Assembly (NCBI GenBank): GCA_946414595.1
Contig: CAMKPE010000006.1
Coordinates: 15,953 to 79,952, forward strand
Length of the DNA stretch: 64,000 nt
Origin: an uncultured Clostridium sp.
GTDB lineage: Bacteria; Bacillota_I; Bacilli_A; RF39; UBA660
Direction: 5' to 3'
Shown here piece by piece: positions 1 through 64,000 of the stretch. A model generated the notes under the pieces. That model was not told where the DNA came from. It saw only the letters and a list, made by a program, of their open reading frames with translations, and ran no database searches. The stretch's first letter is position 1; every line of letters starts with the position of its first letter. A program made the position numbers and the translations under genes.

Positions 1-666
1 TCCAAATATTGCCAAATTATCAGCAATTATAGAGAAGTCTATCGTAATTAATTGTAATACTACTGCACCTAATACAACAGGTTCTGCTAAATAGAATGAG
101 AACTTTGCTGCATCTTCTCTTTCCATTTTCAATCCTCTTGCTGCGGCTATTGTTGTTCCACTTCTTGAGAATCCTGGAATAAGTGCAAATATTTGACTGC
201 AACCGATTATTATTGCATCTTTTAATGTCATTTTCTTTAAGTCTCTATCTCTTGGTCTATTTTTATCAACTAGATAAATAATTATACCCATCACAATAAG
301 TGCTATTGCAATAAGCCAAAACTTGTCTCTTACATGTTCATCAATTGTATCTTCAAATAACACACCTACTACAGCTGCTGGTATTGTTGCGGCAATTATG
401 TACCACATCATTTTACCTTCGCTATCTTTAACACCTTTAGTAATTCCTTTAATAAACATGTTCCAAAAATCTTTAAAGAAATAAACTAGAATTGCTAATG
501 CTGTACCTAAATGTAATGCAACATCAAAAGTTAAACTTAAGTCTTCATTAATTAAATCTTTTCCAATTCCGAATAAATCTCTAAATATTATTAAGTGTGC
601 AGATGAAGATATTGGTAAAAACTCTGCAATTCCTTGGATAAAGGCTAATATTATTATTCCTATCAT
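1..666 (-). CDS. uppP: Undecaprenyl-diphosphate phosphatase (BacA/UppP), partial; the C-terminus lies beyond the window edge
   Basis: Own translation from the ATG at 664-666 (GAGGT RBS just upstream) reads MIGIIIILAFIQGIAEFLPISSSAHL...IPGFSRSGTTIAAARG. The frame stays open to position 1. It is absent from the ORF track because it is truncated. Confidence 0.9.
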   Translation of the reverse strand, partial: MIGIIILAFIQGIAEFLPISSSAHLIIFRDLFGIGKDLINEDLSLTFDVALHLGTALAILVYFFKDFWNMFIKGITKGVKDSEGKMMWYIIAATIPAAVVGVLFEDTIDEHVRDKFWLIAIALIVMGIIIYLVDKNRPRDRDLKKMTLKDAIIIGCSQIFALIPGFSRSGTTIAAARGLKMEREDAAKFSFYLAEPVVLGAVVLQLITIDFSIIADNLAIFG

Positions 667-701
667 ACATACCTCATTATTCTTTCCATACAATTATAAC
701 A

Positions 702-1559
702 TTATATGTTATTTCTAGTAAACAATTCCTTTAATTTCTTTCTTTGCATGTTTTGTTCAAGGCTTGCTTTTTTCTCTTCTCTTTTCTTAAAAGCACTTAT
801 ACTTTTTCTTGTATATCTCGCAAGTCTATCATAATCATATGCTTCAGCTGCATTTAATCCATCTAAATATGTTGTAGCTTTACTCATTGCCATTACTTCT
901 TCAGCTGTTTTAGTTAGATCATCTTCAACTAAACTTGGACATTGATTAACCATATAATTTACAAAGAATAAGAATGAGAAATCATTACATCTTTTGCAAA
1001 AAGGATGTTTTTCTCTATAACTTTCTATTGTTCTTCTAACTTCAAGTGGATCATTACATGTATCTAAAGCTGCTGATATATGTTGTCTATATAAATCCAT
1101 TTCATAGTTGTCTTCTCTATTATCGTAATCCTTACTTGCTGCTGCAATTCCTTTTACTATATCGTCATAGCTAAAATGCATGTATTTTAATCTATCTTCA
1201 CCAACTGTTTGTTTAAAAATAGCATGTGCTTGATACTTATCATCTGGTTTCTTATAATCTTCAACGTTATATCTTGATCTTACGAAAGCCATTGTATCAA
1301 CTACTCTTGATATTTGATCAATATTTTGTTTGCTTTCAAACTTATCAAGTCCATCTTTTAATACTTGATAAATTGTACCATATTGATCTGCTATTCTTAA
1401 TTGATATGTTAATCTTCTTGTAAATAGACGAGAAAAATCTGTAACAAAACGATTATAAGATCCTTCATTTTTTAAATATTTTTCTTCTAATTCTTCAAGT
1501 GATAATCTATTAATATCATCCATTAGACTTAGTTCTTCTGTTTCTACTGTTCTTTCCAT
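702..1559 (-). CDS. Hypothetical cytosolic protein (285 aa)
   Basis: Long ORF with an AGGAGG RBS about 8 nt upstream, located inside the lon 3' end. No family recognised. Confidence 0.6.
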   Translation of the reverse strand: MERTVETEELSLMDDINRLSLEELEEKYLKNEGSYNRFVTDFSRLFTRRLTYQLRIADQYGTIYQVLKDGLDKFESKQNIDQISRVVDTMAFVRSRYNVEDYKKPDDKYQAHAIFKQTVGEDRLKYMHFSYDDIVKGIAAASKDYDNREDNYEMDLYRQHISAALDTCNDPLEVRRTIESYREKHPFCKRCNDFSFLFFVNYMVNQCPSLVEDDLTKTAEEVMAMSKATTYLDGLNAAEAYDYDRLARYTRKSISAFKKREEKKASLEQNMQRKKLKELFTRNNI

Positions 1560-3864
1560 TCTTTTTACCTCCTAGTTTTTTATATATATCTAAGTAGTTA
1601 TCTACTAAGATAAACTCAATTTTATCTTTAATCTCATCAGGAATTTCTTTTAAGTCTTTTTCGTTTTCCCTTGGAATAAAGATCTTATTAACCATAGCAC
1701 GATAAGCTCCAATTACCTTTTCTTTTAAGCCTCCAATTGGTAAGACTCTTCCAGTTAATGTAATTTCTCCTGTCATACTTGTTTTTGAAGATATGCTTAA
1801 CTTTGTTAATAAACTTATTAATACTGTTGTAATTGCAACACCTGCTGATGGTCCTTCTTTTTGTATTGCACCTTCAGGTACATGAATATGTATTGTCTTT
1901 CCTTTTAAATCATTTAAGTCAATATTAAATGTTTCATGATTAGACTTAACATAGTCAAGAGCAATCTTAGCAGATTCTTGCATTACTTCTCCTAAAGAAC
2001 CAGTTAATATCAATTCTTCTGTTCCTTTAAATAGTGTAGCTTCAATTGGTAATATATCTCCACCATAAATAGTATATGCAAGTCCATTAACTATTCCTAC
2101 TCTATCTTCTTCTATATTATCATTGTATAAATATTTCTTAATTCCAATGTATTCTTCTAAATCATCACTATCGATAATATATTTTTTCTTTTCTTTATCT
2201 ACAACAATCTTCTTAACTATTTTTCTAAGTATTGTTGCAATTAATCTGTCAAGTTCTCTTACTCCTGATTCTTTTGTATAGTTTCTAACAAGTGTAAGAA
2301 TTGCATCATCAGTAAATTCAACTTCATTGTCTTTAAGGCCATGTTCTTTTAATTGGTCTATTATTAAATGACGTTTTGCTATATCAAGTTTTTCAAATTC
2401 TGTATATGATGATACTTCTATTATCTCAAGTCTGTCTCTTAATTCTTCTGGTATTTGTGATAAATAATTTGCAGTTGCAATAAACATTACACTAGATAGA
2501 TCAAATTCTTCTTCTAGATAGTGATCGGTAAATGATTTATTCATTTCTTTGTCTAATACTTCTAGTAAGCTAGATGCTGGATCTCCTTTGATATCCTTAG
2601 TCATCTTATCTATTTCATCTATTATGAATACTGGATTCTTTACTCCTGCTTTCTTCATTCCTTGAATGATTAATCCTGGAGCTGATCCAATATATGCTCT
2701 TCTATGTCCAATAATTTCTGCTTCATCATTAATTCCACCAACAGAAATCTTTGTGTATTTTCTATTTAAGCTTTTTGCAACATTCTTTGCAAATGTTGTT
2801 TTACCAACACCTGGAGGTCCAACTAAACATATAATTGGGCTTCTTAAGTTATCAGTCTTTTGTTTTACTGCTAAATATTCAATAACTCTATCTTTAACAT
2901 TTTCAAGACCATAGTGAGTACTATCAAGTATCTCTCTTACTTTCTTTAAGTCTTTTCTATCTTCTGTTGTCTTAGTCCATGGAAGATTTAGTAACCAATC
3001 AATATATGTTCTAATCATTCCAGTCTCAGGTGACATGGAATTACTCATTTCATATTTATTTAATTCAACATTAAGTTTTTCTTTTACTTTCTTAGGACAA
3101 TCTAAGGCATCAATCTTATCTCTTAGGATTTCTATTTCACTTTGTGATTCTTCTCCAAGTTCTTTTCTAATTGCTTTAATTTTTTCTCTTAATACAAATT
3201 CTTTTTGTGATTCTTCTAGACCATTTGCTACAGACATTTCAATATCTTGTTCTAGTTTTAATATTTCAATGTCACTATTAATATCATCAAGAATCATTTT
3301 AACTCTTGAAGTACTAGAAGTTTCTTTTAGATATTCTTGTTTTCTTTCATAATTAATTGGTAAGTATAATACAACAATATCTGTTAATTTATCTATATCA
3401 TTTATTCCTGCTGTTTGTGAAAGTATTGTATTAGACATATAAGGTACTTCATGTACATATACATCTATATGTTTATTAAGTGCTCTTACATAAGCCATCT
3501 CTTCTTGAGGTGATAATTCTTCTGTTGGAAGATAACTAAATAAAGCTTCATATATTCCTTCATCTTTTGAGTAAGCAAAAACTTTTACACGTGATTCACC
3601 TAAGATAATGATTCTTGTTTTACCATTTGGCATATCAAGTTTCATTTTAATTTTTCCAACGATTCCATAATTAGGCAATTCATCAATTTCTGGACTTATC
3701 TCAAGAGTATCTTTTGGATTAACAATTAAGATTTTATTATCATAACAAGACTCTGCTAAAGATATTATTTTCTTATCATCAGTAGAATCAAGTTCTATCC
3801 TTATTTCGTTATAAGGGAACAAGACCATATTCTTTAATAGAAGTACTGGAAGATTGCTTTTCAT
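1516..3864 (-). CDS. lon: ATP-dependent Lon protease
   Basis: 782 aa. Has the Walker A motif GPPGVGKTT and the catalytic-serine motif KEGPSAGVA. Length and N-domain are typical of LonA. Confidence 0.95.
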   Translation of the reverse strand: MKSNLPVLLLKNMVLFPYNEIRIELDSTDDKKIISLAESCYDNKILIVNPKDTLEISPEIDELPNYGIVGKIKMKLDMPNGKTRIIILGESRVKVFAYSKDEGIYEALFSYLPTEELSPQEEMAYVRALNKHIDVYVHEVPYMSNTILSQTAGINDIDKLTDIVVLYLPINYERKQEYLKETSSTSRVKMILDDINSDIEILKLEQDIEMSVANGLEESQKEFVLREKIKAIRKELGEESQSEIEILRDKIDALDCPKKVKEKLNVELNKYEMSNSMSPETGMIRTYIDWLLNLPWTKTTEDRKDLKKVREILDSTHYGLENVKDRVIEYLAVKQKTDNLRSPIICLVGPPGVGKTTFAKNVAKSLNRKYTKISVGGINDEAEIIGHRRAYIGSAPGLIIQGMKKAGVKNPVFIIDEIDKMTKDIKGDPASSLLEVLDKEMNKSFTDHYLEEEFDLSSVMFIATANYLSQIPEELRDRLEIIEVSSYTEFEKLDIAKRHLIIDQLKEHGLKDNEVEFTDDAILTLVRNYTKESGVRELDRLIATILRKIVKKIVVDKEKKKYIIDSDDLEEYIGIKKYLYNDNIEEDRVGIVNGLAYTIYGGDILPIEATLFKGTEELILTGSLGEVMQESAKIALDYVKSNHETFNIDLNDLKGKTIHIHVPEGAIQKEGPSAGVAITTVLISLLTKLSISSKTSMTGEITLTGRVLPIGGLKEKVIGAYRAMVNKIFIPRENEKDLKEIPDEIKDKIEFILVDNYLDIYKKLGGKKNGKNSRNRRTKSNG

Positions 3865-3964
3865 ATGTGTCTCGCCTCCTTAAAAATATGTTTTTTATTA
3901 TAACTACCTTAAATATAAAAAGCAATAAAAAAGACACTTTTTTACAGTGCTTTTTTTTATCTTT

Positions 3965-5380
3965 TTAAATCTCTTCTATTTTCATAAAATTTGTCTGCTT
4001 TATTGCTCTATTATGATGTATTCCACCAGTAATAATTATTATGTCTTCTGACTTAAGTCCTAAGAATAATATTGCTTCTTGTCTTGCATTATTTACTGTC
4101 TCATCCATATCATCATCTTTAACTAAACTTGTAACAATTGGATATACTCCATAGTTAAGTAATAGCTTTCTTGCAACTGCTTCATTAGGACACAAAGCAA
4201 GTATTATTGTATGTGGTCTTAGGTTACTAATTACACGGGCACTATGCCCACCAGTTGTAGGTACTACTATTGCTTTTACATTTAATGCATTTGATGAATC
4301 AATAACTGATTTAGCAAGTGCTTCAGTTATATCTTTATTATTTAAAAGATTAAATCTAGTAGCATAATAATCATTCTTTTCAGATTCTTCACAAATCTTT
4401 GCCATATATTTAACTGCATCAATTGGATGTTTTCCAACAGTTGATTCACCACTTAGCATAACAGCATCAGCTCCATCTAATACAGCATTAGATATATCAG
4501 TTACTTCTGCTCTTGTAGGACGAGGTGATTCATACATTGATGCAAGCATTTCTGTTGCAACAATAACAAACTTCTCTTTTTCTCTACAAAGTCTGATCAT
4601 TTCTTTTTGAATAATAGGTAGTTTCTCTACAGCAACTTCTACTCCCAAGTCTCCTCTTGCTACCATTATTCCGTCACTCTCATCAATTATTTCATATAAG
4701 TTTTCAACACCTGTTCTACTTTCAACTTTAGAAATAATCTTCATGTCTTCTCTATTATATTGTCTTAATAACTCTTTTACTTCTTTAATATTTTCTCTTG
4801 ATTCAACAAATGAAAGTGCTATAAAGTCTCCTTCATTCTTACAAGCAAACTCAATATCTTGTCTATCTTGTTCACTCATAAATGGAATACCAAGTTTTAC
4901 TCCAGGAACTGCCATTCCTTTTTTAGATTTTAATATTCCTCCATCTTTTACTTTACAAGTTAGTCCTTCCATATCTTTATCAATTACTTCAATTTTCATT
5001 AAAGCATCTTCTAAAAGAATTGTATTACCAACATTAATTTTATCTAATACATCAGGATGGTTTACTCCAAAATAATTGTCTTGTCCAACAACTTTATTTT
5101 TAACTATTCTTACTGTTTCTCCTGGAACTAGTTTAATTCCTTCTTCTACAATTTCTCCACATCTAAAATCAGGACCTTTTGTATCATATAAGATAGCTAC
5201 TGGTCTATTTGTTTTAGCTCTTACTTCTTTAACGACATTTAAAATATGAAGATATTCTTCATTATTACCATGTGAGAAATTAACTCTTGCAACATTCATT
5301 CCATTTAGAACCATTTCACTCATAACGTCTACAGTTTGACTTGCTGGTCCAATACTACAAATTATCTTAGTTTTTTTCAT
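3965..5380 (-). CDS. pyk: Pyruvate kinase
   Basis: 471 aa. Starts MKKTKIICSIGPAS and contains MVARGDLGVE, both typical of Pyk. AGGTGG RBS. Confidence 0.95.
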   Translation of the reverse strand: MKKTKIICSIGPASQTVDVMSEMVLNGMNVARVNFSHGNNEEYLHILNVVKEVRAKTNRPVAILYDTKGPDFRCGEIVEEGIKLVPGETVRIVKNKVVGQDNYFGVNHPDVLDKINVGNTILLEDALMKIEVIDKDMEGLTCKVKDGGILKSKKGMAVPGVKLGIPFMSEQDRQDIEFACKNEGDFIALSFVESRENIKEVKELLRQYNREDMKIISKVESRTGVENLYEIIDESDGIMVARGDLGVEVAVEKLPIIQKEMIRLCREKEKFVIVATEMLASMYESPRPTRAEVTDISNAVLDGADAVMLSGESTVGKHPIDAVKYMAKICEESEKNDYYATRFNLLNNKDITEALAKSVIDSSNALNVKAIVVPTTGGHSARVISNLRPHTIILALCPNEAVARKLLLNYGVYPIVTSLVKDDDMDETVNNARQEAILFLGLKSEDIIIITGGIHHNRAIKQTNFMKIEEI

Positions 5381-5457
5381 CTATACCACCTATTATAAAT
5401 TATATATTAGTTATCTTTTTTTTACAATTAAGATACAAAGTTTATTTTTCTTTTACG

Positions 5458-5485
5458 TAAAAAAAGAATAGTAATCTACTATTCT
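5458..5485 (-). terminator. Rho-independent terminator overlapping the stop codon of the 5479-6312 ORF
   Basis: Perfect 9-bp stem AGAATAGTA/TACTATTCT (5465-5473 and 5477-5485) with a 3-nt loop, followed by a U-run on the minus strand (A-run 5459-5465). Confidence 0.6.
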
Positions 5486-6312
5486 CTTATTATTGAATAT
5501 AAATAATAATTATCATTTGAATCTAATTTAAATGTCCATTTATAAGTATACTCTGCATATGGATTTAAAATACCATGATTTCTAAAAGTTACTTTCTCAT
5601 ATAAATATGCTTCTCTATTATCATCTGAATAATCTACTTTTGTGTAGTGATATTCATAAATAGGATTATCTTCTAGACCTCCAGTTCTACTAGTATATTG
5701 ATAATATTTCTTTCCGTTTTCTTCAACAACAACATATGAAAATTCATATGGAACATTATCGCTACTAGTATAAGTTAATAAATCATCACTAAATTCTAAT
5801 TCGTCTCCAACTAATTCATATAAGTAATCTGCAAATAATTTTCTAGTTGGTTCATATTCAAGTAAATAATCATATCCTGGATCATAAGTTACAAAACCAT
5901 TTGCATCATGTTGTACTCCACTACCTTCAACTTTATATTGTACTTGTTTTTCATATACTTTTTGGTGAAGAATATAAAATAATTCTGCCGCTGTTAAATC
6001 CTTAGCATAAGTTGCTTCCCTATTATAAACTTCTTTTTCAAATCCAACTTGACTAGCTGTTTCCCAAGATGATTTGTGGAAATTTTCATATTCATTTGTA
6101 TCAAACTCTACTCTTTTATGGGTATTATTATCACCTGTTGTATTTTCTTCTACTTTGTTTTCATTAGATCCACCAAATGGATTTAAAATAAATAGTAAAC
6201 CAATAATAAGGCATACTACAACAACTATTGCTATTATTATTTTAACTAGATTATTATTCTTTTTTTCTTCTTTTACTTCAGTATTATTATTCTCTTCCAT
6301 CTTATCCTCCAT
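5479..6312 (-). CDS. Membrane-anchored hypothetical protein (N-terminal TM helix, Tyr/Glu-rich ectodomain)
   Basis: ORF with one hydrophobic helix, IIIAIVVVVCLIIGLLFIL. The internal ATG at 6300 has the better GGAGG RBS, so the true start may be 6300. Confidence 0.6.
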   Translation of the reverse strand: MEDKMEENNNTEVKEEKKNNNLVKIIIAIVVVVCLIIGLLFILNPFGGSNENKVEENTTGDNNTHKRVEFDTNEYENFHKSSWETASQVGFEKEVYNREATYAKDLTAAELFYILHQKVYEKQVQYKVEGSGVQHDANGFVTYDPGYDYLLEYEPTRKLFADYLYELVGDELEFSDDLLTYTSSDNVPYEFSYVVVEENGKKYYQYTSRTGGLEDNPIYEYHYTKVDYSDDNREAYLYEKVTFRNHGILNPYAEYTYKWTFKLDSNDNYYLYSIIRE

Positions 6313-6401
6313 ACTATAGTAATCGTATTAAATATTATTGTATTTGTCAATTGTTAAAATAACATATTATTATCTATTTCATAAACTACTATAGGTGTAT
6401 T

Positions 6402-7145
6402 ATGAACAATAGTAATTTTAAATATAAAAAATATGGTAATAGTAATAAAGTTCTAATAATTCTTCCTGGATGGGGAAATACTAGAAAAACTTTTGATTTT
6501 TATATTAATAATTTAAAAGATAAATTTACTATCTATATATTTGATTATCCTGGTTTTGGAGAAAGTTTATTCCCAAATAATGATTTAACTATATATGATT
6601 ATGCTTTATATATTAAAAGATTTATTGAAGATAATAGTATTAATAAGCCATATATTCTTTGTCACTCTTTTGGTTGTAGAATATCCATTCTTCTTATTGG
6701 TAAGTATAGAGTTCTTGTTGATAAGCTAATAATCATTGGTGGTGCTGGTATTAGAAGACATAGTATTAAAAGATATTTAAGAACAAAGAAATATAAGCTT
6801 CTAAAAAAGTTAAGTGTCTTTATTCCTAAAAAGAAAAGATATATTTATTTAAATAAATTAAGAAATAAATACTCATCAAATGATTATAAAGATTTATCTA
6901 GTAATATGAAGAATACTTTTAATAATATTATCAATGCTGATTTAAGAAAGTATTTAAAATATATCTATACTCCTAGTTTATTAATCTGGGGAGAAAAGGA
7001 TACTTCTACGCCTTTAAAAGATGGCAAACTAATGAATAGAAAAATAAATAATTCTGGATTAATTACAATAAAAAAAGGAACACACTTTGTTTATTTAGAG
7101 TATCCCTTTTATATTTTAAAAATTATTTTATTTTTCTTTAATTAG
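6402..7145 (+). CDS. Alpha/beta-fold hydrolase
   Basis: 247 aa. Contains PGWG, the nucleophile elbow CHSFGC and LLIWGEKDTSTP. Paralogous to the 24630-25361 gene. It is one of only three plus-strand CDS, and its 3' end overlaps the aspS 3' end. Confidence 0.75.
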   Translation: MNNSNFKYKKYGNSNKVLIILPGWGNTRKTFDFYINNLKDKFTIYIFDYPGFGESLFPNNDLTIYDYALYIKRFIEDNSINKPYILCHSFGCRISILLIGKYRVLVDKLIIIGGAGIRRHSIKRYLRTKKYKLLKKLSVFIPKKKRYIYLNKLRNKYSSNDYKDLSSNMKNTFNNIINADLRKYLKYIYTPSLLIWGEKDTSTPLKDGKLMNRKINNSGLITIKKGTHFVYLEYPFYILKIILFFFN

Positions 7146-8873
7146 TAATCCTAAATCATCTAATTGTTTTTGTGAAACAACTCCTGGAGCTTCATTCATT
7201 AGGTCTTGTGCACTAGCTGTCTTAGGGAATGCTACTACATCACGAATGTTATCAGTTCCAGCTAAAATCATTACTAATCTTTCAAGTCCAATACCTACTC
7301 CACAGTGAGGAGGTGCCCCATATTTGAATGCATCGATGAAGAATCCAAATTTCTCTCTTGCTTCTTCTTCAGTCATTTCGATTGCTTCAAATACTTTAGC
7401 TTGAGTTTCAGAATCATGTATTCTTACTGATCCACTCAATAGTTCATAACCATTTAGTACTAAGTCATACGCTCTTGAATAGCAATGTTCTTTATCTGTT
7501 AACAACTTATCCATATCTTCTTTTCTTGGTGAAGTAAATGGATGATGAGCTGCTACAAATCTTTGTTCTTCTTCAGAATATTCAAACATTGGGAAATCAG
7601 TAACCCATAAGAAATTATATTTTCCTTCAGGTATTAAGTTAAAGTCTTTAGCAAGCTTTATTCTTAAAGCTCCTAATGCTGGTTTAACTACTTTTCTTTT
7701 ATCTGCAACAACAAATACTATATCGTTATTTTCAAGATTTAATAATTTAATTAAATCTTCTTTTTCTTTATCGTCCATTACTTTAAAGATTGATCCAGAT
7801 AATTCATTATTTGTATATTTTAAATATGATAATGCTTTTGCTTTATATACTTTTACTAAATCAGTTAATTTATCTATATCTTTTCTTGATAAATCTTCAG
7901 CATGATTTTTAAGTACTAATGCATTGATTATTCCACCATCACTGATAATGTTTTTAAATATTTCAAAATCAGTATTTTTAAATACTTCAGTAATATCTTG
8001 AAGTTCCATTTCATATCTTGTATCTGGTTTATCACTACCATAACGATTGATACATTCATCATATGGAATTCTTACAAAAGGTTCTAGATCAACATTTTTA
8101 ATTTCTTTAAATATTTTCTTCATCAATCCTTCAGTAGTTGCCCAAATATCTTCTTCGCTTGAGAAACTTTGTTCAATGTCTATTTGAGTGAATTCTGGTT
8201 GTCTATCTGCTCTTAAGTCTTCATCTCTAAAACATCTTGCAATTTGGAAGTATTTCTCCATTCCACCAATCATTAATAATTGTTTAAATATTTGTGGTGA
8301 TTGTGGAAGTGCATAGAAATGCCCATTATATATTCTTGATGGTACTAGATAGTCTCTTGCTCCTTCTGGTGTTGGTACACATAGAATTGGAGTTTCTACT
8401 TCTATAAATCCATTATCTGATAAATAGTTTCTTGTTATCATTGTAACTTTATGTCTTAACATTAAGTTATTCTTTAAAGATTCTCTTCTTAAGTCTAAGA
8501 ATCTGTATTTTAATCTTGTATCTTCAAGTGCCGTTGTATTATCACTTATTTCAAATGGTATATCTATTGATTGATTGATAAGTTCTAACTCATCAACGAT
8601 TACTTCAATTTCTCCAGTAGGAAGTTTTGGATTTTTGCTTTCTCTTTCGTTTATTGTTCCAACTGCTCTAATAACTGATTCAGTTTTTAGTGATGTTGCA
8701 ATATCATAATATTTATTTTCTGGTCTTACAATTAATTGAATTATTCCAGATCTATCTCTTAAGTCGATAAATACTAATCCACCTAAGTCTCTTTTCTTTT
8801 GAACCCATCCATATAGTTCAACAGTTTCTCCAACATTCTTGATATTGAATTCACCATTATTATATTTTTTCAT
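7128..8873 (-). CDS. aspS: Aspartyl-tRNA synthetase
   Basis: 581 aa. Contains the class II motif FQIARCFRDEDLRADRQPEFTQID. Its start shares one nt with the hisS stop (TAATG). Confidence 0.97.
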   Translation of the reverse strand: MKKYNNGEFNIKNVGETVELYGWVQKKRDLGGLVFIDLRDRSGIIQLIVRPENKYYDIATSLKTESVIRAVGTINERESKNPKLPTGEIEVIVDELELINQSIDIPFEISDNTTALEDTRLKYRFLDLRRESLKNNLMLRHKVTMITRNYLSDNGFIEVETPILCVPTPEGARDYLVPSRIYNGHFYALPQSPQIFKQLLMIGGMEKYFQIARCFRDEDLRADRQPEFTQIDIEQSFSSEEDIWATTEGLMKKIFKEIKNVDLEPFVRIPYDECINRYGSDKPDTRYEMELQDITEVFKNTDFEIFKNIISDGGIINALVLKNHAEDLSRKDIDKLTDLVKVYKAKALSYLKYTNNELSGSIFKVMDDKEKEDLIKLLNLENNDIVFVVADKRKVVKPALGALRIKLAKDFNLIPEGKYNFLWVTDFPMFEYSEEEQRFVAAHHPFTSPRKEDMDKLLTDKEHCYSRAYDLVLNGYELLSGSVRIHDSETQAKVFEAIEMTEEEAREKFGFFIDAFKYGAPPHCGVGIGLERLVMILAGTDNIRDVVAFPKTASAQDLMNEAPGVVSQKQLDDLGLLIKEK

Positions 8874-10261
8874 TATTCATCTTCTCCTTCATGATGCCAT
8901 TCGCAGTGCTTTCCACAACTACATTCATGATCTTCTCCATGGTGATGTCCACAATGGCATTCTTCTTCATCACCAAAATCATAATCATAATCTTCTTCAG
9001 ATAAATGTTCATCCAAGAAATATAGTAAGTAGTCAACACTAACTATTTCTTCTTCTTTTGTTTTATTATTTTTAATCTTTATTTCATCTTTAGCTAAATC
9101 TTCATCATTTAAAATAATTAAATATTTAGCATTTAATCTATCTGCTTGTTTGAATTGTGCTTTTAATCCACGTCCAGTATATTCAGTATCTACTCTATAA
9201 CCATTTGCTCTTAAATATTGAACTAAACTTGCTGCATATTTCTTTTCTGTATCAGATACATACATAACAAATAATTCAACATCATCAATTATAGGTAATT
9301 TAACTTCTTCTAAGTCAAGTGCTTGTACAAGTCTTCCTAGTCCTGTTGCAAATCCCATACAACAAGTTTCTGGACCATCTAATGTTTCAACAAGTCCATT
9401 ATATCTTCCACCTGCTCCAATAACATTATTTGATCCAAATCCTTCAACACTTGCTTCTATTTCAAATACTGTATGATTATAGTAATCAAGTCCTCTAACA
9501 AGTCTTGGATCTACTTCATAATCTATTTCTAATTCTTCTAAGTAAGATTTAACTTCTTCAAATCTCTTCTTACTTTCTTCATTTAAATACTCAATAGTTG
9601 TAGGAGCATTCTTTAATATCTCACTATCTTTATCAACTTTACAATCTAAGATTCTAAGAGGATTCTTATTTAATCTATCATTACAATCTTCACATAAGTC
9701 TTTTATTTTTGGAGTGAAATATTTAATAAGTGCATCTCTATAATTATCACGAGATTCTTTATCTCCTAAAGAATTAATCTTTACTTTAATTCCTTTTAGT
9801 CCAAGCATTTTGTATAAAAGGACTGGAATAGATATAACTTCTGCATCAACAAGTGGATCGTTAGACCCTAAAACTTCTACTCCAAATTGAGTAAATTCTC
9901 TATCTCTTCCTGATTGTGGTCTTTCATATCTATACATTGTTCCATTGTAGTAAACTTTAACAGGTCCTGGTTCTCCATACATTTTGTTTTCGATATAACT
10001 TCTAACAATACCTGCAGTTCCTTCTGGTCTTAATGTAATAGATCTATCTCCTCTATCTTTGAAGTCATAAGTTTCTTTAGTTACTATGTCAGTAGTTTCT
10101 CCAACTCCTCTATGGAACAAATCACTGCTTTCAAATATTGGAGTTCTAGCATATGTATAGTTATATTTCTCCATTAAACTGTCGATAACTTTATCAACGT
10201 ATTTCCATTTCTTTGCTTCAAGTCCTACTAAATCATGACATCCCTTTGGTTTTGTAATCAT
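8873..10261 (-). CDS. hisS: Histidyl-tRNA synthetase with an acidic His/Cys-rich C-terminal tail
   Basis: Contains RYERPQSGRDREFTQFG and GGRYNGLV. Start placed at the ATG at 10259-10261 (MITKPKGCHDL) behind an AAGGAGG RBS; the track start at 10294 lies inside the T-box terminator. Confidence 0.95.
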   Translation of the reverse strand: MITKPKGCHDLVGLEAKKWKYVDKVIDSLMEKYNYTYARTPIFESSDLFHRGVGETTDIVTKETYDFKDRGDRSITLRPEGTAGIVRSYIENKMYGEPGPVKVYYNGTMYRYERPQSGRDREFTQFGVEVLGSNDPLVDAEVISIPVLLYKMLGLKGIKVKINSLGDKESRDNYRDALIKYFTPKIKDLCEDCNDRLNKNPLRILDCKVDKDSEILKNAPTTIEYLNEESKKRFEEVKSYLEELEIDYEVDPRLVRGLDYYNHTVFEIEASVEGFGSNNVIGAGGRYNGLVETLDGPETCCMGFATGLGRLVQALDLEEVKLPIIDDVELFVMYVSDTEKKYAASLVQYLRANGYRVDTEYTGRGLKAQFKQADRLNAKYLIILNDEDLAKDEIKIKNNKTKEEEIVSVDYLLYFLDEHLSEEDYDYDFGDEEECHCGHHHGEDHECSCGKHCEWHHEGEDE

Positions 10262-10273
10262 AATAATCCTCCT

Positions 10274-10478
10274 TAAAAAATAAAAAGATGGCAAGTAAAG
10301 GACGAGTTTCCCCGTGGTGCCACCTTATTTCCATAATTAATTTATGCTTATTAGTGATAACGCTTACAAGCGATTCTTTTATTAACACAAGTGTCTTTCA
10401 TTAATTCATCTTAAGTATTTTCATCAACCATACTCTTTCTACAAAGAATCTTTAATTACTCCTCTTGCAAAAGACAAA
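10274..10478 (-). promoter_or_regulatory. T-box leader (tRNA-sensing riboswitch) of the hisS-aspS operon
   Basis: The minus-strand RNA carries the T-box sequence AAUAAGGUGGCACCACGGGG (about 10308-10330). A terminator AAGGUGGCA...UGCCAUCUU plus U-run lies at about 10274-10326. A Stem I specifier-loop context reads GAAAGACACUUGU. Confidence 0.85.
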
Positions 10479-10481
10479 TAT

Positions 10482-10510
10482 ATTGTACACTATAAAATTA
10501 TAATATACAA
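10482..10510 (-). promoter_or_regulatory. Sigma-A-type promoter for the hisS T-box leader
   Basis: Minus strand: TTGTAT (10505-10510), 17-nt spacer, TG-extended TACAAT (10482-10487). Confidence 0.55.
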
Positions 10511-10518
10511 GTAAAATA

Positions 10519-11613
10519 TTAATAATTAATTCCTCTATTATCTTCCATTGGTTTTTGTGCTTCTTTTATAGATTCATAAGTGACTTCTTTCCAATTTGGT
10601 AATGCTATTATATCTTTTGGTTTTATTTCAATATCTTTATAAACACCTACTACTCCAAATTGTCCAGATAGGAACAAAGTCATTGTTATATATAAAGCAT
10701 CATTAAATGATAAATCTTCTTTAAATGTAATAGGAACTTTATCAAACTCTTCCTCTTGCATTCCTAATTTTTGTCTCTTTTCTATATATTTCCTATATGA
10801 TTTAACACCATTTCCAATGCAGTTAACATTACTTTGATCAAATCTAGATTTCTTTCCTAAAGTAAAGTCTCCTGTTTCTTCATCTCTTCTATATGCTCCA
10901 TTAAGAGAACTATGACTTACTAACATATCCATGTAATAAATCATTGCTTGATCTTCTACTGGAAGTCTTTCAATATTTTCATCACTGAATTGATTACCTA
11001 TAGCATTTCCATAAACAATACTTAATAGTTCAAAACTTTCTCCAAGTTTATCACCGTTTTCTGCTACTATATAACTTCTTGCCATTTCTTCTTTTTCTTT
11101 TAGATAAGTCTTGGAATTATATTTTTCTAATATTTTATCTTCTGTTTCTTTTCTTGCTTCTACATCTAGTTTTTCTATATAAGTTAAACTTTTTGTAGAT
11201 ATAGTTTTATCAATAGCTAAGATTTCTGGTGTTGTAATAGCAACTCCATGTAAAGAGAAATCTGGTGGAATTAAAACCATTTCTATAATTTTATAGAAAT
11301 AATTAGCATATGGAACTTTTATTACTGTTTCAAAAAATTCTTGAATAGTACCTTCTATAAACTCTGGAGCATCTGTATTAATATCGAAAGATCCTTCTTT
11401 CATTCTTTCGGTTAATTTAATAACTATGAACTTCCTAAATATTTTTCTTAAATCTGTTAATTCAGTATCTCCCCAAGGAGCAGTACTAAAATGAATACAA
11501 CTTCTTTCGTATCCTAATTCTTCTTTTTTATGTATTTTATCTTCTAATGAATTAACAAATCCCAAAGCTTCTTGTTTAAGTTCGTCTATCTCTTTAATTG
11601 ATTCTTCACTCAT
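10519..11613 (-). CDS. Hypothetical protein (364 aa from the preferred start)
   Basis: Start set at the ATG at 11611-11613 (MSEESIKEIDEL), preceded by GAGGTGG. No family recognised. It follows truB where ribF is usually found. Confidence 0.6.
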   Translation of the reverse strand: MSEESIKEIDELKQEALGFVNSLEDKIHKKEELGYERSCIHFSTAPWGDTELTDLRKIFRKFIVIKLTERMKEGSFDINTDAPEFIEGTIQEFFETVIKVPYANYFYKIIEMVLIPPDFSLHGVAITTPEILAIDKTISTKSLTYIEKLDVEARKETEDKILEKYNSKTYLKEKEEMARSYIVAENGDKLGESFELLSIVYGNAIGNQFSDENIERLPVEDQAMIYYMDMLVSHSSLNGAYRRDEETGDFTLGKKSRFDQSNVNCIGNGVKSYRKYIEKRQKLGMQEEEFDKVPITFKEDLSFNDALYITMTLFLSGQFGVVGVYKDIEIKPKDIIALPNWKEVTYESIKEAQKPMEDNRGINY

Positions 11614-11665
11614 ATGTTCCACCTCTATAATAAAAATATCACATTTGAAAACAAATGTGAATATT

Positions 11666-12529
11666 TTATTTCCCATAAAAAACTTTTACTGGTTTAACTT
11701 TTGTATTATCTTTTGCATATACTTCATATATTGCAATTATTTCATGGTTTTTATTTCTATATACAATTGGAGATCTATCATATAAATTTCTTAATATTGC
11801 TCCATGATTTATCTTGTTTTCTATGTAATCATCTACATCTACAATTAACATGTCTTTAAAAACTTTTTCAATAGGTATTAGTTTTATTCTATTGTTTCTT
11901 AAATTCTCTACGCTTATTGCGTCTTCTAAAGAAAAATCCCCTTGTCTAGTTCTTCTTAAGTCTTTCATAGTACAGCAAATACCAAGAGATTCTCCAATAT
12001 CTCTAATTAAGCTTCTTATATATGTTCCTTTGCTAACTGTTGTTTTAAATACAAATTCATCTTTATTATAATCGAGTAATTCTATATTAAAGATTTCTAC
12101 TTCTCTTTTAGGTAATTCTACTTCTTTATTTTTTCTTGCATATTTATATAAACGTTCACCACTTACTTTAACAGAAGAATATAATGGAACAACTTGTTCA
12201 TATTTACCAAGAAAGCTATTTAATACTTCTGTTAATCTTTCTTTAGTAATATTAAAGTCTTTATTCTCCTCTAATATGTTACCTGTAACATCAAGAGTGT
12301 CGGTCAAAAGTCCCATCTTAACTGTTGCTATATATTCTTTGGTTGAATCATTTAGGTATTCAAGAACTTTTACTCCTGTTCCAACAGCAAGAACAAGTAC
12401 TCCTGTTGCCATTGGATCAAGTGTACCAGCATGCCCTACTTTTCTTGTGTCAAAGATTTTTTCTGTTATATTTACTAAATCTCTACTAGTAAAATCTTTT
12501 TCTTTATCTATTACTAATAATCCATTCAT
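11666..12529 (-). CDS. truB: tRNA pseudouridine-55 synthase
   Basis: Contains GLLVIDKEKDFTSRDLV and GHAGTLDPMATGVL. The track start (12541) is a GTG; the ATG at 12529 follows GGTGA. Confidence 0.92.
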   Translation of the reverse strand: MNGLLVIDKEKDFTSRDLVNITEKIFDTRKVGHAGTLDPMATGVLVLAVGTGVKVLEYLNDSTKEYIATVKMGLLTDTLDVTGNILEENKDFNITKERLTEVLNSFLGKYEQVVPLYSSVKVSGERLYKYARKNKEVELPKREVEIFNIELLDYNKDEFVFKTTVSKGTYIRSLIRDIGESLGICCTMKDLRRTRQGDFSLEDAISVENLRNNRIKLIPIEKVFKDMLIVDVDDYIENKINHGAILRNLYDRSPIVYRNKNHEIIAIYEVYAKDNTKVKPVKVFYGK

Positions 12530-12626
12530 AGAATCACCCACATAAATATAATATCATAACATCGTAATTTATTGACTTTTTTATTTTGCAGTGTTAACCT
12601 AAAAGCATGTTTTAGGGGGGATATGT

Positions 12627-13133
12627 ATGTTAGAATCAGAATTAAGCAAAAAATTAAGAGCATTCATTATTTCAATGGATGATACTTATGGAGATGGAAT
12701 GACTCTTGAGTTAGCAGAGACTCATCGTCATGAATTATATACTGCACTAAATCGTTATTCACATGGTATGTTTGAAAAATATAGCGAAGATGATATTTTA
12801 GCTGAATTAATAATAGATGAATTATTGTGTGATGATCAAGATAATGAATTAGTAAAAGAAACAAAAAGACTTACTTGTTTAAAAACTTCTGCAGAAAGAG
12901 TGTTTAAAGAAGTACATAAAGATCAATACTATAGAGATGTATTAGTAAAATCATTTATTAAAAGAGCAACTATCCCTTTTGATAAAAAAATAGAAAATGT
13001 TAAAAATCCTAGAGTTTTTGATATGATTCAAAAGATAAGTACTTACCAGTTATCAAAAAAAGAAGAAAAAAGAAAAAATGGTAAAGTAAAAGGGAAAAAT
13101 ATGCCATTTGAAAAACTAAGACCTTGGTCTTAG
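12627..13133 (+). CDS. Hypothetical protein (168 aa)
   Basis: GGGGGG RBS 6 nt before the ATG. Basic K/E-rich C-terminus. Convergent with mutM, overlapping it by 4 nt. Confidence 0.55.
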   Translation: MLESELSKKLRAFIISMDDTYGDGMTLELAETHRHELYTALNRYSHGMFEKYSEDDILAELIIDELLCDDQDNELVKETKRLTCLKTSAERVFKEVHKDQYYRDVLVKSFIKRATIPFDKKIENVKNPRVFDMIQKISTYQLSKKEEKRKNGKVKGKNMPFEKLRPWS

Positions 13134-13954
13134 TTTTTTTGACATTTAGGACAGTAGTAAGTACCTCTTCCTCCCACTTTAATTTTTATTATTTTGCTTT
13201 TGCAAATACGACATTCTTCATTTTGTCTTTGATGAACAAATAAATTATTTTGAAACATTCCAGTTACTCCTTCTTCTGAAGTGTAACTTCTAATTGTTGT
13301 TCCACCTTCTTCAATTGCTTGATCAAGAACTTTAACTGTATTTTCAATTATATCTTTTCTATTCTTATCATTTAGGTCTTTAGCTTTTGTTAATGGATTT
13401 ATCCTTGATAAGAAAAGTATTTCATCAGCATAGATATTACCAATTCCTGTAATAATTGATTGATCTAGTAAAACACTTTTAATTGGAAGTGTTTTTTTAC
13501 TATACTTTTCTTTTAGATAATCGCTAGTTAAGTTTTTATCCCAAGGCTCTAGTCCTAATTCAGTATATGGTTTCATAGAGTATATCTTATCTTTTTCAAT
13601 AAGCATTACTCTTCCAAATTTTCTAACGTCTGCAAAACGCAATTGTTCATCATTATCTAAGTTAAAGAATACATGTTCATGTTTATTTTTTTCATCTTTC
13701 TTAGTTCTAAAAAAGAACTTACCTTCCATTCTTAGATGAAATAATAAATAGTAATCATCAAGAGTCATTACAATCCATTTACCTCTTGTTGTTATCTCAT
13801 GTATTGTTTGATTCTTAATATTTTTTATAAAGTCATCACATGATGGATAATCAATCATGTTTTTGTGAAATACTTCTACACTTCTTATTGTTCTATTAAG
13901 TAATTTCCTTTCTAGTTTTCTTGCTACTGTTATTACTTCTGGTTTTTCAGGCAT
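13130..13954 (-). CDS. mutM: Formamidopyrimidine-DNA glycosylase
   Basis: N-terminal MPEKPEV (catalytic Pro2, Glu3), an H2TH region, and a C-terminal zinc finger CRICKSK...YYCPKCQ. Sits immediately downstream of polA, as in Bacillus. Confidence 0.93.
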   Translation of the reverse strand: MPEKPEVITVARKLERKLLNRTIRSVEVFHKNMIDYPSCDDFIKNIKNQTIHEITTRGKWIVMTLDDYYLLFHLRMEGKFFFRTKKDEKNKHEHVFFNLDNDEQLRFADVRKFGRVMLIEKDKIYSMKPYTELGLEPWDKNLTSDYLKEKYSKKTLPIKSVLLDQSIITGIGNIYADEILFLSRINPLTKAKDLNDKNRKDIIENTVKVLDQAIEEGGTTIRSYTSEEGVTGMFQNNLFVHQRQNEECRICKSKIIKIKVGGRGTYYCPKCQKN

Positions 13955-13962
13955 AATTACAC

Positions 13963-16584
13963 CTACTTTGCATCATACCAATCTGAACCTTTGTTTATAT
14001 CTACTACTAAAGGTACAGATAGTTTATAAGTATTTTCCATGATATCTCTAACAAGTTTTTCTACAACTTCTTCTTCATCTTTTAATACATTGAATACAAG
14101 TTCATCGTGTACTTGAATAAGCATTTTACTCTTTAAGTTTCTTTTTTCGAATTCTCTATATATTTCAACCATTGCTTTCTTTAAGATATCTGCACTAGTT
14201 CCTTGTATTGGTGTATTAAGAGCCATTCTTTCTCCACTTGATCTTATCATGTAGTTTTTATTATTTAACTCTTCAATAATTCTTTTTCTATTCATTAATG
14301 TTTTAACATAACCATTCTTATGTGCTTCTTCGATTGTTTCTTTCATATATTCACTAATTCTTGGATATGTCTTTAAGTAGTTATCAATAAAGTCTTTGGC
14401 TTTATAAACATCTATATTTAAGTCTTCAGAAAGACCAAAACTACTGATTCCATAAAGTATTCCAAAGTTAACTGCTTTAGCTTGTCTTCTTTGGTCTTTA
14501 GTTACTTCTTCTAGTGGTACTCCAAATATATCACTTGCTGTCTTAGCATGTATATCATTACCATGTTTAAATGCCTCAATTAAGTTTTCTGCATTAGACA
14601 TAGCAGCGAATACTCTTAATTCAATTTGTGAATAGTCGCTAGAAAGTATTATAGAATCTTTTTCTGGATAGAAAGCTTTTCTTATCAATTTACCATATTC
14701 AAGTCTTGCTGGAATGTTTTGTAAGTTAGGTTCACTAGATGATAATCTTCCAGTTCTTGTTAATGTTTGATTAAACTGTGTATGAATCTTTCCATCAGGT
14801 TTTATTTCACTTATTAATCCTCCAACATAGTTGTTATATAGTTTTGATAAAGTTCTATAATCTAATATCTTATCTATTATTGGACTATAAGGTGCTACTT
14901 TATCAAGTATATCTTTACTTGTTGAATAGTTATTATCTTTTATTCTTTTTGGATAAGGAAGTTCCATTTTAACAAATAGTATTTCTCCAAGTTGTTTAGG
15001 AGACATGATGTTAAATTCACATCCAGCTATCTCATATATTTCTTTTTCAAGACTTGCTAGTTTTCCTTTTATTTCTTCACCCATTGTTCTTAGGTAATCA
15101 GCACTTACATTAATTCCAGTGTATTCCATATCAGCTAAAACAACAGATAAAGGCATCTCTATTTCATTAAATAAATATTCTTCCTCTTCTTCTTTTAGTT
15201 TATTTAAGTATTCATCTTTTGTATCATAAATAAACTTAGCTTTTAAACAAGCATTCTTAGCAATTACATCAAGTTCTGGTTCATGAAGTTTAGCAATAGT
15301 CCCAAACTCTTCTTCATAAAACATTACATCAATTGAGTTATTTTTCATAAGATAGCTAATATCATCTTTAATATTATAGTTAAGAAGGTATCCTGCTATC
15401 ATAAGATCATAATTACAATTAGTAATTATAAGATTATTATATTTAAGTACCACTAATAGTTTCTTTAAATCATAAGTATACTTTTGATAATCGTTTTCAA
15501 GTATTATCTCTGGATTATCTTTTACTATATCAAAAGGAATGTAATAGTTATTTTTTCCATCAGAGATTGATACTCCTAAAGGTTTAGCAGAATGATAGTT
15601 GTATCCTAATAATTCAAGATATATTGAATAATCTTTATTAAGTTTAACTTCATCTATGCTCTTAACAATCTTATAATCTAGTTTTTCTTCTATTCTTATA
15701 TTTTCTCTTTGATCTTCTTTTTTAATATCCATTTTTTTTATTAAAGAATAGAATTCATAATCTTCAAGTAATTCAATATATTTTAAAGTATCATATCCTT
15801 TATATCTTATTTTTTCAAAATCAGTATCTATTGGTACTTCAGTATATATTGTAGCAAGATCATAACTTTGATATGCACTTTCTTTTCCTTCAATCAACTT
15901 ATCTTTAAGTTTTCCTTTTATGTTATCTATGTTTTCATAGATATTATCTAAAGTCTTATATTCTTGTAATAATTGAAGTGCTGTTTTCTCTCCTACTCCT
16001 TTAACACCTGGAATGTTGTCTGATGAGTCTCCCATTAATGATTTCAAATCAACCATTCTTGGTGGTTCTATTCCATAAGTATTAACAAATTCTTGATGAG
16101 TCATTCTAATGTTTCCTACTTGTTTTAATAGTTTAACTTCAACTTCATCAGTAATAAGTTGTAATAAGTCTTTATCACTACTTATTATTACAGCATCAAA
16201 TTCTTTATTGTTATTACATTTCTTTGCAAATGTTCCAATAATGTCATCTGCTTCATAGTTATCTATTTCAAAGTAATTTATTCCCATTGCTTCAACAAGT
16301 TTCTTAGCTTCTGGAAATTGCATTTTTAATTCATCAGGTGTAGCCATTCTTCCACCTTTATAATCAGCATATTTCTCATGTCTAAATGTTTTACCTTTAT
16401 CAAAAGCACACATTATATAAGTTGGTTTTTCTTCTTCGATAATTTTATTCATCATGTTAACTAAACCATATAATGCATTAGTTGGAAAGCCTTTAGAGTT
16501 TTTCATTGTATTACCATTGTATGCAGTTGCATAATAGCTTCTAAATAAAATGTTATTTCCATCAATTAATATTACTTTTTCCAT
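13963..16584 (-). CDS. polA: DNA polymerase I
   Basis: 873 aa. Has a 5'-nuclease N-domain and the polymerase motifs RRQAKAVNFGILYG and QVHDELVF. Confidence 0.97.
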   Translation of the reverse strand: MEKVILIDGNNILFRSYYATAYNGNTMKNSKGFPTNALYGLVNMMNKIIEEEKPTYIMCAFDKGKTFRHEKYADYKGGRMATPDELKMQFPEAKKLVEAMGINYFEIDNYEADDIIGTFAKKCNNNKEFDAVIISSDKDLLQLITDEVEVKLLKQVGNIRMTHQEFVNTYGIEPPRMVDLKSLMGDSSDNIPGVKGVGEKTALQLLQEYKTLDNIYENIDNIKGKLKDKLIEGKESAYQSYDLATIYTEVPIDTDFEKIRYKGYDTLKYIELLEDYEFYSLIKKMDIKKEDQRENIRIEEKLDYKIVKSIDEVKLNKDYSIYLELLGYNYHSAKPLGVSISDGKNNYYIPFDIVKDNPEIILENDYQKYTYDLKKLLVVLKYNNLIITNCNYDLMIAGYLLNYNIKDDISYLMKNNSIDVMFYEEEFGTIAKLHEPELDVIAKNACLKAKFIYDTKDEYLNKLKEEEEEYLFNEIEMPLSVVLADMEYTGINVSADYLRTMGEEIKGKLASLEKEIYEIAGCEFNIMSPKQLGEILFVKMELPYPKRIKDNNYSTSKDILDKVAPYSPIIDKILDYRTLSKLYNNYVGGLISEIKPDGKIHTQFNQTLTRTGRLSSSEPNLQNIPARLEYGKLIRKAFYPEKDSIILSSDYSQIELRVFAAMSNAENLIEAFKHGNDIHAKTASDIFGVPLEEVTKDQRRQAKAVNFGILYGISSFGLSEDLNIDVYKAKDFIDNYLKTYPRISEYMKETIEEAHKNGYVKTLMNRKRIIEELNNKNYMIRSSGERMALNTPIQGTSADILKKAMVEIYREFEKRNLKSKMLIQVHDELVFNVLKDEEEVVEKLVRDIMENTYKLSVPLVVDINKGSDWYDAK

Positions 16585-16609
16585 AAATAATCACCTAGTA
16601 ATATTATAT

Positions 16610-16644
16610 CAAAAAAAGAAAGTAATAAACAATTATTACTTTCT
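16610..16644 (-). terminator. Rho-independent terminator overlapping the stop codon of the 16636-17568 ORF
   Basis: Perfect 12-bp stem AGAAAGTAATAA/TTATTACTTTCT (16617-16628 and 16633-16644) with loop ACAA, then a U7 run on the minus strand. Confidence 0.65.
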
Positions 16645-17568
16645 TCTTAAAAAGTTTATTGCCAATCTTCTTGGCTTTTTATATTCAATTAATTCGTTTT
16701 CTATAGAAATATTAACCATTCTTTCATCAATATCATATACACTGAAATCTTTATCATTAAAGTATTCTTTTATAAATCCATCAAAGACAAAGTTATAAGT
16801 AAGTGCTATTCCATTTTCCTTTAATGGTAAAGATCTTAAAAACTGTTTATATTCTTCAGCTTTTTCTTTATTACCAGTTCTTGGTAATCCTACATAATTA
16901 AATAAATTAGATAAAAGTATTAAATCAAATTTTCCCATTGAATTAACATCTGTTTCAAATATATTACCATCAGATAATTCTATATTAACATCTTTTAATT
17001 TTCTTCTTACTAATTTATAATTTAATCCCTGTAAGTAAGGGTTATTAACAATTACTCTTTGTTTAGATAGAGTAAATGATCCAAATAGTTTTGAATATTC
17101 TAAATCTTCTTGTGTATACCTTGTAAAAATATAATCCCAGAACTTTTTAATGTCACCTACTAATCCAGTTCTTGCTTTTTCATAATAATCTATACCAAGA
17201 GGATAAGTTCTTTTACTAATATCTCCAATTATAAAATTTAAGAAATCTTCTTGATTTAATTTTTGGATTGCTGCTAGTTTAAGTGCTACAAAATATTTAA
17301 CCAGTTTAGATATATCTATTCCTTTAACTTCTTTAGCTCCTTGTAATATAGCATTTATTATTTGATCTCCAGAACCAGTAATTGCTAGTACTTTTTCTTT
17401 GTTTTTCATATTACCGAAATAGTTTGGATCGCTTATTGTTTCATTAGTGGTTCTATAAATCATAGAGTGTTCATTGAATATCCCTGATTCAACCTTTAAC
17501 TTACCATTAATTACGCCATCAGCCAATTCCATATCATGTTTTAATTGTAAGTTTTGTATGGATAACAT
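16636..17568 (-). CDS. Rossmann/SAM-binding-fold protein resembling DUF3419 (BtaA-like); paralogue 1
   Basis: 310 aa. VLAITGSGDQIINAILQGAKEVKGIDIS...ALKLAAIQKL and DLILLSNLFNY fit my recollection of the DUF3419 pattern. Clearly paralogous to the next gene. Confidence 0.5.
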   Translation of the reverse strand: MLSIQNLQLKHDMELADGVINGKLKVESGIFNEHSMIYRTTNETISDPNYFGNMKNKEKVLAITGSGDQIINAILQGAKEVKGIDISKLVKYFVALKLAAIQKLNQEDFLNFIIGDISKRTYPLGIDYYEKARTGLVGDIKKFWDYIFTRYTQEDLEYSKLFGSFTLSKQRVIVNNPYLQGLNYKLVRRKLKDVNIELSDGNIFETDVNSMGKFDLILLSNLFNYVGLPRTGNKEKAEEYKQFLRSLPLKENGIALTYNFVFDGFIKEYFNDKDFSVYDIDERMVNISIENELIEYKKPRRLAINFLRRK

Positions 17569-17577
17569 ACTCTATTT

Positions 17578-18462
17578 TCACCACTTTCTTTTATATAATA
17601 CCATCCAGTCCGGATCATCTCTTTTTTCTTTTCTTTCATCAGTTAAGTGACATGGTCTATAATTATCACTTAAAAGACTAAAATAATTCTTATTTTGCCA
17701 CAATTCATAGTATTCAACATTGTAGTTTAATACTAAGCCATCTTCATTTAATGGAACATTTTCTATAAATGCTCTTAATGCTGAATAGTCATTATCATTT
17801 GCTCTAACATAGTTAATTATATTAGATAAGTTAACTAAATCAAAACCTTTCATACCAGTAGTATCTAAATTTAAAATATTACCAGTATGAAATTTAACTG
17901 TAATATCCCCTATTTTTTCTTTTACTATTTCATATTTTCCATCATGCATGTATGGATTAAAACGTCTAATTAAATCTTCATCAACTATATCTTGTCTAAA
18001 TAAAGGTGATTTAACAATTCTTTTTGCATCATATTGTGAAATTATACTATCCCAAAACTTTCTATTGTCTTCATCTAAAAATGATTGTATCTTTCCATAC
18101 ATATCTTTATCGAATAGTTTATCTCCTTTATCGTAGAAGAAGTCCATAAACTCATTTAGTTTAAGTGCTTTAAGGGCTGCTAGTTTTAGCATTAAGTAAT
18201 ATTTAGGAAATGTACTAATATCAAATCCTTCAATATCTTTACTACCTAATAGTATTGAATTAATTATTTGGTCACCTGATGCTAGTACTGATAAGATTCT
18301 TTCTCTATTTCTTATTGCATCTTGATATTCTTTTGCTGATACTATTTCGTTAGTTGTACGATAAATCCCGGATATATCACAATGAACATGTCTTGGTGGA
18401 AATACTGTACCTTCAATAAGACCTTTAGCTGTTTCAATGTCTTTTTCAAGATCCATACTCAT
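17578..18462 (-). CDS. Rossmann/SAM-binding-fold protein resembling DUF3419 (BtaA-like); paralogue 2
   Basis: 294 aa. Contains ILSVLASGDQIINSILLGSKDIEGFDIS...MLKLAALKALKL and DLVNLSNIINY. Collinear with paralogue 1. Confidence 0.5.
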   Translation of the reverse strand: MSMDLEKDIETAKGLIEGTVFPPRHVHCDISGIYRTTNEIVSAKEYQDAIRNRERILSVLASGDQIINSILLGSKDIEGFDISTFPKYYLMLKLAALKALKLNEFMDFFYDKGDKLFDKDMYGKIQSFLDEDNRKFWDSIISQYDAKRIVKSPLFRQDIVDEDLIRRFNPYMHDGKYEIVKEKIGDITVKFHTGNILNLDTTGMKGFDLVNLSNIINYVRANDNDYSALRAFIENVPLNEDGLVLNYNVEYYELWQNKNYFSLLSDNYRPCHLTDERKEKRDDPDWMVLYKRKW

Positions 18463-18505
18463 ACTAGTTCACCCCTTTACGAGCGGTTATTATAACACAA
18501 CTAAA

Positions 18506-18537
18506 TAAAAAAAGAAAGAATAATCACTTATTCTTTC
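18506..18537 (-). terminator. Rho-independent terminator overlapping the topA stop codon
   Basis: 10-bp stem GAAAGAATAA/TTATTCTTTC (18514-18523 and 18528-18537) with loop TCAC and a U-run on the minus strand. Confidence 0.65.
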
Positions 18538-20552
18538 ACATAATCACATTCACTACATTTAATTGTGTTATTTTTTTCTACCAATAGTTTTCCACATTCA
18601 GGACATTTTTCTCCAGTTGGTACATCCCATGTTGCTACCTTACATTTTGGATAGTTATTGCATCCATAGAATACTTTTCCACGTTTGCTTGTTTTCTCTA
18701 TAATCATTCCGCCACATTCAGGACATTTAACTATTTCTTTTGTTTCTTTTTGTTCTTTCTTTATGTACTTACATGTTGGATAATTGCTACATGCAGTAAA
18801 CTCACCAAATTTTCCTTTTCTAATAACTAAAGGGCTTCCACATTCAGGACATGTTTCTCCAGTTTGTTCAGGAGCTTTCTTTTCCATTTCCCCAAATGCT
18901 TTCTTAACTAGTGGTTCAAAAGAATCATAGAATTCATGTAATACTTTAATATTGTCTTCTTTATCATCAGCAATCTTATCTAGATCAGTTTCCATATTAG
19001 CAGTATATTCAACATTTATAATTCCACTAAAGAACTCTTGTAGTTTATCTGTTGTTTCTATTCCCATCTTAGTAGGTTTAAATTTCTTTTCTACAAGTTC
19101 TACATATTCTCTTTCTTTGATTGTATCAATTACTGTAGCATATGTAGAAGGTCTTCCTATACCTAATTCTTCCATTTCCTTAATTAATTTAGCTTCAGTA
19201 TATCTTGCAGGTGGTTGTGTGAAATGTTGTTCTTTTTCAATACTTTCTGCATTTAATACTTGATTCTTTTCAAGTTTTGGAAGAATCTTATCTTCACTTG
19301 ATTCAAATTCTTTATATACTTTTAAATATCCATCATAGATTAATGTTTGACCAGTTGCTTTAAAGTCATAGTCATTGTTTCTTAATACGATTGTTGTTGC
19401 ATTTACTTTAGCATCTGCCATTAAGCTTGCTAGTGCTCTATAATAGATTAATTCATATAATTTATATTCATCTTTAGTTAAGAACTCTTTCATCTTTTCT
19501 GGTGTTCTAAATACACTTGTTGGTCTTATTGCTTCATGTGCATCTTGAACATTATCTTTTTTCTTTGCTGTCTTAACGTATCCTACATATTCTTTTCCAT
19601 ATGTATCATTAATATATTTATATCCTTCTTTAATAAATTGATCACTAAGTCTTATTGAGTCAGTTCTCATATATGTTATAAGTCCGACTGTCTCACTACC
19701 AATATCAATACCTTCGTATAAATTTTGAGCAAGTGACATTGTCTTCTTAGCATTGAAGTTTAATTTATTAGAAGCATCTTGTTGCATTGTACTTGTAATA
19801 AATGGAGCTTTAGCTTTCTTACTTTTTTGCTTTTCTTCGATTGATAATACTTTAAAGTCATTTGAAAGTGCTTTTAATACTTTATCTGCTTCTTCTTCAT
19901 TATTAATTGTTATTTCTTCATCTTTATAATTAAATAGTACAGCATCAAAGTCATTAAATACTCCTGTAATAGTCCAATATTCTTCGCTATTGAATGCTTC
20001 TATTTCACGTTCTCTATCTACAATTAATTTAAGCGCTACTGATTGAACACGTCCAGCACTCTTTCCACCTGTTTTAGATTGCATTAATTTACTTAATCTA
20101 AATCCAATGATTCTATCAAGTATTCTTCTAGTCTCTTGGCTTTTAACTAAACTGTAGTCTATCTTTCTTGGTTCTTTAAAAGCTTCTAAAACTTTGTCTT
20201 TAGTTATTTCATGGAATAGTACTCTATCATAATCTTGATCTTTTATACCTAAAGCTTCTTTTAAGTGCCAGCTTATAGCTTCCCCTTCACGGTCAGGGTC
20301 GGTTGCAAGATATACTCTATCACTATCTTTTGTAAGTTTCTTTAACTCATTAATTGTCTTTTGTTTTCCTTCTATAGGAATATAGTTAGGTTTAAAATCA
20401 TTGTCTACATCTACTCCTAGACCATATTTTCCTGTTGTTGCTAAATCTCTAATATGCCCTTTTGAAGATACAACTTTAAATCCAGCACCTAAATATTTTT
20501 CTATTGTTTTACTCTTACTTGGAGACTCCACTATTACTAAATTTTTAGTCAC
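18528..20552 (-). CDS. topA: DNA topoisomerase I
   Basis: 674 aa. Has a TOPRIM N-terminus LVIVESPSKSKTIEKYLG, the active-site region ITYMRTDS, and three C-terminal CxxC...CxxC zinc ribbons. Confidence 0.97.
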   Translation of the reverse strand: MTKNLVIVESPSKSKTIEKYLGAGFKVVSSKGHIRDLATTGKYGLGVDVDNDFKPNYIPIEGKQKTINELKKLTKDSDRVYLATDPDREGEAISWHLKEALGIKDQDYDRVLFHEITKDKVLEAFKEPRKIDYSLVKSQETRRILDRIIGFRLSKLMQSKTGGKSAGRVQSVALKLIVDREREIEAFNSEEYWTITGVFNDFDAVLFNYKDEEITINNEEEADKVLKALSNDFKVLSIEEKQKSKKAKAPFITSTMQQDASNKLNFNAKKTMSLAQNLYEGIDIGSETVGLITYMRTDSIRLSDQFIKEGYKYINDTYGKEYVGYVKTAKKKDNVQDAHEAIRPTSVFRTPEKMKEFLTKDEYKLYELIYYRALASLMADAKVNATTIVLRNNDYDFKATGQTLIYDGYLKVYKEFESSEDKILPKLEKNQVLNAESIEKEQHFTQPPARYTEAKLIKEMEELGIGRPSTYATVIDTIKEREYVELVEKKFKPTKMGIETTDKLQEFFSGIINVEYTANMETDLDKIADDKEDNIKVLHEFYDSFEPLVKKAFGEMEKKAPEQTGETCPECGSPLVIRKGKFGEFTACSNYPTCKYIKKEQKETKEIVKCPECGGMIIEKTSKRGKVFYGCNNYPKCKVATWDVPTGEKCPECGKLLVEKNNTIKCSECDYVKE

Positions 20553-20581
20553 GCTTCCACTTCCATTTCTTTTCTTATTTA

Positions 20582-20610
20582 TTTATACTAATTATTAAAT
20601 ATTTTGTCAA
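20582..20610 (-). promoter_or_regulatory. Sigma-A-type promoter upstream of topA
   Basis: Minus strand: TTGACA (20605-20610), 17-nt spacer, TATAAA (20582-20587). Confidence 0.55.
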
Positions 20611-20631
20611 CACTATATATTATTATACATT

Positions 20632-20657
20632 TAAAAAGAAATTCCTAAGAATTTCTT
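20632..20657 (-). terminator. Rho-independent terminator overlapping the stop codon of the 20656-21783 ORF
   Basis: 9-bp stem AAGAAATTC/GAATTTCTT (20636-20644 and 20649-20657) with a 4-nt loop and a U-run on the minus strand. Confidence 0.6.
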
Positions 20658-21783
20658 AATTTTTTTTAATATTTTCTTCTAAGAACTCATTTAACTCTTC
20701 TTCTGTATCTTTATCAAATAGTTCATCTTTTCTTAATAAATAATTATCTCTAATTATATTAGAATGTTCATTTCCATATATTTTTTCTGTCATTTTAATT
20801 AATGAATCTATACTTACTGCTTTACTATTTCTAAGTCTATTATGCATTTTTTCAAATGGCACGTTAAATGCTTTTAAAAGAAGTGATAATTCTTTTAATG
20901 TTTTACTATCTTTACACAAGTCTTTCTTTTCTTCACTATATTTTAAATCATTTATTTCAAGAATAGATAATGCTCCCATAAATCTTTCACCAAATTTATT
21001 TCTTTTCATTACAGATAATGGACACATAAAGAAATTATAATTCATTCTTCTTACATTATTATCTTCATATTTATCTTTTGGAAGTGAATCCATTGATGGA
21101 TCAAATAAATATATTCCATTAATATGATAGATTGGATCGACTACTTCAACAACTGATGTGTAAGAAACACCATCATCTGATTCTGTCTTACCTACAAAAG
21201 CACGGAATCCTAGACATTTTAATACGTAAGTAAACAAAGCATTAAATCCATAAGAATTTGTTTTTCTTTTACTTACTATTTCTGGAAGTAAATCTATGTC
21301 TTTTGAATCAGTATATTCCATTAATTTTACTTCATCATATATCTTCATTATTTGCTCTACTGCTGATAATTCTCTATCATCTAATTTTCTTATATATGCT
21401 TGTAATGATCTATATCTAGGTATATCAGTAAGTTTATATGTATCTTCTATTTTTTGATATGGTATTTTCCATGTTGCAGGATTTTCAAATGATGATGATA
21501 AGAAGATACTGATATCTTTAGGATTTAAATCTATTAATAAATACTTCTCTACTTTTCTGTCATCTATATAGTCACTTATTGTTAATAAGTTCTTAACCAT
21601 TTCAATCGTATCAAGACCACAACTACCTTTAAAGTATATTTGTTGAAGACTATTTGGTGAGAAAATTAAGTCTTTATAGCTCTCTAATTCTTCATTAGAA
21701 AAAGAGTGGTCTATGACTAAATTTTGGACATCAAAGTAATCGAAACTTAACGTATCTTCTTCTTTTGTTTCCAAAACGTTCAT
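20656..21783 (-). CDS. Hypothetical protein with a transglutaminase-core-like segment lacking the catalytic Cys/His
   Basis: Start set at MNVLETKEED (ATG at 21783, GGGGAG RBS). NSYGFNALFTYVLKCLGFRAFVGK...YTSVVEVV...GIYLFDPS resembles the GxCxxFAxLF...GIPARxVxG...HAWVEV...FDP pattern, with Y in place of C and of H. Confidence 0.45.
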   Translation of the reverse strand: MNVLETKEEDTLSFDYFDVQNLVIDHSFSNEELESYKDLIFSPNSLQQIYFKGSCGLDTIEMVKNLLTISDYIDDRKVEKYLLIDLNPKDISIFLSSSFENPATWKIPYQKIEDTYKLTDIPRYRSLQAYIRKLDDRELSAVEQIMKIYDEVKLMEYTDSKDIDLLPEIVSKRKTNSYGFNALFTYVLKCLGFRAFVGKTESDDGVSYTSVVEVVDPIYHINGIYLFDPSMDSLPKDKYEDNNVRRMNYNFFMCPLSVMKRNKFGERFMGALSILEINDLKYSEEKKDLCKDSKTLKELSLLLKAFNVPFEKMHNRLRNSKAVSIDSLIKMTEKIYGNEHSNIIRDNYLLRKDELFDKDTEEELNEFLEENIKKN

Positions 21784-21805
21784 AAAACCACTCCCCACCA
21801 TTGTT

Positions 21806-22999
21806 TTATTTTAGTTTACCTAGTTTACCAAACTTACCTTTAGCACCCTTAAGTCCATTAAATCCACTTAATATGTTAGATTTAAAGCTTCTTGTTTTAC
21901 TCTTTTCAATCTTATAATTTTTCTTAGCATAATTAATCATTTCATCAAGTAATTCAGTGAAGTTCTTATCTTTAGCATCCCATAGATAGAAAGCTAAACT
22001 TCCAGGACATGAATTAATTTCATTGATGTATGCTTTTTTCTTTTTCTTATCAATTAAGAAATCTATTCTTGTTACACCACTTAATCCAACTGCTCTAAAA
22101 GCTTCAAGTGCAACATTTTCAACTTCTTCTCTTAACTTCTTATCAATATCTGCTGGAATCTTTCTTAAAGCACTTGCCATTCCTTTAGAACCTTGCTTTT
22201 TAGTTCCACCAATATATTTATCTTCATATGTTAATAAATCATTATCTGTTAATACTTCTTCTATTTCACTAAGTTTTTGAGTTTCATAGTTTCCTAAAAC
22301 ACTTATATTAACTTCTACTAAGTTTTCAACTTTTTCTTCTACTACTATTTTAGTATCATATTTGATTGCATCTTCAATTGCTTCTTCTAATTGTTTTCTA
22401 TTATCTACTGATGAGATACCTACACTACTACCTAATGTTGCAGGTTTAACAATCATTGGATATTTAATTTTCTTTTCAATATCTTTAATTACTTTATCAC
22501 TATCTAATGTGTAATCACTATCATAGAACCAATGATATTCAGTTATTGGAAGCTTAGTACATTCAAATACTTGTTTTTGAATTACTTTATCTTGAGCTAC
22601 AGCACTTGCCATAACATCGCTTCCTACAAATGGTACTCCAATTGTTTTTAAGTATCCTTGTAATACACCATCTTCTACATTAGTACCATGTACTACTGGA
22701 AGCATTAAATCAACTTCATTAACAATACGTTTAAATGTTCCTTTATTTTGTAGAACAAAAGCATTACCTTTCTTATATAAAACAACATTCTTTGTATATC
22801 TTTTTAATAGATCCATATCTTTATAAGTATCTATTTCTCTTAATACTGCTCCTGTGTACCATTCTCCATCTTTAGCAATATATATAGGTACTATTTCATA
22901 TTTTTCAGTATCAAGTTTATTCATTGCTTGCACTGCTGAAATAATACTTACTTCATGTTCAACTGATTCTCCACCAAAAATTACTCCAACTTTTATCAT
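21806..22999 (-). CDS. ddl: D-alanine--D-alanine ligase with a Lys/Gly-rich C-terminal tail
   Basis: 397 aa. Starts MIKVGVIFGGESVEHEVSI and has an ATP-grasp region plus EINSCPG. Located immediately upstream of the murF-type gene. Confidence 0.93.
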   Translation of the reverse strand: MIKVGVIFGGESVEHEVSIISAVQAMNKLDTEKYEIVPIYIAKDGEWYTGAVLREIDTYKDMDLLKRYTKNVVLYKKGNAFVLQNKGTFKRIVNEVDLMLPVVHGTNVEDGVLQGYLKTIGVPFVGSDVMASAVAQDKVIQKQVFECTKLPITEYHWFYDSDYTLDSDKVIKDIEKKIKYPMIVKPATLGSSVGISSVDNRKQLEEAIEDAIKYDTKIVVEEKVENLVEVNISVLGNYETQKLSEIEEVLTDNDLLTYEDKYIGGTKKQGSKGMASALRKIPADIDKKLREEVENVALEAFRAVGLSGVTRIDFLIDKKKKKAYINEINSCPGSLAFYLWDAKDKNFTELLDEMINYAKKNYKIEKSKTRSFKSNILSGFNGLKGAKGKFGKLGKLK

Positions 23000-23008
23000 A
23001 AAATCCTC

Positions 23009-24625
23009 CTATTCAGTATATGTGTCTGGTAAATCATTCTCAAATAATGCATATATTTCTTTCTTTGCTTTTAATTTATTAATTAATGTATATGCTTCTC
23101 TTACATCATTTGTAACGAATATTTTATCTTCATTATATTTCTTTTCTAATAATCCATCTTTAATTGGTTTTGTTTTCTTTTGTCCTACTAAGATAACAAA
23201 ATCTGCAACTTTTGCAATTTGACGACCAAATTCTTTATTTAGTTCATCTTCTTTTTCTCCTAATTCAATCATACCTGGAGTTACAACAACTTTAGTTCCA
23301 TCCATCATATCAAGAACATCAAGTGCACTTTTAGCTCCTACTGGATTTGAATTATAAGCATCATCTATTTGATAGAAATTACCTAATCTTTTAATCTCTA
23401 GTCTATGCTCTACTGGTTGAACTCTTCTTACTCCTTGTTGTAATTCTTTAATTGAAAGTCCAAATTCATAACCTAAAGCAATTGCAGATAAGATATTATA
23501 AACATTATGTTTTCCAAGTAATTTTGTTTCAAAAGAATATTTCTTCTTATCACCTTTAAATGTAACATCGAAAGTAGTTCCTTTACTAGTACATTTAATA
23601 TTAGATGCTTTTACATCAACATCATTACTATCTATTCCTATCCATAATATCTTACATGGATTTTCATTCTTGATTTTATATCCTTTTTGTTTAGAATCAT
23701 CTTTATTTAATACTCCAACTCCATCTTCTGGAAGTGCTTCTATTAATTCCATTTTTCCATCAATAATATTTTGTTCACTTCCAAATGTTTCTAAGTGAGC
23801 TGTTCCTATTGAAGTAATTATTCCATATTTAGGAGTAACAAGTTTACATAATCCACTTATTTCACCTTTTACGTATGCTCCCATTTCTGCTATAAACACA
23901 TCTTCAAATTTAGTTAAGCTATTGTTTATAACAATCATCAATCCATTAAATGTATTAATACTCTTTGGACTAGCAAGTGAAGTGTACTTAATATTTAATA
24001 CATCATTTAATACATTCTTACAACTTGTTTTTCCATAGCTTCCTGTAATACCTACAATCTTTAAATCAGGCATTGATTTAAGTTTGTTCTTAGCTTGTTT
24101 TTCAAACTTATGATATATAAGTCTTTCAATTGGATGATTAATAACATTTGCAAGATATATCATTAAGTAATTTAGACATATCAATACTGAAAGTGCTATT
24201 AAAGATACATCTCTAAATTGTTCATTATATATAAAGAAACAAGTTGGTATTATATACAAAATTGCAAGAGTTACAATCAATCTTTTAACTCTTTTTGTAA
24301 TAACAAGAGGTTTCTTATTTTGATCTTGTTTTCTTTTTTCTTTTTCTATTAAGTAACTAACTAAATAAACAAGTACTAATACTCCAATGAAGAAGATATC
24401 TAATTCTTCCATTGTTGAATATAAAAGTAATACGGAAAATAATATTCCATATAGATTTATATTTAAAAATGTTTGTTTCTTATTCTTGAATATCCATCTT
24501 AAATATCTATTGTTTTCATTGTATAAGTTTTGTTGCAACATATGAATTGATTTTTTACTTATATAAATAACATAAATATATTCAACAAAAAGTAAAAAAT
24601 ATGTTAGTAATATCATATTATCCAT
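23009..24625 (-). CDS. murF: MurF-type Mur ligase (UDP-MurNAc-tripeptide--D-Ala-D-Ala ligase-like) with an N-terminal multi-TM region
   Basis: 538 aa. P-loop GITGSYGKTS lies near aa 195, and DDAYNSNP is the MurF-type signature. The first ~185 aa are 4-5 hydrophobic helices in place of the usual soluble N-domain. Confidence 0.8.
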   Translation of the reverse strand: MDNMILLTYFLLFVEYIYVIYISKKSIHMLQQNLYNENNRYLRWIFKNKKQTFLNINLYGILFSVLLLYSTMEELDIFFIGVLVLVYLVSYLIEKEKRKQDQNKKPLVITKRVKRLIVTLAILYIIPTCFFIYNEQFRDVSLIALSVLICLNYLMIYLANVINHPIERLIYHKFEKQAKNKLKSMPDLKIVGITGSYGKTSCKNVLNDVLNIKYTSLASPKSINTFNGLMIVINNSLTKFEDVFIAEMGAYVKGEISGLCKLVTPKYGIITSIGTAHLETFGSEQNIIDGKMELIEALPEDGVGVLNKDDSKQKGYKIKNENPCKILWIGIDSNDVDVKASNIKCTSKGTTFDVTFKGDKKKYSFETKLLGKHNVYNILSAIALGYEFGLSIKELQQGVRRVQPVEHRLEIKRLGNFYQIDDAYNSNPVGAKSALDVLDMMDGTKVVVTPGMIELGEKEDELNKEFGRQIAKVADFVILVGQKKTKPIKDGLLEKKYNEDKIFVTNDVREAYTLINKLKAKKEIYALFENDLPDTYTE

Positions 24626-24629
24626 ATTA

Positions 24630-25361
24630 TCACTCCTTAATAAATGTTTTTATTACATTACATACTGGATTTAAGAATTCAATATAAGTATAGTGGCTTC
24701 CACCTTCGTATACTACTAATCCAGCATCTGGCATAATAGTTTCTAATTCTCTTGCTTCTTCAATTGGTGCTTCAGTATCATTATCTCCCCATATTAATAA
24801 TGTTGGGCTTTTAATCTTTTTAGCACATTCAGTTAAATCTTCATTAACTGTATTAACAAGTATTTCTCTCATTATTGGAGAAGCATTTCTATAATCACGA
24901 GATCCAATATGCTTTTTAGCAAAACCTTCAAGCTTATTTAATCCAGGAACTTTCTTTAGTGATTTAAGTACTTTTGTTTTTGCACTCATCTTTTGTTGTT
25001 TTCTTATACATGGTGCTCCAAGAAGTATAACTTTTTCTGTATCGTATTTAGATGCATATACAATAGATACTCTACCACCAAATGAATGCCCTATTAAGAT
25101 AGGTTTCTTTATTTTTAATTTATCTAATAACTCTTTTACCACTTCACAATAATCATATATTGTTAAAGCTTCTTTAGGTTCACTTGACTCTCCATGTCCT
25201 GGTAAATCAATAACGGTAACTGTTGCTATATTTTCTAGTTTTTTTCCAATTGGATTCATCATTTCTATGTTCTGTCCCCAACCATGTAATAAAACTACAT
25301 TCTTTTTACCTTTACCATATTGTATGTAATTTATATCAATATTTTTAATATTAGTTATCAT
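24630..25361 (-). CDS. Alpha/beta-fold hydrolase
   Basis: Contains LLHGWG, GHSFGGR and LLIWGDNDTEAP. ATG at 25361 follows AAGGTG (the track start is a GTG at 25370). Paralogue of 6402-7145. Confidence 0.75.
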   Translation of the reverse strand: MITNIKNIDINYIQYGKGKKNVVLLHGWGQNIEMMNPIGKKLENIATVTVIDLPGHGESSEPKEALTIYDYCEVVKELLDKLKIKKPILIGHSFGGRVSIVYASKYDTEKVILLGAPCIRKQQKMSAKTKVLKSLKKVPGLNKLEGFAKKHIGSRDYRNASPIMREILVNTVNEDLTECAKKIKSPTLLIWGDNDTEAPIEEARELETIMPDAGLVVYEGGSHYTYIEFLNPVCNVIKTFIKE

Positions 25362-25379
25362 CTTAAACACCTTAGGTTA

Positions 25380-25408
25380 ATTATAACAATTTTTAGCCTT
25401 TTATTCAA
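25380..25408 (-). promoter_or_regulatory. Sigma-A-type promoter upstream of the hydrolase-murF-ddl block
   Basis: Minus strand: TTGAAT (25403-25408), 17-nt spacer, TG-extended TATAAT (25380-25385). Confidence 0.55.
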
Positions 25409-25442
25409 TTTTTTGGGCAGTATTTACATATAATTTTACAAA

Positions 25443-25471
25443 GAAAAAGAGACTATATTAATGAGTCTCTT
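25443..25471 (-). terminator. Terminator hairpin overlapping the yqeH stop codon
   Basis: 8-bp stem AAGAGACT/AGTCTCTT (25447-25454 and 25464-25471) with a 9-nt loop containing the TAG stop, then a U-run on the minus strand. Confidence 0.5.
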
Positions 25472-26460
25472 ACGAATACTTCTGTATTGCTTAGAACATA
25501 GATATCAACCAGTGCTTTTTCAGTTATCTTGATAAATCCTAGCCCATTGATAACTAGGTCTTGATGATACCCAACTTCCATTGTCATTTTTGTTAAATCA
25601 TTTAACTCTTCACATCTAGAAGTTTCTTTTTTATCCTTCTCTAAATCATTTGACACAAAAAATGTAAAACTGTTTTTATCTCCCTCTAGATAATCTATTC
25701 TAAAGAGTTTTTCTATTATTACACTTTGCCCTTCTCTCATTTGATAAGTATAAGGATCAATCTCTTTTTTAGCATTTACTCTTTTAATTGTATCAAAGTC
25801 TAAATAGTTAACTATATTTCCTCTATCTATAAGACCTGGAGTATCTATTAATGTTAAATCATCAGTTAATTTAATAACTACTTTGTTTAATGTAGTTGAT
25901 GGTAGTGGTGAAATAGTTAATTCATACTTTTCATCGCCATAGTTTTGTACCATCTTATTTATTAACGTACTCTTACCTACATTGGTGTGACCAATAACAT
26001 AAACATTCTTACTAGATTTATGTTTCTTAATCATTAACAATAGTTCATCCATATTATAGTTTTTATTAGAACTAATAATGATAATATCTTGATAATCTAA
26101 ACCTAAGTTCTTGAAATAATCTTTTATTTTATCATCATTAACACTTCTTGGAAGAATATCTCTTTTAGTTAATACAAGTATTAATCTATTAGTTATATAG
26201 TTTCTGATCATCTTAATATCTTTTTCAATATTTAATAAATCAACCATATAAAGTACTAAATCTTTAGTTTCATTAACACTTTTTAAAATATCTATATATT
26301 CTTCATTTGATTTAGTAGTAATCTGATAATCACCATAATTTCTTAATTTAAAACATCTTGAACATATATCATTTGCTAAATCTGGAGTATATCCATCATA
26401 TAACATATTAGAATCTTGAAGTTTTACACCACATCCAATGCAATATTTATCTTCATTCAT
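25453..26460 (-). CDS. yqeH: Ribosome-biogenesis GTPase YqeH (circularly permuted GTPase with an N-terminal zinc finger)
   Basis: Contains CIGCGVKLQ...CSRC, then TKRD before GHTNVGKSTLIN and DTPG (permuted G4-G1-G3 order). Directly downstream of yqeG, as in Bacillus. Confidence 0.9.
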   Translation of the reverse strand: MNEDKYCIGCGVKLQDSNMLYDGYTPDLANDICSRCFKLRNYGDYQITTKSNEEYIDILKSVNETKDLVLYMVDLLNIEKDIKMIRNYITNRLILVLTKRDILPRSVNDDKIKDYFKNLGLDYQDIIIISSNKNYNMDELLLMIKKHKSSKNVYVIGHTNVGKSTLINKMVQNYGDEKYELTISPLPSTTLNKVVIKLTDDLTLIDTPGLIDRGNIVNYLDFDTIKRVNAKKEIDPYTYQMREGQSVIIEKLFRIDYLEGDKNSFTFFVSNDLEKDKKETSRCEELNDLTKMTMEVGYHQDLVINGLGFIKITEKALVDIYVLSNTEVFVRDSLI

Positions 26461-26974
26461 AATATTCTCCTTTAATAAATGTTTTCTTCTTTGCCAAACG
26501 TTTTAAATGTTTCTTTTCAAAGAATCTATTGATTCCAGTACATTTAAGTTCTTCATTTGATAAAGGTTCTACTAAAACTGTAAATATACCAAATCTATTA
26601 CCACCTAGAATATCTGTCATTATTTGGTCTCCAATAATACACATATCTTCTTTTTTATAATTATTCTCTTTTAATACTTTTTTAAATCCCTTAGAGAAAG
26701 GTTTCATAGCTGAGCCTACATAGTGAATTCCTAAAGCATCTGCTACTGTAGTTAATCTTTCTTTATGAGAATTATTAGAAATAATATAAATATTAAAATC
26801 TTTCTTTAGTTTTTCCATTAATTTGCATGTATCTTTTGTAGGAGACGAACTATTAACTTCTACTAAAGTATTATCAAGATCAAATATTAGACACTTTATC
26901 TTCATCTTCTTAAGTTTCTCATAGTTGATTTTTTGAATACTTGGTTGATACATTTTTGGAACATATTTATCCAT
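26453..26974 (-). CDS. yqeG: YqeG-family HAD phosphatase
   Basis: 173 aa. Has the HAD motif I LIFDLDNTLV and IGDQIMTDILGG. Overlaps yqeH by 8 nt. Confidence 0.85.
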   Translation of the reverse strand: MDKYVPKMYQPSIQKINYEKLKKMKIKCLIFDLDNTLVEVNSSSPTKDTCKLMEKLKKDFNIYIISNNSHKERLTTVADALGIHYVGSAMKPFSKGFKKVLKENNYKKEDMCIIGDQIMTDILGGNRFGIFTVLVEPLSNEELKCTGINRFFEKKHLKRLAKKKTFIKGEYYE

Positions 26975-27005
26975 AAAATCATCCTTTATAAAGAGAAAAC
27001 TTAGA

Positions 27006-28445
27006 TTATTCTAAGTTTATTTTTTCTAATCTCTTTGTTTTCTCAATTTCTTTTTCTTTCTCTTTTTCTTCAATCTTTTTCTTTTCTTTTTTGTTTTCAA
27101 TAACCAATTTAATAAAGATTACAAGTAATACTATAAATATTGTTAAACTTAAAATCAAGAAAAAGTTAATTCTATTATCTTTTTTGAATGTTATTGTATA
27201 GTAACTTTCAACGTTTTTAGTACCATCTTTTGCACTTACTGTTATTGTAAGTGTATCACCTGCTTTAAGGTTAGATACCTCTTTATCCATTGAGTAAACT
27301 GCCTCTTCAGGATTATTTAAAACTGGTTTAATAACTAAAGATTCAATATCTTTTGATCTATAAGTTAATTCATAGTCAAATTTACCTTTTTTGAAATTCA
27401 AACTGTCTTTATAATTAAATAATTCGATATTCTTTAATGTTGTGTCTATTTCACTATCTACATTGTTAATTAATACTTTATATACTTTTTCTTCTTGTTT
27501 TTCACTTGTTACTGTTATTATTATCTCGTTTTGACCAATAACTAGTTTTTCTGGTTTCTTAACTACTACAGTTGCATTAGGATCAACTGGTTCTGCAGTT
27601 ATATCTACTGTTTCAAGTTTATGAGTTATAACTGAATATGTTAATTGATCTTGTGAGAATGTATCAAGTAATTTTGGATTTGAATTAATAATTATATTTT
27701 TTAAATTATTATTTGTTCCTCTATTATCATTTCTCTTAATATTTAATGTATATGTTTTTTCATCTCCACTTGCTGATACTACTATTATATTAACTTTGTT
27801 ATCACCGTATTCAAGTGGTACAGATTTTTTAGGTCCACTATTATCTTTAAATGTTGCTGTTTTATCATTAAGTGTTGATTCAATATTAGCGGTAGTAACA
27901 CTAGGTTCTACTTGAAGATCATAAACAAATTGATTTGCAGATAATATAACTGCTTCACCATTTAATTTAATTTCCTTTAATGTATTATCAGTTGATTTAA
28001 TATCAATTGTTTTTGATACTTTATCAAGAGTATTTATTGTTTCATCTTCTTTGTTTCTTGTTGATGCTTCAAGTGTAATTATAGTATTTGATTTAGATAC
28101 ATCTTTTTTAACTTTGAATCTGATGATTGCAATTGTTGTATCTCCTTTAATTCCACTATTGTGAGCAAAATCAAGAGCAAGAGGTGATTCTCTTTTAAAC
28201 TCTGTATTGTCAATCCAATTATCTTTATTTTCAATACTTAATATTTCAAGTACTGATGTTTCATAAGTAAGTGTTGCCTTAAAATCGTCAATAGCAACAT
28301 CATTAGATACAACTATACTAATCGATATTTCTTGATCTGGGCTTGCTTTGTCTGGAGCTTTGATAATTGCTTTCGACTCTGCAAAAACATTAATTGGAAT
28401 TAAAAATAATATAAATAAACATATATATTCTTTTATTCTTTTCAT
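27006..28445 (-). CDS. Cell-surface protein: signal peptide, cohesin-like module, three cadherin-like beta-sandwich repeats, C-terminal TM anchor
   Basis: 479 aa. FKATLTYETSVLEILSIEN...TTIAIIRFKVKK is cohesin-like. Repeats start LKEIKLNGE, LKNIIINS and LKNIELFN. A C-terminal hydrophobic helix is followed by a K/E tail. Confidence 0.7.
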   Translation of the reverse strand: MKRIKEYICLFILFLIPINVFAESKAIIKAPDKASPDQEISISIVVSNDVAIDDFKATLTYETSVLEILSIENKDNWIDNTEFKRESPLALDFAHNSGIKGDTTIAIIRFKVKKDVSKSNTIITLEASTRNKEDETINTLDKVSKTIDIKSTDNTLKEIKLNGEAVILSANQFVYDLQVEPSVTTANIESTLNDKTATFKDNSGPKKSVPLEYGDNKVNIIVVSASGDEKTYTLNIKRNDNRGTNNNLKNIIINSNPKLLDTFSQDQLTYSVITHKLETVDITAEPVDPNATVVVKKPEKLVIGQNEIIITVTSEKQEEKVYKVLINNVDSEIDTTLKNIELFNYKDSLNFKKGKFDYELTYRSKDIESLVIKPVLNNPEEAVYSMDKEVSNLKAGDTLTITVSAKDGTKNVESYYTITFKKDNRINFFLILSLTIFIVLLVIFIKLVIENKKEKKKIEEKEKEKEIEKTKRLEKINLE

Positions 28446-28453
28446 ATTTCCTC

Positions 28454-29974
28454 CTAGTTATTTATTCCTTGACGACATATTACACTAGAATCTAAAACTT
28501 CAAATTTATAACCATTATCTAATCCGTATTTTACTATTGATTCAATTGCGTTTGCTGTATGTCCTTTTATGTCATGCATTAATATTACATTACCTCTTGA
28601 TTTAGATAATGAGTTTACTACATTTCTATATTCTACGTTTGGATCTGTTGTTCCTCCAGCGTCACCACTAGATATATTCCAATCGAAGTATGTATAACCT
28701 TTATCTAATGCTTCATAAGCAAGTCTTGTCATTATTCCACTGCTATAGTGTCTACTTACTGTATTTGATACTCCTCCTGGGAATCTAAGTAATTGTGAAT
28801 CGTATCCTGAAACATTTTTGATTGCATTTCTTGTTCTTGTTACTTCATCCCAAAAGGCATCACTAGATTTATATATTTGGCTATACTCATGGCTCCATGT
28901 ATGGATACCAACAGCATGTCCTTCATTTACTTCTCTTTTTATTAAGTTTGCATTTGAATTTACTTTTGATCCTAATACAAAGAATGTTGCTTTAACATTA
29001 TATTTCTTTAGTACATCTAATATCTTAGTTGTATAAGCTGCATTTGGTCCATCATCAAATGTTAAATATATAACTCCTGCTTTACCACATGTGTAATTTG
29101 AAGATATTTTTGTATAACTTTTTTGTACTACTACACTTCTTGTTTTTGTAGTTGTGTTATTTAAGCTATCAGTGGAAGTATATGTTAATGTATAAGTTCC
29201 TGCTGTTGAAGTATTTACAGTACCAGTTACTTTTACTGAGCTAGATAAATCACCTTCACATTTATCTATAGAAGTATATCCTGGCTCATTATATTTATTA
29301 TTAATAACAACATATACTGTTGCATTTCCCTTTAATGTTAATTCAGGTCCTTCTTTGTCTTCTCTTACAAGTGTTCTTGTAACTTTTGTCTTATTTCCAC
29401 TTGAGTCACTTACTGAATATTCAACTTTGTCTTCGCTTGGTGTTCTTTCAACTTTATCAGTAATATCTCCATCATAGTTATCTACTGCAGTAAATCCATC
29501 TTCTTCATATTCTTGCTTTGGACAAATCTTCTTTTCAGTATCTCCTGCAAGATCTATTTCTGGCTTTTTAGTATCAACTATGTTTACTTCTCTTTCTTTA
29601 GTAGCGATTACTTTATTTTTTCTTACTTTGTATTTTAAAGTATATGTCCCAAGTTTAGTTTCATCAACTTTTCCTTCAATCCATACTTTTTCGGTAAGAT
29701 CATTGCCTAAGTAAGAAGCTTTATATCCTGGTTCTTTATATCTTTCTCCATACTCTATTGTTACTACTTTTTTACCAATAAGTTTTAGTTTAGGTACAAA
29801 AAAGATAAAGAATACAAATACTACAAAAACGATAGATAAAAGAGCAATACCTAAGATAGAAAAGCTCTTTTTATTAATCTTTGTTTTCTTCTTAGTTTTT
29901 TCTTTTTTAGGTTCTTTTTTTTCTACTTCTTTTTCTTCTTCAATTGTGTTTTCTTCTAATGTTTCTTCTTCCAT
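28454..29974 (-). CDS. Membrane-anchored polysaccharide (peptidoglycan) deacetylase, NodB family, with two Ig-like modules
   Basis: 506 aa. Has an N-terminal TM helix and two PGY...GTYTLxY modules. The NodB domain carries YLTFDDGPN and GIHTWSH. Confidence 0.85.
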   Translation of the reverse strand: MEEETLEENTIEEEKEVEKKEPKKEKTKKKTKINKKSFSILGIALLSIVFVVFVFFIFFVPKLKLIGKKVVTIEYGERYKEPGYKASYLGNDLTEKVWIEGKVDETKLGTYTLKYKVRKNKVIATKEREVNIVDTKKPEIDLAGDTEKKICPKQEYEEDGFTAVDNYDGDITDKVERTPSEDKVEYSVSDSSGNKTKVTRTLVREDKEGPELTLKGNATVYVVINNKYNEPGYTSIDKCEGDLSSSVKVTGTVNTSTAGTYTLTYTSTDSLNNTTTKTRSVVVQKSYTKISSNYTCGKAGVIYLTFDDGPNAAYTTKILDVLKKYNVKATFFVLGSKVNSNANLIKREVNEGHAVGIHTWSHEYSQIYKSSDAFWDEVTRTRNAIKNVSGYDSQLLRFPGGVSNTVSRHYSSGIMTRLAYEALDKGYTYFDWNISSGDAGGTTDPNVEYRNVVNSLSKSRGNVILMHDIKGHTANAIESIVKYGLDNGYKFEVLDSSVICRQGINN

Positions 29975-30041
29975 AAGTATAACCTCTACCTTATATCTAC
30001 ATTATACTTAAAAATCAATAAAAAGTCCATATAAATGACAT

Positions 30042-30734
30042 TTATTCCTTATTATTTTTCAAAAATTCTCTAAGCATTTTCATAAGAGCTCTTTTTTCAA
30101 TTCTAGAGACATAACTTCTTGATATATTAAACTCTTTTGCTATTTGTTTTTGCGTTAATTCTATAGTGTTATTTAATCCATATCTTTTAATTATTATTTC
30201 CTTTTCCCTATCGTTTAATACTTCAAAATACTTCTTTAATAGTTTTATATTCTCCTTTTCTGTTATCTTTTCTACATAATCTTCGCTAGGAATCTTAAGA
30301 ATATCAAGTATGGTAATTTCATTTCCTTCTTTATCGTACCCAATTGATTCGTTAATTGATATATTCTTATTTGTCTTATTATTACTTCTAAAATACATTA
30401 AGATTTCGTTTTCTATACATCTAGCACAATAAGTTGTTATTCTTGTTCCTTCATTTTGCTTATAAGTATCAATTCCTTTGATTAGTCCTATAGTACCAAT
30501 ACTTATTAAGTCATCTTGATCAACATTTTTATAATCGAATTTCTTTACTATGTGTGCAACTAACCTAAGGTTATGCTCAATTAGTTTATTTCTTGCTTCT
30601 ATATCATTATGTTTAAGTTTTTCTAAAAGAATATCCTCTTCTTCTTTAGATAATGGATCTAGAAAAACATTGTTAGAATAACTCGCTGTAAATAAAAATA
30701 ATTCTTTTATTTTTTTAATTAATTTAAAAAACAT
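30042..30734 (-). CDS. sigK: Sporulation sigma factor, SigK-like (pro-sigma with an N-terminal leader), uninterrupted
   Basis: 230 aa. IEHNLRLVAHIVKKF, TYCARCIENEILMYFR and ISRSYVSRIEKRALMKM match SigK strings as I recall them. The N-terminal ...FTASYSNNVFLDPLSKEEE resembles the pro-sigma-K processing region. Confidence 0.8.
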   Translation of the reverse strand: MFFKLIKKIKELFLFTASYSNNVFLDPLSKEEEDILLEKLKHNDIEARNKLIEHNLRLVAHIVKKFDYKNVDQDDLISIGTIGLIKGIDTYKQNEGTRITTYCARCIENEILMYFRSNNKTNKNISINESIGYDKEGNEITILDILKIPSEDYVEKITEKENIKLLKKYFEVLNDREKEIIIKRYGLNNTIELTQKQIAKEFNISRSYVSRIEKRALMKMLREFLKNNKE

Positions 30735-30775
30735 ATAACTCCTCCATTAGAATTATATGTTTTATACTTTATTAT

Positions 30776-31000
30776 TTATACAATTAAGATTATTACTATT
30801 ATGATTGCTAGTATAGCTAAGAATATTAATGCTAAATTACTATTTGAAGGTGTACTAACATTGTTTCCTTTTGGATCATCTATTATTGCGTCAGGTGCAT
30901 CTTTATCTTTAATCCCAACGTTTCCGCATCCTTTGCAGAACTTATCGTTAGGACTTAATTTTTCTCCACAAAAATCACAATATCTAACTTTGCTTTTCAT
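30776..31000 (-). CDS. Small zinc-ribbon membrane protein
   Basis: 74 aa. N-terminal CDFCGEKL...CKGCG ribbon and a C-terminal TM helix LALIFLAILAIIIVIILIV. Confidence 0.6.
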   Translation of the reverse strand: MKSKVRYCDFCGEKLSPNDKFCKGCGNVGIKDKDAPDAIIDDPKGNNVSTPSNSNLALIFLAILAIIIVIILIV

Positions 31001-31046
31001 TTATCATCTTCCTTACTTGTTATACTATATCATTTTTGGTACTTTT

Positions 31047-32441
31047 TTACAACTTTTTAAAGTATTTATCTAATACATCTATATCTGAATAATATACTTT
31101 TAAGTCTTTTATTGCCATATAAGTATCTCTTCCTTTTCCTAGAATTGCTACTATATCATCTTTATTTGCAATACTTAAGGCTTTCTTTATAGCAGTTTCC
31201 CTATTTTCTTCAATTATATAGTTATCTTTAGTCTTATCTATCATCATGTTAATTATATCGATTGGCTTTTCCCATCTTGGATCATCCATTGTATAGATAA
31301 CTAAATTTGAAAGAGCTTGCAGAACGATTCCCTTTTTATTTCTATTTTCGACTTCTCTTCCACCAGCAGCACCAGTTACTGTAATTATTCTTTTATGTTT
31401 CATCTTATTTAAGAAAGTTAAGATGTTTTTAATACCATTTTCTGTATGTGCATAATCAATTAAGATTTTATAGTTTGTATTATAATCTAAGAACTCTACC
31501 CTTCCACTTGGAGTTTTTATTTTGTTTACAAGTTTTTGTATTTTATCAAAACTAATGTTTAAAGATAAGAGTGTTAGAATTACACTAGATAAATTGTAAA
31601 CATTAAACTCTCCCAATAAAGGGCTTGTAACAATATAATATTTCTTCTTATATTTATATTTTATTATTGTTTTATTCTCTTCTTCTATGTAATCAATTAT
31701 TCTAAGATTACTATACATGCTTTTTCCATAAGTAAGTTTTTTCTTTTTCATGGTCTTAAATTTATAGAAATAATTATCATCTCTATTTAATATTGCTATA
31801 CCATCTTTATCTAGTTTATTAAATAACTTTCTTTTGCATTTGATATAGTTATCTATTGTTTTATGAACATTTAAATGATCTTCTGTGATATTTGTAATAA
31901 TTGCTCTTTGAAATAATAATCCATTAAGTCTATTTCCTAATAAACCTTCACTGGATGCTTCAAGTGATATATATTTATTACCTTCTTTATAAAGCTTATC
32001 TAAGTAGTAATACAATTTCTCTATTGAAGGAGTTGTATTATTTAACGATTCATTAGTATTATCTGATATTACTCCATTAGTTCCAATATAGCCAGTGTTA
32101 TCTAACATATCTTTAATTATTGTGGCAGTTGTTGTCTTACCATCAGTTCCTGTTACTCCAATTAAGTTTACTCTCGAATAGTCTTCATAGATATATTTAA
32201 GAATATTCACTAATTCTTTATTAACATTTCTTACTTTTATATATGGTACTTTGTAATCTTTTCCTTTAGATACCACTAAAAAGCCTGCACCTTTATTAAG
32301 TGCTTCATCGATATATTCATGTCTATCTTCTTTTAGACCTTTAATACATACAAATAAATCGTTTGGCAATACTTCTTTTGAGTTTGTTTTAACGTTATTA
32401 ATATTTAGATTTTTTTTATATAAATTATATAAATTTTTCAT
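31047..32441 (-). CDS. murE: UDP-N-acetylmuramoyl-L-alanyl-D-glutamate ligase (MurE)
   Basis: 464 aa. Contains GVTGTDGKTTTA, DYAHTENG and DDPR, the MurE-type signatures. Confidence 0.93.
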   Translation of the reverse strand: MKNLYNLYKKNLNINNVKTNSKEVLPNDLFVCIKGLKEDRHEYIDEALNKGAGFLVVSKGKDYKVPYIKVRNVNKELVNILKYIYEDYSRVNLIGVTGTDGKTTTATIIKDMLDNTGYIGTNGVISDNTNESLNNTTPSIEKLYYYLDKLYKEGNKYISLEASSEGLLGNRLNGLLFQRAIITNITEDHLNVHKTIDNYIKCKRKLFNKLDKDGIAILNRDDNYFYKFKTMKKKKLTYGKSMYSNLRIIDYIEEENKTIIKYKYKKKYYIVTSPLLGEFNVYNLSSVILTLLSLNISFDKIQKLVNKIKTPSGRVEFLDYNTNYKILIDYAHTENGIKNILTFLNKMKHKRIITVTGAAGGREVENRNKKGIVLQALSNLVIYTMDDPRWEKPIDIINMMIDKTKDNYIIEENRETAIKKALSIANKDDIVAILGKGRDTYMAIKDLKVYYSDIDVLDKYFKKL

Positions 32442-32466
32442 ACTTCACCATTATAATTTATGCTTC

Positions 32467-33141
32467 TTAAAGTCTCTTGTTATTGAAGTAATTATTTAGT
32501 GCTTCTTTTTCATTCATTATTTTGTTATTGATTATTATGTTGTTCTTATATTTGTAAAAAGAAGCAATGTTTTTAACAATTATATCTTTTTTAAATTTAT
32601 ATCTTTTTAAATATCTTTCTAATAAAAACTTATTAATTATATACTTAATATTCTTCCCTTCTTCGAGGATTTTAAATATTAAAAGGAAGGATACAGTTAG
32701 CATAAATAATGAGTTTATTTTATAAGAAAAGAAAATTACTATTAATGGATAAATTAATAAAGAAATAACTTGTAATATATTTAATACCTTCTTAAAAGAT
32801 ATTCTTGTTGATAACAATATATTTAGTAGTTTACTTCCATCAAGAGGTACTACTGGTAAAAGATTAAAAGTAAGTAGTAATAAATTGAAGTATCCTAAAG
32901 AATTATCCAAATCTTTAATCAAGCAATAAAATATTATTTGAAATACTGGGCCCATAATTGTTACCATTAATTCTTCTTTCATTGGCTTATTAATAGATGT
33001 ATTAAACTTTGTTATTCCTCCTAGTGGATAAATATAAATCTTATCAACTTCCCAATTAAATAATTTTCCAGTTAAGAAGTGCCCTAGTTCATGAACAATT
33101 ATTAATAATAAATATAATAAAGACTTTTTAAAGAATCCCAT
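32467..33141 (-). CDS. spoIVFB: M50 site-2 metalloprotease, SpoIVFB-like
   Basis: 224 aa, polytopic. Contains HELGHF and NLLPVVPLDGSKL. Sits after mreD and a SpoIVFA-like gene, as spoIVFB does in Bacillus. Confidence 0.72.
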   Translation of the reverse strand: MGFFKKSLLYLLLIIVHELGHFLTGKLFNWEVDKIYIYPLGGITKFNTSINKPMKEELMVTIMGPVFQIIFYCLIKDLDNSLGYFNLLLLTFNLLPVVPLDGSKLLNILLSTRISFKKVLNILQVISLLIYPLIVIFFSYKINSLFMLTVSFLLIFKILEEGKNIKYIINKFLLERYLKRYKFKKDIIVKNIASFYKYKNNIIINNKIMNEKEALNNYFNNKRL

Positions 33142-33184
33142 AAAAAAAGAGATTATTAAAAAGATGTAAGTTAGTATATTTATT

Positions 33185-33748
33185 TTAAATAAATTCTTTA
33201 TAATCTAAATAATCTCCATTTCTTTGAAATACTAAAATAAGATTGTTATCAATTGCTTCCCCAACATAATCATTCTTTTTAACATAATCATATATATCTA
33301 TATTATTGTAATTGATATTTGAATACCATATTTCTGTTTTGTCATCACTCTGTACCACAATTGTCTTACCATATCCTTCTTTATTACCAATATATACAAC
33401 AATTCCATCTTTAATAAACGGAACAACACTATTATTTAATTCTAATAAATAACCATCTTTATACTTATTAATACTTTTATAACTTAATTTATCATCAAAG
33501 ACCATTACATCACTTTCAAATACATTAGATACAGGTAAAATTGATCCGAAGGTTTCGTTATACCATTTGTTTATACCTGCAAAGAACATACTTTTATTAT
33601 AAACACTAGCATATATATCTTTTTTAAACTGATCACTTTTTTTAATGCCAATTAAAAAAGAAAGAAAAAGAATTAAAGATATAAGTATCTTTATTAGATA
33701 GTTCTTTACTATTTTATTTTCTTTCTTTTCTTCGCATTTTCTTGCCAT
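33185..33748 (-). CDS. Membrane-anchored protein with a degenerate LytM/M23-like C-terminal domain (SpoIVFA-like by position)
   Basis: 187 aa. One TM helix, then DGIVVYIGNKEGYGKTIVVQSDD...YVKKNDYVGEAI, which has LytM-like spacing without the metal ligands. The call rests mainly on context. Confidence 0.4.
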   Translation of the reverse strand: MARKCEEKKENKIVKNYLIKILISLILFLSFLIGIKKSDQFKKDIYASVYNKSMFFAGINKWYNETFGSILPVSNVFESDVMVFDDKLSYKSINKYKDGYLLELNNSVVPFIKDGIVVYIGNKEGYGKTIVVQSDDKTEIWYSNINYNNIDIYDYVKKNDYVGEAIDNNLILVFQRNGDYLDYKEFI

Positions 33749-34206
33749 ATTATCATCTCATTTAATTTATACTTTTTACTATTAGATTTAGAACTATAAT
33801 TGTATAAAAGTAATAAAGATAATATTAAATTAATTGGAAGTGTTCTTGCTATTTTGATTACCAAATAATTAATAGAATACTTATTAATTAATATAAAGAA
33901 TAAAGTATCATAAAGAATCAAACATATAGTAGTTATTAAAAGATAAGCATCTATTGTTAATTTATTTTTAACAAATCTTTTTATTATTAAATATGATAGT
34001 AATAGAAATAATAAATTAAAGAAAATTATTCCTTCTAATACTGAATATAACAATAATGATATTGCTATATGACTAATATTTTTAGTAGTTAATAATTCAT
34101 AAATGATATAAGTTATGGTAAACATTGGAAAAATTGAAATGCTAGATAATTCATAGTTTAAATAATTTGAAAACACAAGATCTAAAAGAATAGATAGAAT
34201 AAACAT
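33709..34206 (-). CDS. mreD: Rod-shape-determining protein MreD (by topology and position)
   Basis: 165 aa, about 5 TM helices. Its start shares one nt with the mreC stop (TAATG). Confidence 0.6.
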   Translation of the reverse strand: MFILSILLDLVFSNYLNYELSSISIFPMFTITYIIYELLTTKNISHIAISLLLYSVLEGIIFFNLLFLLLSYLIIKRFVKNKLTIDAYLLITTICLILYDTLFFILINKYSINYLVIKIARTLPINLILSLLLLYNYSSKSNSKKYKLNEMIIWQENAKKRKKIK

Positions 34207-34880
34207 TAATTATCTTTCCTTTTTAAAACTGCTACAAATCTTAAATCACTAGTATTACTTGAAGTTTCTATTTCAAGTGATAATCCAACATTTTCATAAT
34301 TAATCTTTTTAACAATTCCAATTAATATTCCTTGAGGAGTTTTATCTAATAATCCACTAGTTACTACCTTATCCCCTATTTTGATATTATCTTCTTTATT
34401 AACTCCTTTAATAATTAACTTATTATTTTCACTTTTCATTATATAGTTTTTATCATTTATTCTTACTTGGATAATATCATTAATAGTTTTTAATAACTTT
34501 ACTTTAGAAGTACTCTCACTTACTTCATTTATCTTACCTATCATTCCTTCTTCTGTTACAACAACCATATTCTTTTTAAGCCCATCAACAGCTCCTTTAT
34601 TAATTGTTAATTCATTTAGGTAATAAGTTAAATTCCTTTCTACTACAGTTGCATAGATAGTATCAAAATCAGTAAGCGATGTTATATTTAGTAAACTTTT
34701 TAATTCATTATTCTCTTTTCTTATTTCTTCATTTAAATTGTCTAATAAAACAGTACTTTCCATTTTAAATGGTTTATAAATAATATCTCTTAGAATACCA
34801 CCAAATCTAATATCATCTTTCAATTCTATAAAAGACATTATTAATAAAAAAAATATTAAGTATAATACTTTATTTTTCAT
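34206..34880 (-). CDS. mreC: Rod-shape-determining protein MreC
   Basis: Start set at MKNKVLYL (ATG at 34880, AGGTGA RBS). Has an N-terminal TM helix, a coiled-coil and VVTSGLLDKTPQGILIGIV, typical of MreC. Confidence 0.8.
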   Translation of the reverse strand: MKNKVLYLIFFLLIMSFIELKDDIRFGGILRDIIYKPFKMESTVLLDNLNEEIRKENNELKSLLNITSLTDFDTIYATVVERNLTYYLNELTINKGAVDGLKKNMVVVTEEGMIGKINEVSESTSKVKLLKTINDIIQVRINDKNYIMKSENNKLIIKGVNKEDNIKIGDKVVTSGLLDKTPQGILIGIVKKINYENVGLSLEIETSSNTSDLRFVAVLKRKDN

Positions 34881-34884
34881 ATTA

Positions 34885-35568
34885 TCACCTAATATTAATT
34901 TTCCCATTATCTTGAAAACTATAATAATTATTGTTAGAAACTATTATATGATCTATTATCGGTATCTTTTGGATTAAGCCTATTTCTACTAAAGCTTTAG
35001 TAAATAAGATATCATCTTGTGAAGGAGTAACATCTCCTGACGGATGATTGTGAAGACATACTATACTGGAAGCTGAATAAAGATATGCTGTTTTAAAAAC
35101 TTCTCTTGGATGTGTAAGGCTTCTATTTACTGTGCCAATAAATAATAATTCTTCACCCACTAGTTCTTGTTTGTTATTAAAATATAAACAATAAAACAAC
35201 TCTTGTTTTTTATCATTAAATAAATATTTAGTATACTCAAATATACTTCTTGGATTCTTTAAAACAGGTCTTTTATTTATTTCTTCCAAGTACATTCTTT
35301 TACCAAGTTCTACTACTGCTAAAATAACAGAAGATTTAGATAAGCCCATACCATTTATATTATTTAATCTATTTATTGTAGAGTTTTTAATATTTGCTAA
35401 TCCATTAAACTCTTTTAATATGTCTTTTGATAGATCATTTACTGATTTGTTTTTTGTTCCACAACGAAGTACTAAAGATAATAATTCTTCATTTGATAAT
35501 TTATTTGCACCATACTTAACAATTCTTTCTCTTGGTCTTTCTTCTTTAGGAAGTTCTTTAATTAACAC
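34885..35568 (-). CDS. radC: RadC-family JAMM protein
   Basis: Contains IKELPKEERPRERI and HNHPSGDVTPSQDD. The start is probably the GTG at 35568 after GGTGA (the track uses the TTG at 35580). Confidence 0.88.
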   Translation of the reverse strand: MLIKELPKEERPRERIVKYGANKLSNEELLSLVLRCGTKNKSVNDLSKDILKEFNGLANIKNSTINRLNNINGMGLSKSSVILAVVELGKRMYLEEINKRPVLKNPRSIFEYTKYLFNDKKQELFYCLYFNNKQELVGEELLFIGTVNRSLTHPREVFKTAYLYSASSIVCLHNHPSGDVTPSQDDILFTKALVEIGLIQKIPIIDHIIVSNNNYYSFQDNGKINIR

Positions 35569-35616
35569 ATATATCACCAATAATATTATTACTCGTGTGT
35601 TTAAAATTTCCTTATG

Positions 35617-36051
35617 TTATTTTTCTAAAACCATTTCTTCATAACTTGATATTATTACATCATTTATTGATATTAGATTATCTTCATCTTCTACTTCTGA
35701 AAGTAAGATATCATATTGTTCTAAGTTACTTATGAACTCAACATTATCAATCACTGTTGGCTTTATAAAACTTTGTATTTGTTGTTCTTCATAAATCTTT
35801 TTAATCTTACTTGCATTTACTAAACTAGTTGTTATTCCTGCATATACATTATAGATTCCATTTTCTTCAATTACTAAATACTTATCAGCATTAACCTCTA
35901 AATCATTTTCTTTGTAACTACCTATTTGAATTAAATAAGCATTATATTTGTTATCATTAATGTTTTTTTGGTATGCCTTATAAAATGAATTTGCTGTAAT
36001 AAACCCAAAGAATAAAGCTAAAAATAAATAAAATATATATTTTCCTTTCAT
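35617..36051 (-). CDS. Membrane-anchored protein, possibly with a SPOR-like domain
   Basis: 144 aa. N-terminal TM helix. AYLIQIGSYKENDLEV...YNVYAGITTSLVNASKIKK resembles SPOR-repeat spacing; the call is weak. Confidence 0.35.
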   Translation of the reverse strand: MKGKYIFYLFLALFFGFITANSFYKAYQKNINDNKYNAYLIQIGSYKENDLEVNADKYLVIEENGIYNVYAGITTSLVNASKIKKIYEEQQIQSFIKPTVIDNVEFISNLEQYDILLSEVEDEDNLISINDVIISSYEEMVLEK

Positions 36052-36097
36052 ATTATCACCAAAGATAGATTAGCATTTCCCTAGGTAGTTTTTTGTC

Positions 36098-36127
36098 GAA
36101 AAAAAAACAAACTATTACTAGTTTGTT
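36098..36127 (-). terminator. Rho-independent terminator after the 36133-37338 gene
   Basis: Perfect 9-bp stem AACAAACTA/TAGTTTGTT (36106-36114 and 36119-36127) with a 4-nt loop and a U8 run on the minus strand. Confidence 0.7.
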
Positions 36128-36132
36128 AATTA

Positions 36133-37338
36133 TTAAAAGTTAAGCATTAACCATTCTGGTTTTATAATTAAAAGTAATCCTACAAGTAACATAATTATTC
36201 CACCAACAATACTTGAATACTTTCCATATTTAGAGCTTGCTGTACTTAGTTGTAGTGTTGCTACTGCAATTGTAAATACAACTAAATCATCAATCATATA
36301 GAATAAAGTATAAACTAATAAGTATATGATTTTCATTAATCCAGTAACATTATTTACTGCAAGTATTTCTGCAAATGTTGCTGGGAATACACTTGAGCAA
36401 GCAAGTTCTACTATATTAACTGATATTGCTAAAATAATTACTCCACCAAGAGCAAGAAGCAAATTCTTTTCTTGTGTAAATTTTTTAATTCTTGTAAATA
36501 TTTTCTTTCTTTTCTTTTCATCTACTACATGGCATCCAGCATCTTCTTTTCTTTCTTTGAAGAATCTATAGACATTGTAACTACCTACTATTAATGCAAT
36601 TACTCCAATGATGCTTCTTATTAATGGTAATGAAATATATGTTAATATATTTGTTATTCCTAACATAAATAAGAAATACATAAATCCTGAAGTAAATAAG
36701 AATACAAATCCTATTATCAACATTTTCTTTCTATCATGCATTCCAATTAACATGTTTATTAAGAATAACAATACCCACATAGCACATGGATTAAATCCAT
36801 CAACGAATCCTAAGATTACTGCTACTAATCCAATAGATACATCTTTAATATCCACTTCTCCAAGAAGAGGAATGTTTTCTTTATCTTTATTTACTAAGTA
36901 TTCTTCTTCACTTATTATTTCCAAATAATTCTTTAAGTTTAATTCTATTTTCTCTCCAACAGATTCTGAATATCCAATGAAAGATACTTCTCCAATTACT
37001 GTGTATGGTACTGCTGCTGATGCTGTATCACCCATTATTTTCTTAGCTTGAAGCATTAATTCTTTATTTTCCTGATTGTGCCAGGTTTCATAATAATAAA
37101 TATTATATTTGCCTTCATAACGAGTCTCTAATAGTTTTAAAAACTCTATTTCGCTAGCACAATGTGGACATTCTTGTCCATGAAAGAAATAAATATTTAC
37201 TTTTCCTTCTTCTTTCTCAACATTTAGCAATTCACTTAATTTATCTTCATATTTATCTGATAATGCTTTGGCGCTTACTGGCCATAGAATTGCAATTAAT
37301 AGAAAAAGAAATGCTATTTTTTTAACATTCTTTATCAA
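36133..37338 (-). CDS. Thioredoxin-fold (CPHC) domain fused to a polytopic CcdA/DsbD-like membrane domain
   Basis: 401 aa. Signal/TM segment, FFHGQECPHCASE, then about 6 TM helices including GFVDGFNPCAMWVL. Confidence 0.65.
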   Translation of the reverse strand: MIKNVKKIAFLFLLIAILWPVSAKALSDKYEDKLSELLNVEKEEGKVNIYFFHGQECPHCASEIEFLKLLETRYEGKYNIYYYETWHNQENKELMLQAKKIMGDTASAAVPYTVIGEVSFIGYSESVGEKIELNLKNYLEIISEEEYLVNKDKENIPLLGEVDIKDVSIGLVAVILGFVDGFNPCAMWVLLFLINMLIGMHDRKKMLIIGFVFLFTSGFMYFLFMLGITNILTYISLPLIRSIIGVIALIVGSYNVYRFFKERKEDAGCHVVDEKKRKKIFTRIKKFTQEKNLLLALGGVIILAISVNIVELACSSVFPATFAEILAVNNVTGLMKIIYLLVYTLFYMIDDLVVFTIAVATLQLSTASSKYGKYSSIVGGIIMLLVGLLLIIKPEWLMLNF

Positions 37339-37594
37339 CTAAATCACCTAATTCTTTTTCAAATTGTTCTTGTGTTTTTTCTCCTATAATTCTACCTAAT
37401 TCTTTATCGTCTTTATATACTATTATCTCTGGTAAGATGTTACCGATGTTTAATTTTCCTACTTCATCTTCGTCCATATCTAAGTCAAATTCAGAAAACT
37501 CTATATCAGAATATTTTTCTTTTACTGTATTCCAATATTTATTCATCTTAATACATGCAGGACACCACATAGCTCCTACTCTTATTACTTTCAT
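37322..37594 (-). CDS. Thioredoxin-family protein
   Basis: Start set at MKVIRVGAMWCPAC (ATG at 37594, AGGTGA RBS). Has the WCPAC active site. Confidence 0.8.
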   Translation of the reverse strand: MKVIRVGAMWCPACIKMNKYWNTVKEKYSDIEFSEFDLDMDEDEVGKLNIGNILPEIIVYKDDKELGRIIGEKTQEQFEKELGDLVDKEC

Positions 37595-37602
37595 ATAATC
37601 AC

Positions 37603-38727
37603 CTAACCTACAAGTTTTTTGTAGCATAATTCAAAACTTTTTAAAAATTCATCTATTTCTTCTTTAGTAGTAACATAAGAAATACTTACTCTTATACTTG
37701 ATTTTGCTCTTTCCTCATCTTTAGTAAGAGCATAAACCGCTTTAGACATTTCTCCACCTTTTGAACATGCAGTTTGTGTTGATATATAAATATCATATTC
37801 TTCAAGTGCATGTTGCATTGTTTCAGGTTTGCATCCAATAACACTTAAGTTAAGTATTTGAGGTATTGAATACTCGTTACTATTTATTTTTACATTTTCA
37901 TATTTCTTTAAACCATCTTTTAGATAGTCATTTAATTCTTTAATTTTCTTAATCTTCTTATCAAGATCTTCAGTTGCAAGTCTTAAGGCTTTTGCAAGTG
38001 ATACGATTAATGGAAGTGCTGGTGTTCCACTTCTGTAAACAGTTGTACTTTTACCACCATGTATTAATGGTTCAATTACTATGTTTTCTTTTTTTATTAA
38101 AACACCTATTCCTTTTATTCCGAAGATTTTATGTGCAGAAAAACTTGCTAAATCTACATTTTCTAGGCTAACAAAATCTTTTCCAACACTTTGTGTCATA
38201 TCTACATGGAAGAAACATTTTGGATGTTTTTTAACTATTTTTGCTATTTCATCAATTGGTTGCTTAATTCCAATCTCACTATTAACAGCACAAATAGAAA
38301 CTAGTATTGTATCATCTCTAATTAACTTTTCTAAAGATTCTAGTTTTACTCTTCCATATTCATCAGTTTCAACGAAATCGACTTCTGCTTTTTTATATTT
38401 TTGTAAATATGTTATTGGGCCATAAATAGATGAATGTTCAAACTCTGTTGTTATGATATGTTTTCCTCTATTTTCAAACTTATCAAATATACCTTTAATT
38501 GCTAAGTTGTTTGATTCACTTGCACCACTTGTATAAATGATTTCTTCTTTTTTTACTTTAAGAATTTTAGCAATTTGCTCTGTTGATGCATTAATTAATT
38601 CGTTTGCTTTTGTTCCTATTTTATGAAGTGAATTTGGGTTAGCAAAGTAATCAACGCTTGCTTTATTAAAAGACTCCAACACTTCAGGAGAAGTTGGAGT
38701 TGTTGCTGAATAATCTAAATAAACCAT
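37603..38727 (-). CDS. Class V aminotransferase / cysteine desulfurase (NifS/IscS-like)
   Basis: 374 aa. SAHKIFGIKGIG is the PLP-lysine motif. A C-terminal Cys loop reads STQTACSKGG. Confidence 0.88.
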   Translation of the reverse strand: MVYLDYSATTPTSPEVLESFNKASVDYFANPNSLHKIGTKANELINASTEQIAKILKVKKEEIIYTSGASESNNLAIKGIFDKFENRGKHIITTEFEHSSIYGPITYLQKYKKAEVDFVETDEYGRVKLESLEKLIRDDTILVSICAVNSEIGIKQPIDEIAKIVKKHPKCFFHVDMTQSVGKDFVSLENVDLASFSAHKIFGIKGIGVLIKKENIVIEPLIHGGKSTTVYRSGTPALPLIVSLAKALRLATEDLDKKIKKIKELNDYLKDGLKKYENVKINSNEYSIPQILNLSVIGCKPETMQHALEEYDIYISTQTACSKGGEMSKAVYALTKDEERAKSSIRVSISYVTTKEEIDEFLKSFELCYKKLVG

Positions 38728-38729
38728 TT

Positions 38730-39206
38730 TTATCCCACCTTAAACTGATTTGTGTCTGGAACGCTTACCATTGTTCCACAAAGTGGATCTTTTGGTATTA
38801 CGATAGCATCTCTTACACCTTTTATATCAAAGATTGCTCTTATTACTGTTGGAATAAAGAATAAGCATGCTGCTGCTATAGCACGTTTCGTTACTTTGCT
38901 AGTTGCTTTTTTCAAAGCATCGTTGTCTTCTTGGAAAACAGCTGTAGCAAAATCTATAGCAGTTAAAATTAATAGTAAAATTGGGGCCGCAATTCTGATG
39001 TAACCCAGAAGTTCTTTTATCATATCTGCTGCATCTGGGGTTAAAATACCGCCACAATCTGTTCCACCAGTACCTTTTTCTACTAAATTTAATGCCGTAT
39101 TATTATCAAATTTTCTTTCACTTTTAATTACTTGTGCGTTTGCTTTTACTGTAATAATTGAAAATATTGTTAGTATTATTATTAAATATGTTGTTACCCT
39201 TTTCAT
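38730..39206 (-). CDS. Secreted/membrane protein with a signal peptide and two C-terminal TM helices
   Basis: Start set at MKRVTTYL (ATG at 39206, GAGGTG RBS). The signal peptide ends VKANAQ. Hydrophobic helices are IRIAAPILLLILTAIDFATAVF and AIAAACLFFIPTVIRAIF. Confidence 0.55.
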   Translation of the reverse strand: MKRVTTYLIIILTIFSIITVKANAQVIKSERKFDNNTALNLVEKGTGGTDCGGILTPDAADMIKELLGYIRIAAPILLLILTAIDFATAVFQEDNDALKKATSKVTKRAIAAACLFFIPTVIRAIFDIKGVRDAIVIPKDPLCGTMVSVPDTNQFKVG

Positions 39207-39255
39207 ATCACACCTCATATAGAATAATTATAGCATATTTATCAGTTTATATAAA

Positions 39256-39281
39256 CAAAAAAAACATACTTTCGTATGTTT
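39256..39281 (-). terminator. Rho-independent terminator after the tRNA cluster
   Basis: 8-bp stem AAACATAC/GTATGTTT (39262-39269 and 39274-39281) with a 4-nt loop and a U-run on the minus strand. Confidence 0.7.
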
Positions 39282-39290
39282 AATTCTTTT

Positions 39291-39367
39291 TGGTGACCAG
39301 TATGGAATTCGAATCCATGAATGCCGCCGTGAAAGGGCGGTGTGTTAAGCCACTTCACCAACTGGCC
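39291..39367 (-). tRNA. tRNA-Glu (UUC)
   Basis: Folded by hand. Acceptor GGCCAGU/ACUGGUC, anticodon stem CCGCC/GGCGG, loop CUUUCAC. CCA is encoded. Confidence 0.9.
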
Positions 39368-39370
39368 ATA

Positions 39371-39447
39371 TGGCGCCCCAACTAGGACTTGAACCTAGGA
39401 CCCCTTGATTAACAGTCAAGTGCTCTAACCGACTGAGCTATTGAGGC
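39371..39447 (-). tRNA. tRNA-Asn (GUU)
   Basis: Acceptor GCCUCAA/UUGGGGC, D arm GCUC...GAGC, anticodon stem CUUGA/UCAAG with loop CUGUUAA, T arm CUAGG-UUCAAGU-CCUAG. CCA is encoded. Confidence 0.9.
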
Positions 39448-39451
39448 AAAC

Positions 39452-39528
<77 letters not shown>

Positions 39529-39559
39529 ACTTACTGACTTTTTTCAGCCGTACTTCATA

Positions 39560-39588
39560 AGTATATACTAAGTTGCCAAATATTGCAA
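39560..39588 (-). promoter_or_regulatory. Sigma-A-type promoter of the tRNA-Ile/Asn/Glu cluster
   Basis: Minus strand: TTGCAA (39583-39588), 17-nt spacer, TATACT (39560-39565), about 30 nt upstream of tRNA-Ile. Confidence 0.6.
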
Positions 39589-39605
39589 GGATTTTTTTCT
39601 ATTTT

Positions 39606-40379
39606 TTATTCAAATGGCAAAGCGAAATTCTCAACTAATCCAAAGTTTGTATATTCAATACTTACAGTGGTTGTAGTTGTTTTATTTAATGATGCATTTA
39701 CTACATTTGTTATATCAATTTCGATACCTACAATCTTGTTATTTCTTTTAATTAATTTGATGTAATTTAAGGCATCTTCATTATCTGTCTTTTTGTTGTT
39801 AGTAATTTCTTCTAAAGCCTTATTTGTTATTTGATATTTATCATCAACGAAAGTAGAATTACTTACTACATTCTCAAGTATTGTATTATCGTAATAGTTG
39901 AAATAAAAGAATGGTAATTCTGCACTTGTATATTCATTTGTTTCAACATTTAGAATTCTAATGTCTTCTAATGTTCCAACATACTTATAATTAATTCCTT
40001 CATATGTATATGTTAGTTCATATTTATCTTCAAATCTCTTACCTTTAGATAAATATTCTTTACCATCAAAGGAAAGCTTTACTGAAAACTCATAATTACT
40101 GTCATTTACAAATGCAAAATCACCGTTTGTTGGTTTTGGATTTGGTGTGTTTGTATTGGTATTTGTATTAACGTTATTTGTTGCAGTATTTGTATTTGTG
40201 TTAGTGTTAGTATTGTTATCTAAATTCTTTGTAATACCAGAAGTTCTAATTACAATGATTAAAATTAGAAAAATAACACCATAAACAGCAAGAATTGCTC
40301 TTGCTCTTTGTTTTTTATCATTTAAATCAACATTGAATTTCTTTTTATTTCCATTACTATCATATTCATTATAATCCAT
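39606..40379 (-). CDS. Membrane-anchored protein with an Asn-Thr repeat linker
   Basis: 257 aa. N-terminal TM helix AILAVYGVIFLILIIVI, then NNTNTNTNTNTATNNVNTNTNTNTPNPKP, then a globular C-domain. Confidence 0.6.
   Translation of the reverse strand: MDYNEYDSNGNKKKFNVDLNDKKQRARAILAVYGVIFLILIIVIRTSGITKNLDNNTNTNTNTNTATNNVNTNTNTNTPNPKPTNGDFAFVNDSNYEFSVKLSFDGKEYLSKGKRFEDKYELTYTYEGINYKYVGTLEDIRILNVETNEYTSAELPFFYFNYYDNTILENVVSNSTFVDDKYQITNKALEEITNNKKTDNEDALNYIKLIKRNNKIVGIEIDITNVVNASLNKTTTTTVSIEYTNFGLVENFALPFE
40130..40220 (-). repeat. Imperfect hexanucleotide (AAY-ACN) tandem repeat encoding (Asn-Thr)n
   Basis: The plus strand reads ...tttgtattggtatttgtatta...gtatttgtatttgtgttagtgttagtattg. It lies in-frame inside the 39606-40379 CDS. 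Confidence 0.6.
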
Positions 40380-40384
40380 ACTTT

Positions 40385-41326
40385 TTACTCTTTTCTAAAT
40401 ACTTTATTTAATAATTCTTCCTTATTCATTCCATTTAATAAATCTTGTACGCTTAGTTGTTTTTTTCCTTCAATCTTTAACTCTTCAACAACTACAAGAT
40501 CATCATTTGTTTTAACATAGATACCTGTTTTATCTACCATCACAATAGTACCAGGAAGTGCATCAACATTCTTTTTATCTACTCTTGTTCTATAAAATTT
40601 AACTCTTTTACCATCTAGTAATGCATATCCACCTGGAAATGGACTTAGCCCTCTTATCTTGTTGTGAACATTTACTGCAGTATCAGCAAAATCAATTATT
40701 TCATCTTCTTTTTTAATTATTTTAGCCAAGCATACTTGTGATTCATCTTGTTTAATTCTGTTATTTGTTCCATCAAGAATACTAGGAAGTGTCTTTAATA
40801 ATAAATCTCTTCCTAATACAGATAATTTATCATGTAAGTCCCCTACTGTTTCATTTTCACCAATGCTTATTTTTTCTTGAGAAATGATATCACCATCATC
40901 CATACCTGGAGCCATATACATAATAGTAATTCCAGTTTCTTTTTCACCACTGATTATAGCTCTATGAATTGGTGCTCCACCTCTATATTTTGGTAATAAT
41001 GAAGCATGCACATTTATACATTTATATTTTGGATATTCTAGTATTTCAACTGGAATAATTTGACCATAAGCACATGTTACAATGATATCTGGATTTAAAT
41101 CTAGAACACATTGATAATCAACTCTAATCTTTTCTGGTTGTAATACTTTTATATTGTTTTCAAGTGCTAATTTCTTAATTGGTGAAAACTCTATTTCCTT
41201 TTTTCTTCCTACTTCTTTATCTGGTTGTGTAACAACTCCAATTACATTACAGTTATCTATTAATCCTTGTAAAACAGGGACACTAAAATCAGGAGTTCCC
41301 ATAAATACTACATTTAAATCTTTCAT
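40385..41326 (-). CDS. fmt: Methionyl-tRNA formyltransferase
   Basis: 313 aa. Contains VFMGTPDFSVP, VVTQPDK and HASLLPKYRGGAPI. Confidence 0.95.
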   Translation of the reverse strand: MKDLNVVFMGTPDFSVPVLQGLIDNCNVIGVVTQPDKEVGRKKEIEFSPIKKLALENNIKVLQPEKIRVDYQCVLDLNPDIIVTCAYGQIIPVEILEYPKYKCINVHASLLPKYRGGAPIHRAIISGEKETGITIMYMAPGMDDGDIISQEKISIGENETVGDLHDKLSVLGRDLLLKTLPSILDGTNNRIKQDESQVCLAKIIKKEDEIIDFADTAVNVHNKIRGLSPFPGGYALLDGKRVKFYRTRVDKKNVDALPGTIVMVDKTGIYVKTNDDLVVVEELKIEGKKQLSVQDLLNGMNKEELLNKVFRKE

Positions 41327-41372
41327 AATATCACCTATAAGAATTATATAATTTTATTAATAATAAAGCAAA

Positions 41373-41407
41373 TAAAAAACTACTATTAGTTTTCCTAATA
41401 ATAGTTT
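41373..41407 (-). terminator. Terminator hairpin overlapping the stop codon of the 41406-41630 ORF
   Basis: 13-bp stem with one mismatch, AAACTACTATTAG/CTAATAATAGTTT (41377-41389 and 41395-41407), and a U-run on the minus strand. Confidence 0.55.
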
Positions 41408-41630
41408 AGTCTTTTTTAATTAAAGAGTGTATTCTATTACCTGCTTCATTGTCATCTGTTGATCCTGTTATTATATTTACTTCATCTTTTTCTTTACTAG
41501 ATGAATCATCACTACCACTAGTTACTAAAGATATTAAATATACAAATGCTAGGATTACTGCAACAGATATTAGAATAATCCAAATGATTTTATTTCGTTT
41601 TTCATACTTTTCCATATTGGAACCATTCAT
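41406..41630 (-). CDS. Small membrane protein (74 aa)
   Basis: ATG at 41630 follows AGGTGA. One TM helix, IIWIILISVAVILAFVYLISLV, and an acidic Ser-rich tail. Confidence 0.5.
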   Translation of the reverse strand: MNGSNMEKYEKRNKIIWIILISVAVILAFVYLISLVTSGSDDSSSKEKDEVNIITGSTDDNEAGNRIHSLIKKD

Positions 41631-41655
41631 AACAATCACCTATCTTCTTTAATTA

Positions 41656-41692
41656 TAATATAAAAGAAAAGAAATGTTAATTAACATTTCTT
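41656..41692 (-). terminator. Terminator hairpin overlapping the valS stop codon
   Basis: 24-nt perfect palindrome AAGAAATGTTAATTAACATTTCTT (41669-41692), with a U-rich tract after it on the minus strand. Confidence 0.6.
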
Positions 41693-44212
41693 TAATTCTT
41701 CTAATTTTTTCTTTTCTTCAGCTAATTTATTTCTATCCATTTCAACAATGTTTGCAGGTGCTTTATTAACATAGTTTTCATTAGAAAGTAGTTTTTCACG
41801 TCTTTCTATTGATTGCTCTAAAGCTTTAATTTGAGCTTCTTTTTGAGCTTTGTCTTCTTCACTTTCAGTTTTTTCAAAATAGATAGTAGCTTTTGTTCTT
41901 GCTGAAAATACTTTATATGCTTTGATTCCTAAAGGTTGTTTTACTATGTTTTCGTCAATCTTAAGCATTTTAACGATTAATTCGTTATCATCTTCAGTAT
42001 CAAACATAACTTTCATATCTTTAGTCATGTTGTTCTCTGCTTTTACATTTCTAAATGATTTAATAAATTCAACTGAATCATCAACTGCTTTTTCTTCTAA
42101 ATCAAAGATATATTTCTTGTTATATTTTGGATATTCAGCAATCATAATATCTTCTGCATCTTTTACAGGAAGCATATTATAAATCTCATCTGTAACATAT
42201 GGCATAAATGGTTGTAACATTTTAAGTATTGCAGTTAAGATATAGCAAAGTGTTGATTTAGTACTTTCTTTATCTAATGAATACTTAGCCATTTCAATAT
42301 AATAATCACAGAAATAACTCCATGTAAATTCATATATTGCTGCTCCAGCATTATTGAATTGATATTTATCCATATATTTCTTTGTATCGTGTAACATATG
42401 TTCAAACTTAGTTAAAATCCATTTATCTTCATTCTTAAGATTTTCAAGTTTTATTTCTTTTAAATCTTCAATATTTGATAAAACAAATCTTGAAGCATTC
42501 CAAATTTTATTAATATAGTTCCATGTAGATTTAATTTTTTCTTCATCAAATCTCATATCAGTTCCTGGTGCAACATCTGTAGCAAGATAATATCTTAATG
42601 CATCAGCACCATATAACTTGACCATATCAAATGGATCAATTCCATTTCCTAATGATTTAGAGAATTTTCTTCCTTGTTTATCACGAATTAATCCATGAAT
42701 TAAACAATCTTCAAAAGGTCTTTTACCTAATAATTCTTCTCCTTGGAAAGTCATTCTGTTAACCCAGAATGGAATTATATCGTATCCAGTTATTAATACG
42801 CTATTTGGATAATATCTCTTTAATAAGTCAGTATTTTCTGGCCAACCTAAAGTTGCAAATGGCCATAGAGCACTAGAGAACCAAGTATCTAAAACGTCCT
42901 CATCTTGTACCCATCCACTACCCTTAGGTGGTTTCATACCAACGTATACTTCATCACCTTTATACCAAGCAGGAATTCTATGACCCCACCATAATTGTCT
43001 TGAAATACACCAGTCATAAGTTATTTCCATCCAGTGGTTCATAATTTTCTCATATCTTGATGGTACAAAGTTAACTTTCTTATCTTTATCTTTTTGGAAT
43101 TTTAAAACTCTATCTGCAAGAGGTCTCATTTTAACAAACCATTGTTTCTTAATCATTGGTTCAACCATAACTCCAGTTCTTTCACTATGACCAACTTCAT
43201 GTACTAATGGTTCAACCTTTAATAATAGTCCATCTTTTTCTAGATCTTTTAATAATTCTTCACGACATTTTTCACGAGTCATTCCGCAGTACTTACCTGC
43301 GTTTTCATTCATTGTAGCATCATCATTAATACATACAACTCTTTCAAGATTATGACGATTTCCAACTTCAAAGTCGTTAGGATCATGAGCTGGTGTTATT
43401 TTAACTGCTCCTGTTCCTTTTGTCATATCTGCATGTTCATCAGTAATAACTGGTATTTTCTTTCCAACAACTGGAAGAATAACGTTCTTACCAACAAACT
43501 TTTTATATCTTTTATCTTTTTCATTAACTGCAACTGCTGTATCTCCAAATAATGTTTCAGGTCTTGTTGTTGCAACATCAATGTATTCTTCGCTATCTTC
43601 TAGTTTATATTTTAAGTGATAGAAAGCGCTCTTTTCTTCACTATATATAACCTCTTCATTTGAAAGTGCTGTTTGAGCAGCTGGATCCCAGTTAATAATC
43701 TTTTCTCCACGATAGATTAACCCTTTGTTGTAATAATCAACAAATACTCTTTTAACTGCTTCGCTCATTCCTTCATCAAGAGTAAATCTCTCTTTTGAAT
43801 AATCAAGAGCTACTCCTAATTTTGCCCATTGTTCTCTTATTATGCTTCCATGTTCATGTGTCCAATCCCAACAAGCTTCTAGGAACTTTTCTCTTCCATA
43901 TTCGTATTTATCAATACCTTTATCTTTTAATCTTTTAACAACTTTCGCTTCTGTTGCTATTGCAGCATGATCCATTCCTGGTAACCAGAAAGTATCATAA
44001 CCTTCCATCTTCTTATAACGAATTATAATATCTTGAATTGTAACATCCCATGCATGTCCTAAGTGTAATACACCAGTAACATTAGGTGGTGGTAATACAA
44101 TTGTAAATGGTGGCTTTTTGCTATTAACATCACAAGCAAAATAATCCTTTTTTAACCATTTCTCATATTTATTTTTTTCAACCTCTTCATGGTTGTATTT
44201 TTTATCTAACAT
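41681..44212 (-). CDS. valS: Valyl-tRNA synthetase
   Basis: 843 aa. HIGH motif PPPNVTGVLHLGHA, KMSKS motif KFSKSLGN, and a C-terminal coiled-coil. Confidence 0.97.
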   Translation of the reverse strand: MLDKKYNHEEVEKNKYEKWLKKDYFACDVNSKKPPFTIVLPPPNVTGVLHLGHAWDVTIQDIIIRYKKMEGYDTFWLPGMDHAAIATEAKVVKRLKDKGIDKYEYGREKFLEACWDWTHEHGSIIREQWAKLGVALDYSKERFTLDEGMSEAVKRVFVDYYNKGLIYRGEKIINWDPAAQTALSNEEVIYSEEKSAFYHLKYKLEDSEEYIDVATTRPETLFGDTAVAVNEKDKRYKKFVGKNVILPVVGKKIPVITDEHADMTKGTGAVKITPAHDPNDFEVGNRHNLERVVCINDDATMNENAGKYCGMTREKCREELLKDLEKDGLLLKVEPLVHEVGHSERTGVMVEPMIKKQWFVKMRPLADRVLKFQKDKDKKVNFVPSRYEKIMNHWMEITYDWCISRQLWWGHRIPAWYKGDEVYVGMKPPKGSGWVQDEDVLDTWFSSALWPFATLGWPENTDLLKRYYPNSVLITGYDIIPFWVNRMTFQGEELLGKRPFEDCLIHGLIRDKQGRKFSKSLGNGIDPFDMVKLYGADALRYYLATDVAPGTDMRFDEEKIKSTWNYINKIWNASRFVLSNIEDLKEIKLENLKNEDKWILTKFEHMLHDTKKYMDKYQFNNAGAAIYEFTWSYFCDYYIEMAKYSLDKESTKSTLCYILTAILKMLQPFMPYVTDEIYNMLPVKDAEDIMIAEYPKYNKKYIFDLEEKAVDDSVEFIKSFRNVKAENNMTKDMKVMFDTEDDNELIVKMLKIDENIVKQPLGIKAYKVFSARTKATIYFEKTESEEDKAQKEAQIKALEQSIERREKLLSNENYVNKAPANIVEMDRNKLAEEKKKLEELKKC

Positions 44213-44213
44213 T

Positions 44214-44951
44214 TTATTTCACATCCTCTATAAATTTAATATATTTATTCTTTAATTTGCTTAACTCTTCTTCACTACCTTTTATAGGAGTAACAACGTT
44301 AAGAAACTCTATAAAATTATTTGTTTTCTTTAATATTTCAAAACTTTCTTTGTAATTAACATCATATAAGAAAGCAAAGTAAGACATAATTTCATCAGAT
44401 TTTGTCTTTTTATCATGTATATCGACTGTCTCTTCTTTCTTAACACTTTCTATTACATTTTTAGAAACATCATCTTTGTTAAATTCAAATGTATATTCCT
44501 CAGCCAAGACTCGATAGATATCTGTTTTATCCATATCTCTAATCATCTTTGCAAAGAATAAACTTTCACCTTTAACTTTTTTATCTATTTCTCTTTTATT
44601 ATGATTTTTAATTGCATCATATATTACTTGATCATATTTATCATCTTTAACAAAGTCTCTTATATGTCCTTTATCAAATAGATAAACACAGCTTTCATCA
44701 GCGTGGTCGACGCCTGTTTTAGCATCTGAACAACGCGAATATAATTTTACTTGTTCAAATCTTCCAATATCATGTAGAAGTCCAATTATCTTAGCTACTT
44801 CAGTTTTTTCTTTATCAAGTTTTAATTTTTTAGCTAATTCTTCCATTAACTCTTCTACTCTAAAACAATGGCTATATTTGAATCTTATTTCTTTGACGCC
44901 TTTATCATAGTTTCTTAAATATTCTTCAAACGCTTTTTCAAATTGTTTCAT
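44214..44951 (-). CDS. HDIG-domain metal-dependent phosphohydrolase
   Basis: 245 aa. Contains IIGLLHDIGRFEQ and DHADES. It is the first gene after the Val T-box, and its stop lies 1 nt from the valS start. Confidence 0.8.
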   Translation of the reverse strand: MKQFEKAFEEYLRNYDKGVKEIRFKYSHCFRVEELMEELAKKLKLDKEKTEVAKIIGLLHDIGRFEQVKLYSRCSDAKTGVDHADESCVYLFDKGHIRDFVKDDKYDQVIYDAIKNHNKREIDKKVKGESLFFAKMIRDMDKTDIYRVLAEEYTFEFNKDDVSKNVIESVKKEETVDIHDKKTKSDEIMSYFAFLYDVNYKESFEILKKTNNFIEFLNVVTPIKGSEEELSKLKNKYIKFIEDVK

Positions 44952-45180
44952 AAAAAAACTCCTCCTTAACTATATTTAAGGACGAGTTAACCGCGGTACC
45001 ACCTTATTTCGTAGAATAATTTCTACACGCTTAATACTTTAACGCAAGTAATACGGATATCTCCTATTTACTTAGAGAATCTACTCAGTTGCTACCTTCT
45101 ATTATATTAATTATTAGTTTCCACCATCCACTAACTCTCTATAAATCTTTATAATATACTCCTCAACTTCAATGTAATTA
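44952..45180 (-). promoter_or_regulatory. T-box leader (Val specifier) controlling the HDIG gene and valS
   Basis: The minus-strand RNA has an AGAGAG bay, a GUGGAUGGUGGAAAC distal region, the specifier context GAAG-GUA-G-CAACU (GUA at 45093-45095) and the T-box AAUAAGGUGGUACCGCGG. The terminator is AACUCGUCCUUAA/UUAAGGAGGAGUU plus U7 (44952-44988). Confidence 0.85.
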
Positions 45181-45185
45181 TCAGT

Positions 45186-45214
45186 ATTATAGTTTATTTT
45201 TCTTATTTTGTAAA
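45186..45214 (-). promoter_or_regulatory. Sigma-A-type promoter of the Val T-box leader
   Basis: Minus strand: TTTACA (45209-45214), 17-nt spacer, TATAAT (45186-45191). Confidence 0.6.
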
Positions 45215-45218
45215 TATC

Positions 45219-46913
45219 TTATTGAACAGTATATGGATGATCAAATGTTCCATTACCACCAGAAATTGTTACAGTGCTCTTTAAGTTAATCACTGGTTTT
45301 ACTCCAGAATATTCTTCTATTCCTTTTGAACTAATTCCTTCTGTAGGTAATACTACTATTAATTTATCTTCCTCTTCTTCAGTAGCTTTCTTTAAGTTAT
45401 TAAGTGTCCAATACTCTTTATTTGAAGGTATTGTATACATTTCACCTAATCTTGGTATCGCTACTTTCATACTATGGATATCTGTTGTTTGACACGCTGT
45501 TGTTTGTGGTGTTGATTTATCCATTGCATTACGACAGAAGTCTCCACTTTCTAGTTTATCTGCTATAGGAACTGCCCATGTATTATTTAGGTAATCTCCT
45601 ATATATGTATCATCTGAATATACTTTGTTGAAGTAGTGGAATTGTAAGTCAGTTATATTTAATGTATCTACTGCAACTAAACGAGTATATTTACTTGTTT
45701 TTGAAGATATTCTAAATTTCATTCCATTAATTGATACATATTCTCCTGGGAATCTAGTATTTAAATTAGCTCCAATATTTCCTGCATTATCTCCTAGAAG
45801 TTTATATGGATTTGATTGAGTTCCTTGACCACCTGAAATTATTGATACGCTTGGCCTTAATACTATTGAAGGTCTTACTCCATAGTATTCATTAACTACT
45901 CCGCTCTTTGCTGTGTTATCTCTTCCTACATACCAAACACTACTATTATCTTTATTAGATAATAACCAATAAGTTTTTCCTGTATTTAAGAATCCACCAA
46001 TCTTACTATATTCGTATAAATTCAACATACCAACTTTTGAAGTTGATTTTTTATCTCCTGTTGGTGCTGCATTTCCATTGCTTACTTGTGAATAATTCCA
46101 TTCAGTATCTAATATATATCTATTTGGATTATTTAATGTACCTAAGAATATATTATTTAACCAAACATTAACATTACTTGAATGATAATCATTAGATACT
46201 GCATCATATGTTACTATTGATTGAATATCATCAGTTACCAGTTTAACTGTTCTATCATTAGTGTTGAATCCTACAATTCTCCACATCTTACCTGAATACC
46301 ATACATAGTTATTTGTTGATGTTCCAGAAACAATGTAATTATTACCTGATGATGTAACTGTAGTTAACTTAGTTGTACTTGCTGGATCAGATATTGCTTT
46401 TATTAAAGAGTTTGATACTTCTGCAACATACTTGTTACAAGCACCCTCTTTTTCTATTAATTTTGTGTAATATACTTTCTTAGAATTTTTCTTCTTACAA
46501 ATCATACTAAATTGAGTACTTATTACACCATTTTTATTTTCTATTCTTATGTTAACATATTTAGAAGGATCAATATCTACTTGTGATAATTCATCTGCTG
46601 AGAAATCACCTGGAGATTTACATTCTACATTACTATCATTTTCAAATTCTTTGACATAGTTTTCTTGTACTAATTGTGAAATAGTTGCATCATCAACACA
46701 ACCAGAAACACCTACACCACCTATGTCATCTTTTCTTGTTCTAGAATACATTTCGACGGCTTTTTCTACAACACCATAATATGTTTCATATTCTTTTTCT
46801 TCATTATCACGCATTAATCTTGAAGTTGCTGGGAATACAATCAAAAGTATTAATCCCATCATTACGACTACCGCAATTAATTCAATTAAAGTAAATCCTT
46901 TATCTTTCTTCAT
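45219..46913 (-). CDS. Type IV pilin-like (prepilin N-terminus) protein with two large repeated beta-rich modules
   Basis: Start set at MKKDKG|FTLIELIAVVVMMGLILLIVFP (ATG at 46913, AGGTGA RBS), the class III signal/N-methylation motif. Two modules end GVRPSIVLRPSVSIISGGQGTQSNPYKL and GVKPVINLKSTVTISGGNGTFDHPYTV. Confidence 0.75.
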   Translation of the reverse strand: MKKDKGFTLIELIAVVVMMGLILLIVFPATSRLMRDNEEKEYETYYGVVEKAVEMYSRTRKDDIGGVGVSGCVDDATISQLVQENYVKEFENDSNVECKSPGDFSADELSQVDIDPSKYVNIRIENKNGVISTQFSMICKKKNSKKVYYTKLIEKEGACNKYVAEVSNSLIKAISDPASTTKLTTVTSSGNNYIVSGTSTNNYVWYSGKMWRIVGFNTNDRTVKLVTDDIQSIVTYDAVSNDYHSSNVNVWLNNIFLGTLNNPNRYILDTEWNYSQVSNGNAAPTGDKKSTSKVGMLNLYEYSKIGGFLNTGKTYWLLSNKDNSSVWYVGRDNTAKSGVVNEYYGVRPSIVLRPSVSIISGGQGTQSNPYKLLGDNAGNIGANLNTRFPGEYVSINGMKFRISSKTSKYTRLVAVDTLNITDLQFHYFNKVYSDDTYIGDYLNNTWAVPIADKLESGDFCRNAMDKSTPQTTACQTTDIHSMKVAIPRLGEMYTIPSNKEYWTLNNLKKATEEEEDKLIVVLPTEGISSKGIEEYSGVKPVINLKSTVTISGGNGTFDHPYTVQ

Positions 46914-47017
46914 GTTTTCATCACCTATCATATATTAAAATTATATCATAAATTATTATATATATCTTATTTTTTTATATCTTGATGTAAAGTGAAACAT
47001 ATAATATTTTAGGTGAT

Positions 47018-47239
47018 ATGATGTTTAAACCTTTGAAGCACAATTTCTTTTGTCGTTGTAGTTTCTGCAAAACAAAAAGAAAACATAATTTACTCTATTT
47101 GTTTCTACTACTTTTTCTAATTGTTGTAATCTTTTATCAAGCATTTATTTTAATATTTGTAACAACAAGAATAAATGCTATTATTCTTTTCCTCGAATTA
47201 ATAGCATTCGTATATTTAATCTTTCATATAGTTTTTTAA
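47018..47239 (+). CDS. Possible small membrane protein (73 aa)
   Basis: AGGTGA RBS directly upstream. N-terminal CRCSFC, then two hydrophobic helices. Convergent with the ysxE-like gene, overlapping it by 24 nt. Uncertain. Confidence 0.4.
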   Translation: MMFKPLKHNFFCRCSFCKTKRKHNLLYLFLLLFLIVVIFYQAFILIFVTTRINAIILFLELIAFVYLIFHIVF

Positions 47240-48085
47240 GAAATTATTTATTTTATTTAAATAATCTATTTTCTTTCTAATCTCTATGGTATTGATATAA
47301 TCATTTTCTATTAGATTAACTTTATCAATTAATAATAATCTTGTTGCCAAAAGAAACACTTCTTCATCAAGTAATGGATACTTAGATATATAAATATTAA
47401 AGATATCTATCATATCTATTTCTTGATAGTTTTCTTTAAATAAACTTTCTATATCGTATACAGGACTATCTTTTTTGTATTTATACCAATTAATTAAATA
47501 TGGATTATCGCATGATAAGAAGTTAGATGCTTTTAAATAGTTATGATTAACTACTTTTCTTATTCTTTTTTTATCCTTAATAATTTCATACCATTTATCT
47601 AAATAATATTTACTTTTATCTAACGATATAAGTATTAAAGATATATTTCTAATTAGTAAAAACATACTTGGATGTGGAAACAATAAAGTTACATTGGAAT
47701 CAAACAAGTCTTCATAATACTTTTTAGTTTCAATTATCTTATCAGTTAATTTTTCATATTGATCTTTAATCTCATCAAGTGTAATATTTGAATAAAATGT
47801 TGTTTTAGAATGAAGCATTATAAGTACATACGTTAATTCAGTTAGTATTTCATTACTGCTTTTTTCTATCTTTTCAACATACTTTGTTATTTCATAATCA
47901 TCAATTAGATTAATATCTACAAAGTTTAAAAAATCTTTAGTTCTTAAATATTTAAATAAATCTATTACGCTTTTATTTTTATTTTTTTTAATACAGTATT
48001 TACTATCTTCTGTACTTATTATTGTTAGGTTATCAATCTTCTCTATTTTCTTAATTTTCTCATTATTAAAGAACTTATTCATCAC
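47216..48085 (-). CDS. ysxE: CotS/YsxE-like kinase-fold spore-coat protein (catalytic motif degenerate)
   Basis: 289 aa. VVNHNYLKASNFL...LINWYKYKKDSPVYDIESLF aligns to the HGDxxxxN...DxD...YDL pattern of CotS-family proteins. It follows the SpoVID-like gene, as in Bacillus. Confidence 0.55.
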   Translation of the reverse strand: MMNKFFNNEKIKKIEKIDNLTIISTEDSKYCIKKNKNKSVIDLFKYLRTKDFLNFVDINLIDDYEITKYVEKIEKSSNEILTELTYVLIMLHSKTTFYSNITLDEIKDQYEKLTDKIIETKKYYEDLFDSNVTLLFPHPSMFLLIRNISLILISLDKSKYYLDKWYEIIKDKKRIRKVVNHNYLKASNFLSCDNPYLINWYKYKKDSPVYDIESLFKENYQEIDMIDIFNIYISKYPLLDEEVFLLATRLLLIDKVNLIENDYINTIEIRKKIDYLNKINNFLKNYMKD

Positions 48086-48731
48086 AAGTATTAGGTATTA
48101 TTAATTTTGATCCAGTATGAATATCATTTAATTCATTATATTCTTCTAGTAATTCTTTAGATATATTGTATCTATTTAATACATCATCTAAAGTATCATT
48201 TTCTCTTACAATATATACTCGATATGTTTTATAAGTCTCTTTTGATTTATCAAGATTAGAAAATAAAGAGTCATTGTTATCTATAGGTTCAGTATTCTTC
48301 TCTTGTTCTTTCTTATCCTCATTTATTACTAATTCTTCAGAATCATCCATTTCAAGAAATAAATCATCAAGAGTTTCTAATTCTTCTTTTTCTTCTTTTT
48401 TTGGTTCATTAAGTTTTAAATTATCAAGTAAGATATCAACATTAATATTTAATTTATTATCATTAATATCATAAGTGAAATCATCTATATCAATTTTAAT
48501 ATCATCAAGATTGTATTTTTCATCTATTTCAATATCTACAGGTATTTTATAAGAAAAAGGATTATCTATTTGACTTGCTTCAGTCTGTTTATATGTACCT
48601 GTTACAATTAAATCTCCTCCAATAGAGTTTTCCCCATTAGTCATTAAAGTATGTTCTAAAGATATTGATGTGATATTACTTATCATTGTTTTAAATTCTA
48701 TTTCTTTTTTAAAAGATACTATTTCGTTCAT
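48075..48731 (-). CDS. spoVID: SpoVID-like spore-coat morphogenetic protein (N-terminal SpoVID-type domain, acidic linker, C-terminal LysM)
   Basis: Start set at MNEIVSFKKEIEF (ATG at 48731). The LysM domain is YRVYIVRENDTLDDVLNRYNISKELLEEYNELNDIHTGSKLIIP. The track start at 48803 would overlap trmK. Confidence 0.6.
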   Translation of the reverse strand: MNEIVSFKKEIEFKTMISNITSISLEHTLMTNGENSIGGDLIVTGTYKQTEASQIDNPFSYKIPVDIEIDEKYNLDDIKIDIDDFTYDINDNKLNINVDILLDNLKLNEPKKEEKEELETLDDLFLEMDDSEELVINEDKKEQEKNTEPIDNNDSLFSNLDKSKETYKTYRVYIVRENDTLDDVLNRYNISKELLEEYNELNDIHTGSKLIIPNTCDE

Positions 48732-48789
48732 ATAATCATTCCCTTCAGTTAGAATATATGCATAAATAATCTTTTTATAACAAAAAATA

Positions 48790-49458
48790 CTAGATTTCTT
48801 CATCTAGCATTTTTATTTCATTAATTATTTCTTCAGTTTTCTTATTATCCTTTGGAATACTTTTTAATATGTTATTATCTACTTCTTTTAAATAATTAAA
48901 GTATTGATAAAAGAGTTCATCTTTATTATTTAAAAGTAATGGTCCAAAGAATAATTCTTTTTTATTATACTTTTTATTTCCTTTGATAAATTCCATTATT
49001 ATATAGTATTTATCTTCTTCATAGACAATTCTTTCATCGTTTATTATAAATCCCATTTCACTAATATCTTTTCTTAGTCTTTCAAATTTATTATTTGATG
49101 AAATTATTAATCTATCAACATGTTCTAAATATTCTTTACCATTATTTAGTATATCGACTATTGTTTCTTCTCCCATACCTGATATTACTGCTGTATCGAT
49201 AAAGTCATCTAAAACTCCTAATCCATCTTGCAATCTAAGTTCAATTTTATTTAAAAAAGAATATTTTTCAATATTCTTTTTAGCACTTCTTAATGGTTTT
49301 TCTCTTAAGTCAGATGCAATTATTCTTAAATCTTCATTATTTTGTAATAAATAGATATCAAGTAATGCATGATCACATCCAACATCGATAATACCACTTG
49401 TTTGTTGTTTTAATACTATGTCTGCTACTGTTTTAAGTCTATTGCTAATATTAATCAA
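48790..49458 (-). CDS. trmK: tRNA (adenine22-N1)-methyltransferase TrmK
   Basis: 222 aa. Contains RLKTVADIV and [16 protein letters not shown]. Sits downstream of sigA, like yqfN in Bacillus. Confidence 0.85.
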
Positions 49459-50539
49459 TTAAGAAATCCTTTAATTTTCTTGAACGAGATGGATGTCTTA
49501 GTTTTCTTAAAGCTTTAGCTTCAATTTGTCTTATTCTTTCACGAGTAACTCCGAAGATTTGTCCAACTTCTTCAAGTGTTCTACATTGCCCATCATCAAG
49601 ACCAAATCTTAGTCTTAAAACTTTTTCTTCTCTATCAGTAAGTGTTAATAAAACACTTGCAAGTTCTTCTTTTAACATTTCTACTGTTGCATATTCTTCA
49701 GGAGACATTGTTCTTTCATCTTTAATGAAATCTCCTAAGTGAGAGTCATCTTCTTCTCCAATTGGAGTCTCTAAAGATACTGGATCTTGAGATATTTTGT
49801 AAACTTCTCTTACTTTATCAACAGTTACACCAAGTTTCTTAGCAAGTTCTTCTTCAGTTGGCTCACGATTTAACTCTTGAGTTAATTGTCTTTGAACTCT
49901 TGCTAATTTATTGATTGTTTCTACCATATGTACTGGTACACGAATTGTTCTTGCTTGGTCAGCGATTGCTCTTGTTATAGCTTGTCTAATCCACCAAGTT
50001 GCATATGTTGAGAATTTGTATCCTTTTGATGGATCAAATTTATCAACAGCTTTCATAAGACCAATGTTTCCTTCTTGAATTAAATCAAGGAATAACATTC
50101 CGCGTCCTACATATCTTTTTGCAATACTAACAACAAGTCTTAGGTTTGATTCTGCTAACATTTTCTTAGCATATTCGTCCCCTTGCTCAGCTAGTTTTGC
50201 ATATTCAAATTCTTCATCAGTTGTTAATAGGTTTATTCTACCTATTTCTTTTAAATACATTCTGACTGGGTCATTTATTTTAATGTCTTTTGACATTGTT
50301 AAGTCTTCAACTACTAATCCAGATGGATCTTCATCGTCTGTAGAGTTATCTGCAGTTTCACTTATAATTTCAATATTGTTTTCAACAAGTGTGTTATATA
50401 AATCATCAAGTGTATCACTATCTACATCTAATCCTTTTAATTCTTCAACCAATTGTTCGTAAGTAACATATCCTTGTTTCTTACCTGCTTCTATTAAGGA
50501 TTTTTTTCTTTCTTCGATAGTTTTAATTTCTCCAATCAT
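49451..50539 (-). CDS. sigA: Primary RNA polymerase sigma factor SigA/RpoD
   Basis: Start set at [10 protein letters not shown] (ATG at 50539, GGGGAG RBS). Contains [47 protein letters not shown] and [28 protein letters not shown]. Confidence 0.95.
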
Positions 50540-50543
50540 GATT

Positions 50544-52274
50544 TCACTCCCCAATTCTTAGTTTCCTTATTCTTTCCAAAATCTCAATTTTCTCATTTTC
50601 ATCAGGTACTTTTCTCATCAATTGCTCTAAACGCTTTATCTCTTGTCTAGTGTTATAATCACTAATGACACTTATATATTCTTCTATTGTACTATCTGAT
50701 ATTTCTTCACTTAAGTTAAGATTTTGTACTTCGTTAAATACTCCTAATAATTCTTTCTTATCATTTAAATACGTATAAAAATCTGCAATATTTATATCTC
50801 CATACTCATGGTAATAATAACTAATCTCAGCAGCAAGATTTCTCGTATCAGCATCAATGAAATAAAGCTTTTTACTATCATATACTTTTATAACTTTTGG
50901 GTTAATAAGCATATAATAAATGAATTCATGACTAGCTCTTTCATACTTATCTTTCTTTAAATCTTTTCTTTTGATAGTATTATTTTCAATTTTAGTTCGT
51001 TCTTGTTCGTTCAGATTTCTGTACTCATTAAATTTTTTTTCTAGTGTATTATAACTCAAATTAGTCTCATTTGCAAGTTTTTTGAGCATTATTTCACATC
51101 TAATCTCATCATTTATTGATGATATTTCTTTAATAACTTTATTAACATAATTTGATAGTTCTAAATCACTATCAAAATTAACATTATTCTTTAATCTTTC
51201 TATCTTAAAATCACTGTAGTTAAGCGCTCCATCGATAAGTGCTTTAAACTTTTCTTCTCCATATTTTAAGATATATGAATCTGGATCTTCATCATCAGTT
51301 AAACATACTACTTTAACATTTAATCCAGCTTTCTCTAATAACTCACCATTATGTAGATCAGCATCTTGTCCAGGATTATCTCCATCAAGACATAAATATA
51401 CATTTAATGATAACTTTTTAATTAATGATATTTGTTCTTCTGTTAAGGCAGTTCCCATTAGCGCTATTGTATTTTTAATACCAATAGTACTTGCTCTTAT
51501 AACATCCATGAATCCTTCCATAACAATAACGTATTTAGCAAGTCTTACATGTTCTTTTGATGCATTATAGTGATATAGACAAGTTCCTTTTCTAAATATA
51601 GGAGTCTCTTTAGTATTCATATATTTACTCATTTTAGAATTATCATAAATTCTTCCTGAGAATCCTACTATTCTTCCATTTCTATCATCAAGTGGGAAGA
51701 TAATTCTATTAATAAAAGTATCTATATCATTATTAGCAAGTCCTAAATCATTTAAAGTATTAATATCATATTTTCTTTCTTTTAAATACTTTATTAATTT
51801 ATCTTTTTCATCAAGTGCTAAACCTATACCAAATTCTTTGATTGTTTCACTATCTATTCCTCTTTTATTAAGATATTCGATAGCATTCTTACCTTTATCA
51901 GTATTAATCATTAATTGGTAATACTTTGCAGTTAATTCATAAATATCATAGTATTTTGTATATTTACTACTAAAATCACTTTTATAACCTTCTAGTTTAA
52001 TTCCTACTCTATCAGCAAGTTTCTTTAAGGCTTCTTTAAATGAGATGTTTTCTATTTGTTCTACAAAATTAAAAACATTCCCACTATTATGACAACTCCA
52101 ACATGTATATGTTTGTCTTTTTTCATCTACACTCATTGATGGATTCTTGTCATTATGAAAAGGACATATCCCCCAGTAATATTGCCCTTTTTTTGTAAGA
52201 GGAACATATTCGCTAATTAAATCAACAATATTAATTTTACTTCTTATTTCATTTATATCGTTTTGATTATTCAT
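50544..52274 (-). CDS. dnaG: DNA primase
   Basis: Has the zinc finger [13 protein letters not shown] and a TOPRIM region with [11 protein letters not shown] at 52274 follows AGGAGG (the track start is a GTG at 52280). Confidence 0.95.
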
Positions 52275-52296
52275 ACGCACCTCCTATTACAAAGAT

Positions 52297-52324
52297 ATTA
52301 TATATCAAATGAATTATTTTTCAA
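52297..52324 (-). promoter_or_regulatory. Sigma-A-type promoter of dnaG-sigA
   Basis: Minus strand: TTGAAA (52319-52324), 16-nt spacer, TATAAT (52297-52302). Confidence 0.55.
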
Positions 52325-52343
52325 TGTTTATTTATAAATTCAA

Positions 52344-52620
52344 ATAAAAAAACTAGCATAAGCTAGTTTTCTTAAATTATACTTCGGTGCATCATCCTCT
52401 CGTGTTTATTTTTTTTAATCTATTTTAAACCTTATAGGCTAATCCTCCTTTACAATTATATTTTTTTCTTTCCGAACGAACAAGTTTATTGCTCTTGGCA
52501 ATAATCAATTTATTTTTATAAATCTTAAATAGCATCACTGCTATGATTTAACCTATTTAATTGTCAAACAACGTCTTCTTCTATATGCTTCATCTCCTTT
52601 TGTAATTTAAGTATACTAAA
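52344..52620 (-). ncRNA. Candidate small non-coding transcript between the sigma-like gene and dnaG
   Basis: Putative promoter TTGACA(52647-52652)-18 nt-CATAAT(52623-52628). Hairpins at 52529-52544 (GUGA loop) and 52486-52504. Terminator AAACTAGC/GCTAGTTT plus U-run at 52344-52370. No credible ORF. Confidence 0.3.
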
Positions 52621-52762
52621 AAATTATGGTAGAATTTTGGGATAATTGTCAAAAATGTGTGAATGTTTTTAGAATGTTTTTTCATATTCTCAAAAAGTTT
52701 CTTAAAGCCTTATATTTAAAGCGTTTTGTGAAGTTATAAATGATTGTCAATTAAAGTGTTAA

Positions 52763-52791
52763 ATGAAAAAAGAAGTTATTTTATTAACTTC
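52763..52791 (-). terminator. Terminator hairpin overlapping the stop codon of the 905-aa sigma-like gene
   Basis: 7-bp stem GAAGTTA/TAACTTC (52772-52778 and 52785-52791) with a 6-nt loop and a U6 run on the minus strand. Confidence 0.55.
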
Positions 52792-55501
52792 CTTTTATTG
52801 TTCTTAATTTCTTAGCAAGTGCTGGTGGTTTTGTACCTGGACCAGGATTATCTCCTAGTTCTGATGGTTCATTCATCATAGCAAGTATTTCAGCATTTAT
52901 TTCTTTTGGTTGTTCTTTATCACTAGATTCTCTTTCAATTCCAGCATTTTCATAGAGTTTATTTATGTATTCTTCTATTTCAGCCTTTTCTTCTTCTGTT
53001 GGTTGTCGTTTAGTAACTCTTTGAAGTCTTGGTGAATCAATTTTCTTCTTTAAGATTTTAAAAATACTCATAAACTTCTCTTTGCCTTTTGGATCAAGAG
53101 TGGAAACTGGATTATCTAAATCATTTCCATTTCTTTTCTTAAAGATTCTTAATTCTTCAATTGTTAATATTTCAAGTGCTGCAATTAATTGTTCTTTTGT
53201 ACAATTTAGTATTTCGCATAATGGTGTTACTGCTCTTCCCATACCATCACTCTCTTCTTTTGGCTTTTCAACCACTTTTGTTTCTTCTTGTACTTTTGTT
53301 TCTTTTACTGTTTCTACAACAGGTGCTGATTGTTCAATATGTGGTTCTTCTTTTGCAGGTACAATTTCTTTCTCTTCTACAGCAATTGGCATATCCATTA
53401 TTACTGGTTTTGGTACTTCTATAGGTTCAGCAGATCTATGTACTTTTTCACCAGTGTATTCTTCATATAATTCAATTGCTTTTTCATTTCCTGGTTGAAC
53501 TAATTCTGTTTTAAACTTTTGTACTGCACTCTTAATTTTTTGTTTACTCAATCCGCAAGCTGCAGAAACCATTTCTTCAGATTGTCTTGTTCCTGCTTCA
53601 AATCCAAAAATTCTTGCTGCCACTGCTTCTTCAAGGCTAGATAAATTACACATTAAACTAATTTTTTTGCATACTTGCATTCCTTTGCTTCTTATCATAG
53701 TAGAATAATCAACTCTTGCTATGCAATTATTTAAAATTCTTCTAGCAGTTGGATCTTTATATAATTTTTCATGGAATGTTTCAGATATTTTTTCGATATC
53801 TTTTGGCTTATATCCTACTAAAGAAGCAATTCTAACTAAACTCTTTGGAACACCATCTACTAATCCATATTCTAGTTGAATAATATAAAATTCTTTATCC
53901 GTTAATCCTAATCTATCTTTTAATTCTTCAAAATCATCAGTTGGGTTAGTTGAGTCAACAATAGACATACGTTGTCTTGGTTTATATGCACTTCTTGATT
54001 TTGATTGAGTAGTAGTACTACTGATTCCAAATTCAGGAAGTTTACCATATTCTTCTAGTTTTTTTCTACATTTTGGACTTTTTAGTTTTCTTAATGCCTT
54101 TGCTTCTATTTGTCTAATTCTTTCTCTTGTAACATTGAAATCTTTTCCTATTTCTTCAAGTGTCTCTATTCTTCCTGTATCAAAACCAAATCTTCTTTTT
54201 ATGACCATTACTTCTCTTTTTTTGAAATATCCGCTTTCAAATAATTCTTCAAAGATTTCTCTTAAAGCACTACCAAATATAACAGTATCTTCAACATTTT
54301 CATCTGATTCAATAAATTGTTGAAGTTCTGAGTCTTCATCACCATCTTTAGATATTGGTGTACTTAAACTTACTGGTTCAGTTGCAACTTGTCTAATGTT
54401 CTTTAACTTCTCTTCTGTAATACCCATCCTTTTAGAAAGTTCTTCATCTGTTGGTTCACGACCTAGTTCTCCAGTTAAGTATCTTTCTTCTCTTACCATT
54501 TTATTAATTGTTTCTACCATATGAACTGGTACACGAATTGTTCTTGCTTGATCAGCAATTGCTCTTGTCACAGCTTGTCTAATCCACCAAGTAGCATATG
54601 TAGAAAATCTAAAACCTTTTTTAGGATCGAATTTTTCAGAAGCTTTAATTAATCCTAGATTTCCTTCTTGAATTAAATCTAAGAATAGCAATCCATGTCC
54701 AACATATCTTTTAGCAATACTTACTACTAATCTTAAGTTATGTTCAACGAATTCATTTTTAGCACTTTCATCGCCTGCTTCAATTCTTTTTCCTAATGCT
54801 ATTTCTTCATCTACAGTAAGAAGTGGAATTTTTCCGCATTCTCTCATGTATTGACGAACAGGATCATCACAATAAACCTCTTCATCTCCTGCGTAATAAT
54901 ACTCTTCTTCTTTTGGTTCAATTACCTGTATTTCATTAAGCTCACAATATGTTTCAACAAAGAACATTACAAGTGGACTATCAGTAATTTTTATTACATC
55001 ATCCTTAGCAACTGTTTTTTCATTTTTCTTGTATACTCTGTTTATTATTGCAACAACACCTTGAATAAACTTATCATTGTTATTTAAAAGATTAATAACA
55101 AATTCTTTGCTTGGTAATGCATCAAACATTTCACAAATATCACTTAGCTTATTTAAAGCAGAAACGTTTTTTGTTAATTCATTGCTTGTACCTGGAAAAG
55201 TTTTATTTATGTAATTAGTAAATAATTGTTTTTGTTTATCTTCAGGTAATTTTTGTAATATTTCTAATAGTTGTGCTCTTATTTCAATTTCTATAATACT
55301 TACATAGTCTTCATCTTGATTTTCACTAGTTAGTGTTTTAGCAATTATCTGTTTAACTACTAGTTCAAAATCTTTAGGTGCTAACTCTAAAAATTTGAAA
55401 TAATCGATATATCTTTTAACCGAAGGATAAACTAAAGAATAAATTGAATCAACGCTTTTTACTTCAATTTTTTGCTTTTCATCATCGTCAAATAAATCCA
55501 C
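52784..55501 (-). CDS. Sigma-70-family protein: group-1-like core with long N- and C-terminal extensions
   Basis: 905 aa. GTG start 8 nt after AGGAGG. The core (aa ~214-495) has [61 protein letters not shown] and [28 protein letters not shown]. About 210 aa precede the core and about 410 aa follow it. Confidence 0.85.
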
Positions 55502-55562
55502 ACAAATTGCCTCCTAACTTTTTATTGCAATATATTTTAACACTTTTGGTCAAATAAGTAAA

Positions 55563-55586
55563 CAAAAAAAAGAGCATTTTGCCCTT
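55563..55586 (-). terminator. Weak terminator after the mini-lipoprotein gene
   Basis: On the minus-strand RNA only: AAGGGCA-AAA-UGCUCUU (includes a G-U pair), followed by U8. Confidence 0.4.
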
Positions 55587-55589
55587 ATT

Positions 55590-55742
55590 TTATTGTTCAG
55601 TAACGTTTATTTTATGCATTGTTTCACTAGTTTGTTCTTCAATTGTATCATCAGTTACGTTATCTACTTTTTTAGATCCGCAACCTGTAATTATAAATAC
55701 TGAAAGAATCATTACAATTATTACTAATTTTTTATATTTCAT
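55590..55742 (-). CDS. Small lipoprotein (50 aa), not in the ORF track
   Basis: Own translation: MKYKKLVIIVMILSVFIITGCGSKKVDNVTDDTIEEQTSETMHKINVTEQ. It has an AGGAGG RBS and the lipobox IITG|C. It starts 17 nt after the stop of the pilin-like gene. Confidence 0.6.
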   Translation of the reverse strand: MKYKKLVIIVMILSVFIITGCGSKKVDNVTDDTIEEQTSETMHKINVTEQ

Positions 55743-55759
55743 TTTATCCTCCTAAATGA

Positions 55760-56590
55760 CTATTCCGGTATCTTTATGAAATCATAAAGTACCATTCTAA
55801 ACCAATAATCTACATTTACTGTCGTTACTCTTATATCTAGTGTTGGCTGATCAACTTCTTCTGATACAACCCACGATTCATTTTTAGTTATTGTATGCCA
55901 TTTACCATCAGATGTTTGATATTCCCATCTTACTTTGTAAACATAGTTATCATAACCATTTATTTGTGAAACGAAATGTACTACATCATTATAATAAATT
56001 ACACCATTAGGTCTATCACTTACTATATCAAAATCTAGTACTACTACTCCACCAGTAATTGAGCTTACTCTTGCTATTACTGGTTTTCTAGGCCCCTTAT
56101 TACAATCTCCGTCAATTACAATGTAATATTTCTTTAAATCAAGTCCCATTCCTTCCATGATATCTTCTGTTTGAATATCTGTTTTTATTTCATCTTCATC
56201 TAAGTATGAAAATTTAAGAAATTTTTTAGTACCATGACCTGTAGTATCTACGCTTGTCCAATAATAAGTATATTTATTTCCGTTAAAAGTAACTATTATA
56301 TACGCCTTATCAAATTCTCCATATGGACTTTTTAAACCGTTTTCTGTACTGATACATTTTACATCAATATAGTATGTAACATCAGTATCATACATCTCAA
56401 GTTTTCCTTCATTAACTAGATTTCTTGTTGCTCCGATTACTTCTTTTGCAGTATCAATATATGCACTCTTTCTTGTATCTTGTATATACTGTGTGACACT
56501 AGGTACTGCAATAATCATTAAAACTCCTAAAATAATTATAACTGCTAATAATTCAATAAGTGTAAATCCCTTTTCATTACGCTTTTTCAT
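55760..56590 (-). CDS. Type IV pilin-like (prepilin N-terminus) protein
   Basis: 276 aa. MKKRNEKG|FTLIELLAVIIILGVLMIIAVP is the prepilin cleavage/methylation motif with Glu at +5. A beta-rich C-domain follows. Confidence 0.75.
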   Translation of the reverse strand: MKKRNEKGFTLIELLAVIIILGVLMIIAVPSVTQYIQDTRKSAYIDTAKEVIGATRNLVNEGKLEMYDTDVTYYIDVKCISTENGLKSPYGEFDKAYIIVTFNGNKYTYYWTSVDTTGHGTKKFLKFSYLDEDEIKTDIQTEDIMEGMGLDLKKYYIVIDGDCNKGPRKPVIARVSSITGGVVVLDFDIVSDRPNGVIYYNDVVHFVSQINGYDNYVYKVRWEYQTSDGKWHTITKNESWVVSEEVDQPTLDIRVTTVNVDYWFRMVLYDFIKIPE

Positions 56591-56705
56591 TTTACTTCCT
56601 CACATATAAGATAACAATTTCTCTAGTTTAATAATATCATAGATATTTCAAAAAAAATGATTTTTGTAATTATTAGAATAATTTTAGTGAATAATTGTGT
56701 AAACT

Positions 56706-59700
56706 TTAGAAAAGTGATAACTGATCAGACTCATCTAGTCCGTCAAGTATTTTCATTTTTCTTAATTTGTCTAATAGTGTTTGAGAGATCTTAGCGCGTT
56801 TTTGTAAGTCTTCTATGCTTGTAAATGGTCTCTTTTCTCTTTCTTCCACTATTGCTTTTGCAACTGTATCACCTAAACCATCAATTGATGAGAATGGTGG
56901 ATAAATACTTTTTTCATCTTTTACTCCCCACACAGTTGCTGCACTTTTATTTAGATCAATTGGAACAAATGATATTCCTCTTGCTGTTGCTTCAAGCGCT
57001 ACTTTCAAACTTTCATGTTGGCCATTTTCTTTGTTTGTAGCATCATATCCTTTTGTTTCAATTTCTATTATTTTGTCTTTAATTGCATTATATCCCTTCA
57101 TCATTACTTCGATATCAGTATCTGTTGCTTTTGATGTTAGCCATGAAGCATAGAAGTATACTGGCATATGTACTTTATACCAAGCTATTCTAAAGGCACT
57201 CGTAACATATGCTGCTGCATGGGCTTTAGGGAACATGTATTTTATTTTTTCACAAGAGTCAATAAACCAGTCTTCTATTCCTGCTTGTTGCATTGTTTCT
57301 TTATGTTCTTTCCATGCTTCTGGTTCTTTACTTGCTTTTCCTTTACGAACAAACTCCATTATTTTAAATGATTTAAACTGAGGTAATCCATGATAAATCA
57401 AATATACCATAATGTCGTCACGACATCCGATAACCTCTTTAAATGGTACTACTTTGTTCTTTATTAATTCTTGAGCATTTCCAAGCCAAACGTCAGTTCC
57501 ATGTGATAGACCTGATATTTTTACAAGCTCGGCAAAAGTCTTTGGTTTAGTCTCTTCAACCATTGAAATAGTAAATGGTGTTCCAAACTCTGGAATTCCA
57601 AGAGTTCCTGTTTCATTTAATATTTGATCAGTTGTTACTCCAAGTGCTTGTGTTGATGAGAAAATACTCATTGTCTCTTTATCATCCATTGGTACTTTAG
57701 AAACATCAGTCTTAGTTAAGTCTTGAATCATTCTTAACTGCGTTGGATCACTATGTCCTAAAATATCTAGTTTTAATAAACATTGGTCAATAGCATGGTA
57801 TGAGAAGTGTGTTGTTCTCCATGCACTTGTTGGGTCATCTGCTGGGAACTGGAATGGTGTGAAATCTGATACATCCATGTAATCAGGTACAACAACTATT
57901 CCACCTGGATGTTGTCCTGTTGTTCTTTTAACACCAACACATCCTAGTGATTGTCTTTCTATTTCAGCACTTCTTACAGTTGAATACTCTCTTACTTTTT
58001 TAACCATTTCATCATATTTAGCATCTATTTCTTTTCCAACTTCTTTTCTTATACTTTCTTGTTTTAATAAGAATTTCTTTGCGATTATTAATGGTTTTTC
58101 TTTCTTTTCAACTTCTAGTAATTCTTCTATAGTTTTATCCATACTCTTGGCTATTTCCCCAATTATATCTAGTATCTTATCTTCGTAGTAACCTAAAACA
58201 AATCCATATGCTGTTTTATCTGCTACTGTTCCAATTGTTCCAGCACGATAAACATTGTCAACTCCAAATAATACTTTTGTATATTCGTGAGCTGATGCTT
58301 GGTTTAAGTCACTGAAGTTTAAGTCTATATCTGGAACTTTATCAGCGTTGAATCCTAAGAATGTTGCAAATGGAATATCTTGTCCATCTTTAAGCATTTT
58401 AGTATGACAGTTAGGACATTCTTTATCAGGTAAATCAAATCCTGAAAAGTATGTTGCTCCTAATGAATTACCATCTTCATCTTCAAATATACTAGTCTTA
58501 CACTTTGTACATCTATAATGAGGTGGTAATGGGTTAACTTCTGATATTCCCATCATACTTGCAACTAAACTTGATCCAACAGATCCACGAGAACCAACTA
58601 AATATCCATCTTCATTAGAGTGATTAACTAAACGTTGTGCTATCAAGTATATAGGATCAAATCCTCCTCCTATGATACCTCCTAGTTCTTTCTTTAACTT
58701 CTTCTCTAATGATTTATCATCAAGTTCTCCATCTTCTTCTTTCCAGTTTTCTTTCAAGTATTTAGATATTTCTTCTTTTACTTTATCAAATCCACTTGAT
58801 ACAGTATCATGTACTCTTTTAAATACTTCTTTCTTGAAGTCTTCATCACTTATATTTTCATTTTCTTTTTTAACAATTGCACTATAAGAATTATAAACAA
58901 TATCTCCATATAATTCTTTTGCTATACGTTCTTCTATGTTATATGGAAGTGGATCTCCATACCATTCTTTTGCTTTGTTAAATACTAGTTCAGTAACTAC
59001 TTTTGGACAGTCTAGGTAACTATTACCATCATCACTTTTAACTCTTGGTGAGAATGGTATCCCTTTTGTATCAGGAATTACTTCAACTTCTTCAATCATG
59101 TCTGCTACTTTATTAGTGTTTTCTACTACTATTTCGTATGCTAAATCTTTATCTAAGAAATTAAAGTTTTCAAGCATCTCATTAGTAGTTCTAAAGTGTT
59201 GTGAAGGAATATTAGTTATTTCTTTCTTAGCTAAAGGATGTCTTCCTCCACCAGGAACTTTTTGATTGATTATTATTTCTCGATATATCTTATCTTCCTT
59301 ATAAAAATGATGTACATCTCCAGTTGCAACAATAATCTTACCTGCTGCTTTAGTCTCATTTATTACTTTTTTAATATGTTCTTTTAATTCATCTTGATCT
59401 TTAAAGTCTCCAGTTTGAATTAAATGATCATATACTTCTGGAGGTTGAACTTCTACATAATCATAGAAATTAATTATGTTAGTTAATTCTTCTCCTTCTT
59501 TACTTCTTGCTTCAATAAATACTTCAGAATTATAACATCCACTTCCTATTAAAAGTCCTTCTCTTAATTCTTCAAGTTTACTTCTTAATATTCTTGGAGT
59601 TTTATATAGATATACTGTATTAGCAAGAGATATTATCTTAAATAAATTCTTTAATCCTGTTTTATTTACTACTAAGGCATTAAAGTGGAATGTTCTTCCA

Positions 59701-61646
59701 AATTTATGTATTTCATCTTTTGATATTAATCTATCTAAATCACTAATCTTTTTATAGTTTTGATTAGAAAGTTTCATAAGCATTTTATGGAAAACTTTAG
59801 CTGTTCCATCAGCATCATAATCTGCTCTATGGTGTCCTTCTTCATCAAACTCAACATTGTATCTTTGCACAAGTGCTGATAGTGAATGTCTTGCAAATCC
59901 TTGATCTAGAGTTCTTGATAATTCAAGAGTATCTATTACTGTATTTTTAAATTCTCCTAAATCGTATTTCTTCATAGACATTTCTATAAATGAAATATCA
60001 AACTTGGCATTATGTGCGACCATTGGAGCATTTCCTGCCCATTCTAAAAATTTCTTTGTTACAGTCTTTTCATCTTCTTTACCTTTTAACATTTCATCTG
60101 TGATATTTGTTAATTCAGTTATCTTTTTAGGTAAAGGCCTTTTTGGATCAATTAACTCATCAAAGGTATCTGTTATCTCACCATTTTTAATCTTAACAGC
60201 ACCAATTTCGATCATTTGATCTCCACCAGCAGCATTAAAACCAGTTGTTTCAGTATCGAATACAACATACTTTGTATTAACAAGGTCTAAATCTGTTGGT
60301 CTATATACAATATTTACTGTATCATCAACAAGAGTTAATTCTGTTCCATATAAACATTTAAATCTCTTAAAGTTTTTAATTTTTTCTTCTAGCTCTTCTA
60401 ATTCTTTTTCTAAATCATGTTTTTTAACTTCATCAGTTTCTTTTTCTAAATCTTTTACTAAGTCTTTTTTCTGTTTATTTAGTTTTCCATTGTAAGAATT
60501 AACAAGTTCAAATGCAATTGGAAAAGCCTGGCATCCAGAGTGATCTGTTATTGCAACTGCAGAATACCCCATATCAATTGCATTGCTTACTAACTCACAT
60601 GTGTGTTTATCAAGGTCAAGTTTTGTAACTCCATCCATTTGACTCATCATTGTATGAGCATGAAGTTCTACTCTTTTAACTTCAGCATCATCAACAATTT
60701 TTTCATCTTTTTTATTTGATTTTGAAACATCATAAGCATTTAATACAAGTTCATTATTAGAGTACTCATCATTCTTTGTATTTCCTCTTAATATAACCCA
60801 TTTACCTATTTTAGTATTTTTAACAAGATTAGCATATTCTTCATCATCACGAACAAAAATCTTACAGAAAATACTGTCAGTATTATCACTTACTTTTAAA
60901 GTAAGGATTTTAAATGCTTTACTTTGAGGTACAAATTCTTCTATACCAAATATTTTTGCTTCTATAACAATATCACTATTTTCTCCTACTAGAGAACTTA
61001 TTTTAGTGATTGCTTCTTCATCTTTAATACAATTTCCAAAGATAGTATTTTCATCTACTTCTTTCTTTCTTCTTCTTGGGAAACCAAATGATTTTGGTTT
61101 TTCAACTGGCTCTACAAAAGGTCTACTCATTATCTCAGTTGATTCATCATCAATTTTCTCATCTATTGCTACTCTTATATTGTCATCAATTAAAATTGTA
61201 TCTTCAAAATCAGTTCCATATATAGATAAGAAACTTCTTAATTTAGATATTTCTCTATCTAAATCTTTCTTTTCTCTTGCATTAACTACTGTTAGGGTAA
61301 TACTGTTATCTGTTACTTCTATTTTGTCTTCTAATGCTTTTAGATTAGGAAGTGATTCATAACAATCCTCAAGTACTCTTTCATAGTTTTTCTTAAAGTA
61401 TTTACTAGAATCAGTTTGATTCTCAATTTTTAAATTAATAGTTGCTCCATCAAAATATTTAGAGAAAAGTGCTACTAATTCATTATATAGATCACATGGT
61501 AAGTCACCATCATTAGCTATTTCTATATATACAGTATTCTTTAAATCATCTGTTTTTGTTTTATTTATTTTTGCATTTAAAAAAAGGTTGAAATATGATT
61601 CATCCAAGTTGATTTTATTTAATATTTTGTGTAATTTCTCGTCCAT
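56706..61646 (-). CDS. polC: DNA polymerase III PolC-type alpha subunit (unusually long, 1646 aa)
   Basis: Has a PHP region [11 protein letters not shown], the exonuclease motif [10 protein letters not shown], a zinc module CTKCK...CPNCH, [25 protein letters not shown] and a C-terminal ...DESDQLSLF. Confidence 0.97.
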   Translation of the reverse strand: [1646 protein letters not shown]

Positions 61647-61665
61647 ATTCTAACCTCTTTCGTTT

Positions 61666-62502
61666 TTATGATTTATCTAATTCGTTTAATTTTATGATGT
61701 ATTTTTGATTAGTACAACAAAAGTCGATAAAACCACGCAAATCTACTTTTCTTAATTCCTTTTCAATAGGATATTTATCAATATCAAAAGGCATTTTATC
61801 TCTCATCATAAAACTAACTAGTTCTTCTCTATCAGCCCCTTGATACATTAAGAAATAAGGATATAATTGTTTCTTTAAAAGTTTTAATCTTTTTATACCT
61901 TCATTATATTTTGAAAATCCAGATACACGTGTATAGATTTCATTTGTTACAAGTAGATCTTCAATTGCTGTTACTATTTCTTTATTCTCTTCATGAAAAT
62001 CACATAATTCATATTTGATTGTTGTAAATAGAATTCTCATTATGGCTTTAAGTCCATCTTCAGTATCTTCTTTTTTACCCCAAACAATATTCTTCTTAGG
62101 ATTCTTCTTTAAATATTCAACATTATCAAAATAAGGATGTATAACCATTATTTGATAGTTGTTTTCTACTTTAAATCTTAATAGTTCTTTTAATGAAGAT
62201 TGGATTACTTTTTGATTAGAATCCCATATCTTCATTAAGAATCTTCTATATTTATCAGTTTGTTTCTTAACAAGTTTAAATTCATCACTATTAATAATAA
62301 AGTTATATATTGTATCGTCATCAGGAATAAAATCATTTGTATACTTTAATATCTCAACATTTTCTTTTTCAAGTTTCAAATATTCTTTTGAATAATTCTT
62401 CCATAGACGTTCTTTTAGTTCTTGTATTTCCTTTGAAATTGAAGGACGGAACAACAAGTTCCATGCTAGTAAGTAGTCATTTACTACGAACTGTATATTC
62501 AT
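61666..62502 (-). CDS. Hypothetical protein (278 aa) between dnaE and polC
   Basis: GGTGGTGA RBS. The gaps are 43 nt to the dnaE stop and 19 nt to the polC start. No family recognised. Confidence 0.6.
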   Translation of the reverse strand: MNIQFVVNDYLLAWNLLFRPSISKEIQELKERLWKNYSKEYLKLEKENVEILKYTNDFIPDDDTIYNFIINSDEFKLVKKQTDKYRRFLMKIWDSNQKVIQSSLKELLRFKVENNYQIMVIHPYFDNVEYLKKNPKKNIVWGKKEDTEDGLKAIMRILFTTIKYELCDFHEENKEIVTAIEDLLVTNEIYTRVSGFSKYNEGIKRLKLLKKQLYPYFLMYQGADREELVSFMMRDKMPFDIDKYPIEKELRKVDLRGFIDFCCTNQKYIIKLNELDKS

Positions 62503-62545
62503 ATAATCACCACCATTATTTATAATATTAATATATCACAAATCT

Positions 62546-64000
62546 CTATCTTTCACTAACAATTTTAGCTTTTTCGACAATTATTTGGATTGCGTTTCTC
62601 TTTTCTACTTTTCCTTGTACTAGTAGTATATCCCCTTTGTTCAAATCCTTAATAGTATCATAAGATTTTGAGAATGCTGTTAACTCAATTGATGCTATTT
62701 CATCACTTCCGGTAATGAATGCCATTTCATTACCTTTTTTATCTTTATGTACTTTTATTTTTTCAACTAATACGATTACATCGATTATTTTACCTATATA
62801 GTTTTTAACATCATTGATATTAATCACTTTATATTTATCTTTATATTTAGTAGTCGGATGATAACTTAAATAGAAACCAAACAATTCTTTTTCTTTGGCC
62901 ATTAGCTCATCGCTTGATAACTCTTCTTGCTCATTAATTGATGGATGTTCTACTAAATCAGAAGAAAGTCCTTTAGCAATAAAGGCAAACGTTAATAAGT
63001 TATCTAAGTTTGTTAATAGAGTATTTTTGTTATAACCAAACGAATCAAAACAAGATGCATATATTAATGATTCAATTGTCTTCTTATTAATTCCTATTTC
63101 AGTTAATTTAGTTAAACATTCAAAGATATCTTTGAATCCTTTACCTCTTACATTAACTATATCAAGTGCAGTACTTACTCCAATATTTCTAATATTAGAA
63201 AGTGGGAATAATACTCCATCGTCAACAATCTCATATTTTTCAGTACTCTTATTAATATCTGGTAAATAGAATTTAACTCCAATCGATCTTGCTTCTCTTA
63301 CAATTGAAGAAGTTTTATAATCATTTCCAATTATCATTGATAATAAACTTAAAAAGAAATATTTTGGATAATGTACTTTTAAATATGCCATTTTATAAGC
63401 GATTATTGAATATGCTACTGCATGTGATTTGTTAAATCCATATTCTGCGAATGCAAGTATATCTTCATAATACTTCTTAGCAGTTGCATAGTCATAGCCA
63501 TTCTTTATTGATCCTTCAATAAACTTCTCTTCTTGTACTTTTAATAAGTCTTTTTTCTTTTTAGACATGGCTCTTCTTAATAAATCAGCTTCAGATAAAG
63601 TGAATCCTGCCATAACGTTAGCAATTTGCATTATCTGCTCTTGATATACTAAAACTCCATACGTTGGCTCTAATATTTTTCTTAAAGCTTCATTTGGATA
63701 TTCTATTTTAATCTTGTTATTTTTTCTTTCGATATAAGTATTTGTATCAGGTCCTGGTCTTACTAAGGCATCTGCTGCAACTATATCACTAAACTCTTCT
63801 ACTTTAAGATTCTTAAGTAGATTTTTCATTGTATCACTTTCAAATTGGAATATTCCATTAGTATTAACATTATAGAATAATTTCAAAGTATCTTTATCAT
63901 CTAATGGTATATTTAAAAAGCTTATCTCAATACCTTCTTTTTCTTTAATACTTTCTATTATTTCCATAACAGTTGTAAGATTTCTATTACCTAAGAAGTC
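62546..64000 (-). CDS. dnaE: DNA polymerase III alpha subunit DnaE, C-terminal part (the N-terminus lies beyond the window)
   Basis: The frame is open to position 64000; the upstream codons read DFLGNRNLTTV, matching the DnaE DFLGLRNLT motif. Also contains FQFES, ALVRPGP, FNKSHAVAYS and a C-terminal OB fold. Confidence 0.92.
   Translation of the reverse strand, partial: DFLGNRNLTTVMEIIESIKEKEGIEISFLNIPLDDKDTLKLFYNVNTNGIFQFESDTMKNLLKNLKVEEFSDIVAADALVRPGPDTNTYIERKNNKIKIEYPNEALRKILEPTYGVLVYQEQIMQIANVMAGFTLSEADLLRRAMSKKKKDLLKVQEEKFIEGSIKNGYDYATAKKYYEDILAFAEYGFNKSHAVAYSIIAYKMAYLKVHYPKYFFLSLLSMIIGNDYKTSSIVREARSIGVKFYLPDINKSTEKYEIVDDGVLFPLSNIRNIGVSTALDIVNVRGKGFKDIFECLTKLTEIGINKKTIESLIYASCFDSFGYNKNTLLTNLDNLLTFAFIAKGLSSDLVEHPSINEQEELSSDELMAKEKELFGFYLSYHPTTKYKDKYKVININDVKNYIGKIIDVIVLVEKIKVHKDKKGNEMAFITGSDEIASIELTAFSKSYDTIKDLNKGDILLVQGKVEKRNAIQIIVEKAKIVSER

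Follow-up and report, generated by a model that had tools for sequence, protein, structure and literature searches.

The stretch of DNA analysed here (the window) is 64 kb long and carries, in the slot between polC and dnaG, the gene of an intact, primary-like factor of the sigma-70 family. Around it lie polC, a prepilin-type gene, an ORF for a small lipoprotein, dnaG and sigA. With 905 residues the product is referred to below as the giant sigma. The frame is open across all 905 codons in a genome of 28% G+C, and in the public collection the exact protein sequence is the sole member of its cluster. The features of the locus, together with the housekeeping paralogue used as comparator, are the following:

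49451..50554 (-), housekeeping sigA of the dnaG-sigA operon, comparator paralogue, an RpoD equivalog that has region 1.1
52767..52796 (-), hairpin and U-run, probable intrinsic terminator, overlapping the giant sigma stop codon
52784..55501 (-), giant sigma ORF, 905 aa, complete, with GTG start and TAA stop
52787..53026 (-), C-terminal tail, residues 826-905, without the terminal module D of most relatives
53027..53242 (-), module C, residues 754-825, a degenerate sigma-4 derivative present in one copy (family HMM 93.5 bits)
53243..53434 (-), acidic E/K/V/P-rich linker, residues 690-753, net charge -9, predicted disordered (pLDDT <50)
53489..53695 (-), module B, residues 603-671, the second additional helix-turn-helix of sigma-4 type
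53738..53932 (-), module A, residues 524-588, the first additional helix-turn-helix of sigma-4 type
54068..54253 (-), canonical sigma region 4, residues 417-478 (Pfam 429-474), with recognition helix
54293..54514 (-), sigma region 3, residues 330-403 (PF04539, 67.6 bits)
54507..54601 (-), 95-nt tract covering regions 2.4/3.0, identical to sigA 49914-50008 at 89 of 95 nt
54539..54751 (-), sigma region 2, residues 251-321 (PF04542, 83.9 bits, cut-off 24)
54767..54865 (-), sigma region 1.2, residues 213-245 (PF00140, Sigma70_r1_2, 55.6 bits)
54890..55501 (-), N-domain, residues 1-204, acidic, all-alpha with about 9 helices, occupying the position of region 1.1
55510..55515 (-), RBS AGGAGG, 8 nt 5' of the GTG, read from the sequence
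55534..55562 (-), promoter-like site TTTACT-17-TAAAAT (extended -10 with TG), identified by consensus match only

The original prediction attributed to this gene its own RBS, a GTG start and its own terminator, and all three elements were found, the last as a probable intrinsic terminator. The 3' hairpin is 12 bp long and particularly stable (-10.1 kcal/mol, z = -5.5), none of 200 shuffled sequences being equally stable. A consensus terminator scan did not pick it up because its G-C pairs are too few. At the other end of the gene, the promoter-like site lies directly 3' of the terminator of the preceding gene (55570-55586); promoter-like sites are no more numerous in this region than expected from shuffles.

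Occupation of the polC-dnaG slot is polymorphic among related genomes. The slot is devoid of a giant sigma in L001, L002, L007 and L008, and orthologues with the same synteny are found in L003 and L016. A survey of relatives at large recovered the architecture from many assemblies.

Sigma core and N-terminal domain

Residues 213-478 constitute a complete sigma-70 core with regions 1.2, 2, 3 and 4 but no region 1.1. The corresponding Pfam profiles (r1_2, r2, r3 and r4) all match far above their cut-offs; for the canonical region 4, PF04545 reaches 50 bits (cut-off 24.1) and the family HMM 100.5 bits. Region 2 of sigma factors is involved in core binding and -10 recognition, and region 4 is a helix-turn-helix that recognizes the -35 element. 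The giant sigma core shares 57.7% identity with SigA over 274 aa. Identity is higher in region 2 (77-90%) and reaches about 90% at residues 297-337 (regions 2.4/3.0), in agreement with the initial observation that the promoter-contacting segments of the two proteins are almost identical. The 89 of 95 nt reported as shared with sigA in this part of the gene were reproduced exactly. Third-codon-position identity within the tract is 0.78-0.85 versus 0.66 overall. In a genome with strong codon bias, this rise is suggestive of a possible gene conversion with sigA but not demonstrable as such.

It had also been claimed that every group-1 region is present. This is not the case because SigA has region 1.1 and the giant sigma does not: PF03979 matches SigA at 52.7 bits and finds no match in the giant sigma. 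Moreover, SigA passes the NCBIfam RpoD equivalog cut-off (598 vs 572). The best NCBIfam match of the giant sigma is likewise RpoD (NF006666), with 397 bits and thus below the equivalog cut-off of 572, and the protein scores under every RpoD equivalog cut-off. With a SigA-like core and no region 1.1, its sequence resembles those of group 2 sigmas, such as the actinobacterial SigB/Hrd paralogues, cyanobacterial SigB-E and RpoS. Like the group 1 and group 2 factors, it carries regions 1.2, 2, 3 and 4, with -10 and -35 segments near-identical to those of its own SigA. However, it has an unrelated acidic domain of about 200 aa where region 1.1 sits, and it runs about 420 residues past region 4.2, where these factors normally end. 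SigA is furthermore conserved among the relatives (96-100% identity in 8 of the 9 genomes compared and 90% in L008, the most distant) whereas the giant sigma is hypervariable and dispensable across close relatives. A second sigma of primary-like type is not known from Bacilli.

The N-domain terminates in a conserved motif, E-x-Y-C-x-x-N-x-I. Its family HMM scores 266 bits on the giant sigma and the domain is kept in 21 relatives. Its net charge is -12 in the window protein, for a family mean of -9. The AlphaFold model has a pLDDT of 82 and a pTM of 0.73, obtained from a shallow alignment of 18 rows. The first ~210 aa had been described as matching nothing recognisable, and this was borne out: the N-domain has no match in Pfam, NCBIfam or PHROG and no significant fold match among PDB or viral structures. 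Its only sequence matches in the PDB are designed helical repeats, and these are compositional. An origin by degenerate duplication of sigma was rejected: the hhalign score against the family core was 14.4, within the shuffle range, and the fold matches to phage FliA-type sigmas and to RsbN-BldN were weak (probability <=0.23). A relationship to region 1.1 was also looked for and none was detectable.

Modules of the C-terminal extension

Two segments of the extension were originally aligned to the sigma-4 module. Profiles and structure support both, as modules A and B. Compared with a sigma-4 profile using hhalign, module A obtains a probability of 97.8% with a score of 61 (shuffle maximum 13) and module B 97.6% with a score of 59, over 55-59 columns, column-shuffled or reversed controls remaining at or below 17. 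Reciprocally, HMMs built from the modules alone match region 4 of SigA (21.6 bits for A, 29.1 bits for B) as well as region 4 of the third sigma in the window. The NCBIfam RpoD_Cterm (E = 8.5e-4) and SigB models place their own region 4 on module A at about 1e-3. A count of Pfam Sigma70_r4 and r4_2 matches, which had been put forward as a check, gave zero at E <= 1 in residues 496-905 of the giant sigma; in relatives, Pfam itself gives a second significant r4 stretch. In gapless BLOSUM62 comparison with the sigma-4 segment, residues 623-667 score 42 (11/45 identical) and residues 536-580 score 25 (10/45 identical). Since 300 shuffles of the extension gave a 95th percentile of 21 and a maximum of 28, the former segment is clearly over chance by itself and the latter borderline.

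The AlphaFold model of the extension, built from a shallow alignment of 9 rows, has a pLDDT >90 for residues 525-685 and predicts modules A and B as one continuous folded stretch. When this model was compared with the PDB using Foldseek, isolated SigA region-4 domains made up the best 10 matches and roughly half of the first 50 (target-normalised TM-score 0.6-0.85, probability 1.0), with E-values of 0.04-1 which are weak because the domain is small. The structure prediction proposed at the outset thus returned SigA region 4 for all of its top PDB matches. Taking together the family profiles, the reciprocal HMM matches and the AlphaFold model, the predicted assignment of modules A and B to the sigma-4 fold is secure. 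They had been called "-35-reader-like", a term that is appropriate for the fold but not for the function: the -35-contacting E-R-x-R-Q of region 4.2 is invariant in the true region 4 of the family and is not conserved in A and B. These modules keep the hydrophobic core of the fold while their surfaces vary. Module B carries a net charge of +5.

The third, partial copy noticed after the E/K/V/P-rich linker corresponds to module C and proved to be a distinct repeat type. With it, every component of the architecture put forward originally is accounted for: the primary-type core, the novel N-domain, two full sigma-4-like modules and a partial third one. It keeps only the region-4.1 helix, with the signature L-x-x-E-E-x-x-I-x-x-x-R-x-G-x-D-L-D-N-P. 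Its hhalign probability against sigma-4 is 64% (score 26, null <=14) over 32 columns only. The module-C profile matches solved SigA domain-4 chains over their initial ~25 residues and, on the C repeats of relatives, Pfam sees positions 1-22 only of the r4 profile. The AlphaFold pLDDT of the module is about 88. Identification as the C-terminal domain of MG284/MPN403 was considered and rejected: the match to the model of that domain (27 bits) is under the cut-off of 37.3, and a literature search gave no lead.

In most relatives the protein terminates with a further module, D, which is net acidic and is the best-conserved part between relatives (85-95%, compared with 20-70% for the rest). The family HMM detected no module D in the giant sigma or anywhere else in the 64-kb window. 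The closest relative for the tail region, P0003, has the same tail with a module D inserted. The window protein is therefore atypical in its family, and it may be functionally reduced because it lacks this best-conserved module. D-less variants nevertheless recur in the family (L003a, P0004, P0022). The unconserved -35-contact residues of A and B and the acidic nature of D would together argue against a simple DNA reading by these modules.

The giant sigma family and comparable proteins

The distribution of the giant sigma was estimated from an exhaustive HMMER search of 1.84 billion proteins, which yielded 43 representatives, 13 of them at E <= 1e-10. About 40 clusters share a common layout, in which the N-domain and the core are followed by 0-2 modules of type A/B, by 1-12 of type C and finally by module D. 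Module C is the array unit and reaches up to 12 copies in relatives. All members come from metagenomes and are without names. The family is hitherto undescribed and its range is that of uncultured low-G+C gut and rumen Bacilli. This agrees with the original view that the architecture is not a described type: it has no Pfam or NCBIfam model, and no description was found in the literature on sigmas with a C-terminal extension or an extra region 4, on MzaA, on RFN20/RF39 or on MG284/MPN403. A word-index search returned only a 355-aa fragment (P0002) for the N-domain profile, only an 85-aa fragment for the module-C profile and, among the 8000 candidates examined, no match for the C-terminal extension. 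The same method also missed the window protein in each case, and these sparse results reflect the search tool, not rarity.

Primary-type sigmas are among the most uniform bacterial proteins. The giant sigma family breaks with this norm by replacing region 1.1 with an unrelated acidic domain, by re-using sigma domain 4, intact or degenerate, in C-terminal arrays, and by gaining and losing modules at a rate far above that of its housekeeping neighbours. The window protein is 47% identical to its nearest relative (L003), compared with 71-100% for eight flanking genes. In the related genomes that carry the gene, identity is 36-47%, compared with 96-100% for SigA in all but L008. As judged from these sequence comparisons, the giant sigma diverges far faster than the neighbouring genes, and its modules undergo gain, loss and shuffling. 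An origin from phages or mobile elements was dropped because neither the extension nor a C-D protein found a match in the phage and plasmid collections, and PHROGs gave none for the window N-domain or extension.

C-D arrays are found as fusions with group-1-like sigmas or with short sigmas, and also as free-standing proteins. In P0025, modules of the C-D type are joined to an N-domain only. In L019 there is a 16-nt overlap between the genes of a 549-aa sigma and of an 1100-aa C11-D protein, and a 1645-aa protein falls in the same 90% cluster. In L007, two C2-D genes come after the sigma gene. Such arrangements are Rosetta-stone links and probably tie the C and D modules to sigma function. The free-standing C-D arrays and the short sigma plus C-array fusions (P0009, P0013, P0010, P0023, P0033) have modules C and D in common with the giant sigma but lack both the N-domain and the group-1-like core; they are uncharacterised. 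Some C-D array proteins adjoin, or are split from, a sigma gene. P0009 passes the TIGR02937 sigma-70 superfamily cut-off; the module HMMs found no core in it and no region-2 match is listed.

The best non-housekeeping model match of the giant sigma is MzaA (NCBIfam NF041931; PADLOC PDLC02203), a sigma-70-family protein that belongs to the MZA anti-phage system. Like the giant sigma, MzaA is long and combines a group-1-like core with a large N-terminal part that is not of sigma type. However, the NCBIfam match amounts to 310.9 bits for a cut-off of 800 and covers model positions 474-713 only. The PADLOC match is similarly confined to positions 429-665 of 683, that is to the shared core. The MzaA model lacks the C-terminal sigma-4-derived modules, no MZA partner genes occur among the neighbours of the giant sigma, and its two prepilin-type neighbours have no PADLOC match. 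Elsewhere in the window, a third sigma-like ORF (30045-30746) is matched by PADLOC MzaA over the shared sigma part only and by two weak HTH models.

ECF sigmas with a regulatory C-terminal extension, such as the SnoaL-type SigG1 (PMC7730460) and OrbS (PMC9023288), also possess an extra domain past region 4, thought to modulate their own activity. They include regions 2 and 4 only whereas the giant sigma also has regions 1.2 and 3. Moreover, the domains that extend them (SnoaL, Cys-rich and others) do not derive from sigma factors, while the extension of the giant sigma consists of duplicated sigma-4 folds.

Possible functions

Our preferred reading, with a probability of about 0.6, is that of a genuine primary-like giant sigma which would bind RNA polymerase and act in a SigA-like manner with tethered accessory domains. 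From the conserved regions 2.1-2.4 and 4.2, we infer core RNA polymerase binding and promoter-directed initiation. Because its core-binding and promoter-contact positions are near-identical to those of SigA, the protein would bind the core enzyme, read SigA-type -10/-35 promoters and compete with SigA. The acidic N-domain could plausibly stand in for region 1.1 as an autoinhibitory DNA mimic. The additional modules derived from sigma-4 hang on flexible linkers; they most likely act as tethered accessory domains and may bind other DNA sites or partners, for example RNA polymerase surfaces or the free-standing C-D array proteins. They might in this way shift the choice among SigA-type promoters, with differences from strain to strain. 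Small-genome Bacilli are thought to have few regulators. If the giant sigma is active, they would possess a second SigA-like initiation factor and with it a new route to diversify promoter use or polymerase interactions. The A-B unit, C and D represent testable handles on roles of sigma domain 4 apart from the -35 element.

On a broader scale, the sigma-4-derived C and D modules could belong to an unrecognised RNA-polymerase-associated scaffold system of reduced-genome gut and rumen Bacilli, in which C-D proteins or several polymerases would be recruited by giant sigmas or would multimerise with them. We regard this as possible but unlikely. If true, transcription control would have a new level made wholly from recycled sigma domain 4.

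The variability of the protein might alternatively reflect a role as decoy or sentinel. Its surplus sigma-4-like modules would then mimic the target of phage or host anti-sigma factors and soak up or sense them, the giant sigma being engaged in an arms race rather than acting as an ordinary regulator. It is by far the most divergent gene locally (47% versus 71-100%), some related genomes carry it and others do not, and its modules are gained, lost and shuffled with variable surfaces around a preserved hydrophobic core, all of which is compatible with such a role. However, the vicinity of the gene contains no defence genes, either in the window or in L016, L017, L018 and L019, the neighbours being housekeeping genes, and phage and plasmid collections are without any match. 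The nearest non-housekeeping NCBIfam/PADLOC model does describe a sigma of an anti-phage system, MzaA, but the similarity is limited to the shared sigma core (311 for a cut-off of 800). We consider this explanation rather improbable.

An autoinhibition in cis appears similarly doubtful. The C-terminal modules would fold onto region 2 or 4 of the same protein, or compete for the beta-flap, and keep the giant sigma inactive until a signal releases it, as with the C-terminal extensions of some ECF sigmas (PMC7730460, PMC9023288), which provide a precedent. The modules are indeed carried on long flexible linkers and their fold is the one that docks on the beta-flap, yet the C arrays of up to 12 copies and the free-standing C-D proteins are hard to explain on this basis alone. 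Finally, a decaying or artefactual gene, either a degenerating sigA duplicate or a mis-assembly or frameshift fusion, is highly improbable and already largely refuted: the window copy has lost module D and the L019 equivalent consists of two overlapping ORFs, but the frame is open over 905 codons at 28% G+C, the core-binding and promoter-contact residues are intact, every module is predicted to be confidently folded, and the same contiguous architecture recurs in many independent assemblies, which therefore removes the objection of a fusion artefact foreseen in the original prediction.

The giant sigma gene and its sigma core

The window has a G+C content of 24-32%, and its composition is unbroken at the gene of the giant sigma, the 905-aa sigma-70-family protein. 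This gene and its signals are organized as follows:

52784-55501, minus strand: giant sigma ORF, 905 aa, GTG start
8 nt 5' of the GTG, minus strand: RBS AGGAGG, by sequence reading
55586-55570, minus strand: terminator of the upstream gene, preceding the promoter-like site
55562-55534, minus strand: promoter-like site with an extended -10, downstream of that terminator
over the stop codon, minus strand: 12-bp hairpin and U-run (-10.1 kcal/mol, z = -5.5)

The AGGAGG 8 nt upstream and the stop-codon hairpin with its U-run bear out the original prediction of an own RBS, a GTG start and an own terminator. Four Pfam matches, all far above cut-off, delimit the sigma core of the protein:

residues 213-245: Sigma70_r1_2
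residues 251-321: Sigma70 r2
residues 330-403: Sigma70 r3
residues 429-474: Sigma70 r4, single match

The protein had been credited with every group-1 sigma region. This holds for regions 1.2, 2, 3 and 4, but region 1.1, present in the neighbouring housekeeping SigA (49451-50554, minus strand), was not found by Pfam. The top NCBIfam model for the giant sigma is RpoD, with 397 bits for a cut-off of 572 that SigA clears (598). Its identity to SigA is 57.7% over 274 aa (90% at residues 297-337), and a recount of the corresponding DNA tracts gave exactly the 89 of 95 shared nt first reported.

The C-terminal modules and the N-domain

The original prediction also placed extra sigma-4-like segments after region 4. 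Analysis of the single sequence gave little of this: Pfam counts zero r4 matches in residues 496-905 at E <= 1, and of the gapless sigma-4 alignments proposed, that of residues 623-667 (score 42) is clearly above chance while that of residues 536-580 (score 25) is borderline (300 shuffles; maximum 28, 95th percentile 21). The verdict shifts because relatives were brought in. Scanning species genomes with DnaG yielded ten related loci in MAGs of Bacilli from rumen and gut, and five of them (L003-L007) include six further sigma paralogues with the same modular C-terminus. The profile of each module was then set against an alignment of authentic region-4 sequences.

C-terminal modules and their hhalign profile-profile comparison with region 4
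Module A, residues 524-588 of the window protein: probability 97.8%, score 61, 59 columns
Module B, residues 603-671 of the window protein: probability 97.6%, score 59, 55 columns
Module C, residues 754-825 of the window protein: probability 64%, score 26, 32 columns
Module D, terminal module of relatives, absent from the window protein: probability 96.3%, score 48, 52 columns

Column-shuffled and reversed controls all score <= 17. Conversely, module-only HMMs match the authentic SigA region 4 (A 21.6, B 29.1, D 19.2 bits), and those of modules A, B and D also match a further ORF:

30045-30746, minus strand: third sigma-like ORF, ~233 aa, region 4 matched by the family region-4 HMM and the module HMMs, PADLOC match to MzaA confined to the sigma part

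In the window protein, module A is aligned with region 4 of the NCBIfam RpoD_Cterm and SigB models (E about 1e-3), and Pfam itself detects a second significant r4 stretch in the relatives L003b, L004, P0036 and P0014. Judging from its profile, module C is a degenerate derivative of sigma-4: its match to solved SigA domain-4 chains covers only their first ~25 residues, the region-4.1 helix, and Pfam aligns each C repeat to r4 profile positions 1-22 only. The -35-contacting residues (E, R, R, Q, I) are invariant in the true region 4 of the family and are not conserved in modules A or B. Module D has an acidic net charge.

Residues 486-905 were modelled with AlphaFold on the basis of a family alignment of 9 rows. 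The pLDDT exceeds 90 across residues 525-685, so that a single unbroken stretch of confident prediction contains both modules A and B. Module C reaches about 88, and the E/K/V/P linker is disordered. The best PDB matches retrieved by Foldseek are mostly SigA region-4 structures (e.g. 8d5v, 6onu, 4g6d, 1ku7, 3n97, 1ku3), with target-normalised TM-scores of 0.6-0.85 and a probability of 1.0, the E values being only 0.04-1 for this small domain.

Conservation of the N-domain (residues 1-204) extends to 21 of the relatives identified. It is closed by a nearly invariant E-x-Y-C-x-x-N-x-I motif and is acidic (net charge -12 in the window protein, -9 on family average). AlphaFold predicts a confident all-alpha fold (pLDDT 82, pTM 0.73). 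Matches to this fold reached significance neither in the PDB (best E 1.2) nor against viral models (best E 0.18); Pfam, NCBIfam and PHROG gave no match. Profile comparison detected no similarity to the sigma core, and the PDB sequence matches, which are designed helical repeats only, were discarded as compositional.

Family, genomic slot and proposed role

The giant sigma is one member of a family. When 1.84 billion representatives were searched exhaustively by phmmer with the C-terminal extension, 43 proteins were retrieved at E <= 1e-3, 13 of them at E <= 1e-10. P0034, an unrelated 2002-aa repeat protein with zero module HMM matches, looked spurious from its sequence and was set aside. Layouts of the others were assigned by module HMM scan. 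One layout consists of the N-domain, the core, 0-2 A/B modules, 1-12 C repeats and D (e.g. P0007, P0011, P0017, P0029), with 10-12 C repeats in P0014, P0018 and P0039. C repeats capped by D also form free-standing proteins (P0009, P0010, P0013, P0020, P0043), and C arrays are fused to short sigmas in P0023, P0026, P0033, P0035 and P0041. In L007 a sigma gene is followed by two C2-D genes. All cluster members lack an assigned name and come from metagenome assemblies. Their contexts are chromosomal and housekeeping, and phage and plasmid collections gave no match to the extension or to a C-D protein. The giant sigma is a sigma-70-family factor whose architecture and surrounding family are both undescribed, since neither Pfam nor NCBIfam has a model for the N-domain or for modules A to D and a literature search found no description of the architecture.

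A single metagenomic protein, P0025 (577 aa), joins the N-domain directly to five C repeats without a sigma core, suggesting that these domains can work jointly when regions 2 to 4 are missing. In locus L019 (8367-13303), a 549-aa sigma gene and a 1100-aa gene for 11 C repeats and D overlap by 16 nt. At 90% the latter product clusters with a 1645-aa protein; the arrangement is either a natural split or an assembly frameshift.

The window gene order is polC, prepilin-type gene, small lipoprotein ORF, giant sigma, conserved non-coding unit, dnaG, sigA and trmK, and recurs in L003 and L016:

55760-56590, minus strand: 276-aa protein with a prepilin-type N-terminus (KGFTLIELxAV), immediate upstream neighbour of the giant sigma, within the polC-dnaG slot
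55590-55742, minus strand: small ORF of ~50 aa with a lipoprotein-like signal (…ITGCGSKK), flanked by the prepilin-type gene and the giant sigma
52345-52660, minus strand: conserved non-coding unit between the sigma slot and dnaG, found in all ten relatives compared, empty-slot ones included

The prepilin-type gene occupies the same place in L003 and L016, and L016 has a 53-aa ORF at the position of the lipoprotein ORF. The slot is empty in L001, L002, L007 and L008; L004, L005 and L006 each have a single sigma paralogue there, and L003 has two. Identity to L003, the closest genome, is 100% for SigA, 97% for DnaG, 94% for PolC, 86% for TrmK, 71-84% for other syntenic genes and 47% for the giant sigma. 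Between relatives, module D can reach 85-95% identity, with the remainder of the protein at 20-70%. P0003, the closest relative in the tail region, has the tail of the window protein plus an inserted D, a module that the HMM did not find elsewhere in the window. The tandem L003 paralogues (4549-6741 and 6766-9615) comprise one of 730 aa, ending after module B, and one of 949 aa with A, B, C and D; as far as module B the window protein resembles the first paralogue, and in its module C it resembles the second.

These analyses establish anatomy, family and evolutionary pattern, and function is what we infer. As its segments for core binding and promoter contact closely resemble those of SigA, the giant sigma should associate with core RNAP and initiate at SigA-type promoters, as a second sigma of primary-like type. 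Its acidic N-domain occupies the position of region 1.1 and may take over its role. The sigma-4-derived modules, which keep the fold and not the -35 contacts, are best read as tethered accessory binding domains. Alternatively, the extension might autoinhibit the factor in cis, for which the ECF sigma extensions on record offer a precedent (PMC7730460, PMC9023288). Modules serving as decoys in an arms race would fit the hypervariability of the giant sigma; however, its context is housekeeping and the match to MzaA is limited to the core. Decay or artefact is an unlikely origin, the frame being intact and the architecture recurring in independent assemblies.

Neighbouring features

The non-coding unit carries a promoter-like TTGACA-18-CATAAT, a 4-codon mini-ORF (ATG..ATA TAG) preceded by a conserved AAAGGAG, and a conserved hairpin (ATAGCA..TGCTAT). 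Rfam gave nothing for it even with the threshold relaxed to E <= 1, and the unit is possibly a small RNA or a leader. Other features are:

52374-52345, minus strand: strong terminator of the unit
52324-52297, minus strand: dnaG promoter, after the unit
44975-45181, 10295-10475 and 39374-39528, minus strand: two T-box leaders (133 and 95 bits) and two adjacent tRNA genes
45219-46931, minus strand: 570-aa protein, also with a prepilin-type N-terminus (KGFTLIELxAV)

The gene for this last protein, downstream of the dnaG-sigA-trmK cluster, is conserved in 7 of the 9 relatives compared.
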